Assembly: GCA_037447605.1 (NCBI GenBank) | Contig: CM074816.1 | Coordinates: forward strand, 310,001-374,000 | Origin: Zygnema circumcarinatum SAG 698-1b | Lineage: Eukaryota; Plantae; Zygnematophyceae | Direction of reading: 5' to 3' | DNA length: 64,000 nucleotides | Part shown: one piece after another, positions 1 to 64,000 of the stretch | Layout: each line of letters opens with the position of its first letter | Numbering within the stretch: position 1 is the first letter of the stretch | The notes under the pieces: model-generated | Told to the model about the DNA's origin: nothing | Seen by the model: the letters and a program-made list of their open reading frames with translations, nothing else | Databases searched by the model: none | Made by a program: the position numbers and the translations under genes

Positions 1-227
1 CCTCTCTCCCTCCCCCTCTCCCTTCCTGTACCCCTCGCCTTCCTTACTCCCTCTCTCTCCGCCTAGCCCCCTCCCTCGCCACATGCCCGCCCCACCCCCT
101 CCTCCCTGCCACCCTCCACTCCCTCCTCTCTCCTCCTCTCTCCTCCCTCCTCCCTCCTCCNNNNNNNNNNCTAAACCCCGTCCTCACCATTGGTTCTAAG
201 AGACGATGCGGGTGTCTACTTGCGCAG

Positions 228-3200
228 GAAGCTAAGGTACATGGGCCTGGTCGGGCCCATTCCAGAAGCCATAAAAGGACTCGTTAACCTTCAATCTTTG
301 TAAGTTGCAAGGCGCTATCTCGAAATTTCTTTTTTGTCGAAACTTTTAATCGTACCTGTGTTGGATGGCTTGCAAGAGATAGTAATCAAGTACTCGGACT
401 TGGGTGTTGGGATCACCTATATATAAACTCTCGTTTCTTTTTTATGTAGCTTTGTATTAACGCACAACTAGTTGACTCATTTCAAATATTGAAGCGATAT
501 GGAACGGTTTGGCTATAGATGATGGCAACTTGTTGTACTGTTTAGGGCCTTCACAGGTTTTAGGATCTCTAAGATTGTCATTTGTAAGAGAATTTTCTAA
601 ATAATTTTCATCTTGCCTGTTGTGGCAGGGACATAAGCGAAAATACAATCACTGGAGGTCTTGAATTCATCGGTCTACTTAAAAATCTGCATGAGTTGTG
701 AGTTCATCTCCCTGTTGGCTTCTTTCCAAACAAATTCTATGATTTAACTGTCCAAGGAAACTGAATTTCGTTTTCCAATTTGTGCACATCAAGGAGCGAA
801 GTACACAGATGTGCAAAGAATCTCGAAAGGAAAAAAGAGCTGAGCACCTCCTTCTGGAGAAGGATCAGATGAATCTTTGAGCTCATTTGTATTGGACCTT
901 CATGAACATGTTTTCATGTGCTAACTATCACCTTTGATTTTTTAAAGCTTCTGGTCCTCAAAATGGCGCCTTTGTAACTCTTCTTTCACGATGGTTTTTC
1001 CTTTTCAGTGCTTGCGTTTACTGCAACCTCGAAGGGACTCTGCCTTCATCATTTGGAGACTTAACGAAGTTGGAATTCTTGTAAGCTCCTTTCATCACTT
1101 CACTATGCTGCTCTCATTTCTGTCGTTTCACCTGTTCCTTTTCTGTACATTCTGTAGTCTAAGTCTGTGATGCGACTTAGAGCTTCACTAGAGAACTGCC
1201 TTCATCAAAAATGGAAAGAATGAATGGAAAACAGACCGTACTTAATCGTTTTTGAACAGATTATGATTTATATATCTGTTGTCAACGTTCAATCTTTCCG
1301 TGTATGAGGGTTCTATGTGTTGTTTTGTGTTATTACCATTGCAGGTACTTGTATGAAAACAAATTCGAAGGTGGCATACCTTCCGGCATCGTCAACTTGC
1401 CCAATATGATTTCTTTGTGAGTTCACGTGCTCGACCGAAGGTGCTTCCGTTTATTTTTTAACATTGCAACGGTTGACTGTCACATGGAACAACTTCTAGA
1501 GCGTTATTTATAGAAATTCCATTGCCATACGAAAACGCAGTAAAACCCTTGAAATGCTAAAACCAATGACATCTTGGAGCACTTATTCCTACAACCATGA
1601 AACCCGGAACTCCTTTAACTTCAGTTGCTTGGTGATCCACAAACCCTAAAAATCTGAACCCTAAATGCGTGTATGCGAAAATTATTTCTCACAGGGACCT
1701 GCGATGGAACACCTTCACGGGAGAAATTCCGGACCGCTCCTCGTCACTGCCAGTAATTCAATATCTGTATGTATTCTTTCAAAAAAAACATGAATCTCTT
1801 TTGACTCACGCAAGTGACATAGGATAAAAGGTTCATCTTTACTGTACGCAGATTTGAAATTTGACTAATCAGCCCAAGTTTGTTCCTTCATGGAAGAAAA
1901 AAAAAAAAAAAATTCTGTGGATCAGAGTGTGTTCCAGAACTAGTATTTGTTCAAACTCTTTATCATCAACACTCTATTTTGTGTGTTCAAACATCAGAAC
2001 GATCTTTGATGAATGTTTCTGTTTAGAATCTTTAATTCAGTGGGTGGTTGAAGCTCACAGGGGAGGTTGGTTGCAGGTGGCTGAACAACAATAACCTCAC
2101 TGGAACTATTCCTCTTTGGGTTTTTACAACATATTTCTCGTGAGCTTAGCTAACACATGCCTGTTTTTTTTCCTGTAAAAGAGATTTTCAATAAATTGCA
2201 TATTCTGAAAAAATTCAACCTCTGGAATCACCAAAGAATGTTTGGTGTATCAGGAAAGTAACTCAATAATACTGGTTTTGTATCGCAGTATAATTTGGAA
2301 CTAATCCAGGCTTCCACGTAAGCCCCATGTTACATTAAAAAACAAGCAATTAAAAACAAAACCAACCAACAAACAAACAGTGCAAAACTACTGTTTATTT
2401 GTATACAAGCAAATCCTGCAAACTCTTACATGAGGGGTCCTGCATGGCAAGCAGGGATGTGAGTGAAAACCAATTGGTGGGCAGAATACCTCCGCCAGAG
2501 AATTTTGGACCTGGTCTCCAATACTTGTAAGTGGAACTAAAACTAAAACTAAAAAAATTCGTATGTTTACAAAAAGTGTGAAAACTTGGTACAAAGTACA
2601 GATGTACTGTGTTTGATTGTGTTTGACTGGGTTTGACTGTTTTTGACTGTGTTTGACTTTGTAAATATTGTGTTTTGCCTCACTTCCACATGTGCTCTTC
2701 CATCCTATTTGTTGCAGAGATCTGTCAAACAACTACTTGATAGGAGATGTGGTGCTCCTAAACCCGCTTGTAGAAATCATGGATTTTTCCGTGAACTATT
2801 TCTCCAGCATCGATAGCAAGGCGCCGAGCAAATTAGATTCCAAGAGCAACTGCCTCTCTTCAGGGGATCAAAAATCTGACGGAGAATGCGCAAAATTCTG
2901 CGACGCAAAGCAGCCCGGGGGAGCTTGCGGAGTTCATGGAATTTGTGAACCAGAAAATTCGGGTCCAATATGCCAATGTGATGAAGGCTACTCTACTTCT
3001 GCTGAAAAGTTCACTTGCACTCTTGGTAAGCACCTTCATCTCCCAGTCGCTGTACCTAGTGGTCTGTCTGTAGATGTTTTTTTCTACCATAAGTTGTCGG
3101 TTGTCGCTAACATTCTTCTGATTGTAATGATGCTACACTGTTGTAATTGTTAGGAATTCAAAACCCAAAGACTTTTCAGAGGTAGATAGCTCATCTACTG

Positions 3201-6200
3201 CATTTTTTCCTCTGTTGTGTGCAGCCGAGGATTCAGCTTTCACTCCGCCACCGAAACCAAAACCTCACAAGTAAGTAAAATTGAGTGATTTCCCGGACCC
3301 CTTGTTCTCAGACTAGCGGTGGGAAACTTAGTCAAAGTGAACCATTAGCCACTACTCTTGGCTTGGCTTAAAAGTGAATTGGTCATGACTTTTGGCTAAC
3401 GCTGGCCAAAGCAAGTCAAGCCAAGTCAAGTCAATACGAGTGACTAAAGCCATGTTAGTCAAACCCTCAGTCTGGCCAAGTCTTGCCACCTCTTAGTATG
3501 GCTCTTAGCCGTGTGGTTAACCGTACGGACATGTACGACCAACGGCATTTAGTGCCACACAAATTGGTGACCGTACGGTCTGCTGTACGGACCAGCGGCT
3601 CCTGCCCGTTACTGCACGTGCGAAACTTTTTAACGGCTGCCCGAACTGGAGGGCCCTCCGTAATTTGCGGCCTGCCGTCCATTTGCGCAGTTCAGACCGC
3701 GGCCGCGATAGATCGACGGCTGCCTGCTGTCCGCTTGATTGTTTTTCCGTACCGTACCGTATCGTACGGCCGGCTTCCCTTCCGGAAGACGACTGTGAGA
3801 TAAACGCGAAGGCTTGGCGGAACGGACTTCCATTTGTCGCGAGTGGGAAATGGGAAAAATCAGAATCGGACAGAGCCTTAATTGGCATAGTTTTTCTCCG
3901 CGAAGGAATCGATCCGCCGACCAGCGGCACAAGAAGCCCATAGACATTCGCTTTTTGTAGCACCTCTCGTTCGTCGAAGAGAAGCCGAAGGGTTCAGGGG
4001 TTTATTTGGGGGGAAAGAGGTCCGTTCAAACGTGGGGCAGTACATGGGGCCACGAAGGCTCTACGTGGGTCCACATGGGTCCACGTAGGCCACGTGGACC
4101 AACAACTGCCTCTGTTGTGGGCGTACTCCGTCACAGCCGGTCGGAGGCAGACTCATTGTAGAGCTACCCACAGAGCTAGCAAGTTTACGTCACGTTGAAT
4201 CGTTAAGGAACTCTTACCCTCACATACGTCAAAAGTATGTGCGGAAACGACACGGTTTCATGAGGAAGAATGCATGTACAATCCATGTTTACGTTGTAAA
4301 GGTCTGCAAAGGTTTACATATTGCCACATCAAAGATAAGCTTCGTTCCATTATGAAATGTGGAACAGTTCTAAGAGTGCCAATTAATGTAGAAGTCTTTT
4401 CCCTTCCAATAACCCACCTAGACGGGACAGAGAACCCAAACATCATTACATATCCTTTGACCTGTCCCCTGCATTGTTCCTTTCCCCGTGCACAGGCCTC
4501 CACCTAGACTTCCATCCCCTCCTCAATCTCCATCTCCCCCTCCCCCATCCCCTCCCCCATCCCTTCCTCTGTCTCCATCTCCCCCTCCCCCATCCCCTCC
4601 CCCATCCCTTCCTCTATCTCCATCTCCCCCTCCCCCATCCCCTCCTCTATCTCCATCTCCCCCTCCCCCATCCCCTCCTCTATCTCCATCTCCCCCTCCC
4701 CCATCCCCTCCTCTATCTCCATCTCCCCTCTCCCCCATCCCCTCCTCTATCTCCATCTCCCCCTCCCCCATCTCCTCCTCAATCTCCCCCTCCCCCATCT
4801 CCTCCTCAATCTCCATCCCCCCCTCCCCCTTCTCCGCCTCCTCCTCCGCCCCCTCCCCCATCTCCTCCCCCACCATCTCCCCGTCCTTCCTCTCCAGCTT
4901 CAAGAGCTACTCCTCCTCCCAAATCTCCAAAACGGGCTCCACCTCGAGCAAAACGGTAAACTTGTTCCAGTAATTAATAAAATTCTTAAAGCTTTGCAAC
5001 TTAAATCATTTTTTCATTTATTAATGCCAGTGGCAACAACTGGGACATGAAATCCTTCAACAAAGGTGTTAAGGAGACAAACTGTGTCCTTTTTTGAAGT
5101 ATTTCATTCGCTTTACATTTATCACATGTGCGAATGGCTAGCGTGTAACCTTTCTTGTCATATAAAATGCTACTGTCTCCGCATTGCCTCCCCCCCTCCC
5201 TCCCTCTTCCATCTCGTCCTTGGAGAACTCCAACCCCCCGGGCATTCTGACTCATCTTCATCCCCTCATTTGTCGATGCGGGCCAGGCCTCCTCCTAAAC
5301 CTCGAGCCCGGTTTCCTCCTCCCTCTCCTCCTCCTCCCTCTCCCTCTCCTCCCCCTCCATCTCCTCCCCCTCCCTCTCCCTCTCCTCCCCCTCCATCTCC
5401 TCCCCCTCCTTCGCCATCACCTCGTCGTCACCACTCTCCTCCCCCGAAACCACGCCATCCTCCTCCTGCAATCCACTCTCCACGCGCTCCCATCAAGCCT
5501 CCCCCTTCTAAGAAACGGTATTCCCTCTCAACCTTGCAACAAAATTTCAAGCAGTAAATGATTAGACGAATTGAAGAAATGAACAAACTTGTATACGTCC
5601 CTTTATATTGTGCAGATAGTGAGGAACACTTATGCTTTGAACTTTGCATGTTGTGCACATGTTTGACCTATCTTCTTGTCCTACTCCTTTTACCAGTAAT
5701 CTGTAATCCCTTTCCCATGTTTCGTTTGATTCCTATGCAGTCCTCCTCCTCGGTCCACTTTTCCGCCAATAGTACCTCCAATTGCTGCTCCAATACCATC
5801 CACTTCAGCCCCCCCTCCCTCCTTGTCTCCGACATTGGCTCCATCTTCCTCTCCCATAGAATCTCCCGTTGCTCCTCCCACCCCCTTAGCTTCTCCTCTC
5901 TCCCCCACTTCTTCGCCACTCTCTCCCACTCCGTCTCTCTCTCCCACTGCTCCTCTCCCACCTCCTGCCGCAGCGCCTATGCCTTCTTCGATCGCTCCTA
6001 CCTCTCCCGTTCTTCCCCCATCCCCTGCACCCTCTTCCCCTCCTCCACTTCCTGCCCCATTGGCTCCACCTGCGATAGCAGCACTCATACCTCCCCCTCC
6101 CACTCCTGTTAGCTTCCCTTCCCAAAATGTTACACGCACTCCTCCCCCTCCTACCGGAGCATTTGTCGGAACTCCCACCACTCCTCCCCCCCCATCTGGA

Positions 6201-6278
6201 GCAACCAGGGAGGGACATATGTGCATGTTTTCATTACTCCTTGGTCTGTTGACCCTCCTTGTACTCCAGAAATGGTGA
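228..6278 (+). CDS. LRR + EGF-like + extensin (SP3-4) + AGP-like protein with C-terminal hydrophobic GPI-type signal; 5' end lies upstream of the window
   Basis: Five 72-nt phase-2 LRR exons (228-299 [24 protein letters not shown], 1009-1080, 1345-1416, 1695-1766, 2455-2526). Exon 2718-3025 has an LRR and a Cys-rich/EGF motif ([31 protein letters not shown]). Then 3225-3270, SPPPP-rich exons 4496-4955 and 5287-5517, and an Ala/Ser/Thr-Pro exon 5741-6278 ending [19 protein letters not shown]. All junctions are GT-AG and phases chain, except one +1 frameshift near 4729. Confidence 0.88.
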
Positions 6279-6519
6279 CACGTGTCCGAGTGGAGGTAAC
6301 AGCCTGTGCTTGCAAGAGGTAGAGGGCATGTCTGATAATAGTATTAGCCATTGTTTTGCTTTAGGTGCTTTTTTCTGCACTCTTCTGTTCAATTTGGTAA
6401 ATGCCATCCTGATTTCGTGCAATGCAATCGTAGGATGAAGTTGATTCACTTTACTCTCCTGAACCCTAAACTCTTTGGTGAGATTGTTTCGTTTCGAGTG
6501 GAGTGTTTGTTCATGGGAA

Positions 6520-6893
6520 GTAGTCGGAGAAAAAATTACACCAACCAGACACGCATGTGCGAGTTTGGATGTTTATCTAAATCCATGACACATTTGAATC
6601 CTGCTGATTGGCGCAAATCATCCTGGAAATGGGTGATAAATATATTTAGCCAGGTTTGGCTAGCAGTGGATGACTAATCTGATATGCCAGTTTTCAAAAT
6701 CGTTGATACTGCGAAGGTTATATCATTTGATTGGATGAGGAAATGGAAACGAAATTTGTATGGAGGCAACATTGCTGGAGTTGTTTGCTTATACGACCAT
6801 AGTTTTGGATATTATGACTGGCCCTTTTTCATGCCACGCAGAGGTGTTATGCGAAAGTGGCCTTATTGGTCAATAGGGAGTAGGTTGTATGTC

Positions 6894-6949
<56 letters not shown>

Positions 6950-7400
6950 CTCTCCCACTCTCACACTTCCGCTATCTTTAACTTTCTTTCCTTCCACTCT
7001 GATCGTGTTTGTTCGCGGTTTACAACTCCACACAGATCGTTCAGGGCGATATTTGAACTTTCAATACTTTGAAGAGAGAATCAATATTCGAGTCCCACAC
7101 GAACTTGAACCATTAAGAAGTCTTCACGGGATCACTTCCGATTGGAATCGGGAACTTAGTGTAAAAGGTCTGAGGTGTGACAAAATGACAAATTTCAGAC
7201 TTCAATTTGTGATCACTGTTTATGAATCAAGTATTTTATAGGATGCAGGGTCAGGGCACTTGCGACTTATGGGGTTTAATACTTATGGACTCAAAAATCC
7301 ACTTCACATACCCAGCCAAGTACTGCAGTCAAGAATCACAAACATTCCAAAATACTTCAGACAAGAAACGACAAAAAATAAGATTCGATCATCTCAATAA
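6520..7400 (+). other. Coding-like segment of unknown origin with candidate mini-introns (possibly decayed)
   Basis: ORFs 6351-6677 and 6684-7241 share a frame. Candidate introns 6654-6690 (37 nt, CTAAT branch, CAG) and 6717-6739 (23 nt) remove the stop and rejoin the frame. No family recognised. Confidence 0.25.
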
Positions 7401-7964
7401 TAGTGTCCTCCTGTCTCAACAAATTCCAAAATCCAGAACTATAGCGTGTAGCGTCTACGCTACTCGAGTAGCGGAGCAGGGCGAGTCATCTCGGCGCCTT
7501 TGCCATCGACATTTCAACAACTTCCTGCACCAAAAAAAAAATTCACAAATAAGGCAGCCATAACGTACACGAACAAATGTACAAAAAATAAATTAGATTG
7601 TAGTGAAAAGGAAAATGGTGGAAGGGAGAAGGAAGAAACAGGGGGAGACAGGAACATGGAGTGTGGTGAAGGGGAGAATGATGGAAGTGAGAAGGAAGAA
7701 AAAGGGGGAGGAAGGAAAATGGAGTGTGTAAAGGGAAGAATGATGGAAGGGAGAAGGAAAAAAGAGGAGAGGTTGTTGATGAAAGATGAAGGCTACTAAC
7801 TAACAAGTCAGCCCGTCAGTCTGTCAGTTTGTCGGCCAGTCTGTGAGTCCGTCTGTCAGTCACTTTGTCAGTCTGTCGGCCAGTCCGCCAGTCCTCTGGA
7901 CTTTAAAGACTGGTCATATGGAAATTATGGAAATTCTGGAAATTATGGAAATTATGGAAATAAG

Positions 7965-8515
7965 GTTCGTTCTTACGCTTACTTTCAAGTATTGCATAGC
8001 AAATAACCCTGGACTGATTTCGGAAGGACCCGGTCCTGGAGATGATGATGTTCGCAACGATCAAAAAAAGTCAGAAATATATGATCATAATCAAAAAAAG
8101 GTTCGTACTTACACTCTCACTCATGTGTTCTATAGCAAATAACCCTGGACTGATTTCGGAAGGACCCGGTCCTGGAGATGATGATGTTCGCAAAGATAAA
8201 AAAAAGTCAGAAATATATGATCATAATCAAAAAAAGGTTCGTACTTACACTCTCACTCATGTGTTCTATAGCAAATAACCTTGGATTGATTTCAGAAGGA
8301 CCCGGTCCTGGAGATAATGATGTTCGGAAAGATCGAAAAATGTCAGTGATATATGATTATAATCAAAAAAGGTTCGTACTTACGCTATCACTCATGTGTA
8401 GTATAGCAAATAACCCTGGATTGATTTCAGAACGACCCGGTCCTGGAGATAATGATATTCGGAAAGATCGAAAAACGTCAAAATATATGATCCTAATCAA
8501 AAAAGGTTCGTACTT
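7965..8515 (+). repeat. Tandem repeat, about 136-bp unit x4
   Basis: Units start GTTCGT at 7965, 8101, 8237, 8372 and partly 8506. Each is a 35-nt GT...TAG segment plus 99-101 nt containing AATAACCCTGGA...GGACCCGGTCCTGGAGAT. Confidence 0.92.
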
Positions 8516-8689
8516 CACATTCCCATTCTTCACATTTTCTTCTTCACCTTTTTTTTTTCTTTTCTTTTTCTTCCTTCCTTGTTGTTTTTTTTTTTTTTTC
8601 TGTATGTGAGTGTGTACGTTTGTGTGTCTGTGTCTGTGTGTTTGTCTGAATATGGGTATTCTTTTAACAGAAACAACAAAAAAAAAAAC

Positions 8690-9365
8690 AACTTTTTATT
8701 ACAACATAAGGCCTAATGTTGTAATATTTAGATTGTTTTTTTTTTTTTCTATGTGACTGTGTTTGTGTGTGTTTGTATTTGCGTATGTGTCTTATACAAA
8801 CAAAAAAAAATATCAAACTAATTAATACAACATGAGGCCTCAAGTTGTAATATTTAGATTGATTTGTTTTTTTTTTTCACTGCGAGTGTGTTTGTGTGCG
8901 CCAGTATTTGCGTGTGTGATTTTTCCAAACAAAAAAAAAAAAAAAAATCAAACTAATTAATACAACATGGGGCCCCATGTTGTAATATTTAGATTGATTA
9001 TGTTTTTTTTTTCCCTGTGATTGTGTTTGTGTGTGTGTGTATTTGCGTGTGTGACTTTTACAAAAAAAAAAAAAAAAAAAGACAAACTAATTAATACAAC
9101 ATGAGGCCTCATGTTGTAATATTTAGTTGGTTTTTTTTTATTTTTTTTCATTTCACAGTGACTGTGTTTGATAATGTGTATATTTGCGTGTGTGATTTTT
9201 CCAAACAAAAAAAAAAAAATTAATCAAACTAATTAATACAACATGGGGACCCATGTTGTAATATTTAGATTGATTATGTTTTTTTTTGTTTTTTGTTTTT
9301 TTTTTTTTTTTTTTCCCTGTGATTGTGTTTGTGTGTGTGTGTATTTGCGTGTGTGACTTTTACAA
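8690..9365. repeat. Tandem array (126-142 bp period, 5 units), each with a 24-bp palindrome
   Basis: TACAACAT(G/A)(G/A)GG|(C/A)C(C/T)(C/A)A(T/A)GTTGTA at 8700, 8826, 8961, 9095 and 9237. Copies 3 and 4 are perfect palindromes. Units are separated by polyT-(GT)n-polyA linkers. Confidence 0.92.
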
Positions 9366-9407
9366 ACAAAAAAATCTCTTTTTTCGTCCGGGCAAGGTCA
9401 CATCGCC

Positions 9408-10129
9408 ACGTGGCAGTCACTGCGCGCTTCTCGATCGAACAATGTTTCGGCCAGTTCTAGAATTGGCTTCTATTTAAAAAAAAAAAAAAAAAATCGATTT
9501 TTTTTTTTTTACCACACACAAACTGGACGACAGAATGACGCCGCATTCTGTCGTCCCAGTTTGTGTGTGGTTTTTTTTAGTTTTTTTCCCATTTTAGGGC
9601 TACGTGGCAATACCTGACTGGATAAAAAACATACCCCATTTCCTACAAACGATCCAAAAAAACACCACAGCACCCACGTGGCAATTTCTGACTGGATAAG
9701 AGGTATACCACATTCCGTTCGACAATCCAAAAAAAAAAAAAAGCGGATACGTGGCAATAACTGACTGGATATTCAGTTTAGTTAAACACTCTGCGACACA
9801 AACCGTAATTACAACAATAAGTCCCGTAAAACATTCAAACAGAACGCTGTCGTGCGTAGAAAAGACACGTGGCAATGACTACATAAATACGCGATATACC
9901 CCATTTTCTGCACATTCGATCCAACAAAACACACAACCAATCAGGACGCGCGACGTGGCAACGTCAAACTCGCGGCAACTATACCCCCTTTTCATTAAAT
10001 TCACCTTTGACAACATAATCGAATCCGTAGGTCACATAAAACAAAAAGACGTGGCAATAATTGAATACTCCATTTTCTGCACATTCGATCCAACAAAACA
10101 CACAACCAATCAGGACGCGCGACGTGGCA
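9408..10129 (+). repeat. Array of eight ACGTGGCA motifs within 74-bp and 169-bp-spaced repeats
   Basis: ACGTGGCA at 9408, 9602, 9676, 9749, 9867, 9953, 10049 and 10122. An about 110-bp block is duplicated at offset 169. Confidence 0.88.
9511..9571. other. Near-perfect hairpin (27/28-bp arms, 6-nt loop)
   Basis: ACCACACACAAACTGG-ACGACAGAATG acgccg CATTCTGTCGTCCCAGTTTGTGTGTGGT, with a single 1-nt bulge. Confidence 0.9.
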
Positions 10130-10339
10130 ACGTCAGACTCGCGGAAACTATACCCCATTTTCATCAAACTCATCTTTGACACCTTAATCGAACTCGTCGT
10201 ACGGATGAAAACGATGACAAAGCTTTTGCCTACGGCAACGCAAAAATATATTTCACACCATTTTTGTCTATACACAGTCCTTTTTCTGTCGGGCAGATTT
10301 TATTTTAGAAAAAAAAGGTTTTGAAACCCTAAAAACGCA

Positions 10340-13300
10340 TTAGAATTCCACAAGCATTGCCAAAGACATCCGGACAATCATCAGACATTGTGGCAAGGAG
10401 GGATGTTGGTAACTTTGCGACCTCTTTGAGCCTCGTCGTCTCTTGGACCCAATACGAGAAGGGTTTGCAGGCATGTAACGTTTACTTACCATTCAAGCAG
10501 TGAAAACATTCTAGAATTTGTGCTTTCTCCTTCTTTTTTCANNNNNNNNNNNNNNNNNNNNNNNNNNNNNNNNNNNNNNNNNNNNNNNNNNNNNNNNNNN
10601 NNNNNNNNNNNNNNNNNNNNNNNNNNNNNNNNNNNNNNNNNCTCTATATCCATCAAATCGTCACTGTCGCCCTCCTCATTGCTCGTCTCTGGCTCTGCAG
10701 AGGCTTCCGTATTTTCTCCAATTTCTCTAATTACCACATTTGCTACAGCCTCCACAACCTCTACTTTCTCTTCATTCTCTGCAATTTCTTCTTTTTCAAG
10801 TTCAAGTTCAAGTTCAGAACCCAACTGCTCTGCCTTTATAGCCGTATTTTCACCAATTTCTCTAGTTACCACGTTTGCTACAGCCTCTACAACCTCTACG
10901 TTCTCTCCATTCTCTACAATTTCTTCCTTTTCACGATCAAGTTCAGAACCCAACTGTTCTGCGTCTATAACCTCTCCGTTATCATCGTCTTTTTGGATAC
11001 CGGCTTGCTCTAAAACTGCCTCTTTCTTTAACACTTCTAGGAGTTCTGTTCCAGAAGGATCTGATTTCTCGGAGCTTTTAGGCTTTGTTTCATCCTGAGT
11101 GACAGTGGATGCCGGCCTTTTTGCGAGCTCTTTAAGTAAGCCTCTGCTCGAGCGTTCCATTTCCATAACCTGCACATCCTCGGAGAACGAAGTAACGTAA
11201 ATTTAGAAATTTCGCTAAAGAAAAGAAAAGGAGGAGAAAATAGTTGAAACTTCAAGTTTACATGCCTCAAAATACATCGTTTCCTGACAAAAGGCTCAGA
11301 AGAACAAAAAACTTCGTTCGTTGTGTCAATTTCGGCTCTCGAGAGTATCTCAAATAGCCTTTTGGGTTATACGGCTTTTGGGATATCAGGGCTTTCGAGT
11401 TGAAGCATGCTCAGGATCTCAGGTTTAAAGGGTTTCAAGTTTAAAGGGTTTCACGGTTACTGTCCCCTAGAAAGGTGAGTGGGATGCAACTGACCTCATC
11501 GTATGTCAAATTGAACCAGTCGTCTGCATAGCAGAAACAGTTTTTATGTGCTAATGTGAAAATCTGTTTCCACGCAAAACCCGGAAACGTGACAGTCATC
11601 AAGAAGCATTTGAATATTCCGATATCAGATTCTAGAAACTTCTTGATTTTTGAATTCCTCCACATCCTCCGACAGTACTGGTGAGGCATTCACATCCATT
11701 GTATGCATACAGGCATATATGCTACATGCTAAAGGATATGTCATCAAACTGGACTGACGGTTACCTGTCGCATCGAGTTGTTCATGAGCTTCTCAGCTTG
11801 GGATGCGACCCCCCAATAACTGCACTTACAAAAACAACGCGTTGAAGAGAATGTTGAAATTGCAACAAACCCGCACTATCTCCATTTTCAATTTCATTCC
11901 AATTTGATCCATTCATAATGTGAAGCGCTCTCCAATTTGTTAAAATTTGAAAAATGAACATAGAGCTCATGCTCATACGTATTTAACACAATTGTTTTGC
12001 TGCAATAGGATTTGTCTTGAGAGAAATTACTTTGCAACTACTCGAACGACCTTGTACGCGCACATAAGCGGTTGTTCACGCTGTTGCCATCCCTTTGTGA
12101 GGGGCCCCCTCCTGCTCACCAACATCATCAGTAGGCGTTTCAATGAAGAAAGCCCTTAAAAATGCAAACATTCTAAGAACTTTTAAAAAGTAAACATCAG
12201 GCGCCAAAGTTTGAGAGGCCCTAAAGAAAGCACAAATTCGAACGTTCCACATTTATATCAATTTTGCTTTGTCCTAGCGCTTAACATTAGCGAGAACGCC
12301 TTTGATGTTTGCAACTTTTCTGGGATTTATACAAGTGATGACTTAAGATGATCGTATGGTCGTAGTCTTGCGTAACTTCATGAGAACTGTAAACCCACTG
12401 AAGAGAAAGAACTGTATGCTTGTTCGAGTAGGTTTGTAGAAGTGAGGTGGAGGGTAGGACGGGAAGGAAGGGCTCAGACTTACTGCAGTGTGTTCGGCCG
12501 TACAAGCGATGGGTCCAAATGTTCTTTGTAGTCCCTTTTGGACACCTGTCACCAGCTCATTGGAAGATGCATAGCGATTCAGACTCCACAAGCGTCACCA
12601 TCTCCAGGCTCAGGTTGGATGCAAGGGAGATCTTTATTTATTTTTTTCGTTTACGTGGCATAACCTGAAATACAAAACCCTAAACTCATCAATCAATTTT
12701 AAATGAAATTAAGAAAATACTAAAATTCAACAACGCTTTCTCACAGGGTCTGCGCCGATGTCCACATAATCGATTTTTCGAATGGCCAACTCTTCACGTG
12801 AAAGCCCAAGAGCATTTTCGGTGGATCCGTCGTCCTGGAGATGGATCGTCACAATTTCAATTTGTAACTGCTCCACACATCAGATAGAATTAATCCGTAA
12901 GCATTTAACAAGAATTGGAGATCTTAGCAAATAAGCAAGGGGGTTCTCTAGGTTCGAGCACATTCCCGATGTATTTTGGTTGCCTCTTTTTATGATACTT
13001 ACAAGTGAAGTTATATGGTCTTTGTATGGAAGGAACACAGAGCCTGGAAAGAAAGGTTATTTAGCTGACCTTACTGAAAAATGGAATGGTCAATATTGAC
13101 TTCATAAAAGGGTATGTTATCCAACTCTTCTCATCCACTATAAGTGCATCTGCCGGAACTAGCCGAGTGACCTGCAAGTGCACTCTCCGCCATCAGAACA
13201 TGGCGCTTGCATGGTTAGGGTTATAGAAAGACTACTGTTCAAAGGGTTTGAAGTTCTACAGCTTCAGAAAATCCTTAGGCTTTGTATAATAACGTTCCAA

Positions 13301-15250
13301 GCCGGTTAGTAGTTTCAAAACTAATGATGATTTTTTTGAAGTTCACAAAGGACTCGGTGACTTTTACTTCCAAACTCGGAGCTTCACTAATGGGCTTGAA
13401 AATGATCGTCTGTCACACGCTTCAGATTTGACCGTTTATGGCTTAGAATACGGCATAGACAACTGTGGCTTTGCGAATCCTTCGGTGCAGATGAACTGCA
13501 TGGGACCAGAATTGTTTAGCCATTCGAAAAAAAGGGGAAAAAACGAGAAGCCATCGAGTCTCAAAGAGTATCCTCCCTGGTGTGTTGGTAGTCAAGGTAC
13601 AAAGTTTGAAATGCATTGCTTTCTGTGAATACATCCCTGTCTTACCCAGTCTGGAAGGCGATTACCGAGTCGGTAGATTGTGTGAGTAAACACGCCCTCA
13701 CCCCAGACTTCATCAAGATATGGAGTGCTGGACAATACCTGTGAGAACCATGAATTGACAAACCTCTGAGTTAAACAGACTAGTGACGACAGAGTTAGCA
13801 ACGACAGCATCGATACATTCGATTTCGCGTCCTAAATCGATACCTGGGGAAACCTGCAAGTTCCCAAGGTCGATGTTGGATGGAAAGCTGGATGGAAGAA
13901 TTTTGACGTCTAGGTCGTAAATGACAAGATTAACAACGCTTCCTTTGAAAATCATGTGATCCAATATTTAAGCTGTCAAGCATATCAGAGTTCTGAAACA
14001 TTCAAGAGGAGACTAACGAATCTTTCAAAATTTTGTATGAACAAAATGATCATTGAGAATGTTCATATCTGTTGTTGCTTTTCTTCCTAAAATAACTCTT
14101 AATTTGATAGAGTGTGAGCTCGAGTGTTTTGGCTGAGGGTCGTGATTTTCGTACTGTTCCTCCTTGCCCCTCCTCCGTATTGTCAATATTGGTCCTCCAA
14201 TTTCCATAACGTTGACCTCTCCTGAATTCCTCCACTTCAGAGATACAGAAGAGCATGCACACGACAGAAAAGCGTTTGGTCTTTCTTAAACGCTTCATTA
14301 GTATATTATTTGGAAAACCAATGGTTTATACTTCGAAATTAAGGAGATCCAAAAAAAAAAGGAGCTGGTTACGGTTGTAGATAAGGCTTTCAGGAACTTG
14401 CGAAGGATAACCTTGACTTACTACCAGAACTTCAACTTCTTACTGACAGTCTGACAGAAGTTACTGCAACAAATAGCACAAAGACTGGTACAAATGCAGA
14501 TAATCAGTTTTCTTTTTTTAATGGGTGCAGCTCATTTTCTTGATGTACTGTGGAGAGTGGAGAGTTAGCTGGTGTGTGGGGGGGGGGGGGGGGGGGGGNN
14601 NNNNNNNNGGGGGGGGGGGAAAGGGGAGTACAGAGAGAGCGAGAGAGAGCCTTACGTGTGAGGGGTAGGACTATGCGCATCTCTGTTAAGCGCACCATGT
14701 TTTTAAACACTCCAAAAAGAGGTTTCAAGAAACGGAGAGGGAAGACGGGCGATCACGCCAACCTGGAGCCAAGTGAACGTGACAGACAGTCACATGCTTG
14801 AACACACTTTATTGACGTCCAATACTGCAGCATGCGTACTCTTCAAGAAAAACAGAGGCTGCATCGATTAGAACCAGCGGAAAAGACACCGCAGCATCCT
14901 AAGGATGCAAGTTCTCTGATCACTGCTTGTCTCATTAAAAATGTCGGCAAAGAATATTAAATTAGTCAGTAGGCACTAGTCACTTCTTTTCTTGAATTCT
15001 GAATGTTCTGCGGGTTGAAATAATTCAACTTCTTTTCGGTGTTTATCGTTGAAAGGGACGATGTGTAAGACAATAGTGACCAAACCATTCTGCCTGCATT
15101 GCCCGTTCAGTCATGCAACTGTATACTTTATGCATTTGAAAGATCATTCGTCTCAATAAACACAATGGTGAAAGGATAAAAACCTGCACAAAAAATATCT
15201 TTTTGTTTCTAGAGAGTTTACATTGCAAATTCACCAATCCATATCTGCAA
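10340..15250 (-). pseudogene. Decayed multi-exon gene of unknown family, with an acidic repeat exon and candidate mini-introns
   Basis: Protein-like exons chain in phase, e.g. VTRLVPADALIVDEKSWITYPFMKSILTIPFF|SSVFLPYKDHITSL|LQIEIVTIHLQDDGSTENALGLSREELAIRKIDYVDIGADP, plus an E-rich exon at 10642-11175. The chain is interrupted by stops, a 16-bp duplication near 11423-11454 and frameshifts. Boundaries are uncertain. Confidence 0.4.
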
Positions 15251-16881
15251 AAAGAACCTGAACTGAAACATTCCAAATCAAATTGACAAGAAACTCTCTT
15301 TTTAAATGTGATGATTACTTTAAGCACTTTTCAAAACATCCCTCTATTTGCAGTTTCCCGCATCTAGCCTCCTTTCAGATGTGTCCACTGTAGTTTGATC
15401 CCTTCAGTTCGTGAAACACACAGCCACTCACCTACAGACTCTTCCTGCGCTGACACTGTTTGTACAAAAGTCACTTATTTGGCATCCACCTCCACCTCCG
15501 CCATTTCTCCCCCATTCCCTCTCCCTCTCCCTCTCCCTCTCCCTCTCCCCCTTCCACCTCTCCCTCTGGCCTCCCCTCTACCGCTCCGTCTCACTCTCCC
15601 ACTTCCCTCTCCCTCCCTTGTGCCCCCAACCGTACTCTCCCTCTCAACGGCTCCAAACGATTCCCTCCAAATGATTCCCCCAAAAAAGAGCGAGTATAAT
15701 CAAACGGCACAGAGGAGCACGATATCGACGCTACACAGTACGTATTCTTTAAATGAACACACGCCGTGCTCTCCCATTAGTTGCCGCGGTTATTGAATTT
15801 ATCTGTGGATCCACAATGTTGATCCTCTATACATACTCGAGCGCTATTGGCTGCATCTCCAACAGGGCGGGAGTAGATCCACAGCTCAAAGTGGATCGGA
15901 ATGTCCCACTAAGCTGGGGTACCGTCAAAATCCATTGCCATGGCGGCGCGGGGCTTCGCAGAAGGTTCCATGGAGCTGCCGCGAAGGGATTATTGGGGAC
16001 CGCCACCAATTACTCGAGCAATGGCTGGCAGCCATTGGACTCAACCAATGGTTGGTAGTCAGTCCATTACCTTACAACCAATTAGGTTGAGAAATCGAAC
16101 ATTTTTTTACTTTATTGTTCAACGTTCAATTGGCAAAACAGAAAAAGTCAGTTGGACGTTTGAACAGGCGGATCGGATGTTCTGCAACTTGAGATTTTGA
16201 ACAATGTGAAAAAGAGTTCAAGAGTTTAATATTTTTCGCTACTACGGGTGGATTCCAAATCTTGCCACGTAAGATTCAAGCAGTCAGAGGGATGTCCTTA
16301 ACTCCGGCCGGAATTTTCGCCGTACGATTTTTTTCGCCAGATCAACGATTACCGTACGGTACAAAGGGATTCCACAACCGTACGGCAATGGAAACCAGAA
16401 AAACGGGTCCAGCGCTTTGCGATTTTGCCAAAATCTCATTGTTGATCGGTGGATGGAAAGTAAATCGAAATTGAGCGCGAATGGGAGTTCATTGTTGAAT
16501 GTTTAACTGGATTGGATTCGCATTGAACAAGGACTCATTTCTCAAAAAAAAACCCACAAACATAAAGCAGAAACTGTTTTTTGAACTGCGGTTTCGAAAG
16601 TTTTTGTTTTTGAGAAGCCAAAAGTCTTTAATTTCTTATGTGTTCAACCTAATTGGTAGTAGGGTACGGTACATTCAAGTATTCTCACGATGGCGATGAT
16701 GCCATCAAATGTAAATGGCCAACATCATAGGGAACCACGAGGAACTGGGCGCAAAGGACCCAAGCACAAAAGAAAAAAGCTAGGAGTGAACGATGGCATC
16801 ATGAGATCAATGTCAAATCCTAAGCAGTTGTCCTAAGCCCTTAATGGCCCTTACAAACAAACCAATTGACTGTTTCAGATT

Positions 16882-17018
16882 CAGTTCCAGTTCCAGTTCC
16901 AGTTCCAGTTCCAGTTCCAGTTCCAGTTCCAGTTCCAGTTCCAGTTCCAGTTCCAGTTCCAGTTCCAGTTCCAGTTCCAGTTCCAGTTCCAGTTCCAGTT
17001 CCAGTTCCAGTTCCAGTT
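16882..17018. repeat. (CAGTTC)22 microsatellite
   Basis: Perfect hexamer array about 640 bp upstream of the DnaJ ATG. Confidence 0.97.
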
Positions 17019-17654
17019 AGACGCTGTAACTGGACAAGCCCACCGACAGACCGACGCAGTCCGCCGCATTCTTGTGGTCGGCAAAGCTTCGAGAACCTTC
17101 CTCCAGCCACTGGCGACATGACGCGTGGCAGTTTGCCCTCGTTTTGTCGGCGGGTGGGTCCCACGGTCCCCGCCCCGCCCCCCCAGGTCTTAAACCCCGA
17201 ATCTGAACCCTTCCCTTAAACCTCAGGTTCATTGTGGACGTTTCTACGCACTTTTCACACCCTTTGAAAAAATTGGTAAATAGAAAAAACTCGGTTACGT
17301 ACGCCTAAAACCATGGTCCACGTGTACCATTCTCGGCCGTCGATCGGAAAATCGAACGGTTATAAATTGTTCGCCATCATTTTTGGTCTGCCCGTGAAAC
17401 GAAATCGTTGCACTTGTGAGCCCCGGTCCAGGAAAAAACTTTCCGGCCGTTGCCCGTCATCCGTAACTAATGGCGAACAAATTACAAAGGAGGTGACTCC
17501 ACTTTTTTTTACTTCAAAGGAAAAAAAATCGGCCTTACACCCTTTGGCTTCTCTGAGTTCTTTCCCTCTCCTGCTCTCCAAGGGGTGCCACCCTTAACCC
17601 TAACCCTAATTTCCTGCAGGCTCGCAACCCTAGACCTTGAACAGGCGGGCATCC

Positions 17655-20600
17655 ATGGCTGCAGTGGCCCTGCAGGCCGCCGCTGCTGCTCCCGCTCTTT
17701 TCCCTCCGAGCTCCTCGAGATCTTCCGCCTCCATTTGCAAAGCTCTCGCAGAGCCCTCCAGTTGGCAGGCATGGCCGTCCAAGCCACAAGGGTGCGGAAG
17801 CAGCTCGTAAAACAGAGGGGGACATGCCTGCATGCATGGTGCATGGGTGCATGGATGAATTTGAAGGGGCCCAATGGAAGGAATCTTGAGAAGAGTGCTG
17901 CATGAGATCCAAGCTAGAGGATTTTCTGGTCAATATGAATTGTATTCTTCTTCTTGATTGAACGTATGTCGGTTTGTTCACCTGGCTCAGTGGAGGCATT
18001 ATATAAGCATTAGGATTTTGATTCTTCACGAGCACGTTTCTTACGCATCTCAAGCTAGGCTTCGCGATCATTGCTGGAAATAGAAGTTGAGTCCGAAGGG
18101 TGCAGGGAGTGGCTTTCCTCCCTGGAGACGCCAAGATTTGACGCAGATAGTTGCCTGTAGAAGAAAAGGAAGCAATTTTGCTGACAATACTGTTTCAGTT
18201 CCAGTTTCAGTTTCGACTCAGTTTTCAGAATTTGCAGCTACAGCTTAACTTAGAGCGCGTGTTCCGGGGCCTTACTGCAGTTTGTGGACGATTTTTGCTT
18301 AGCCGCAGGAGACATAAAGGCCTAAGAGGAGCTGCGAGCTGCGCATTCTTTAGCGGCTCCTTGCATCTCAGTTCCAATTACTGTTCAGCTGGGAGACATA
18401 GACGATGCAGTCGAGGCAGCACCACAGTCAGAGCTGCCGGCGTAAGTTGTGGACATTGTATACCATACCCAAATCTGCTAACTGTGTAGCTTGGAGTATT
18501 AAAATGGCTCACTCGACTAATCATTTTACTCGGAGCAGGAAAATGCTGCTTTAAATTGGCTTGCATCTACTCGTCATTTTGCAAATGCATAGTGAATGCA
18601 TTTAGGATAAGAAGGGAGGTCTAATCTCCCTCTTCACTATTCCTTCTGTACTCCCCCTATCTCCTTCTCTCCCTCCCCTCCCCTTTTTTCTCCTTCCTCC
18701 TTTTCTCTCCCCTTTCAGGTCTCCCACTCCCTCCATCTTCTTCTCAATTTCCCCATTTTCTTTCTCAAGCCCCTTTCTTTATCTCCCTGAATCTGTCTGT
18801 GTCACTCCCCTTCCCACTTCTCCGTCCTTTTTCGCCTCCTCCCCACTCTCTCTCTTTTTCTCGCTCGCTCTTTCTCTCACTACTCCCCCCCTCTCTTCTA
18901 AAGGACATGAGAGGGAGCGCTCTTCTCTTTGCAGGATTACTATGATATCCTGGGCGTCAGTAAGGGAGCTGATAAAGCAGAGATAAAGGGAGGTGTGTGG
19001 CAAAGCCGAACTCTGTAAATGACGACTCTTTGTGTAGTTTAACACTCTCATTTAAAGCAATTTAATTTTGTTTTATATCAGAGAGCTGTCTTCGACTATT
19101 TCTCTTCGTCTCTACTCTCTCTCTCTTCCTCCCCTCACCGCCTCCCTTTATTTTCTCTTTTTTCTTGAGGTAAATCATGCGGTTCTGGCTGGTCGACATT
19201 TTTATAACTTCACGTTTTCCATTTTCAGTCATTTTCTGTGAAGCCAAATGGATGAATAGCGAAGTATGACGTATTCCACTGATTCTTCTTAATGAGGATC
19301 GAGCAACCGTCGAATCAATTATTCTGCTTCTTGTTCACTCGATTCTTGTAATTCATTAAATTTAGTGCAACTTCAAGTCCGTCAGTAGTGAGTCGGTCTC
19401 GGCTACAGAAAGGAAGAGAGCTGTTTAGAGTAGTAAAGCTTAAGCCCTCGTTTTGGTGATGGGCAGCGTACCGACGCCTTGCGCGAAAATTCCATCCCGA
19501 TGTAAACAAGTAAGTATAAACATGAACCTCAATTACACTAAAGCATGGTAGAATCATGAATTCCTTACTTGTATTAGCAATATAATGAAGATGGAGAACA
19601 CTAAAGCAGGGTAATACTGTGAAGGCCTCGGTTATGTCAAGAATCCAGAACGAGGCAAGATGAAAGTAGAGACGAGGGAGGGGAGAGAAAAAAGGGGGAG
19701 TGGAGAGTTTAGAGAGGTAGGAGTGAGAAGTCACTGCCTCCTAACGGAGGGGAAGAGATCGAGAAGGCACGGAGCATGGAGAGAATGAGGGGGGTGGAGA
19801 ACGAGAGTGAATAGGCAGGGTTACACATTCCCCTGCTTTGACGACCAAGCTTTTTCGGAAATATGCATATTCTTGCAAGCATGCCTGATGGGGAGAGATA
19901 AAGAAGTACTGATAATCCATCTTACTAACTGAAAACATGCTCCCGTGTGGGTTTTTTTCGCACTACAGGGAAGCCGACGCGGAGCAGAAGTTCAAAGAAA
20001 TCAGCAATGCTTATGAAGTAAGTTATTCTCCTTTTCACATTTCTCGTAAAGAACGAATATGTGAGGCAACTGGTGTGAACATTGAGTTCGATCACTTTTT
20101 TTTCAGATAAGAATATGTACAAGGTTTCATGACCTTGAATGTATACTTTTTGGGTAAAAATTCGTAATTTCAAAACGCCTTAAAAAATGGTTAAACAATC
20201 TCCCATTTTCCAAATCCTTTTTGACATGGGTGAGAGGTGGGCAGGTCTTGTCGGATGATAACAAGCGGAGCATATACGATCGATTTGGAGAGGCAGGGCT
20301 CAAAGGCATGGGAGGGGGCGGAGGGGCCCAAGGAATGGTACTGCAAATATTGAAAGCCTTAACCTGTGTAATTTTTTACTGATTGCTATTTTTGGAGCTC
20401 CTGTCTGTGCTGAAATTGAAATATGTTGCTGTTTGAGGACATGGTTGTAAGGAAATACATAATGAGGTGGTCTAGAGAAAGGGCAAATTATCCTCAATTA
20501 CACAGATAATAACCACACTTACGCCATAATTGAAACTTTTGTCACGCAGGACTTCAATAATCCATTCGATCTTTTCGATACTTTCTTTGGAGGTGGCCTA

Positions 20601-22596
20601 GGGGGCATGGGTGGGGGAGGTGGTAGAGCTTCTCGAACTCGACCGGTTCAGGGGGAGGATATACGCTATGACTTGCAGTTAGAATTCAAAGAGGGAGTAT
20701 TTGGGACGGAGAAACAGATTGACGTTCCAAGACTTGTAGCATGCTCCACGTGTGAAGGGAGTGGAGCCAAGCCAGGAACAAAACCCAGTACTTGTGCGAC
20801 ATGTAACGGGCAAGGACAGGTTAGCAGAAGCACTAAAAGATTCGATTCAATTCAATCACCTGATAGTCTGCATCTTGCTTCTTTTCGTGCAAATTCATCT
20901 GATCCTATTTCCATACTGATAATGGCTCTATGGGGTTTGCCTCTGACATTGCAACCAGCAAGGAAACCTTTACTTTCAGATTAACTTGTGATGATCGAGG
21001 AGGAGAGACATCATTACCGGTGATGTCATGCTTGTTGCAGGTGATGTCGACGACGCAGACTCCTCTTGGAACCTTCCAGCAGGTGGCAGTGTGCCCTGCA
21101 TGCGGCGGAACGGGAGAGAGGTCCACTCCCTGCAATGCATGTGATGGGAGCGGCCGCATGCGCAAGACTAAGACTGTCACACTCACGGTGAGCTTCCCCT
21201 CTCACACTCTAAAGTTCATCATTCCTTGTGTATGCTTAGGACCCCTGACTTGAATTCTATGAAGCCCTGATAGATACTTTGTGCTTCAAATCGAAGAGCA
21301 CAGATAAAGACGACGACATTCTGCAACATGGACTTAGACCCAAACATATGTTACGCTGCTTGTCCTCGTGGTTTTGCTTAGGTCCCCGCCGGCGTTGATA
21401 GCGGTACGAAACTTCGAGTTCGACTAGAAGGAAATGCAGGGAGGAGGGGTGGACCCGCCGGCGATCTGTATGTATTTGTGCGTCTGAAGGAGCACCCAGA
21501 GCTGAAGAGGGAGGGCACAAACATCCTCTTCCAAGTGAAGGTGTCTTATCTTGAGGCAATTTTGGGAACAACTGCAACAGTTCCGACTGTGGATGGAAAT
21601 GTGGAACTGAAAATTCCAGCCGGCACTCAGGTCAGCATGGAACAATGAATGAATGGCATTACACTGCATCATGAAAACTCCGAGGGACTTAAGAATCTTT
21701 ACAGTTTACTTCGCCCGTTCTAGTGTTTTGGCTGTTAGGAGCAAAGGAAGAGTGTATTGATTACGTTTGCAAAACTTGTTCATACTGTTTCGGTCAAGCA
21801 TCTCTTTTGACTTAGTGATTCGTGGTCTTGGACTGCCTTTTTGGTTTTTAGGGTTTTTAGGGTTTTTAGGGTTTTTAGGGTTTTTAAGCCATTTAGGGTA
21901 CTTAGAGCTGGGTGAACCTGAGGGTTTGATTGGCAATTCACATACCAGTAAGTCAGATGATTCCTCCCAGTAGGTCATGTCAGGCTTGTAAATCGTCAGT
22001 AGTACCGAAGAAGAAACTTCCGTCAGTTTGATACCAAAACGAGTTACTGTGGGGACGTCGTGATCCGCCTGCAAATAAAGTGATTTCAGTAATACTGAAG
22101 TAGCATCTTCCGTACAATTGTGATAAGCTGACACGCACTATTAGGTCATTCTGGGCCAACTGTTGGATGGTGAATTGAGTATGACAAGATAGTACATGGA
22201 ATATGTCACATCAGATAAGGAGATGAAACATGAACTAGACATGTCAACAGTCCATCTGACATGCTGCATGATGATGTCACAGTACATTTACATTTGGAAT
22301 GCAAGACGCGCGTTTAATCCTATGCAAAAACGTTTTAAGGGGCTTCAAGGCATCCAGACCGTGAATGATACAGACTGAATAACGTAAACTGATTCATAAT
22401 AATAGTCGTTGTGCAGCCCGGCACCACTCTGGTGATGGCGAAACGTGGAGTGCCCATGTTGGGCAAGTCGGCGCTGCGCGGTGACCAGCTGGTGAAGGTG
22501 ATGGTGGACATCCCAAAGCGCGTCTCTGGGGATGAAAAGAAATTGCTCGAGGAGCTTGCTGAGCTCTCGAAGAAGAAACCGGCGGGCACAAGGTGA
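17655..22596 (+). CDS. dnaJ: Chloroplast type-A DnaJ/Hsp40 co-chaperone
   Basis: Transit-peptide exons (17655-17791 and about 18238-18441; the joining frame is not cleanly resolved). J domain [10 protein letters not shown] (18935-18992), [15 protein letters not shown] (19467-19509), 19969-20017, 20245-20337. G/F region and four CxxCxGxG motifs (20550-20819, 21041-21187). C-terminal domain 21382-21630 and 22417-22596. Confidence 0.96.
21845..21880 (+). repeat. Interstitial telomere-like (TTTTTAGGG)4 in the last DnaJ intron
   Basis: Four perfect 9-mers followed by degenerate TTTTTAAGCC ATTTAGGG. Confidence 0.9.
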
Positions 22597-24462
22597 GAAA
22601 CGCGGCTTTCTTCCTCCCCCTGTCTCTGTCTTCTTCTTCCCCTCTGCTTTCCCTTCCCTCCCCATTCCTATTGTCTCCTCCTCCGACCCCCCTTCCCTCC
22701 CCCTTCCTCGGCTTCTCCTTCTCTCTTGCCCACTTCCGCTCCCTCTCTCGTTTCCCCAATTCCCTTCCCCTCCCTCTCGCACTCCCACTCCCCCTCGCTT
22801 TTCCCCTCCGATCCAGAGCCCTCTTCATCGCCCTGATCCTCTCCCTCTGCAATCCCTCTACCTCACTCTGAGCTTAGTGACTGTTTAAAGCCGTGGAAGA
22901 GAATAGGGATGGGGAAGACGACTCAGGGAACGAGGAACTGAAACTTTTGCGCTGATTGTGCTCTTCAGGACATAACGCGGCTACAAGTACTCCCATGCCA
23001 ACCCTTCACCTGTGGAGGATGATGAGGTGTCCATCTTCCCCAATTCGGAGACGGGATGATACAGCAGGGGCGACATTGTTAAATAATGTGCATGTCGGAA
23101 TGCTGCTAGAGCATTCAATTCTTTGGGAACTCTTAATTTTACCCTCGTAGGGTGACGGATAGTATCTTTAGAGTGTTAGATTCTATGTTCTCTGGGGGAA
23201 GAGTTTCTTTTTTTAATTTTTCAGTGCAAGTTTGTGAGTGTCAATGCGATCCGAGTACGGGTTAATGAGTGGCTGAGGAGAAGTGCTGCAGGGGAGCATT
23301 GCCAAGGAGAAGAACGAGAGATAGTTTCTGTTCCAGGTCCAGTTGCAGTTGACCTGTTCTCTACGTCTATTGCCGGTTCCGGTTCAGTTCCCATTCCAGT
23401 TCCAGTTCCAATGTTAGCCCCAAAGTTTTTAGTTCGGGTTTAACGGAGTTTCAAGCAATTCAGAATCCTCAGTTCTCTAGTGCTTTCCATGCTGTAGCAT
23501 GTAACTTGAAACTGCAAACGCCAAAACCCTGTACCCAATCCCATACGCGTTCACTCCAAAGTCTTCAAAAACAGGAAAAAACCGAAGCTCGGCACATTTT
23601 TGGGTTACGAACTCACATAGGAGGGTGTGTCAACCTTAGGCATCACACTACGGGATTTGCCTTGAAACCAGTTCTTTTTGTTATTATGCGTATCGCTGGC
23701 AAGCTTTCGCTGATTCCGAAATGTCAAGGAGATGTCAGAGATTGACTCGCTCTAATGGGTTGTGAGACCTAAGCTTGCAACTTTGAGTTGCCAGTTTGAC
23801 GCAGTTTGGCCTCCACGACTGTAAATGCAGTGGTGGGAAAATGTTGACTTAGTCACATTTGATTTCTAGACAGAAACGTTTAGCCATGACTACATCTGTC
23901 CCATGACGGCTTCTTCGGTCTTTCTAGTTATTGGGTTGTTTTCCCGTAAAGCTACATCTGAAAAACTAAATGGAACAGGCCCTTAAACAAGTTGTCGTTA
24001 TGACTAAATGTTTCCATTGAGGAACCGATACCTCGGCAAAATTTCACCATTGCGACTATAGTGTAGTCGGTTTGAGTCGAGGCAAGTTCCCAAGGAACAC
24101 ATGCACTAGTGGACACATCTGAATGGTCAAAATATATAATATAAAATAATGATGCTGAACGAAAAAGAAGAAATCGCCGTTCCTGTGATCGAGCGGACGC
24201 CATGCAAGTTCAACAAAGAAGCCTCCCACGGGTGGGAGATTTTAGAGTGAAATTTTAGGGTCTTAAGTACAACCCAAAAAAAAAAAATCATTGGCAGCCC
24301 ATCCACTGTACAATGCTGCCAGATATCTGTCTGATATTCGTCCTTCTGTACACAACCAATTTACTCCGGAAGAAAAAACTCCGTAAATCTGGGAATGAAA
24401 AGGAGAGGGGAGAGGAGGGGAGGAAAGAAGGGGGAGAGGGGGTAACCCTGCAATGTGCCATC

Positions 24463-27400
24463 TCATGGTTGGTCCACGCTGTCAAGTTTGGCCAAATACT
24501 CGCTGATGGCCTCTCCCTCCCTCTCCACATCCACATCATATGCCGCCAAGGGGTCCTCTGAGAGGTCCTTTGCGATCTCCTCCACCATTTCTTGATCCTG
24601 CGGTTCAAGATCATCCTCATCACTTCCACTGCTGCTGCTTGCATCCTCAGCCTCCATATGCCCATCTTGATTCGAGGCATTCGGCTGACTTTCGTTTGTT
24701 GATCTAGAAGCTGAGGTTCCACTGCAGTCGGGTCCACCATGACTGGGGGATCCACCGACTGTGGCAACATCGGGCTGAGAGTCTTCTCTGAGAAGTAACT
24801 CCACAGCCTCCTGTTCATTGTTTCCAGAAGCTTCCAAAGCTCTCTTTGCTGCATTGCCCAAAAGCACAACATGCCGAGGGTTTAGCGAGGCATTGAAAGC
24901 CTAAAAATGCTGAAAAATCGAAGAAACGACCTAAAACAACCCTGAAATCCCTGAACCCCTATGACTATGCCCCATGACTCAGGCTTTCCACCGAAACGTA
25001 CCGTACTCTAAAATATTACCTACACCGAACACACACAACCCCGAACCCTAACCTAAACCCTAATACTAAAACAATCGTTTGTGCTCTGAACCCTAAAGGC
25101 CTACAGTCCAAGCAAAAGCCCTAAAGTCTGAGCCCTGAACCCTGCGCACCGCGAGATTTCTCATAGCCCATGGCCTCAAGCAGCGCCATCGCCTCGCGAG
25201 TCGCCTTTGTGAGCTTCCTCTTGCGGCTGCTGCTCACACTCACCTGCCTCCTCATGCAGGCCGGAACAAAGGCAGGGGTTCAGGGGCTTCAGTAGAACAT
25301 TGGAATGATAGGGAGAGTTCAAGGGGCTCAGGGGCTGACAGTGCATGAGCCCATGATTTCCTCCCTCCCTCCACCCCTCCTTTCCCTCCACCCCTCCTTT
25401 CCCTCCCTTCCTCCCTCTCTCCCTCCCCCCTTTCCCACCTTTCCCTCCCTCTCTCCCTCCCTCCCTCCCTCCCTCCCTCCTTTCCCTCCTTTCCCTCCTT
25501 TCCCTCCCCTCCCTCCCTCCTCGGCCCCCTTTCTCCCTCCTCCCACCTGCAGTGCCACCCTGGCAGATGGGTCCAAAAGGGCGTCTAGTGAAGCTTGCAG
25601 ATCGTTCTCACTCTGCCGAAGTGCTTCCGCTGCAAGAGACTTGTCACATCTGTGAAATTGGCCCAAAAGGGAGGGGACCATTCAAAACCTACCCCTATGT
25701 GTGGAAAAAAAAAAAAAAAAAAAACATGTTTTTTCTCCCTTTTTTGCCACAAAAAAGGGAGGAAAAAAATTGCCCTAATTTCACATATTGAATGTTTAGA
25801 GCCCGTCACTGTTTCCGACAAGGAAAACGGTTATGCAGAAGAGAAGAATATTCTGGGGGGGATCTCCTCGCCAAGATGTTGAGTGACACCATTGTATGCG
25901 TAATGTACGACGTTTTAGAACTTGGGTTCAGCATATTTAACATATAAATGAGGAAAAGAACATACCCCATTGCCTGAAGCTCCCTTAGCTTTTCCATGCT
26001 GACCAGCTTTCCACCTGCCGTCTTCCCATACCCTCTCTGTTCACTGTTCCACCCCAACCCCTCCCGTTCTCCTTCTCATCCAAACAGCATACTGAGCAAT
26101 TCTACTGCGCCAACTCCTCCAATCCAAATACTCTGCTTTCTCGCTTTCACTCCTTAAAAAGAAAACCTTCAAACTTCAAACTTCAAAATTCAAAATTGAC
26201 AGCTGAAACAAAAACTATCCGAGCATTGCCCTTATTTTCGTTCGCCGGTGCATGTGCCTATGTGCTTTTATTCCCCCCCAATTTACCTCCGTTCTGCCCT
26301 CTTCTTCCGGTCCTCCCTCCTCTGCGTCTCCCTCCTCTCCCTCTCCCCCACCAGAAAGAGTACTGCTCTCTCCGTGCTCTGACCGGACATTCGTAGAGCG
26401 CGTTTCGCCTCCTCCGTGGAGAAGCCCATGGCTGCCAACTGGAGGAGGGCCTCCTCCGAGACTTGCAGCTGGACAACTCCCACGGGGGAGGGGGAGAGAG
26501 AGGGGNNNNNNNNNNGGAGGGCGGGAAAGAGGGCAGGGGGCGGGGAGAAGAAGAGAGAGAGGAAAGAGAGGGAGAAGAAGAGAAGGAAAGGCAGTCAGCG
26601 AGAGAGGGAAAGGGGAGGGAGAGAGAGAGAGAGAGAGACGGGGTGGGATGGAGAGAGAGGGAGGAGACAAGGAGAGAGAGAGATAAGAAGGGAGGAGAAG
26701 TCAGGGAGAGCCGAATAGATGATGGGAGATGGGCGGAGAACTGATGGAGGGTGAAACTAAGAGGAGACCCTCCCTCCCTCCCTGGGAAGGGAGGTAGAGT
26801 AATGGCTTTCACTAGGAGCAGCAACTGCAACTGAAGTGAAGCTGTTAAAGTTGGAATGAAATTTGAGGAGATTGATTTGAACCTGCTGAAACTTGGCCTG
26901 GGCAGAGAGAAGGGAGTGGCGGGCAGCGGAGAAGTTGTTGCTGTAAAAAGAAACGACTCCTTCCAACAGTTCAAGTCGCACATAGCTGCAAACTCAAGCA
27001 AAAAGCAAAATACACAAATACACAGAAGAATGGAAAATGAAAAGAAAAATCACAGAAAATAGGAGCTCAATAGGGAATCCGAGGATTACAAAAGCATCAA
27101 GATTTTCAGAATTCGTAAAGAAGCTAGAGTTTAGCAGCCTCATAGCAGCCTAATTTTCCGGTCAGAAAAAATCAGTCTCTTTTCGTTTACATATATTGAA
27201 CTGATATTTGAACACTTTAGTAATTGGGTCAAGTCTATTCCACTTGTCTGAATCTGACGACTTGTAGATGATCAATCCATGAGTGAACCATATTTTCCAC
27301 ATTTAATCTTTGCTTCCCAACCTCCCAACTCAATAGAATATCCAGCTGATACGAATTGTGTATTCAACTTTCCAGTTCATGTATCCACCACTCACAAGCC

Positions 27401-29542
27401 ATCAAAATCAAAAACATCAACACTGGTCACTCTCTGTTGGTGTGATCCGCAGCACTTTTGCTGACGCTTATGTTATGTATGCTGACGTCATCATTTGGTG
27501 GGGCGAAGCGAGCAGCTTACGTGGCGAGTTCGGGGGAGAAGGCACCCTGAAGGAGGCGGAGCCGCTCCATAGAGGCACCATGGGAGCGCTGGAGGCACAT
27601 CCGTGCCTTCTTTAAGCGGTCGCGGGCACACCCCAGCGAGGCGGAGTCTTGCAGGCGGTGGAAGCACCACACAGTGTCCAGCTGAAGCATGGCCACATTG
27701 TCGACAGCCTGCAGGAGGGAGAAGGAGAAAGGGGAAAGGGAGAGGGGACAGGGAGAGAGAGGGAGAGAGAAGGAGAGAGAGGGAGAGAGTTATAAGGGAG
27801 AGGAGACGGTATGATGGGAGAGGGAGCGCAGGGGGAGAGTTATAGGGAGGGGAGGAAGAATGATGGGAGAGCGTAGGGAGGGAGAGAGAAAGGGAGAGAG
27901 AGAGAGGGAGAGAGAGAGGAAGAGGGAGGGAGTTAAGCCTCTGCTGCAGATGGGGAGTTATGGATTCAGGGGATTTGGGGTACTTAGGTTGCTAGTGATT
28001 TCAGATTTGCGTTTCTGAATTGTGGAGGATAGAGATTCCTAAAACTGAGACATATCCAGCAACTCATCTGATTGTTTGATACATCAGCAAGCATAGCAGT
28101 GGTGGCAGATGCCCACCTCCAAATGCTTTGAATTGCAGAGGGAAAAGGCTTCCTGCACATACATCCCATCCAGCCAAGGAAGGACACTGATTCTGCATCA
28201 CTTCCCATTGCAAAGTATGCAAAGGTCTGGAAGTGTTGTACAGCCATACTGTTGAAAAATATGTACATTGATCACGAAGAGGGAAAACAAGAAGAAGGGG
28301 AGGAGAAAACCTCAGCCATGGAAAGGACCTCCAAAGCCTCCGAAAATCGCTCTTTCTCCACAAGAGCATGACCACGAGCATGCAGCATGAGGCCCATAAC
28401 CAACGCCCTAAAAAATGTGTGGAAATTTCATTAGGAGAAAGGAGAGAGCTTAAGAAGTACTGCAGGAGAGCTGTCCCCTTCTTAAGTCGCTGTCTCTAAT
28501 TCCAAATTTCTTTCCTGACATTTCTGAACCACAATAAGCGTTTGAACGAAGGAAATTCCAAGTGGCCCCAAACCCTAAATTATAACGCTCTGATCATATG
28601 AATGCTGCTTAAACCTACGTGTTCGGAGAGACTCTGCCTCTCGGAATGCAAGAAGTTGATTGCAGTGAGACGAAAAACGGCAGGAGATTCGCCCAGACCT
28701 GCATGAGATTGCAAGGCTCTACTTACTTTCTGTCATCTTCAGAGTCGAATGTCAGCTGCTGTCCACTTTGATTCTCCAGCTGCACATCGTACGACCCTAT
28801 GCGCCCTCCATCGCTGCTTTGAGCCGCCATCTTTTCTGCTGTAGCTCTGCATTCCAAGCGCATGAAAACAAAGCTCGACCTCCACCATGTCAGCCCTCGA
28901 CAAAGTAAAGAACCCGAAAGGAAATATTCCGCAGTCTGCAGAGTAAACTGCGTCTGCAAACAGAACTAAAAAATACGTTTTCAACACACAAAAATCTGAA
29001 GGGTTTCTAATAATACTAATTGATTTTAATTCACTCCCGAACTCCAACTTCGAATATTCGAAAACGAGAAAAACTCCAACATTCCGACAAGCTGAGCGAG
29101 TTTCGTTGCTATCATTCCCATGGTCTGATGGATGGATGGATGGCAGCTGTCACCTGAGCCTTGCAAGACGAACGCTTCGCTCCTCAAGAGGCGCAAATGC
29201 CGCAGCCTCCTCCTTGCTCCGCTTCCGACTGACAAGGAGCCTTGAACTCGCTCCCACTCCCGCCTCCCTCAGGGAGCAGAACCTCTCCGCCTCTCCTCCC
29301 GGAGCACCCTCAGAACCTTCAAGTATTTTTGAGTTTGTAGCATTATTGTGGTTTTGGGAGTCCATGGGAGCCAAGTCTTTTAGAGTCCTCCCTCCGCAGA
29401 TAAGCACTACGCTCTCCGCATCCCATCCTGCTCTCTCTGCAATTGTGGCGCGGAGGTCTCTCACTGTACACGTGTCGACATCAGGAAGCTCCAGCTGGCC
29501 AGACCATGCTCCAACAATGCGGAGCTTTGCTGGAGTAGACAT
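24463..29542 (-). CDS. NUB1: NEDD8 ultimate buster 1 homolog (N-terminal UBL, three UBA domains)
   Basis: Exons 29542-29154 (MSTPAKLRIVGAWSG...LICGGRTLKD), 28846-28727, 28407-28311 (ALVMGLMLHARG), 28152-28117, 27708-27521 (VDNVAMLQLDTVWC), 26985-26883 (YVRLELLEGV), 26468-26287 (LAAMGF), 26042-25966 (LQAMG), 25649-25547, 25243-25150 (LEAMGY) and 24848-24463 (AYDVDVEREGEAISEYL). All phases chain. Confidence 0.93.
25040..25145 (+). promoter_or_regulatory. Telo-box-like (AACCCTA) cluster in the last NUB1 intron
   Basis: Several A/GAACCCTAA and GCCCTAA variants within 100 bp. Similar clusters occur near 1641-1665, 17594-17610 and 31641-31675. Confidence 0.5.
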
Positions 29543-29776
29543 GGATGCCTGTCCGACTCTCAACCTATCGCCTTTCACTCTCTCCACCCCTCCGTCTCCC
29601 GCTTTGCCACACTCTCTCTCTCTCGCCTATCTCTCTCCCACCCCTCTCCTCTCACGCTCTTCTCTCGCACTGTCTAATTCTCCTTCACCAGCGCTTCTGT
29701 TTTCCCCCTCGTCTCCCTACGTTTCCTTTTTTTTCGGCAGCGCGCCTTCGCCCGGCCGTCCGGCGGTCGCGGGGCG

Positions 29777-29804
29777 CCGACCGACCGACCGACCGACCGA
29801 CCGA
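29777..29804 (+). promoter_or_regulatory. (CCGA)7 tract giving overlapping DRE/CRT cores (A/GCCGAC) between divergent genes
   Basis: Lies between the NUB1 ATG (29542, -) and the ATG at 29850 (+). A related ACCGACC(A) tract is at 34289-34318. Regulatory function is inferred. Confidence 0.4.
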
Positions 29805-29849
29805 CCGGGCAGCAGCGAGCACGTAACAAGGGGAAGCGGAGAGGAGGCG

Positions 29850-31273
29850 ATGGCTATGGCGATGGCGGTTCTGGCCCATGGCCATGGCCATGGCCCCGCG
29901 CGGCGATGCGATGGCCATGGCCATGGCTCTGAGGGCGGCTGCGGCGCGGCCGCTCTGCAGCGCTGTGACTTCCGCCTCGTCAGCGAGGCCAGGTCAGCGC
30001 CCGCCCCAGCCGCCGCACCACTAAGAGTCCGCCACGTGGCAGCGGCGACGTAATGCTTGCTTCTCGAGGCTTGTGCTCTTATATTGGACAGTGAAATAAA
30101 ATAAGAAATACAAATTGAAAATGCTTTCTATCTGTGAGGGAGTTCTGTGCAGTTGGGGGCGAGCCTCTGACTCGGCGTCGGAATGGAAGAATGGAGGACG
30201 CCGTGAGCGGCGGAAAAGCCTTTGTCGAAAAGGACGCCATCACTGCATTACTCTGCAAGAAAGCGGCGCTCTCTGATTTTTTCGAAGAGGTAAATGACAT
30301 GTTTTGAGCTGTGTACCCAACCGACGGAACATGCGATTGCGGCGTTCAGAAGGGGATAGCTCAAGCGGTCCCCTACCCTTCATTTACAAGGATCCGAATT
30401 ATTTTGATGGATTTATTTTTCGCAAGAATGTGAACGGCCAATGGGAACGAGAGTTCGCTGATCTAAATGCAAGATAGAGTGCAAGCACTGTGGCTAACTG
30501 AGGGCACCTAATGGATACTTGAGCTTCGTTCTCGTTTCTGACTTGTGTTATTTTGAACAGTTAGCCACACAGTGGCTTTCCGAGAGCTGCCTGCTCGCCC
30601 CAAATCATACATCCAAGCTGTAACATCCGAATGGACGGAAAATCTTCACTAGGGCGACTCCAACAGGGAGAAGAATCCAGACGAGTGTCGATGCTTTGTC
30701 TTCAATCAGGATACCTTCATCGAAGAAGAATTCTGCAAACGTCAGTCGCCACCTCCTCCTTCCCGTAGATCTCCATCTCCTCCTCCACGTCGCTCCCCAT
30801 CACCTTCTCCTTGCGAAAGAAGGAGAAAGCATCTGTCCCTCCAACCCGCAAGAGTTTTGCGATTTTTCTTCGACGGCCATGAGAAGGAGGTCCCCACATT
30901 TCATTTGGCTGACAATGTGAGCAGTGACGAGTCGAAGCCTCTCAGTCCCGGCCTCCGTACATCGAAAGTCGGTGGAGAGGCCACGGTGAAAGTGGAAGTC
31001 GACGAGTCCGGGAAAGGCGAGTTCAAGGGCTGCCCTTATACCGACGAGTCTCCGGGAAATCAGTTTTATCTCAACGGGGAGGACGCCACTCTGAGGGCTC
31101 GCACTTATCAGAACGACCGCGGCGTCGATTTCTTCATCAATCGTTGCATTGTTCTCTCTGTTGAGGCGTTCTCCGTAGTCTACAACGGAAATGGGCCGTA
31201 CAATGTGCCTCCCGACACAGACGGCATGTTTCCATCGTCACGCCGCTGCGTTGTCTTCAAAACTGAGTATTAG
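29850..31273 (+). CDS. Unknown, probably secreted Pro/Cys-containing protein
   Basis: Exon 1 runs from 29850 or 29878 to 29992 (Met/Ala-rich leader; an extra C near 29876 shifts the frame from the first ATG). Exon 2 is 30153-30289. The last exon runs from about 30653 to 31273: ECRCFVFNQDTFIEEEFCKRQSPPPPSRRSPSPPPRRSPSPSPC followed by an about 130-aa globular-looking tail. A possible extra exon is 30561-30619. Confidence 0.55.
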
Positions 31274-32258
31274 AGTTGGCGGGGAACCATGTGTGGGCTG
31301 TGTGATGAGAGTCTAAAGTCTAGTTAGAAGGAATTAGATAAAGGAATTTGACGATTTCTCTTTGTTTGAGAGTTTTGGACATTGGTGGGTTTCGTAAAAT
31401 TGGAAAAGAGTGAGCTTAGATTCCGAGATAGCAATGCTTCCCACAAATAGGCTCGTGCTATGTATTATATGACCATTGCAAAGACGTTTGATTACTTTTC
31501 TATTCCACAAACGAGTTTTCGTCAGTTGATGACGTGGCATTGACCACCATTTCTGGATGTCTGTGCCCGTCTTACAGTTTGAGTCGGGAGTCTGGCAGAT
31601 GACAATCAGCCCCGATTTGCGGCCTTTTTTAAAACGCTCAACCCTAAACCCTACACCCTAAACCTTAAACCCTAAGGCCGAAACTCCTAACCCCGTGCAT
31701 TTCCCGCTTACCACAAAATGGGTACTCGGGTTCTTTGGTTTGACGAGCTCCCAGTTTGGCGTAATACAGCTTTGGGGAAGAAGTCGCAAATGAAAAGCCT
31801 TCCGCCTCCGAGCCACCACTTCCGCCTCAACTCATCGCGTGACGTCACGCTGCCGTCAGAGTGGCGTGGCGATAGAGTGCCTCTCGCGGGTACCCGATGC
31901 GGCGACCACGTATCGATATGCTGATACGATACTGCGGATTGATATTCCGATATTCTGAGCGACCGTCCCTGTGACGGCTGTCACGCCGCTCGCCAGAAAC
32001 GGCGAAACCATTGCGAAAATATTGGGGCGGGGTACTTGTACTGTATTCCTAGCCAGAACGAGACGCGGGCTGTACGGATGAACCATTTCTATTAATCCAA
32101 TCGTGCGTTGCCACGTGGCATGATTTCTTTGCCTGGATCTGTTTGTGTAACATAGTTAGTTTAGATTAGCATGTTTGTGTTCGCACTTAGTTCATAGGGG
32201 TGTGCTTCTAGGTGTGAGTTGTATGGGGGCGGACTTGCTTCATCGTACGACTCAGGAG

Positions 32259-32690
32259 TAGGGTTGGGGGCACGGGGGCACGGGCATGCCCGGGGGGGGG
32301 GCATGCCCCCCATTTTTGACCGTCCGTGCCCGGGGCACGCCTCCAAAAATTTTCCCCATATATTTCGTGCCCCCCCGTGCCCCCTGTCACGTGACGCTTA
32401 CCTCGTACGACCGGGCCCGGGCCGGTGACGATTGTTGTGTTGAGTACTGTCCGTACTTTTCATAGTTTCCGTACATTTGTACCTTGACTCGTACGTTTAG
32501 TACATTCATCTGTACTTTCCGTACCTTCATTCGTACCGTTTTTAAAATATTATATTCTTTTTTGGTCCGATTTGAATTGCTCAATGCAGTCACGTCACGG
32601 GGCACGAAAAAGGGGCATGCCCCCCCCCCCAAGGGGGGGGGGCACGTGCCCCTGGGCACGGGTCGGAGGGGGACCGTGCCCCCAACCCTA
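32259..32690. mobile_element. hAT-superfamily MITE (432 bp, non-autonomous)
   Basis: Perfect 17-bp TIRs TAGGGTTGGGGGCACGG / CCGTGCCCCCAACCCTA. Exact 8-bp TSD CTCAGGAG at 32251-32258 and 32691-32698. Many subterminal GGCACG/CGTGCC motifs; no transposase ORF. Confidence 0.96.
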
Positions 32691-33858
32691 CTCAGGAGGC
32701 TTGCAACCTCATACTATATAGTGAGGAGTGGGTGTGTAAGATAGTAGCCTTCTTGACGAGAGTTGCAAAGCTACGGCAGTTAGAGGCATGGCTTTGGCAA
32801 GAGGAGGTGGACCTTTGTGAGGAGTCTCCGTCTGTGGAGAGCAATCTCACGTGAAGGTGGAGTTATCATGTGTTAAAAGCTTGGCAAGGCTTATGGGGGC
32901 TTGAGCTGGAAAGCTTGTCATGATAAAGGAGTTTTAGGCTGGGAGCTTTCTCCTTCGCTTTTCTATTCCGCCTCTTGTGTGTTTTGTATGCACTTGAGTG
33001 AAAAACGAGTGAGAGTGTTGTGGGCACAGGGAGAGAAGCTTCCATGGATAGTGAAGAGGGGGAAAGGGTTGGCGATGAATTTGCTTCTCATCCTTCTGCC
33101 CCGCTCACGGGATCGAGCCGGGAGCGGGCGGGCGAAAGTATCGGCAGGTAAAGCGATATGCCGATACTGTGTCGGGCGGACAGAATTTGTCGCGAGTGCC
33201 GTTTCCTATGAAGCTTCAGTATGGACGTATCCCGCCCAATGTTGTACCACGGATTTTGTTGGAAACTAAAGCCTGGTCTCCCTCTCTCACTGCACTCTCA
33301 GGCATGCTTGTATTTCAGCGAACACACCCACCCCCAATGCACACACCGGAAGGAAGGAATGAAAACTGAAAAGTAAACACCGAGAAATGAAGTAAGAGGA
33401 GAAAGGCCCACCGGCTCAAAACTCCTTAAAATAGATAGAAAAGGGTTACACACAGAAACTCAGCCCTCAGGCGATTTCTACTGCTCTGCCCTACACACCT
33501 ATCTACTGCTGCCCATACAGCAGGCCTCTACACTCAGCACCACAAGCCGAGATGCAAGGTTCTAAGGGTAACTAACACTATGCACAAACCAATCTATATA
33601 CTAGCCGCTGAAGCACCTCCACGTTCCACCGCGTGCCACCGCGTTCCACCTCCATGTCGTCGAGGTCGCTCCGCGCCTTCAGGAGTTCGCTCCGTGCCGT
33701 GCGGGAGCTCAGCTCGGGAGGCCGCCATGGGGAGGGGAGCGTCCGTACCGAAACTCCCCTCCGAAAAGCTCCTCCGTCGCTCCGAACCTTCCGCGCTCCT
33801 TCGCGTCTCCAATAATCCGTACTAAGCTAACTCGTAGCCGCGCGACCTATCATCGCGC

Positions 33859-33935
33859 GCCACGTGTCTACATAACACTTGTAAACCTAAGCGGACTCCA
33901 TTGGTGGCGCGGCCTATCGCCGCCCGCCACGTGTC
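33859..33935 (+). promoter_or_regulatory. Duplicated ABRE/G-box GCCACGTGTC
   Basis: Two copies (33859, 33926) in a duplicated CCTATC...CGCCACGTGTC context about 600 bp upstream of the LysM-like gene. Confidence 0.45.
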
Positions 33936-34529
33936 CTATTACGTCTTCCGACTCAGAACAGCGCTCTAGCGCACTGTTCAGACTGTGACCGTATCTACCA
34001 AGGACCGCCGACACTGGCTAAGGACCGTACAGTGTACTACGTAGTACTATACCCCTATTGTACACTACAGATTTGTCGCGGAGCGGCACTCAAAATCAGC
34101 GCTTTTTGACCGAGGCGGGCTTCTTATTGTAAAAATGGCTGGCTGCACGTCAGGATTTGATGATGTGGATATTTTTGGCCAATCGTAACTCTTCGTTTCA
34201 CGTGCGGTGCGCCGTGCCCGCGGAGGGCGCACCACGTGGCACGGACGCCACGGACGGTTGTGCTTTGGCGGTAGCTTGGCGACGGCCCACCGACCGACCA
34301 ACCGACCAACCGACCAACGGCGTCCCGGCAGCAAAAGTGCAACGGCAGATTCAGCACTCTCATACTGAGCTGAGCTCTACGGAGGGCCCCCAGAGCTGCG
34401 GCTTTTGGCGGGTGTGGGTGTGGGCAGGCGCCAAGATTAGGGAGAGCAGCTGCAGGCACTTGGTTCTTCTGGTCAAGGAGCAGCAGCAGCAGCAGCAGCA
34501 GCAGCTGCCACGCGTCCGAGCTAATGCAG

Positions 34530-34850
34530 ATGGCGGCGCTGTTCCGCCTCGTTTTCCTTTGTGTGCTCTGCTGGGGAGGGCACGTCCGCACTGTGCTCTG
34601 CGCCAGGTCTGCACTGCAAGCGGTGCCGGCCGCATGCCGACCGTATTACACGTGGCAGAAGGCAGATACGTGTCGAGGTGTGATTCAGCGATTTTGCGGG
34701 GCGAAATCGCAGGCCACGTGGCAGCAGTGCATGGGGCCCTCCACGAGCCTGTGCATTGGGTCGGAGTGGCCCGCGGGCACCGTCCTCTGCGTGAAGCGGC
34801 CGGCGGGGTGCTTTTATAACAATGCGAGGGTGGCAAACTGCGTTGGCTAA
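34530..34850 (+). CDS. Small secreted Cys-rich LysM-like protein (intronless)
   Basis: Signal-like MAALFRLVFLCVLCWGGHVRTVLCA, then CRPYYTWQKADTCRGVIQRFCG...LCIGSEWPAGTVLCV, which matches the eukaryotic LysM pattern Y(T/V)xxxDTCxxI...GxxLC(V/I). An alternative ATG is at 34524. Confidence 0.72.
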   Translation: MAALFRLVFLCVLCWGGHVRTVLCARSALQAVPAACRPYYTWQKADTCRGVIQRFCGAKSQATWQQCMGPSTSLCIGSEWPAGTVLCVKRPAGCFYNNARVANCVG

Positions 34851-35127
34851 AGGGGANNNNNNNNNNGGGGGGAGGGAAGGAGGGGGGGTGAGAGGGGGGA
34901 GGGAGGAACGAGGGGAGAGGGTGAGGTGGGGGAAGGGGGGGGGAGAGGAGGTCCACGCGGGCCGCAGCGTGTACGTACAAGAGACGGCGGACGGCGGCGG
35001 AGAAGGGCAGGGAGGCGGAGAGGAGGCGGAGAGGAGAGGGAGAGGAAAGGGAGAGGAGGCGGAGAGGAGAGTGAGAGGAGGCGAAGAGGAGAGGGAGAGG
35101 AGAGGGAGAGGAGGCGAAGAAGAGGCG

Positions 35128-35285
35128 ATGGCGACGATGGCAATGGCAATGGCGGTTCTTGCTCTGGGCCTGGCCATGGCCCCGCGCGGCGATGCGGGAA
35201 TGGCACCTCCTCGTAGATCTCCATCACCTTCTCCTTGCGAAAGCGTCTGTCCCTCAAACCCGCAAGAGTTTTGCGATATTCTCTT
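35128..35285 (+). pseudogene. Internally deleted partial duplicate of the 29850-31273 gene
   Basis: The leader ATGGCAATGGCGGTTCT..GGCCATGGCCCCGCGCGGCGATGCG (as at 29850-29905) is fused directly to CCTCCT..CGTAGATCTCCATC..CCTTCTCCTTGCGAAAG..TCTGTCCCTC.AACCCGCAAGAGTTTTGCGAT (as at 30765-30865). Homology then stops. Confidence 0.7.
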
Positions 35286-36705
35286 TTGTTGTATCTCCCC
35301 CCACCCCTCCCTACATCCCTCACTTGCTGTTGCGCTCCCATGGACTCCCTCTCTCCCCGACCGTACACTCTACCTCCATGCCTCACCCTCCCCTCCCTTC
35401 CGTCTCCCCCACTCTTGGCGCTGCCCAACCAGCATTTCAGGGTTGTCAAGAAAATTAGTTGTACAGGATTAGTAGGTCTCTTTTATCGTTTGTAAATATC
35501 TTGTATTCCTTTTCATTGTTCATCTTCTAGTTATTTTTGGTTCAGCAACAGTTTTTCGCATCTTCTGTAAAGAAACTCAGCGCTGCCAGAGACTTTCTTG
35601 TTCACCATAAAAAAATTCACTGCTTCATTCCAATGAAAAAAAAAAAAAAATCTACATTTGAATGTTTTTTTTTGTAGTTGAAGATATGATAACTTGATTC
35701 ATTAGAGAATTCCTTCTCTTTTTTGTAAGAGAAAACGTAATAATCGCCTTATTTGTAAAGACCCTGAGCCCTGGCTTTTTCTCAGTGGCAAAGTAGCTGT
35801 TTACTTTGAAAGTCGTAAATGTGCAAAGAGAAATCAAAGCCTAACAAGTGAGAAGTGACATGTCATGGCTGCTGTTCAAAAATAATGCTCCATGTACCTG
35901 CCTAGGCCTTATACACGTCTTCAACGGATGGAGCCATGTTCATGCCAGAGAAATTTCGCTCGGAGAATGTATGAAGAGAGGGCTCGTAGCTTGTTTCGAT
36001 TTAGTGTAGAATTCATTTTTTTGCTTTAATGGAGAGAGGAGGGCGAGCGAGAAAAGTCTATTTTTTTTTTCAAGCCAAGAAGCAGAGAAGAGAAGATGAG
36101 AGCGACATCTTTGTTTCATTGTTTAGTTTAGTTTTCATTTGTTTTGCTCTGTAAAGAGCAAAACCTTTTAGTGTGGAATAACAGTCGAATAATTAGTGAT
36201 TTGAATGATGAAACTTGTCTAGAGGCCTTTTGGATCTAAGCCATCTTGAGCTATAGCCTGTTTATTTTGGAAGAGTTTGCAGTCATGTAATGTATACTAG
36301 CCATTCAAACAATGAAAATATGCTCAAATTTGTACTTTCTCCTTTGCTTTTTCACCGATAATTGATGACCGAGCATGGTTTGTGTTCGTCGAGGCCGATC
36401 TCGTATTGGGTCAAAGCGACGAAGCGGTCTCTTCTGCTTTCTTTCAACGACGAAGGTTGGCAAAAAGTCTACAACACATAAGAACCCCTCCTAACAGCCT
36501 ATCACACATCTTATAAAAAAATGACCGCCTAACCTTCTCCCAAAACCAAAGGCTTTGGAGACTCTCAAAATTGAGAAAGGTCACAATGACCTTCACTCTG
36601 TAGCAACAAAGAAACTCTCTCGCCATAAATTTCACGAGTCTTGCGCCTTGGCATCTCAATGCGCGCTTCACTCAACTATCGCTACATGTAACGCATTTCC
36701 GTTCA

Positions 36706-37169
36706 TCACATGGAACCTCGTTTTGCTGCCGCCCAGTTTGCGTTGATGAAGGATTTGGCGTGATTGGCTAAATCTTCTGAGTCTTCCCACCTGCCGGCAA
36801 CGAAGCATAAATGTTATGAGGAATAAACGAATACAAAACAAGTCACATAAATCCAATTACTGGGTTTCAACCTCTCCAATTAAAAAAGCATTTATTCTAA
36901 TGTATTAAGAGAGAGAAGGCTAGTGATGACTCATTGACAAAGACTACTCTCCTGGAGAAGAGGCAGCCATGGCTTACAAATTCCGCCACACGCAGAGCAC
37001 GTTGGAGAGGCTCGTGCTGACGACTTGAGACGAGAATGACTCGAAAGTGATGGGCCCCTTGTACCCCGATTTGGCGAGAGCACGGAACACCTGCTGCCAG
37101 TCGAGGTTGCCTGAACAACCCACAACCGTCAACCCATGGAAACACTCTTAACATAAACTCAGGCAGAGC

Positions 37170-37200
<31 letters not shown>

Positions 37201-37205
37201 TGTGT

Positions 37206-37237
<32 letters not shown>

Positions 37238-38983
37238 GAGAGGAAAGCATCTCTTGGTGTCAGCATGCGACTATGACATCATGTTTCCAGATGATGGTGT
37301 CAAATACATATATCACTTGGTCAGGGCAAAAGAAAGCCTTCATTAGGGGTTCTACAAAGAAGCTTAAGCTAACGACCAAAGGAAAGGGAAAAGGGGGAAA
37401 AGGAGAAAAAGCAAGAGAGGAGATAGCGAGACTGTCTACCTGTTCCAAGATAGCCGCGGTGACTTTCTCCTATGTGAAAGTATCCGAGCTTATTTCCGCA
37501 AAGCTCAATTGCGCCGGCAAGACTGCTCTCCTCAATATTCATATGATATGTGTCAAGGTGGACGATGACATTTGGATGGTTTATTTCCGCAAGCAATTCC
37601 ATACCCTGACACCAAATACAAACAACCCTAAAGCTTAATCATAACACCTGAACACAATGAACTTTCCAGCTTCATCTTTTCGTGTTAAAACAACAGTTTC
37701 AAAGTCCAAACAGAGATCAGTTTCTGAGAATACCTGAGCTGCTGTATTTAGGACATTCGTCTCGTATCTATTAGCCACTTCCAAGCCCAAAATGACCCCC
37801 CCGTCTGCTGCCTGCTGTGCTACTCTTCGGAGAGATCTGACCAAGTGGTCCTTTCCAGCTCCCCCTACAAACGGTCCGGGATATTTTCCAAGAGCGGAAT
37901 ATGTGATGCCGGTTAAGTAACGAGCTCCAATCCCTTTCGCCACCCTTAGAGCTTCCAGTAACAGCTGCCACCACAGGCCCTTACTTTTTAGATTCGATAA
38001 ATAAAGGTTGCAGTAGTTACAGGGTCCCTCATTGTAAGAAAAAAATATAAGGGCTATTGAGAAAGAGATCGTGAAATCTGGTGATGTAGGAGAATGTAGG
38101 ATGTATGTACCTCTTCTCCCTTAGCCGCAATGTCCGGGTCGGGGCTTGAAACGTCGGCCTCAAAGCTGAGCCCTAGAGAGGTCGCTGCCGCCATTCCGTG
38201 CTCTGAAAGGACCGAGCGAGTGAAGGCGGAGTCCACGGACTGCGGGTCTCCCACCGACACTGTTCCCTCCTTTCCCCCCAGGTGTGGGCTCCACCTGCGA
38301 TGTGTGCCACGTGGCAGCACTTCATTGCAGGGAACCTGACTGCACTACAGGGACAGCAGTCCTCATTGCCTGTCTTTTTTATTCCATACGTCACACGAGA
38401 AAAAGTGTGGCTTCTATGCAACAGAAAGGGTCATCGTGCGTGGATGAATGCAACGAAATTTAGAAATGCGTGGAAGGAGTTTAGAAGAAATCTCTAGAGG
38501 AAACGTATTTCAGCATGAATTAGTGGTTGCCATCCCTTGGCAACTAAAATATAGAGAAAACTTAACCCATCTGATGACCTGCTTAAGTTCGAGCATTTGG
38601 CGGCTGGCGAGAATACTTGAAGGAGATTCATATGCAGAAATACCTTCAATAAGGTTGTAACCAAGCTTTGCCGATTGAGAAACTGCGGCAACGCACTCGT
38701 CTCGACTCCATCCCCCGACCCACACCTGTGAGTGGACGCCTATTAAGGACGGATCTTCGTCTTCCACGATTCCGCCATGGCTTCCAGCACTCGCACATCG
38801 CACAACCCATCCTCTCCGCTTTCTTATTTCTCCTTCATGAAACCCCCCATACTGACGCGTTGCGAAGGAAACGGGGGGTGATAAATGCGTAAGGGAAGCA
38901 GAAGGGTGAAAGGAATGGCGAGAGAGAGAGAGTGTGAGGGGCAAGGCGGGGAGACGGAGGGAGGGGAGCGCAGCCATGGCCAT
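36706..38983 (-). CDS. D-tagatose/D-psicose (ketose) 3-epimerase family protein with a putative plastid transit peptide
   Basis: Six exons: 38983-38644, 38269-38111, 37964-37734, 37605-37440, 37110-36978 and 36790-36706. Motifs IGVHSQVWVGGWS, LGYNLIE, SLGL..DVSSPD, LEVANRYETNVLNT, HLDTYHMNIEE, FHIGESHRGYLGTG, ITFESF and WRNLW. The N-terminal extension is about 75 aa, Ser/Arg/Ala-rich, and ends VVRCA. Confidence 0.93.
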
Positions 38984-39250
38984 GGCTGCTACTGCCAAGA
39001 CTGGGCTCTCTGCCAACTGGCAAGACTGGGCTCTCTGCCAACAAACGTCTGCCAACGAACCTAACGTATCGGCATTGCATCATATCGTACATAACGTATC
39101 GTTTTATATCGTACGAGCATACGATATTACGATACCGTCCGCAGGCGGTACGGCGAGTCAAAGATTCAAACTGTCGCGTCACGGCTCCATGTCTGTGGTG
39201 GACGGCGCGGATGCATGCATGCATGCTCCATGCGGTGGGGCATGGACATG

Positions 39251-39508
39251 GGCATTGGCATTGGCATTGGCATTGGCATTGGCATTGGCATTGGCATTGG
39301 CATTGGCATTGGCATTGGCATTGGCATTGGCATTGGCATTGGCATTGGCATTGGCATTGGCATTGGCATTGGCATTGGCATTGGCATTGGCATTGGCATT
39401 GGCATTGGCATTGGCATTGGCATTGGCATTGGCATTGGCATTGGCATTGGCATTGGCATTGGCATTGGCATTGGCATTGGCATTGGCATTGGCATTGGCA
39501 TTGGCATT
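39251..39508. repeat. (GGCATT)43 microsatellite
   Basis: Perfect 258-bp hexamer array between the divergent epimerase and GT90 genes. Confidence 0.97.
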
Positions 39509-39941
39509 TCGTTTTATAACTTTCTTCTCGGGAAGCCTGCACTTCTTTTGACCTCAGTGGGAGCTCCTCTTGCTCATGGCTGGGGCATGTTCGACTTGCC
39601 AACGCCGTGCTTGCATCTCCCCCCGGTCACATCCGCACATTCACCCATCACTGGCGTGCGCATGCAACTCACGGCGGCGCCCTTCGTCCGTACCGGCCCA
39701 TGCACGCGCATGCAGCGCGGAGGGCGGTCCTCGGCCATCGGCTCACGGAGTGTCCTCCATGCCACGCCATGCAATGGCATGCGTCCCCGCAGTGTGAATA
39801 AAAGGGGACGGCCCCGCACGGGTTTATGTTTAGGGTTAGGGTTGCAGGAGGTGGTATATGCGGAAGCCACGATTGTGTTGGATTCAGTGCTTTGAAAAGG
39901 GTTAGATCTAGTTGTGCTATAGAGCGGGGGGGGGTGCTTCC

Positions 39942-42287
39942 ATGGCGGTTCGGGTGAGTGGGAGGAAGAAGCTGCAGCGGCGCCTTTTGGGAGCGGCTTT
40001 CGTTTCTGCGGTGATATAGTCTTGCTTTTCCCACTCAGAGACAGAGACAGAGACAGAATCTTTGGACCTAAAAACCCCAAAATCCGGTGAATATTTCAGT
40101 ATTTGTGGAAACAATGAAGTTCTGGCTAATTTGATGAGCAATTATTATTTCCCCTCCGTTTCATGTTCAGGCGCTCTTCTTCTTTCTGGTGATCAATCGG
40201 CAGCCATCTCTTCCTAAAGAAAAAACGAGTTATAGAGAAGGGAGAGAAGACAGACAAACAGATGAGAACATCAGCTCCAGCATGATGGAAACAGAGTTAC
40301 AAAACGAAACAAGCAAATATGATCTTGGAAAAAGTAACACAACCCCAATCCTACCGCAAAATCGAGTCCTGAATGGTAACCTTTCAGGGGCCATGCCTGA
40401 AAAGAAGGAGAACGTAGAGAAAGCTTCGTATCGTCCTAACGAAGTTGTTGAACCTCGAAGGAGAGGAGGAGCGAGAAGAATTTGCCCCGACTACTTTAAG
40501 CATATTTGGGAAGATTTGCAGCCATGGCGGCAGCGAGGCGGCATCAGTGAGGAGGTTATCGCCTACACACAGCGCGGCGCTTCGTTCAGACTGCAAATCG
40601 TGAACGGGGAAGTCTTCGTTCACCACTTTCGGGTGAGGGTTATGGGAGGGAGGGGAAGGGGGAGGGGTACAAATATCAGAGGGAGAAGTAGACGACAGAG
40701 AATGGGGGAGGAAAGGAAAGGGGGAGGGAGGCGAGGGGAGGGGGGGGGATAAAAACCGAAGAGGCAGAAGTTGACGAGAGAGAGATTGGAGGAGGGAGGG
40801 AGGGAGGGAGGGAGGGGATTGGAGGAGTTAAAAAGCCAGAGGCAGAAGAAGATGCGAGAGAGAGGTAGAAGAAAGAAGAGGTAGAGAGAGAGTTAGAGGA
40901 AGAGGGAGAGAAGAGGGAGAGGGAGAGGGAGGGAGGGAGGGGAGGGGTAGGGTGAGGGGGAAGTGTGGCCTTGGGTGGGGGTATCCTTGCATGCGGTTGA
41001 GCATTGGCGATCCATGGCGGTAGCACTATGAGTAGGGCTCTAACTTTTCGAAGGACTTTTGCTCCAAACTGAAATCCGGAAAATATTTCTCCCATCCATG
41101 CGAGTGCAGATGTGCTACCAGACTCGAGCGATGTTCACGATTTGGGGGATTCTGCAACTTATCAAAAGGTGAATCTTAGACCATAACCATCAATACACAT
41201 ACACTCGAGTAAATATTATATGCTTTAATGGCACGAGCAACAGAGTCGATACGGGACTTTCTAATTCCTCAAACATTAATCGAAATCACAATTTCATTCC
41301 ATCAAACTAAATCTTCCACACTCTTTTGTTTTGCGAACCTCTGACTCTCCCACTGTTGTTAACCCCTTAGGTTTCCGAGCCGAGTTCCGGATGTGGATCT
41401 CATGATCCACTGTATGGATCAACCCTTGATCCGACGAAGCCGCTTTCTTCTCCACCCGCACCCTCCCCTCCTCTTGAAGTATTGCAGCAGTCCGGACCAC
41501 ATGGATGTTGTTTGGCCGGATTGGTCCTTTTGGGGATGGTCAGTTCCCACCTCTTCCATAGAAAATCAATCAATTTTTAATCCTGGTAGTCATCTTATCA
41601 AACTATTTCAAAAACCCACATAGAAGCATCCCGAAATTACAAATTTTCAACCAAGTGAACTCTACCCTCCTTATGTTTTGGTGGGGCAGGCCGGAGGTAA
41701 AGATAGAGCGATGGCCCAATACAAGGGAAAAGATATCGGAGGGGTCGGGGGGTATTCCATGGAGAGAGAGGGAAAATCTCGGCCAATGGAAGGGCGCCGT
41801 GTGGGTGGCTCCTAGGCTTCGGCAGCCAATCGTTGACTGCCACGATGCTCCAAACCACCAATGGAGAGTCAAAGCAGAGGACACAAAGTGGCTGCAGGAG
41901 ATAAGCAGCAACTCAACCAAGCTCGAAAATCAGTGCAATTACAGGTGAAATGATTGCTTTCGCCGTTGAATTTCGTTACATAGAGGTGTTAGTATTCGAA
42001 TTTAAGGGTGCTAGATCGTTCGCATTGTATGCTACGATGGGTTTCGTGTTCAGATGGTGGGAATGAACTTGTTTGCAGGTATAAGATTTATGTGGAGGGT
42101 ACGGCCTGGTCATGCAGTCTTAAGTATTTGATGGCCTGCGGCTCTACGCTGCTCTATGTGCGACCCATCTATTTTGATTTCTTTTCGAGATCACTTCAGA
42201 GTTATAGGCATTTTCTTCCAGTGCGGCGGCCCGACGAAGCTCCAATATGCGAGAGTCTAAAGGTGAGTGGGAGAGGAAAAGAGGGGG

Positions 42288-42348
<61 letters not shown>

Positions 42349-42726
42349 AGGAGGGGCCCTTCGATTAGAATTTTAGAGTCTCAAATAAGACAAATCCATA
42401 GGGCTTATTTTTGTCTGAACTGAAATTTGAATGCGGCGCAGGAAGCGGTGGAGTGGGGAGAGCAGCACATGGAGGAGGCGGAAGAGATTGGTAGAAATTC
42501 TGCCAAATTTGCGGCCGAAAATATTACAATGGTGGACGTGTACGACTACATGCTGCACTTCCTTGAGGAGTACGCAAAGCTGCAGCGCTTTAATGTGAGC
42601 AGACACTTTCAGGCGCGGCGAGTCACAGAAGCTTCCATTAGAGGGAATGCGGGAGAGAGCACTCTCCCTTACTTGGTGGAGGAGGATGCGTATGATGGAG
42701 AGCCCTGTGAGATTCAGAGAGAATAG
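39942..42726 (+). CDS. Glycosyltransferase family 90 (CAP10/DUF821, rumi-like), type II membrane protein
   Basis: Exons 39942-40010 and 40171-40632 give the anchor RKKLQRRLLGAAFVSA|ALFFFLVI. Then 41110-41168 (QTRAMFTIWGILQL), 41371-41538 (VPDVDLM..C.D.P, WPDWSFWGW), 41690-41944, 42079-42262 (YKIYVEGTAWSCSLKYLMAC) and 42442-42726 (VYDYMLHFLEEYAKLQRF). Confidence 0.95.
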
Positions 42727-43347
42727 GAAAAGAAAAAGGGACTAGGGTTTTTTTCTTTCTTACTTTCTTGTAAGACATTTGTTTTGGAGAGCAGCTGTAA
42801 ATTTTTTTCTTTTTTTTTTGGGATTTTAGGGTTTCAAGTGACAGAGGAGTAAAGAGTGTAGACTCTGGTGGCAGATTGCTTGTCTTGATATCATTCGTTT
42901 TTTTTTTTTTACATCTAGACTTGTTACGTCGTCTTTTTTACATGGCAAAAACATCGTTATTCATCAGTAATGTTTTGAAATGTTTGTGCGATTGCGTAGC
43001 GAACAGGGGAGCGTTTTTTTGACAAATCAGACATTTATTCAGACCTCTACATGTACACAGCCAAAAAAAAAAAAGCGAAAAAAAAGCAATTACTAAGGAT
43101 TGAATCAGCAGAAATGCTCTATGCATGTACACTGCACAATAGGAGTCGATGCCCATATCTCCATCGCTGTTATTGCACGCCGAAAAAACATTTAGCTCCT
43201 CATCAGCTCCTCAAAAGGAGTAAGTATAATTCTTCTTTCCCTTCTGCAGAACTTCAACAGACGAAAGTAACGAATCGTGGACAGATCGAATCGTCCTCCC
43301 ATCTCTCCTTTCCATTCCGATTTCTCCCAACTGCGTCCTCTCATGTT

Positions 43348-43963
43348 TCAGAAGCAGTCACAGCAGCACTCGAGACACCAGCAGCAGCAGAGAACTGCAA
43401 GGCTGCACATCGCAACATCACATGATGTCAGTCAGGTCATCATCCTCAACTCGACATTACCGTCCAACTTCATAAGTTCTTTTCCAGAAGTCTGCTTTTA
43501 ACATCCCCAACACTAAAACTTCCCACCGGCAAAAGTTAATTACATACTGAAAACGATGAAAAGTAATCAATTCCGTAACGATATTGACAGTGAAATTGAA
43601 AATTCGCAACTTTGGGGTTGCAGGTGCATGAAGCTCACCAGGTCTCCAAGCAGCCGCGGGGGGGCCCCGCCGGTGGATACTCCGGGCCTCCATAGCCCGG
43701 GCCGCCATAGCCAGGCCCTCCGCCATAGTACGGTGGCGGCATCACAGGCGGCCCGCCATAGTAACCTCCTTCTGGATGATCGTCGCCACCATCATCACCA
43801 TCCTCATCATCACCAGCTCCTCTTACAGCAGACAGAGACTCGGCAAAAACTCATAAACATGCAGAATTTTAGGGTTTGAAACATAAGAAAGGCAGCAGCT
43901 AGGATTCGAAAGAAAGTGCTCACGTCCAGCAGGCGGCCCGCCACCATATCCTCCGGGATTCAT
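43348..43963 (-). CDS. CYSTM: CYSTM protein, copy A (acidic plus Gly/Tyr/Pro-rich N-terminus, Cys-rich membrane tail)
   Basis: Exons 43963-43924, about 43819-43639 and 43402-43348. C-terminus GCLETCLAVLCCCWCLECCCDCF*. Confidence 0.9.
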
Positions 43964-44229
43964 GTACCCTCTCTCCCTCTCCCTCCCTCTCCCTCTCCCT
44001 CTCCCTCTCCTTCACCCTCTCCCTCTCCCNNNNNNNNNNTCCCTCCCTCTCCCTCCCTCTCCCTCTCTCTCCCGCTCCCTCTCTCCCTCTCCCTCTCCCG
44101 CTCCCACTCTCCCTCTTTCTCTCTCTACCTCTCTCCCTCTCCCTCTCCCTCTCTCCCTCTCTCCTCCCAGCCTGCTTCCTCACAATTTCCCAGCGCTGCC
44201 TCTTCCCCGCCGAGGCCGCGGTCAATTCC

Positions 44230-44425
44230 CGTTACGTGACAGTCAGCTAACGCGGCTGCCACGTGGCGCCCGAAAACGTGCCGTTTGACCATGTCGACCT
44301 ATTCAAGTATGCCACGTCATCGCGCTGCACCATTGCGTGTTCACTCGCAGAGAGCCACGTGGCGTCTCGACCACGGTGGCGAAGGGTCCTCGACCAGCTC
44401 GGCATGTGCCACGCGCCACGTGGCA
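44230..44425. promoter_or_regulatory. G-box/ABRE cluster upstream of CYSTM copy A
   Basis: Perfect palindromic GCCACGTGGC at 44258, 44354 and 44415, plus GCCACGTCA at 44311. Confidence 0.6.
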
Positions 44426-44970
44426 ACATCGAAAAGTGCGAATTGGCGGAGATGGTAGAAGCTGCAGGGAGGAGGGAGGGGGAGAGAGCGAAGAGAGAGA
44501 GAGAGAGTGGGACAGGCATGGCTTCCTTGCTGTGTTTGTGGGGTGGAGCATCTCCTGCTCACGCTGATCGAGGTTTGCGTGTGGGAGGGAGGGAGAGGGA
44601 GGGGGCAGGGTGGGTGGGAGGGAGCGAGGGAGCGAGGGAGGCAGGGCCATGGCGGCGGTGGCGGTGAGGTGGGCGGCCATGGTGCGGCCAAGTGACGCCA
44701 GACTATTTGAAACTTGTAATGTCATTTTTTACATAGCTTTCTCTCACGAAATCGCACGACACGCGTGGCAGCAATCAGCAGGGCGAGTGATTCGACATAT
44801 GTTCACTTAAGTGTTTTAAGTGCCAAAAATAAAGCGATAATAAAACAAAAAGTAAACTATAAAGTGAAAATTCTGTCCGCGCGCTTCTGGCCACCTGCGC
44901 GCTGTACATTGGGAGCCGATCATAATTTGTACATCGCTATCACTACACGCTTCACGCATCCTTTTGCGCT

Positions 44971-45667
44971 TTAGAAGCAGTCGAAGCAGCACTCGAGGCA
45001 CCAGCAGCAGCAGAGAATGGCAAGGCTGCAAGGCGCATCATCGCAACATCACATGATGTCAGTCAGAGCAACATCACATGATGTCAAGCCAGCGCATCAT
45101 CCTCGAGTCGACATAACCACCCAGACCCTCCAGATCTTCTTTCCAGAAGCACCAGCTCACAAACTTCCTCCCACGAATACTAATTATATACTGAAAATGA
45201 AAGAAAAATAATCAAATTCCAAGTTTTAATTTGACCAAAGAATTAGGGTTTCGCAACACATGAAGCTCACCAGCTCTCCAAGCAGCCCCGCGGCCGCCCG
45301 GGGGGACCATACCCGGGCCCATAGCCCGGGCCGCCATAGCCTGGCCCTCCGTAGCCCGGCCCGCCATACCCGGGCCCTCCACCATAGAACCCGCCCCTTT
45401 GCGGAGGCGCCATCACATGGGGTCCGCCAAAACCTCCATGAGGCCCTCCTCCTGGATGATGCCCTGCATCATCGCCCTCGACAAAGTCATCTTCAGCATC
45501 TTCATCATCATCATCATCAACGACTCTTACGAAAAAGAGACACTGGCGAAAAACCAGAGACAAGAAAACCTTTAGGGTTTGGATAATTATAGACGCAGGG
45601 GCGAGGACTCAAAAAGGAGGAACTCACCTCCACCAGGCGGCCCGCCACCATATCCTCCGCGGTTCAT
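44971..45667 (-). CDS. CYSTM: CYSTM protein, copy B
   Basis: Exons 45667-45628, 45523-45271 (D-rich stretch, GPGYG repeats) and 45025-44971. C-terminus GCLESCLAILCCCWCLECCFDCF*. Confidence 0.9.
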
Positions 45668-45879
45668 GATTTCCCTCTGTCCCTCCCTCTCTCCCTCTCT
45701 CTCGCCCTCACCCTCTTTTTCACTCTCTCCCTCTTCTCTCCCTCTTCTCTCCCTCTTCTCTCCCTCTCTCTCCCTCTTCCTCTCTCTCTCCCTCTCGCCC
45801 CCGTCTGCCACCCCTCCCACATTTCGCTTCGCTGACTTTTGTACTTTTTTTTACCTCCGCCGACGCCGCGTTCCGCTGT

Positions 45880-46090
45880 CGGTGACGTGGCAGCGACGCT
45901 AACGCGGCACGTGCCACGTGGCACTCTTTGCAACACCTTCTGTCCACCCGGGGCTTCCACGGCGCGCCACGTGACACCTCACGAAAACGACACGTCCACT
46001 GGCAATGCGCCACGTGACGAGCGCGCACGCGTTTCGGGTACGGATTGGGTCCGTACGGATTTGCACGTGTGGCGACGCGCCACGTCACAT
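45880..46090. promoter_or_regulatory. G-box/ABRE cluster between divergent CYSTM-B and synaptotagmin
   Basis: About eight ACGT cores in 205 bp (TGACGTGGCA, GCACGTGCCACGTGGC, GCCACGTGA x2, GCCACGTCA and others). Confidence 0.6.
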
Positions 46091-46446
46091 CGTCTCTGCG
46101 CTTCGAAGTGGGTGACAGGACAAGCGGTCGGAGGGGGAGGATTGGGAGAGGGAGAGGGAGAGGGAGAGGGAGTGGGAGGGAGGAGCGGAGGGAGAGGGAG
46201 AGTGCAGGAAGGGCTGGATGCCATGATTTTCCTTGCCGTATTCGTGGCGTCAGCTGGAATCCTCGTGCTTACGCTGTTTGAGGTTTGCCAGTGAGAGGGA
46301 TTGAAGGAGGGAGAGGGAGGGAGGGAGAGATAGAAAGAGAGACAAGGGGAGAAAAGGAGAGGAGGGAGGGAGGGAGGGAGGGAGGGAAGATACAAAGAGA
46401 GAGAGGGAGATAAATAGAGAGGAGGGAGGGAGGGAGGGAGGAAGGG

Positions 46447-47180
46447 ATGGAGGAGGCCATGGCGGTGGCGGCGGGGGTGGTGGCGGCGTGCAGTCCGCTG
46501 GTGGCGGCAGGATGGACGGCCATGGCGCGGACAGGTGGCGCGTGGCCATTGGCTCTGGGCACCGCCACGGGGCTCATCTGGATGGCCCTCATCCGCCTCT
46601 GGCAGCAGCGCCGCAGTGAGGGCCGCCGGAGAAAGGTGAAGGAAGGCAAAAATGGAGACAAGTTTACATCAAGATATATGTCATATCATTCAATCCACTT
46701 TTAAATTTTCATTTCGTACCTTCATTTAGTTTATAATTTACAGTCCAATAACTTATAATCTGTTTTCGTTGCAGTTTTTTGGTCTTTGTTTGAACTAGGA
46801 TTTTAATTTTTTAATTATTTAGCTAGCAGCGAGAGCTGTGATAAAAAAGATATGGAACCTTCCTGGAAAGTCGTTTCAAATAAACTCACTCATTGAAGAT
46901 AGTTCAAGCTCAATTGATATTTCTCTCGATGAATTTAGCCACTGGTTTATACTGTTTGATTTTTAAGATATATATATATATATATTTTAATTTGTTGTTG
47001 GACGTCGATTTCAGGCCGCTGCAGTGTCACTGATGTCGAAAATGGATCGAAAAAAATTGGAGAAAGTCATGTCAAACAACAACGGCTCAATCCCCAGCTG
47101 GATCAGCTATCAAAAATTTGAAAAGGCAGGCCCCAACTCCTCAATCACCTTCCTCTCTCTCTCTCTCTCCCCCTCTCTCG

Positions 47181-47232
<52 letters not shown>

Positions 47233-48405
47233 TCTCTTTGCATGTTTTCACTCTCACTCTCTCCTTCCTCGCTCCAAAATCGAGAGTTAACGGGTGTTTT
47301 AGAAAGTGGGTGTTTCCTCTCCTTTGATTGCACTCTCGTTCTGGAAGGCGTGCAGGTCAACTGGCTGAATGCGCAGATCCAAGAAGTGTGGCCCAACCTC
47401 AACAAAGTAAAGCCCACACTCCCGTTTCATTCAAGCGGATGTGCAGATTATGCGTTAGATTTCTAACATGCATAGCATCTAACGCACCAAAAAATGAACC
47501 CATCTACTTTATCCCAGTCTTCAAGAAGCATTTCCGAAGAAAGGCCAATCTTACAACATGCAATTGCGATTCCTCCCTCTGAACAAGTGCTACATCCACA
47601 GAAGAAAAATAAAATCGACCGTCCAACTCGAACCCGTGCTCAACATCTTCCTTCCTCTCCTTCCCCCCTCTCCCTCTCCCTCTCCCTCTCCCTCCCCCCC
47701 CTCCCTCTCCCTTCCCCTCCCCCCTTCCCCCCCTCCCTCTCCCTCTCCCTCCCCATCCCCCCCTCCCTCTCNNNNNNNNNNCCCTCTCCCTATCCCTCTC
47801 CTTCCCCCTCACCCCCCTCCCTCTCACTTCCCCTCCCCCCTTCCCCCCTCTCCCTCTCCTTCTCCCTCCCCTCTCCCCCCTCTCCCTCTCCTTCTCCCTC
47901 CCCCTCCCCCCCCTCCCTCCCTCTCCTCCCCTCCCCCACTCCATCCTCTCCACCCCTGCGGAGAGTGCAGGCTGCAGCCCACACCGTGAGAGAGAGCCTC
48001 TCCCCCGTGCTGGAGTCGTACCGCGTTGGAGTCATTCGCAGTATCCAAGTGAAGAGCTTCTCTCTCGGCACCACCGGCCCGCGCATAACCGGTTCTAACT
48101 CACTCTTATCCACACCATGAAAAATCATGAAAGACCCAAATGAACATCCTGCTTCTAGTTTGTTCTAAGCCTTCTTCTTCCTCTCTTTCTTTCTTGATTT
48201 CACTATTTCTTTATTTGCTTATAGTTGGTGTATTGGATTAGGGGGTGTGCAGGTGTGCGGGCGTACAGGAGTGGAGAGGATGAGGTGGCGTTGGAGGCAG
48301 AGGTGGATTGGACGAGGAGCCGCGATCAGAGGATGGTGCTGGAAGTGCATACCACTGTGGGAGCCTCCCTCTCTATCAGGGTACTCTCTCTCTCTCTCTG
48401 TCTCT

Positions 48406-48474
<69 letters not shown>

Positions 48475-50723
48475 TTCTCCTGTGCGTTCCTCTGTCTCAC
48501 GCGCTTTGGGGTGAGATGGTGGGAGGAGGAGGGGACGTGCAGATTTCCGATGTGCGGTTTGCTGGTGCGCTAAAAATAATTTTAAAGCCGCTCATGAATC
48601 AGCTGCCCGGGTTCGGGGCTGTGCTTGTATCGCTGCGAGAGGAGGTAAACATTTATTTTTTTTGTTGTTCCTGGGCAGGAAGGTTTGTAGAGCTTTTAGC
48701 AGAAGCATAGTTCTGATGGGAGTGAGTAAGTGACAGTTGGTTTGTTTTCTCCTTTCCACCCAAAGGCAGTCCTGAATAGTTGCTTTGGAAGGCGGACTGA
48801 AAAGAAGAGCTTATCTTATGATGGGGTTTTCTTTGATGGGGCACAAATGGGTTAAATCTGCGGATAGCCAAAGATAGATCTCGGCATCGGACTGCTTGGA
48901 GGAGATATCACCCTCATTCCCGGCATTGAAAAAATGATCGATGTAAGGATTATTCAGCTTCCTTTGGGTCGTTGCTTTATTGAACTCTGTTGTCAAGTAT
49001 AGCCCTTTGAAAAGGGTCGAAGTTGAGAGCTCATTCTGACTTTGTTTAGGGCTTCATTTTTCTCCATTCAGGCAGTGAAGGCTATAGCAAAGGGGTGTGT
49101 ATCTTTTCTGGGGTATGAAATCGTCGAGTGGAACTGGAGCATGTCTGCCACATAGAGAAGGAATGGAAGAGATGTACCATAGAGGAAAGAGAGAAGAGAG
49201 TCATAGAGAGGGAGGGCGGAGAGACAGGGGGAGAAGAGTTGGGAGAGGAGGGGGGGGGAGAGAGAGTGGTGAGTTGCTTAATCTTGACTTCCTCAATTGG
49301 CATGATGCAGAACATCATCAAAGCGTCACTTATGGACACGCTTGTGTGGCCAGCTCGCATCGTTGTTCCCATCGTACCCGGAGATTACAGGTGGCTTAAA
49401 GAAAAAATACTTAAAAAAATTACCATACAGAAGCAAAGCATTATTTCTCACCAACAAGCAGAAGATGAGGTCTGGATGGTAAAGGGGGCCAATGACTTGT
49501 TAGGGTTTGAGGACAGTTTCAAGAGTACGGTGCATTGGAGGTTTTTTTTTAAGCTGTTTGACTTTTTTAATGTTGGTGCTTTGCAGTTCCTTGGAGCTTC
49601 GGCCTATTGGATATCTCGATATTGTGCTGCTGGAAGGAAAGAATATCCCGAAAACCGATATTATCGGGAAATCGGATCCTTTCGTGTTCCTTTACGTTCA
49701 CCAGAAGCAGGGGGAGATTAAGCGGAGCTCAATAAAGATGAATAATCAAAGCCCCATTTGGAACGAATGCTTCTACGTTCAGGCACGTGCTAAACGCACG
49801 AATTTTCAGATTCAATATATTGAGCAGCAGTTGTAAAATAAGAGTGGCCGCTGGACATGGGGGACAATCTGCAAGGTCGTTTTTTTTTTTCAAGTGTTGA
49901 AATTGGGCTGTAGGTTTTGTTGCAAAGAGCTTTTGCTGCGTTAGTGGGAGATTTGTGCTATTCTTTCTGAAAAGGGTATAATTTCTATCGAGAGAGGGAC
50001 ATCTGCAGGTGGAGGATTTACAGTCGCAAGAATTGACTGTACGGCTGATGGACGATGAAAGGTTCGAGAAAGCGGAATACATCGGTTCGCGAAAGTATCC
50101 ATTGAAAGAGGTAAACCAAAGAGCAAAACCAAATTAAGTTTCTACCTTCAAACGGGAGTTTGTTGATACATATAGTGCTCCGAAAATTGACCTATTCTCC
50201 CTTCTTTTCGATGGGGTCTGGGAAACAGTTGGAGCCCCACAAGCCGAAAAACTTGTGGTTGGATATGGTCGCAGACCCCAATAAACCAAAAAGGGGGAGA
50301 ATGCGAGGGAAGCTGCACCTTATAGTGACCTTCATCCCTTACGCTTCTGAAGAGGATGCTCGGAATAGTCCCGCCCTTAAGAGTCGGAGATCGAGCGGTA
50401 AGAAGCAGGGAGACGGAATTCCCTACCAGAGGGCGAAGGAGGGGAAGATAGGAGAGGAGCACATGGCGGAGGGAGAGAAGGCGCCGGAGCCGGTTGGAAT
50501 GTTTGGTTGGATGTCGAAAATTTTCCCAATTCCCTGCTCTCCGCCTGCGAGTGCGGGAGAGCCGAAAGAGAACGAAGAGATGCTGGCGAAGAAGATTGCG
50601 GCGGAGGCGGGCGTGGAGAGCGAAGCGGTGGAGGGAGGGAGCGGGCAGAGGGAGGGGGAGGGAGGGGAGGGAGGGGAGGGAGGGGAGGGGGTGGTGGAGG
50701 GCAGCGGAGGGGCGGGCTTCTGA
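46447..50723 (+). CDS. SYT: Plant synaptotagmin, SYT4/5-like (TM-SMP-C2), with a single C2 domain
   Basis: Exons 46447-46635 (TM), 47015-47125, 47356-47406 (VNWLN..WP), 47971-48091, 48253-48380, 48543-48644, 48868-48942, 49311-49390 (WPARIVVPIVPGDY), 49587-49782 (C2: GKSDPFV...PIWNE), 50009-50110 and 50229-50723. Introns 47126-47355 and 49783-50008 use GC donors. The start codon is uncertain. Confidence 0.92.
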
Positions 50724-50736
50724 TGGGGCGTTCGCT

Positions 50737-51011
50737 ATGTATGGCATGGGATGGGATGGGATGGGATGGGATTGGATGGGATGGTATGGGATGGTACGGG
50801 ATGTGATGGTATGGGATGGTACGGGATGGGATGGTATGGGATGGTACGGGATGGGATGGTATGGGATGGGATGGTATGGGATGGGATGGTAATGGGATGG
50901 TATGGGATGGTACGGGATGGGATGGTATGGGATGGGATGGTAATGGGATTGTATGGGATGGTATGGGTTGGTATGGGGTGGTATGTTATGTTATGGTATG
51001 GTATGGTATGG
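50737..51011. repeat. Degenerate pentamer satellite (ATGGG/ATGGT)n
   Basis: About 275 bp of GGGAT/GGTAT units immediately after the SYT stop. Confidence 0.93.
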
Positions 51012-51842
51012 AGGACGTGGAACTCTATAATATTTAAACTAGAGACTGCCTTCCTTTTTTTTGTATTATTAACAAAGAAAAGGTTGATGATGGTCGCCCA
51101 ACATGGAAAGCCATGAGGGACAATGCATGAACATGCATGTGGGGTTCATATGTTCTTTCTGTACAATGTTTGACAAAGGAAATTATTTAAGCTCCAATGC
51201 ACACACCCTCAACTATAGAATTTATAGGTAAACACTGGAGTCCACCTGAAGATCCACCGGCGTTGATCCGATTCCACCGTCGGCAAATCTGGTTCGACCT
51301 GCTCTTTTCTGCCACCTGGCACCATCCGTTGCAACCTCCCTCCGTCCCTAAGTGGTGGTACCAACGTCAGCAGCGTCCGCTACTGTAAAAAGCGTCCCGT
51401 ACCTCGCGCCCGCCGAAAAATATCGAGACAGGGACGCCTGCGATACGGCCTGCAGGAGACGCTGGTGTGCGAGGTATCGGAAACGGGAGGACGGTAGGGA
51501 GACTCTGCGGACGCCTGTCCCCTGAAAAGGACTTGTGAGGCGGTCGAGGGATACTTTGGCGGGCGTCCGCTGAGCGGAAGATAAACTGACCAATCACAGA
51601 CAGCCACGTAATAGCGCTGTACACGTGGCATATAATGATTGGTTTTTTTTTGAACCGGTATTTTCAATGGAGATCCACCCTTTGCGCCTTTTTCCACGGC
51701 AGACAAAACGTGGCAAGGAGCCATTGGAGGATACTCACCATATTGAGGCGTGGCGAAAGAAGAACCTTCCGGTGCAGACAGAGAAGTCTGAGTGACAGTC
51801 TCTGGAGGGAGGGGTGAGCAGGCGGGGCAGGAGGTTGCAGGT

Positions 51843-52235
51843 ATGGGATATACATCTGGCGCAATTTTCTTCCTTATTTGGAAGTTTCGGATGTATTGGT
51901 CAAACAAGGCAATAACGACCAGCATTTGCTGGTTTTTTTTAATTGGTTTTGGTGGTGGATGTGCTTATCTGTGGCTTGTGCTGATGGGCCTGCAACTGTA
52001 CAGTAGCTGGACGGCCTCTCCTGCAGCGAAAGAAAATAATGAAGCTATAAAGGAAGACGATTGGATGTTGGAAAACAATGAAGTCGAGCGGGACAGCGAA
52101 CAAGAGAGAGCGGACGAGAGAGAGCAGAAGAGGGAGCAGGAGAGGTATCAGGAGAGAGAGAGCAAGAGAGAGCGCAGGAGAGAGTGCAGGAGAGAGTACA
52201 GGATAGAGAGCAGGAGAGGCAGCTGTCAATCCTGA
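51843..52235 (+). CDS. Possible small membrane protein with two hydrophobic segments and an E/R-rich tail
   Basis: GAIFFLIWKF...SICWFFLIGFGGGCAYLWLVLMGLQLY, then a charged low-complexity tail. No family recognised with confidence; it may be the last exon of a longer gene or spurious. Confidence 0.3.
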   Translation: MGYTSGAIFFLIWKFRMYWSNKAITTSICWFFLIGFGGGCAYLWLVLMGLQLYSSWTASPAAKENNEAIKEDDWMLENNEVERDSEQERADEREQKREQERYQERESKRERRRECRREYRIESRRGSCQS

Positions 52236-52908
52236 GCTAGGCCTTGTGCTCCCGCCCTATCGCTGTGTTTCTCGCTCCCCTCTCTTGCCCCCCTCCCTCT
52301 CGGCATGCCCTTTCCCAACCGCCCCTGTCCACCACTTTCTTCTCAGTCTCTCCTCTCTTCCTCCGTCCTTCCACGCTGACTTATTTTCCTTCATGGCCGA
52401 AGCAGCAGCTAATCTTTCATTTACTGCAATAATATTGCCCTGGACTGCAAGCGCTTTTCCGATTTTCGGAGGTTAATCAGTAAATAGCTTTTTTCTCCGC
52501 TATAACCAAAGAACTCATGGTTGAAGTTTCTCCGTTCGCCATTTAAAAAATGCTTCGTACTGGCGCTCATTACGGCTCATATTGAGAAAAAAATAATTTT
52601 CCCACCTTTTAAGCATAATGCCCGACAAAATAGTCGCGGAAATGAGCCTTTGATTTTTATTTGGCAGTCAAATTCGGACTGAGGAAATGATCCTGCATTC
52701 TTAATTTGGCTGCCAACACCAAGATCAAAGCTCAGGCAACAAATAGAGACTTTTGTGTCTTAATCTCATCTTGCAATTGCGTGCTTATGTGCGAATGCAT
52801 ATGTGTATACCTACGGAGAAGGAGAAGATAAAGAAGATAAAAAGATTTTGTAAGTGATCCGCTCACTTCCTTCCCTTTTTTCGATTCTGCGCTTTCAGGA
52901 TGGAAGCC

Positions 52909-55900
52909 ATGGCATCCTGCAAGAGTCTGACTCTCTTGCATGCCCCGAGATTGTTACCAATTGATGCAAATGGCGGCCGTTCTACACCATTGTATCGGGA
53001 GAACTCTAGTCAGCGCCAGATACTTCACTGCTATGGCTTGCAGGGCTTGAGTGTAAGACAGAAATTTGCAGCAACTGATTTTCGAAAGAGGCGGATTTCA
53101 ATCAGTTGCGCGAGTGAGACCCCAGAAGGCGACAGCAGAGTTTCGGAGGCTCAAGATGACACAAAGGAACCTTCTCCAGGGGGTGACGGGCAGTCTGTCG
53201 GAGAAAGGGTCTCCGACAGTGGAGGGAAAGCGGAATCAATGCCCAAAGCATCTTTGAATGGGAAAAGGTCTGATATCGGTGGGGCGGGTTTGAAAGCTTC
53301 GAGTGGGTGGCAGTCGCACGGAACTGGTGCGCCGAGAGACAGATTTGGGGGTTGGGGGGCACCAATTGAGCTTGAAAAGGGGAAGTCAGACTTGACTGAG
53401 CTTGCAGGTAATTATCTTCTGGTGGCAGTAAGCAGTGCCGCCTAGCAATGACGTTCCCCTTAGCGTGCCTAAGAGAAAAAGCTAACAAACTGAAACTCGT
53501 GGTATTCGTCCAATGCCTGTGCTAGCTGAATGCCGTCTATTTCTTTTTCGTCGTTTTTATTTTTTTTTGGTCGTGGGTACCATGAAGAATGCTTTCGCCA
53601 GCCCTTCTTTTCTCAAAGACAATTTGACCATTAAAGAGATTGTGAACACGTTTCCATTTCCATGGCAGGTCTTCCAGAAATATTGGCATCTTTGGTTATT
53701 GCTGCTAGCATTGCTGCTGTTGGCTACGCAGCATACAGCAGACGAGGTGGGCATTATGTCAACCATCTGCCTGTTTAAAATGGATCTGAGATTTTTTTTT
53801 GGGAATTCATAAAGATGTATAAGTTTAACTTTGCGAAGCCAAATTCTAAACAAGTTGGGGCGATTTTTCTAGTTTCGTTTTCCCTATTACATGTTTTCCA
53901 GCAGCTGATTGACTGCGACTTGGTTTTGACTTGATTGTCTTGCCTTATGCAGGCACCCAAGTCCATCTGTATCCGGACATTCCGGCAGTCGAGAAAGTGT
54001 TAGATTTAGGTTCAGAAGCAGCAGTAGCTAGCGATAGACAAGAAGCTGCAAGCAGAGGGTCCGAACAAACAAGGGAGGATCATATTGAACAGCAATCAAA
54101 AAGTGAAGCGGAAAATCAAGAAGCTGAAGCTGCGGCCACTCGCATGAATGAAGACAAAGAGCATGGACGAACTGAAGAAAGAAGTGCAGAAATGGAAGCT
54201 GTGTATGGAGACAACGAAGGAGCTGAAGAATTAGAGAAGAGTGAACTGGTGGACCCTACTGCAGGCAACGGAGTGAAAACTGAGGGGGGATCACTGCAAC
54301 ATCATGATGTACCGGCTGAGGATGTCCAGCAGAACGAAGACTTCAAGCTATCTCCGATTGTCGAAGAAATTTCAGAGGATTCTGTTAGTATGGAAGAAAT
54401 AGTGGTCGTGCAAGTCTCTGCAGAACAACCACATTCACAGGATTTAGTCAGCGCAGAAGCTGAAACGCAGCAGAGACTGACAAGAAAAGTTAGCCCTCCT
54501 GCCCCCATTTCCGGGGGAGTTAATTTGGGTAAAGGAATCCTACCAAAGGTGGTGGTTCCAGCGATGGTGGATCCTGTACAGGCACAGGCTTTAGAAGCAC
54601 TGCAAGCCCTCAAGGTGTCTTGTTTGAACCTACTCTTGCTAATGTGCTGCTGTTGTTGTCCGCCTATTTCTGCTTCTGCCTCTGCATCTCCCCCTTCCTT
54701 ACACCTCTCTCCCTTTCGTGCTTCTCGCCCCCTTACTTCTGTCGCTCTCTCTCTCTCTGCTTCTGCTTCCCTTCTCCCTTACATCTCACCTTCTATCCCC
54801 TCTCGTTTCCCCTTCCCTTCCTCCCCATCCTCCCCATCCCCTTCTCCAACCCCACCGCTCCCCTTTCCCATGTCCGCACCTCCCCTTCCCACTCATTCCC
54901 CCCTCCTTCTCTTTCACCCTCTCCCTCACCCCCTCTTTCCCGTACCTGACCGATCTCCCCCTCGCTGCTCCTCTCTCCTTCCCCGTGAAGTTGTGAAGTC
55001 GTTGTGTCGTTTTGATTCAAGCACATAACGGAGGCCTAGTAATGAGGTTATATTCGTGGGCGGAAAATGGAGAAATAGTTACTGTCGATGTTGAATGTCG
55101 GCTGCCTAAGTCTACTGTAGCCTGAAAAAAATCATCTTACAGCAAATGCTTTTATGTCTTTGTGTGACACGAAGTCAGTCCTCGTCCCAAAGTCTTACCT
55201 GGGAAAGGTTTGGCGTGAAAGGAATGCACAGGTGGTGGAAGCCGATGTTGACCCGGCGGGAATCTGCACTCGGAGAGAATATGCTCGATGGGTTGTCACG
55301 GCAAGCACCGTCCTTAGCAGGTAAATAGTGAGAGAGAGTGAGAGTTTGAGTGTGTTATATTTTGTGGTAGTGGATGGACTGGAAAGGTTTGTCTGCCTCT
55401 GCTACTCTTGTCAATGCTGAAAGTCCAACAATATTGTCCAGAACGTTTGTTTTTTATTTTTATCCACTTGGAAGGTTTCTCCATTTTTTGGCAACTTTTC
55501 GCCTACCTTCGATTCTATGCTGGAAGTTCGCCATGTCTACATAATGTTTTGGCCCTTGCTAGCTTTCTTATTTGTTTGTTATAGCAGCAATGTCTTTGCT
55601 AACAATGAACACATCTTTGAGTCCTTTAAGACATGCAGGAGACCGCGTTTTTCCGTCGATGTTTGTGGAGGGCATAACAGAGTTGGCCTTTGATGACGTG
55701 CTTCCAGAGGACCCGGACTTTCCAGCAATTCAAGGTAAGCTAAGAGTTTTGAAGACCAATAACATGGTAGTGCAGTTTCCGCCACTGTTCCTCACAATGA
55801 TTTGATCTATTTCCACTCCTGCTTGCAGGCTTGGCCGAAGCAGGGTTGGTATCGAGCAAGTTGTCTCGCAAAGATATTGGCTGTGAAATCAATCCTATTC

Positions 55901-58577
55901 AGCCGGGATGTAGTGGGGACACCTCTACCTTCTTCCACCCTGACAGGTGAGAGACATGGCCACATTCAGAGCTCTTGTTAATGGCTACCTCTGTAAATGT
56001 GAGTTTCCAGAGCTTCTCTATTATGAACTGTTGGGTGGTTTCGAGGAAGTGGGACATCTGATAGTTGTGTCTTGTATTTGGTTAAGCAAGCTGGGTAAAT
56101 AAGTTTTTGGAACAAGCTGATGTTTGTGGGCTTATTGTGTGCAGTCCTTTGACGAGACAAGACCTGATAAGCTGGAAAGTGTCTTTAGAGCATCACAAAT
56201 TGGCGCCGACAAGTGTAGATGTAAGATTCTTGAATATCTGCATTGCACGTGAACATAAGTGTCTGTTTCTAATCTGGAAATGGATGCTGCTTGCTTACGC
56301 ACTGTTGACACTCCTTTGCTCGCAAAATTTTGGAAACGTTCAACACGTGCCATCAATATCATGCAATAATCTAAGGGCAGGAAATATCATTTCAAGTTTA
56401 GAATATTTTTTGTGTAGTATATCACGATTCTCCATTCCAGTATCAAGGTGGTGGACAATCTTGTGGTGTAGAATCTGCGAAAAAGAGTGCTTCTACACTC
56501 AGTCGGTTCTTCAGAGCTTTACAAATAATAAGAATCCACAGTACCCATAATCAGAATAATAATCATAATCAGAACGTTGCTTAAGAAAAAGACTTGAAAA
56601 AGCAAGCGTTTCCAAACGTGTGTAAATGGCTTTTGGTGTTCGGTTTTTTATATAAATTGCTTGTCATTCACCCACGCAGGATTTAAAGAAGGTTTCCAAC
56701 TTCATTGACATCAAACGTATTGATAAAGATGCTTTACCGGCAGTAGCTTACGACTTATCTCTAGGGGAAAAGAGCCTTATTACAGCAACTTTTGGTAAGT
56801 CGGCACTTCACTTCTCCTTCCCTGTCTGCCTGATTGCATTGTGTTGCCCACAATCAGAGGAGAGGCCAAAGAGAGGCAAATGTGTCTGCAGCTTACGTAC
56901 ATTGTCCCTAGACTTCATCAGTATTTTTCTGTTCGAGTTAGTTGTGATGACATGACATCCATACTTGTTTATGACACTCCAAATTAGCGAGTGAAAACAT
57001 TATCTGTGTGTTCTTTGTGCAGGTTTCACTAGGAGATTTGAACCGATGAAGCCTGTAACGCGAGCACAGGTTGCCTGCACGTTGGCTTTGGGAGAATCTG
57101 CTGAACTGGTGGGAGAAGAACTTGAACGCATCAACTATGAGCGGATGGCGGAAGAAGCGGTGCAGGCAGCAGATGAAGCAGAAGCAGAGGAGGCGAGGGC
57201 TGAGCAGGAGGCAGTGGATGCCGCAAAGAGAGATTTGGCAGTAGAACGTCAAAGGAGGGAAGATGCCGAAAAAGCAGTGGAAGCAGTCAGGCAGGAGCTG
57301 AGGATGGCGGAAGAACAGAGGCAAGAGGAAAAGGAAAGCATTATCAAGACGAAGGTGGGTGTTTGCAATTGGGTTTTCTCGAGTACAAGCATCATTGGTT
57401 GAGGGTGGTTTCAGCTTTCTTTTACGTGGGTTTTTAAAATGACTGCACGACCTGTTGCAGGGAGTTGTTGAAACCGAGCGTGGACTCCTCGAAGACTTGA
57501 AGAGAAGCACGGAAGAGCAGATGGCGTTGCTGTCTAGCAGTAAACAAGGATTACAAGCTGAGAAAAAACTCCTGCAGGAGCTGAGAGCCATGGCCGAGGC
57601 CGAGCGGGAGGCAACTATTCGGGTGAAGGCAGAAATGGCGGCAGAGAAAGAAGCGCTTCTAACAGCAAGGTGTGTGATAAGGAACACACTCTGTAAATGA
57701 AGTTGGACAAGTAAAATGCATTAGGTTTCAAACTTAGTGGGAAAATAGAGTGTGGTTAGGTCCGATTGACAGTAAGCAGATTACAAGCATCCCATGGCCC
57801 AAAAGCTCTTGAAGGAATGGCGGTTGCAGCTATGGTGCCAGCAACTGCGCTGAAACTTGCATTGTGGATAATCGTTAATGTTTCAGCTTGCCACTGTGTG
57901 CACTGGGAAACGAGAGACCCACGAGGAGAGGGTGGGAGAGCGAGTGTGAGAGAGGGAGTGGGGAGAGGAGGGGGGCCGGGGGGGAGAGAGGTGAGAAAAA
58001 GAGAGTGGGAGAGGGAATGGGAGAGGGGTTGAGGGAGAGAGAGATAGTGGGGGGGGGGGAGGTCCACGTTGTATGAATGGACGTTTTAACGTCATTCGTC
58101 TTGATCCATTCCTCAACCTGCAGGGCACGAGCTGAGGACGAATCTAGAAAAGCCATGGATGAAGCGAAGAAGCTGCAAGCAGTGAGGAGGGAGCTTGGAG
58201 CGAATTCGGAGAGCCTACCGGGCACCCTTGAGAAGCTGTCTGCGGGTGAAGTCAGACCCCTCCCAAAGTGGCCAAATGTGCCGTCTGATGAACCCGAGAG
58301 TGCAACGGAAGGCCAAGCCGGGCCCCTCTTCAATGCCGAAAATTTATTGAACAGAGGGAAGGAGCTTCGTACTAGGGCAGGAGCCGCTGTGGAGGGGGCA
58401 GTGGCAACGACAACAGAGATGGTAAGCTCTGCTGTGAAGGGAGTGGGAGAGGTTACGGGGGGAGCCCAAGAGAAGGCGGGACATGCAGCTTCTGCTGTGG
58501 CAGATGGGGTGAAGAAGGCGGCGCAGGATGTGAAGGAGGAGGCTGTGAAGTTCGCTCAGTGGTTGAAGCTCTCTTGA
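52909..58577 (+). CDS. Plastid-targeted S-layer homology (SLH) domain protein with TM helix and coiled-coil tail
   Basis: Exons 52909-53407, 53669-53746 (TM), 53953-54614 (VPAMVDPVQAQALEALQALK), 55232-55320 (CTRREYARW), 55631-55734 (AFDDVLPEDPDFPAIQG), 55829-55946 (LAEAG), 56145-56220 (PLTRQDLISWK), 56680-56794, 57023-57354 (FEPMKPVTRAQ), 57461-57669 and 58124-58577. Resembles the conserved land-plant SLH family. Confidence 0.9.
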
Positions 58578-59662
58578 GGGCCTGCCAAAATTTTGGATAT
58601 GGGAAGGAGGGTAGGGTAGGACTTGGGAACAAGTTAGGGAGGTGGTATATAGAGAGAGAAAGATTGGGTTGAGTCGAGTACGCTTGTCCCCCATGTAAAC
58701 GAGTAAAAAAAGTTTCAAGTTTTGGGATTTAGCCTTTTTTCTTGTTTGTGTACACATTCTTTGCCCACGGGACTGCAATAAGAATTCCTCTGATGTCATT
58801 GCTCATAATTGCATGTAGCCATGTCGATTATGTCCCATGCATGCACGGGTCATCATGCCTCTGTTATTAAAAGAGGGATGGAATTGGCATTGATCTCACA
58901 ATGGCGATGCCATCACATGTACGTGGACGAAACCAACATGCAGAAGCAAGGGAAATTGGTCACACATGACCCAAGACCCCGCCTCTTCCTTTGCCACTGC
59001 GACAATCCCATCACATTATGAGCCAGTGCGTTTACCGCCTGCACATCGACAAATGCAACGAGGAGAGCCCCCAAAACAAAGGCCCATTGCGAGCTGGAAC
59101 TGGCTCGGAGTAAGGCGAAGGCTTAAAAAGTGACCAAATTGGTCCCTTGGTGCGAGAGTGAAGGAAGGAAAATGGCATCACGATCGCGAGGCCATTCATA
59201 TGTACATGGACAAAAGCAGCATGGGGAACCACGAAGGACCAGTCCCTCGTGGTTCCACATGAAGAGCTCCATTCTCTCTCTCCCTCTCTCTCCCTCTCGA
59301 GTGGCTCAACAACCGAAAGTGCTCGTCCATCACATCTTACGCAGTTCAGTGAAGTCCAACCCTCCGTTCACATGACGTCCTGAAACAGTTGCGTGGCGCA
59401 GTAAACTGGCAGCACGGAGCCGCGCTTTCAGCTGTTGCCCGTCGGAGAGTTCCAGCTCTTCCAGAAGAGGACGTCTCCTTCCCCGCTCCTCCCCCGTTGA
59501 CTGCCCTCTCTCCAGCCCTCTCCCTCTCCCTCTCCGGATCCTCCTCTTTTTTTTTCCTTCTCGTTCTGCCCACCCTCTCCTTCCCTTCCCTTCTCCTACC
59601 CTTTTCCCCTTCTCCGCTCTCTGCCCCTCTTTCTCGCCACCCTCTGCTCCCGACTACCAACG

Positions 59663-61892
59663 ATGAGCAGCTCCACTATCGTCCTCCGCCTGCGCAGCCG
59701 CGATGGCCTGGAGCGCGTCTCCGTCCCCTCAGGTGCCAACGTAGGCGCGCTGAAGCAGTGCATATCGCAGCAGCTCGGCCTCATCCTCGAAGACCAGATT
59801 CTCTCCACCAAGCAGGAGCTGCTCCTCTCGCAGGCGCCGGAGCAGCTAAGCGACCTTCAGGTGGACTCTACGCCTCTGTCCAAATTAGGGTTAGGGCACG
59901 GCTCCATGCTGTACCTGCGATACTTTGCGCAGAGGTCGGTGGCAGGGCCCAGCAGGGTGACTCCTTCGGGGGCCTTTGGGCGCCACATGACGGTGGAGGA
60001 TCTCATTGCTCGCCAGACGCGCATAGAAAGACAGGAGCAGCCCAATTGCGCTTCTGTGTCGTTTGATCGTGATGCAGCAAACGCTTTTCAGGTGGGTAAT
60101 TCCTCCCGCTCTTTCTTTGTCGTTTTCTCTTTCTCTCTCTTTCCCGCTCTTTCTCGGTTGCTCGCTCTCAACCCCACTTCACAATGTTTTCGCTTGTCGT
60201 CAACCCTTGGTATCATCTCCCTCGCTTCATATCTCTCACGTTCACCTCTATCTATCGAAGACGAACAACCCTCTATGGAGCTTCTACCCTCTTCCTCTCG
60301 CTTGGATATTTATGTCAGAGCTGAGAATGTGTTTGTGTCATTTCAACAAGCAGAACAGGTGGTTGCAGTCGTTCTGTTTACAGGCTTGTTGAATTTTTTG
60401 TTCCGTTCCTACACAGAGTTATGTCCACGAGAGCCTTGCATTCTCTGTGAAGCGCGGCGGTTTTATGTACGGAACTGTGTCGGACGAGGGAGAAGTGGCT
60501 GTGGACTTCATATACGAACCACCCCAGCAAGGAACAGAAGTCAGCCTGGCGTTACTTCGAGATGAAGGTGGTGCATGAATTCCTGCTTTCCTGTGCACAA
60601 AAAGAAGGGGGTTCATTTGGTAGTTTCTAATTGGGGCTTCTGAAGCAATTCCTAATTTGAACCCACTGGACGATCTATCATAGCTTCATGCATCAGCAGC
60701 AAGCGGATGATGCAGAGTCTTTGTAACAAGTAAGTATTCAGTACGTATTCAAACTTGGATTGCACGCATCAATACCTTCTTCTACATGACCGACGATTAT
60801 TGGGATCCCTTTTAGCCACTGCTCTCAAACTACTCTGTTGCCTGCTTACACTGCAGAATGTCAATGGCTATCCTGTTTGTTTATGCCAGCTGAAGCTGAG
60901 TGTGCGTCTCCATCTGCTCGATATCCAAGCAGACGAGGAAAAACGAGTGGAGCTCATCGCCACGGGACTTGGAATGCGGCGAGTCGGTTTTGTTTTCACC
61001 CGAGCCCTAAGCACCGATGACCCCGGATACACGATGAGTAATGCTGAAATTCGACAAGTTGCGGCTCTGCAAGTGGAGTCCGGATCAGAGCATTTCGCAG
61101 CTGCAATTGTGAAGCTGGAGAAAAGCGAGGAGGGAGCTCCGGACGTGCACTTTGAAGCCTTTCAGCTCAGCGATCAATGCGTGAAACTGTATAAGGATGA
61201 GTGGTTTGTGCACTCCCCTGAAACTCCGCCAAACCTTTCCCGAATGAAGAAGGATGTGATACTGGCAGGAAAAGACACGTTCGAAGTCGACAATGACTTC
61301 TTTCTTGTGCCTGTCAAGATTCTCCCTCACCAGGTAGGCATTCACCCCCTCCCCCTCTCTTCTTCTCTCCCTTTTTTTTCGAGCACATTGCGACTTTGGC
61401 AGTTTGAGGTGTCTCTAGGCTTCTGTGCTGCACGTTCTCATGAAAGTGGGGAAAGCGAGTGGTAGAGGAGAATGAAGGGAGTGGAAGAAAGGGGGAGTAA
61501 AGGGATAAGGGGCAAGCAGAAAGGGAGGCAGAATAGAAGAGAGTGAGAGGCAGAACGAGAGCTTTTTTTTGCTGTCCTAGACTGCATTGCCTTTACTCCT
61601 AAAAACGAAAAGGAGGAAATGATTGATCATATTTTTGAGTGTGGTGTAGGGCCCTTTGAGGTCGACTTTTCCAATTGAAAATCGTATTCCTCCGGCCAGC
61701 GAGCAGCAGCTGAGGCAGCAGCTTGAGCGTTCCAAAGGACGACCCTTCTCAGAGCGCATTGCGGACTTCCATATGCTGCTCTTCCTCTCCCTCTTTTTGG
61801 ACCCCAACACGGACCTGCTCCCCCTAGCACAGTTCGTCAGAACCAAGGGACCCGTCCCAGACGGCTATCAGCTCATCATAGAGGCCCTGTGA
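59663..61892 (+). CDS. NPL4: Nuclear protein localization 4 (Cdc48/Ufd1 cofactor), plant type
   Basis: Exons 59663-60090 (LRLRSRDGLERV), 60417-60567 (RGGFMYG...FIYEPPQQG), 60933-61333 (GMRRVGFVFT, VHFEAFQLSDQC, VDNDFFLVPVKI) and 61650-61892 (FPIENR, DFHMLLFL). Confidence 0.96.
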
Positions 61893-62266
61893 GCTGAGAA
61901 GGGTCGAGGTTCAGGACTTCCTGAAGGGTGAAAGATTTGGATTTCAGGGTTCAGGGCCCTTCTCTTTGACACTGCTCATTTTGATGGGCTTTACAATGCT
62001 TGTAGTGGTACCCCTCCGAGATTCCTCACCATGCGCTATGTGCATGCATTCATGATGCGTATGCATGCGTGCATGTATGCTACCGCATGGGAAGGACGGT
62101 TGGAACTATGTTGTCATATGTAGTTGTAATGAAAGTTTCGCTAATTTGCCCAGATTTGGCTACTGGGTTTGTTGGTCTGTTTTCTTATATTAGTAGTAAG
62201 CCGCTGTCAAGTACCACACACGGAACACGCATCGTAATAATGTCTGCATTGGACGTTACCAAACCA

Positions 62267-62405
62267 ACCAACCAACCGAACTAAACTCAACCAAACAAAA
62301 CGAAACGAAAGCAAAGCAAACTTAGCCACATTATGCTAAAGCCAACCAAAGTACACCAACCCAAGCAACCAAATTAAACCAAACTAAACCAAATTAAACC
62401 CAACT
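62267..62405. repeat. Degenerate AAACC/AACCA-type short-unit repeat
   Basis: A/C-rich 4-5 bp units; a similar tract is at 2355-2380. Confidence 0.7.
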
Positions 62406-63131
62406 CCAAATGTCTCAGACTTCAAAAATCTGGACTAATTGGATAAATAAATGGGAGCAATTGCGATGTTTATAAACATTGTCATACTGTCGTCTATAGA
62501 AACGACATTAGATGGCTCTGTCCGCATCCTCAGCAAATTACTTCAGACCATGGCACACAGTTCTACTTTGACTAAGCCTCCATACCCGCGTTCCCTATAC
62601 ATAGCCTCTGCAGAAATAGGTCAGTGTTCCTGGCGTACTGTCAACATTTAACGACATTAGTTTATTATGCGCCAATTTTCCGTGAAAAGTTGTCAGCGAG
62701 TAACGAACCCGCCAAGTAGAACTAGGCCTAGCAGCCCCTCTAGATCGCAGGTCGAATCTAGAAATACTTATATACATTCCTGCGTCCAAATATGTTATGC
62801 ACCGCTCCTTCGTGTACAAAGCAAGGCCAGTTTGAATTGCTGTCCCCTCCTTAGCTATACAGTTGTTTCTAAAGTCGATACTGAACACTGCCAACCCCTT
62901 AGCACCGTTTGGAGACGCACATGTATGCTCCACAGATGCCCCAATTCATCCTCCAGTGACCAGTAGTTACAACCCCCCATTCAAACCTCCCATCTCATGC
63001 TCCTCCCTCCATGGGCTCGTCCCCACTTCCAGCCATTGACTCCATTTACTTAAACGTCCATAATACATTCAGCTCCACCTCCCCTTGACATATAGTGCTT
63101 CTCCGTCCCCTGTCGTCCATGGAGTTCCATG

Positions 63132-63249
63132 TCAGTCTGCCTTAAAGGCACGCACAACTTCTCGTATTGGCGCTCGGCACAAAGGGCAGCGGGGGTCATC
63201 CTTCAGCAGCTGCATGCCGCACTTGTAGCAAGCACACATGTGCCCACAC
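63132..63249 (-). CDS. Terminal exon of a C3HC4 RING-HC E3 ligase (neuralized/IAP-like C-terminal RING)
   Basis: After the acceptor CGTAACAG: CGHMCACYKCGMQLLKDDPRCPLCRAPIREVVRAFKAD*. No intact upstream exon was found in the window. Confidence 0.82.
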
Positions 63250-64000
63250 CTGTTACGAAACACATGGAACAGTTACATCGCTGAATTGACAGTTTGTCGC
63301 ATTCCATGGGAATATCAGGGATGGGGGGTTACGATGTGATGACGAGAAGTTGCAAGATACTAAAACGGGTGAACACAGGCTCAGCAGAATTGGAGGAGAA
63401 ACAGATGCACTGCAAGTAACCATAATCAGGATTACACAAATCGAAAGCACAACCCCATCATAATCCTTACTTCCCCATGTAGACATGTTCTAGCTTTTGG
63501 TTGCAAGTACTTGACGGCTATCTGAAAACGAGATCTGCCTTCCATCGGCTACGTAATAATGAATCAATCTGGATGATACATTTCAAGAGCACACACCACA
63601 AATAGAGGCAGATCCTGTATTCACCGAACTTACTTATACAAGAGGGAGTCAATATCATTCCGGCAGCAGATGCAGCACACCCCTGCCTTCATCAGCATCC
63701 ATTTGGAACCGTCTATTGCCTCCCTTGGCACCTCTGCAACCACCATTTTTCAAATAGCCAAGTTACCATTCGAACAATCTGCATATTTGCATGGCCGATG
63801 TGCAGTCCCAAATCCTCAATCATATACCCTCACGGATGCTTTTGGAAGAAGCCAATCTTATCTTATTCCATTACGAAGTGATCCTCGGCATAAGTTTAAA
63901 AAATCCTTCGTGGGGTTTAGAAGTTTTGTTCATTGAGAAAAAATGAATGATCATGTGTACCTCCACCAGCTGCTTCATAGACTCGGTTAAGTGCTCCCGC

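What the first reader, a model, noticed from the sequence alone, without database searches (positions are those of the whole stretch)
36706..38983. Bacterial-type ketose 3-epimerase domesticated with five introns and a transit peptide
Seen: all four metal-ligand positions of the D-tagatose/psicose 3-epimerase family (E in LEVANRYE, D in HLDTYH, H in FHIGE, E in ITFES) plus the substrate-binding His and Arg. Established: characterised members are bacterial and interconvert D-fructose/D-psicose or L-ribulose/L-xylulose, and this is not a standard angiosperm enzyme. Inference: an old horizontal acquisition giving plastid rare-sugar metabolism or sugar-phosphate repair.
Basis: partly seen in the sequence, partly recalled or inferred. 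Interest (0 to 1): 0.7.

Follow-up and report, generated by a model that had tools for sequence, protein, structure and literature searches.

The report
Old algal ketose 3-epimerase gene
This is a real, expressed, six-exon nuclear gene of a green alga for a sugar-rearranging enzyme (ketose 3-epimerase) known so far only from bacteria; it is not a recent bacterial import but an old algal gene, shared by green and red algae and not found in land plants.

Summary
Observation confirmed. The minus-strand gene 38983..36706 has six exons and five GT-AG introns and encodes 367 aa. RNA-type contigs from two studies contain exactly this spliced form, with no mismatches and a poly(A) end.

All nine active-site residues of the solved Methylomonas L-ribulose 3-epimerase (7CJ4) are present. 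An 81-aa acid-poor leader absent from bacterial relatives precedes the barrel.

Interpretation only partly supported. The genome is a streptophyte alga, not an angiosperm. Leader-bearing orthologues occur in Closterium, Mesotaenium, Klebsormidium, Chlorokybus, Mesostigma, Myrmecia, Ulva and the red alga Porphyridium.

In a careful tree, 33 algal rows are separated from 70 bacterial rows by one branch (96/92). Window introns 1, 3 and 5 have the same position and phase in Closterium, Klebsormidium and the chlorophyte Myrmecia. The gene therefore predates the chlorophyte/streptophyte split.

A clade of algae plus cyanobacteria is rejected (AU p = 0.001). No land-plant protein appeared in two large searches.

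Bacterial relatives sit beside xylulokinase and sugar ABC-transporter genes, which suggests pentulose interconversion.

Verdict: a new, uncharacterised eukaryotic member of a known enzyme family. Plastid targeting and the physiological substrate are inferred. The scan did not report this gene before.

The parts
38984..39007 (-). 5' UTR, minimum extent
   Evidence: RNA-type contigs reach 39007 (X1 record 1) and 39001 (X5). No ATG lies upstream of 38983 within this stretch.
38644..38983 (-). Exon 1 (340 nt): start codon, 81-aa leader and first barrel strand/helix, ending LIE plus 1 nt (phase 1)
   Evidence: joint 38259/38644 in four runs; residues 82-113 align to 7CJ4 residues 10-41.
38741..38983 (-). 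Coding part of the N-terminal extension (aa 1-81), a presumed transit peptide
   Evidence: Absent from all bacterial homologues (A1). No D/E in the first 49 aa, 8 R/K, 17% S+T, and VRC|A at aa 61-64. No localisation predictor was available.
38732..38734 (-). His84 codon (equivalent of MetLRE His12, binds O5/O6 of the substrate)
   Evidence: Alignment; residue role from PMC8167858.
38260..38643 (-). Intron 1 (384 nt, GT..AG, phase 1)
   Evidence: Same position and phase in Closterium, Klebsormidium and Myrmecia. Minor retained-intron contigs and a frameshifting alternative acceptor at 38296-38295.
38111..38259 (-). Exon 2 (149 nt); holds Ser141 (codon 38179-38177, equivalent of MetLRE Ser69)
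37965..38110 (-). Intron 2 (146 nt, phase 0)
   Evidence: Shared with Closterium and Klebsormidium.
37734..37964 (-). Exon 3 (231 nt); holds Glu225 (37781-37779, metal ligand and catalytic) and Glu231 (37763-37761)
   Evidence: PF01261 positions 71-140; 7CJ4 residues 93-165, E = 1.2e-13.
37606..37733 (-). Intron 3 (128 nt, phase 0)
   Evidence: Same position and phase in Closterium, Klebsormidium and Myrmecia.
37440..37605 (-). Exon 4 (166 nt); holds Asp258 (37554-37552), His261 (37545-37543), His284 (37476-37474) and Arg290 (37458-37456)
   Evidence: PF01261 positions 142-189; 7CJ4 residues 168-222, E = 8e-19.
37111..37439 (-). Intron 4 (329 nt, phase 1), containing a (GA)34 microsatellite at 37174-37242
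   Evidence: Shared with Closterium; the Klebsormidium intron lies 4 nt away; Myrmecia has none here.
36978..37110 (-). Exon 5 (133 nt); holds Glu319 (37042-37040, metal ligand and catalytic)
   Evidence: PF01261 positions 207-233; 7CJ4 residues 224-266, E = 2.8e-12.
36791..36977 (-). Intron 5 (187 nt, phase 2)
   Evidence: Same position and phase in Closterium, Klebsormidium and Myrmecia.
36706..36790 (-). Exon 6 coding part (C-terminal helix, stop TGA at 36708-36706)
36376..36705 (-). 3' UTR up to one poly(A) site
   Evidence: Poly(T) loose end before 36376 in run X5. Other contigs run on to 36343, 36334 and at least 36300.

Best explanation
The locus is an expressed nuclear gene of a streptophyte (probably zygnematophyte-like) alga. 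It encodes a metal-dependent ketose 3-epimerase of the L-ribulose 3-epimerase subgroup, fused to an about 60-80-aa organelle-targeting leader that is probably a chloroplast transit peptide.

The inferred mechanism is the one shown for the family. A Mn2+/Co2+ ion held by Glu225, Asp258, His284 and Glu319 binds O2 and O3 of a free ketose. The two glutamates exchange the C3 proton through a cis-enediolate. This interconverts C3 epimers: L-ribulose/L-xylulose, D-ribulose/D-xylulose and D-allulose/D-fructose.

The gene is not a recent import. It belongs to an algal clade present in streptophyte algae, chlorophytes and a red alga. It already carried at least three of its introns before chlorophytes and streptophytes split, and it was apparently lost in land plants.

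The most likely role, which is an inference, is conversion of free pentuloses (for example D-ribulose to D-xylulose) so that a kinase can return them to the pentose-phosphate or Calvin pool.
For: Shown:
- The gene model and its expression.
- Each of exons 2-5 on its own finds ketose 3-epimerase structures first; the Methylomonas enzyme 7CJ4 ranks first for exons 3-5 and third for exon 2, where the Arthrobacter enzymes 8YEB/5ZFS lead. The other top hits are Mesorhizobium L-ribulose 3-epimerase-type enzymes. The barrel part of exon 1 aligns to 7CJ4 only weakly (E 0.75).
- All nine active-site residues listed in PMC8167858 are conserved (and the residue mapping).
- Exons 3-5 match consecutive parts of PF01261.
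- Named eukaryotic orthologues with N-terminal extensions: Closterium, Mesotaenium, Klebsormidium, Chlorokybus, Mesostigma, Myrmecia, Ulva, Porphyridium.
- In the careful tree, 33 algal or alga-like rows are separated from 70 bacterial rows by one branch, UFBoot 96 / SH-aLRT 92.
- The window exon fragments, entered as separate rows, all fall on the algal side. Exons 2 and 3 group with Closterium (91) and exon 4 with Mesotaenium (87).
- Introns 1, 3 and 5 are identical in position and phase in Closterium, Klebsormidium and Myrmecia.
- In the 80 best bacterial loci, recurrent neighbours are an FGGY kinase (16 loci; the representative, from Leptolyngbya, passes the XylB xylulokinase cut-off, 426 against 380 bits), a ribose/allose-type binding protein (16 loci), ROK/LacI regulators and an SDR.

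Inferred:
- Plastid targeting rests on the leader's composition and the V-x-[AC]|A motif.
Against: - No enzyme of this algal clade has been assayed, so substrate preference is extrapolated from bacterial relatives about 50% identical.
- No targeting predictor or localisation data were available; the leader could be mitochondrial.
- Only 11 of the 33 'algal' rows carry an organism name. One unnamed row was checked and is eukaryotic (a Ty3 element lies next door). One row (P0343) that I had provisionally called alga-like by length fell among bacteria and was relabelled after the tree was seen.
- With long outgroups included, the backbone collapses to a polytomy, and algal monophyly is then only 'not rejected' (AU p = 0.19).
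- Absence from land plants rests on the best 120 hits of two word-indexed searches, not on genome scans.
Confidence: 0.72

Rival explanations
1. A lineage-specific or recent horizontal transfer from a bacterium into this alga or its close relatives, later fitted with introns and a leader.
For: Identity to bacterial proteins is high: 55-59% summed over exons, against 60-65% to algal orthologues. All characterised members are bacterial.
Against: Orthologues with leaders exist in seven named green-algal genera and one red alga. The algal rows form one side of a 96/92 branch and none nests in a bacterial group. Three intron positions are shared with a chlorophyte.
Confidence: 0.04
2. Endosymbiotic gene transfer: the gene came from the cyanobacterial ancestor of the plastid. 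This would explain its presence in red and green algae and its plastid-type leader.
For: The distribution across red and green algae and the probable plastid targeting fit EGT. A few Leptolyngbya/Phormidium-type cyanobacteria carry close homologues at 60-62% identity.
Against: The cyanobacterial sequences nest inside Chloroflexota within the core bacterial clade (99/90 and 96/96). Forcing algae plus cyanobacteria into one clade costs 117 log-likelihood units, AU p = 0.001. Only 2 of the 80 best bacterial loci are cyanobacterial.
Confidence: 0.1
3. The protein belongs to the same TIM-barrel superfamily but has a different activity, for example a sugar-phosphate 3-epimerase (UlaE/SgbU type), 5-keto-L-gluconate epimerase (IolO) or hydroxypyruvate isomerase. 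This would serve sugar-phosphate repair rather than free-ketose epimerisation.
For: Close homologues score below the D-psicose 3-epimerase equivalog cut-off (157-163 against 300 bits) and also hit IolO at 116-119 bits. No algal member has been assayed.
Against: The free-ketose-binding residues of MetLRE (His12, Ser69, Glu158, His188, Arg217) are all kept. Scores to the L-ribulose-5-phosphate 3-epimerase models are only 21-47 bits against cut-offs of 200-317. The best structural relatives for every exon are free-ketose 3-epimerases.
Confidence: 0.1
4. The enzyme is the same, but the leader directs it to mitochondria or to both organelles rather than to the plastid.
For: The leader is net positive and acid-poor, which also fits mitochondrial presequences. 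No predictor could be run.
Against: The N-terminus is uncharged and rich in Ala, Ser, Pro and Leu. The leader is long (about 60 aa or more). A V-x-[AC]|A stromal-processing-type motif occurs in the window, Closterium, Klebsormidium and Chlorokybus. This rests on established transit-peptide features, not on a test.
Confidence: 0.2

Closest known systems
Methylomonas sp. L-ribulose 3-epimerase (MetLRE; PDB 7CJ4-7CJ9; PMC8167858)
   Same: It is the best solved relative for exons 3-5 taken alone, and third for exon 2 (E from 8e-19 to 2.5e-7). It has the same four metal ligands, the same two catalytic Glu, and the same His/Ser/Glu/His/Arg sugar-binding residues. Both have a (beta/alpha)8 barrel of about 286 aa.
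   Different: MetLRE is a bacterial, intron-less enzyme without a leader. The window protein carries 81 extra N-terminal residues and a somewhat longer C-terminal tail. Identity is only about half, and the window protein's activity is untested.
Arthrobacter globiformis ketose (D-allulose) 3-epimerase (5ZFS, 8YEB) and Mesorhizobium loti L-ribulose 3-epimerase (3VYL)
   Same: They are the next-best structural relatives for exons 3-5, and the Arthrobacter enzymes are the best for exon 2. They belong to the same L-ribulose 3-epimerase subgroup within the ketose 3-epimerases.
   Different: These are tetrameric bacterial enzymes with long C-terminal helices. The oligomeric state of the algal protein is unknown.
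D-tagatose 3-epimerase (Pseudomonas cichorii, 2QUL) and D-psicose 3-epimerase (Agrobacterium, 2HK0); NCBIfam NF051856
   Same: Same fold, metal site and chemistry.
   Different: They are much more distant (E 1e-3 to 1e-9 per exon). Algal homologues reach only 157-163 bits against the 300-bit equivalog cut-off.
Database orthologues in algae: Closterium CLOM_g8165, Klebsormidium nitens 'Xylose isomerase', Porphyridium purpureum 'L-ribulose 3-epimerase' KAA8497342.1, and Chlorokybus, Mesostigma, Mesotaenium, Ulva and Myrmecia models
   Same: They share the leader-plus-barrel architecture. Identity to the window exons is 52-65%. The Closterium gene has all five window introns.
   Different: They come from different species and none has been characterised. 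Several public models are truncated or fused (P0168, P0172, P0158).

Membership tests
Ketose 3-epimerase family (D-tagatose/D-psicose/L-ribulose 3-epimerases; Pfam PF01261 fold) | Xylose-isomerase-like TIM barrel | tested here: met
   Exons 3, 4 and 5 match PF01261 positions 71-140, 142-189 and 207-233 in order (E 6e-6, 5e-6, 2e-4). Each is below the whole-protein cut-off only because it is a fragment. Full-length orthologues carry PF01261.
Ketose 3-epimerase family | Metal site Glu-Asp-His-Glu, the two Glu also acting as the catalytic acid/base pair | tested here: met
   Glu225, Asp258, His284 and Glu319 align to MetLRE Glu152, Asp185, His211 and Glu246 (residue roles). They are invariant in A1 and A2.
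Ketose 3-epimerase family | Residues binding O1/O2 of the ketose (Glu158, His188, Arg217 in MetLRE) | tested here: met
   Glu231, His261 and Arg290.
L-ribulose 3-epimerase subgroup | Closer to LRE-type enzymes than to DTE/DPE types, with the His12/Ser69 pair that binds O5/O6 | tested here: met
   7CJ4, 5ZFS/8YEB and 3VYL head the hit lists of exons 2-5; exon 1 gave only one weak 7CJ4 match. His84 and Ser141 are conserved.
D-psicose 3-epimerase equivalog (NCBIfam NF051856) | Whole-protein score at or above the curated cut-off of 300 bits | tested here: not met
   Orthologues P0151 and P0164 score 163 and 156 bits. The window protein could only be scored exon by exon (31 and 59 bits).
Ketose 3-epimerase family | C3 epimerase activity on free ketoses with Mn2+/Co2+ | not testable with these tools
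   Needs a recombinant enzyme assay.
Chloroplast transit peptide | N-terminal extension absent from prokaryotic homologues; acid-poor, hydroxylated, net positive; V-x-[AC]|A processing motif | tested here: met
   81 aa; no D/E in the first 49 residues; 8 R/K; 17% S+T; VRC|A at aa 61-64. All 17 algal homologues examined have 35-100-aa extensions. These features also overlap with mitochondrial presequences.
Chloroplast transit peptide | Predicted or observed plastid localisation | not testable with these tools
   No TargetP/PredAlgo-type tool and no localisation data were available.
Recent horizontally transferred gene | Recipient sequences nest inside a bacterial donor clade, and the gene is confined to one eukaryotic lineage | tested here: not met
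   Algal rows form their own side of a 96/92 branch. The gene is present in streptophyte algae, chlorophytes and a red alga. Introns are shared across the chlorophyte/streptophyte split.
Endosymbiotic (cyanobacterial) gene transfer | Sister relationship to cyanobacteria | tested here: not met
   AU test p = 0.001, with a log-likelihood loss of 117. Cyanobacteria nest within Chloroflexota.

The most novel reading that the evidence does not exclude
This gene represents the first eukaryotic clade of ketose 3-epimerases. It would be an ancient, plastid-targeted enzyme of red and green algae that was lost when plants moved to land. It would let algal plastids interconvert free pentuloses, or make rare sugars such as D-allulose, linking polyol or dephosphorylated-sugar pools back to the Calvin/pentose-phosphate cycle.
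Probability: 0.4. Interest if true: 0.5.

Novelty: new member of a known kind. Interest (0 to 1): 0.35.

Why it matters
Ketose 3-epimerases are studied almost entirely as bacterial biocatalysts for rare sugars, and I found no paper on a eukaryotic one. An expressed, intron-bearing, leader-carrying orthologue group spans red and green algae. This implies that free-ketose epimerisation is a long-standing part of algal, probably plastid, carbohydrate metabolism, and that it was dropped in land plants. The group offers a source of eukaryotic enzymes and a testable case of gene loss at the origin of land plants. It also corrects an attractive but wrong 'recent HGT' reading. It is not a new kind of system.

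Tried and rejected
- My first three calls (5-7) failed because I gave coordinates in descending order. I repeated them correctly.
- The search for related loci with exon 3 alone found no bacterial relative. The alignment query A1 found 590.
- Five paper searches and two look-ups found no report of an algal or plant ketose 3-epimerase. The hits concerned ribulose-phosphate 3-epimerase or bacterial enzymes.
- The search of earlier findings by words found nothing on this gene.
- Pfam on ten flanking window ORFs gave only a GT90 match in the divergent neighbour, so the genomic context gives no functional clue.
- My ORF caller produced shadow and fused ORFs in the high-GC bacterial loci. Only clusters that were later given a Pfam or NCBIfam identity were used.
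- The tree with long outgroups did not resolve the root, so I make no claim about the direction or donor of any ancient transfer.
- P0343, which I first labelled alga-like by length, fell among bacteria and was relabelled after the tree was seen.
- Exons were used singly and as separate tree rows. I did not use structure prediction, the protein atlas or complex prediction, because sequence similarity to solved structures already settles the fold.
Full report
**1. The observation**

Read on the minus strand, the region contains an ATG at 38983 and a TGA at 36708-36706. Six coding segments are joined by five GT..AG introns:

| Exon | Coordinates |
|---|---|
| 1 | 38983-38644 |
| 2 | 38259-38111 |
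| 3 | 37964-37734 |
| 4 | 37605-37440 |
| 5 | 37110-36978 |
| 6 | 36790-36706 |

The coding sequence is 1104 nt, giving 367 aa. The model does not rest on my reading alone. Logan contigs of four public runs from two studies carry exactly these five joints with no mismatch. One 1492-nt contig spans all six exons. One contig ends in a poly(T) run at 36376, which is a poly(A) tail on the gene's strand. The runs are not on record as RNA, but contigs that lack all five introns and carry a poly(A) tail can only be mRNA-derived.

Minor forms also occur: intron 1 retained, and an alternative acceptor 35 nt upstream of exon 2 that shifts the frame.

**2. What the protein is**

- Exons 3, 4 and 5 match consecutive parts of Pfam PF01261.
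- Exons 2, 3, 4 and 5 each find ketose 3-epimerase structures first. These are always the L-ribulose 3-epimerase-type enzymes: 7CJ4 (Methylomonas), 5ZFS/8YEB (Arthrobacter) and 3VYL (Mesorhizobium). 7CJ4 ranks first for exons 3-5 and third for exon 2. They rank ahead of the D-tagatose and D-psicose enzymes. The barrel part of exon 1 gave only one weak match, to 7CJ4 (E 0.75).
- I used the residue roles given in the MetLRE structure paper (PMC8167858). All nine active-site residues are present, as listed in the table below.

| Role in MetLRE | Window residues |
|---|---|
| Metal ligands and catalytic pair | Glu225, Asp258, His284, Glu319 |
| O1/O2 binders | Glu231, His261, Arg290 |
| O5/O6 binders | His84, Ser141 |

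Full-length orthologues score 157-163 bits on NCBIfam's D-psicose 3-epimerase equivalog, whose cut-off is 300. They score only 21-47 bits on the L-ribulose-5-phosphate 3-epimerase models. The protein is therefore a ketose 3-epimerase of the LRE subgroup. It is not a DPEase equivalog and not a sugar-phosphate epimerase.

**3. The leader**

The barrel starts at residue 82. The preceding 81 residues have no counterpart in any bacterial homologue (A1).

- They contain no acidic residue in the first 49 positions.
- They hold 8 Arg/Lys and 17% Ser+Thr.
- They carry VRC|A at positions 61-64, which fits the V-x-[A/C]|A stromal-processing pattern.

All 17 algal homologues examined carry extensions of 35-100 residues. 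The first residues (MA..AAL..LRL.PL) are recognisably similar in the window, Closterium and Klebsormidium. This supports organelle targeting, probably to the plastid. No predictor or localisation data were available, so it remains an inference.

**4. Relatives and history**

*Homology searches.* A full-library phmmer search with exon 3 found only 196 cluster representatives at E ≤ 0.001, several of them with N-terminal extensions. Word-indexed searches with one of these, and then with a profile of 21 algal sequences, plus a cluster look-up, named these orthologues:

- Streptophyte algae: Closterium (two strains), Mesotaenium, Klebsormidium, Chlorokybus, Mesostigma.
- Chlorophytes: Myrmecia, Ulva.
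- Red alga: Porphyridium, where the protein is annotated 'L-ribulose 3-epimerase'.
- Also an MMETSP transcript and abundant marine metagenome clusters with prasinophyte-like leaders.

No land-plant protein appeared, even with the alga-biased profile. In that search the first 23 hits are all of the algal type, and bacterial proteins start at 478 bits.

*Host organism.* Earlier notes of this scan say the genome is an alga related to land plants. The exon fragments agree, since they group with Zygnematophyceae. None of the named species is the window's own: identity summed over exons is at most 65%.

*Trees.* I took the 80 best bacterial loci from one genome per GTDB species. They comprise Actinomycetota 42, Pseudomonadota 31, Chloroflexota 4, Cyanobacteriota 2 and Acidobacteriota 1.

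- With long outgroups the backbone is a polytomy. Even so, a core bacterial clade that includes the cyanobacteria, themselves nested within Chloroflexota, is well supported at 96/96 and excludes every alga.
- Without the outgroups and with more algal rows, 33 algal or alga-like rows are separated from 70 bacterial rows by one branch: UFBoot 96, SH-aLRT 92, present in 97% of bootstrap trees.
- The AU test does not reject algal monophyly on the outgroup data set (p = 0.19).
- The AU test does reject algae plus cyanobacteria as one clade (p = 0.001, log-likelihood loss 117).

*Caveats on the trees.* Only 11 algal rows carry names. One unnamed row was checked and is eukaryotic, since a Ty3/gypsy element lies next to it. 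One row that I had guessed to be algal by its length (P0343) fell among bacteria. The tree is unrooted, so I do not name a donor or a direction of transfer.

*Introns.* I mapped the exact exon structures of the Closterium, Klebsormidium and Myrmecia genes on their genomic loci.

| Window intron | Context and phase | Closterium | Klebsormidium | Myrmecia |
|---|---|---|---|---|
| 1 | LIE\|V, phase 1 | same | same | same |
| 2 | GEE\|LL, phase 0 | same | same | not shared |
| 3 | NTAAQ\|, phase 0 | same | same | same |
| 4 | LGT\|G, phase 1 | same | 4 nt downstream | absent |
| 5 | WRN\|L, phase 2 | same | same | same |

The Porphyridium gene has no intron. Three introns shared between streptophytes and a trebouxiophyte place an intron-bearing gene in the common ancestor of green algae. 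This evidence is independent of the protein tree and rules out a recent or lineage-specific transfer.

**5. How it probably works**

*Chemistry (established for the family, inferred here).* A divalent metal bound by Glu225, Asp258, His284 and Glu319 chelates O2 and O3 of a free ketose. The two glutamates move the C3 proton through a cis-enediolate, inverting C3.

*Physiological substrate (inferred).* In the 80 bacterial loci the recurrent neighbours are:

- an FGGY kinase in 16 loci; the representative, from Leptolyngbya, passes the XylB xylulokinase cut-off;
- a ribose/allose-type periplasmic binding protein in 16 loci;
- ROK or LacI regulators;
- a short-chain dehydrogenase.

MetLRE prefers L-ribulose, then D-ribulose, then D-allulose. 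Together these points suggest pentulose interconversion that feeds xylulokinase. In an algal plastid the corresponding role would be to return free ribulose or xylulose, arising from polyols or from dephosphorylated intermediates, to the pentose-phosphate or Calvin pool.

My confidence:

| Claim | Confidence |
|---|---|
| Enzyme class | about 0.8 |
| Plastid location | about 0.55 |
| Pentulose-salvage role | about 0.3 |

**6. Comparison and novelty**

By every sequence criterion I could test, this is a member of the known ketose 3-epimerase family, LRE subgroup. It differs from all characterised members in being eukaryotic, spliced and leader-bearing. Orthologues already sit in public databases under vague or wrong names ('hypothetical protein', 'Xylose isomerase'). 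I found no paper on them.

The gene is an old algal gene, apparently lost in land plants. It is neither a recent domestication nor a demonstrable cyanobacterial inheritance. Interest is moderate (0.35).

The surroundings add nothing to the function: a divergent GT90 glycosyltransferase gene and a (GGCATT)45 microsatellite.

Noticed in passing
window 39239-39508 and 38991-39042: A (GGCATT)45 hexanucleotide microsatellite lies about 250 nt upstream of the start codon, in the intergenic region shared with the divergent neighbour. A 25-nt unit repeated twice overlaps the 5' UTR.
   Followed up: no
window 37174-37242: A (GA)34 microsatellite inside intron 4. The read tool skipped it as a repeat.
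   Followed up: no
window 38267-38671 and 38295-38296: Minor transcript forms. Intron 1 is retained (contig depth about 10-13 against 100-220 for the spliced form). An alternative acceptor 35 nt upstream of exon 2 would shift the frame; it was seen in two runs of one study.
   Followed up: partly
window 40189-40752 (+): The divergently oriented neighbour begins with an ORF matching glycosyltransferase family 90 (PF05686, E 6e-12). Nine other flanking ORFs had no Pfam match.
   Followed up: no
L081:8001-8894: An intron-less member of the algal clade (P0156) lies on an unnamed ENA metagenome contig directly beside a Ty3/gypsy retrotransposon. It is therefore a eukaryotic copy, possibly a retrogene.
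   Followed up: partly
P0158, P0172, P0168 (public protein models): P0158 fuses a Myb protein to the epimerase and duplicates a 29-aa segment. P0172 (Closterium Naga37s-1, 558 aa) reads through introns. P0168 (Mesotaenium) lacks the first barrel strand. All three look like annotation errors.
   Followed up: no
L008, L015: Two contigs titled 'MAG: Bifidobacterium breve' carry epimerases that group with freshwater Actinomycetota such as Nanopelagicales. The taxonomic label looks doubtful.
   Followed up: no
L083 and L084 (Klebsormidium and Myrmecia genes): Klebsormidium and Myrmecia each have an extra intron at the conserved SL|G site, but 1 nt apart (phase 1 against phase 0). The Klebsormidium counterpart of window intron 4 lies 4 nt downstream. 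These may be cases of intron sliding.
   Followed up: partly
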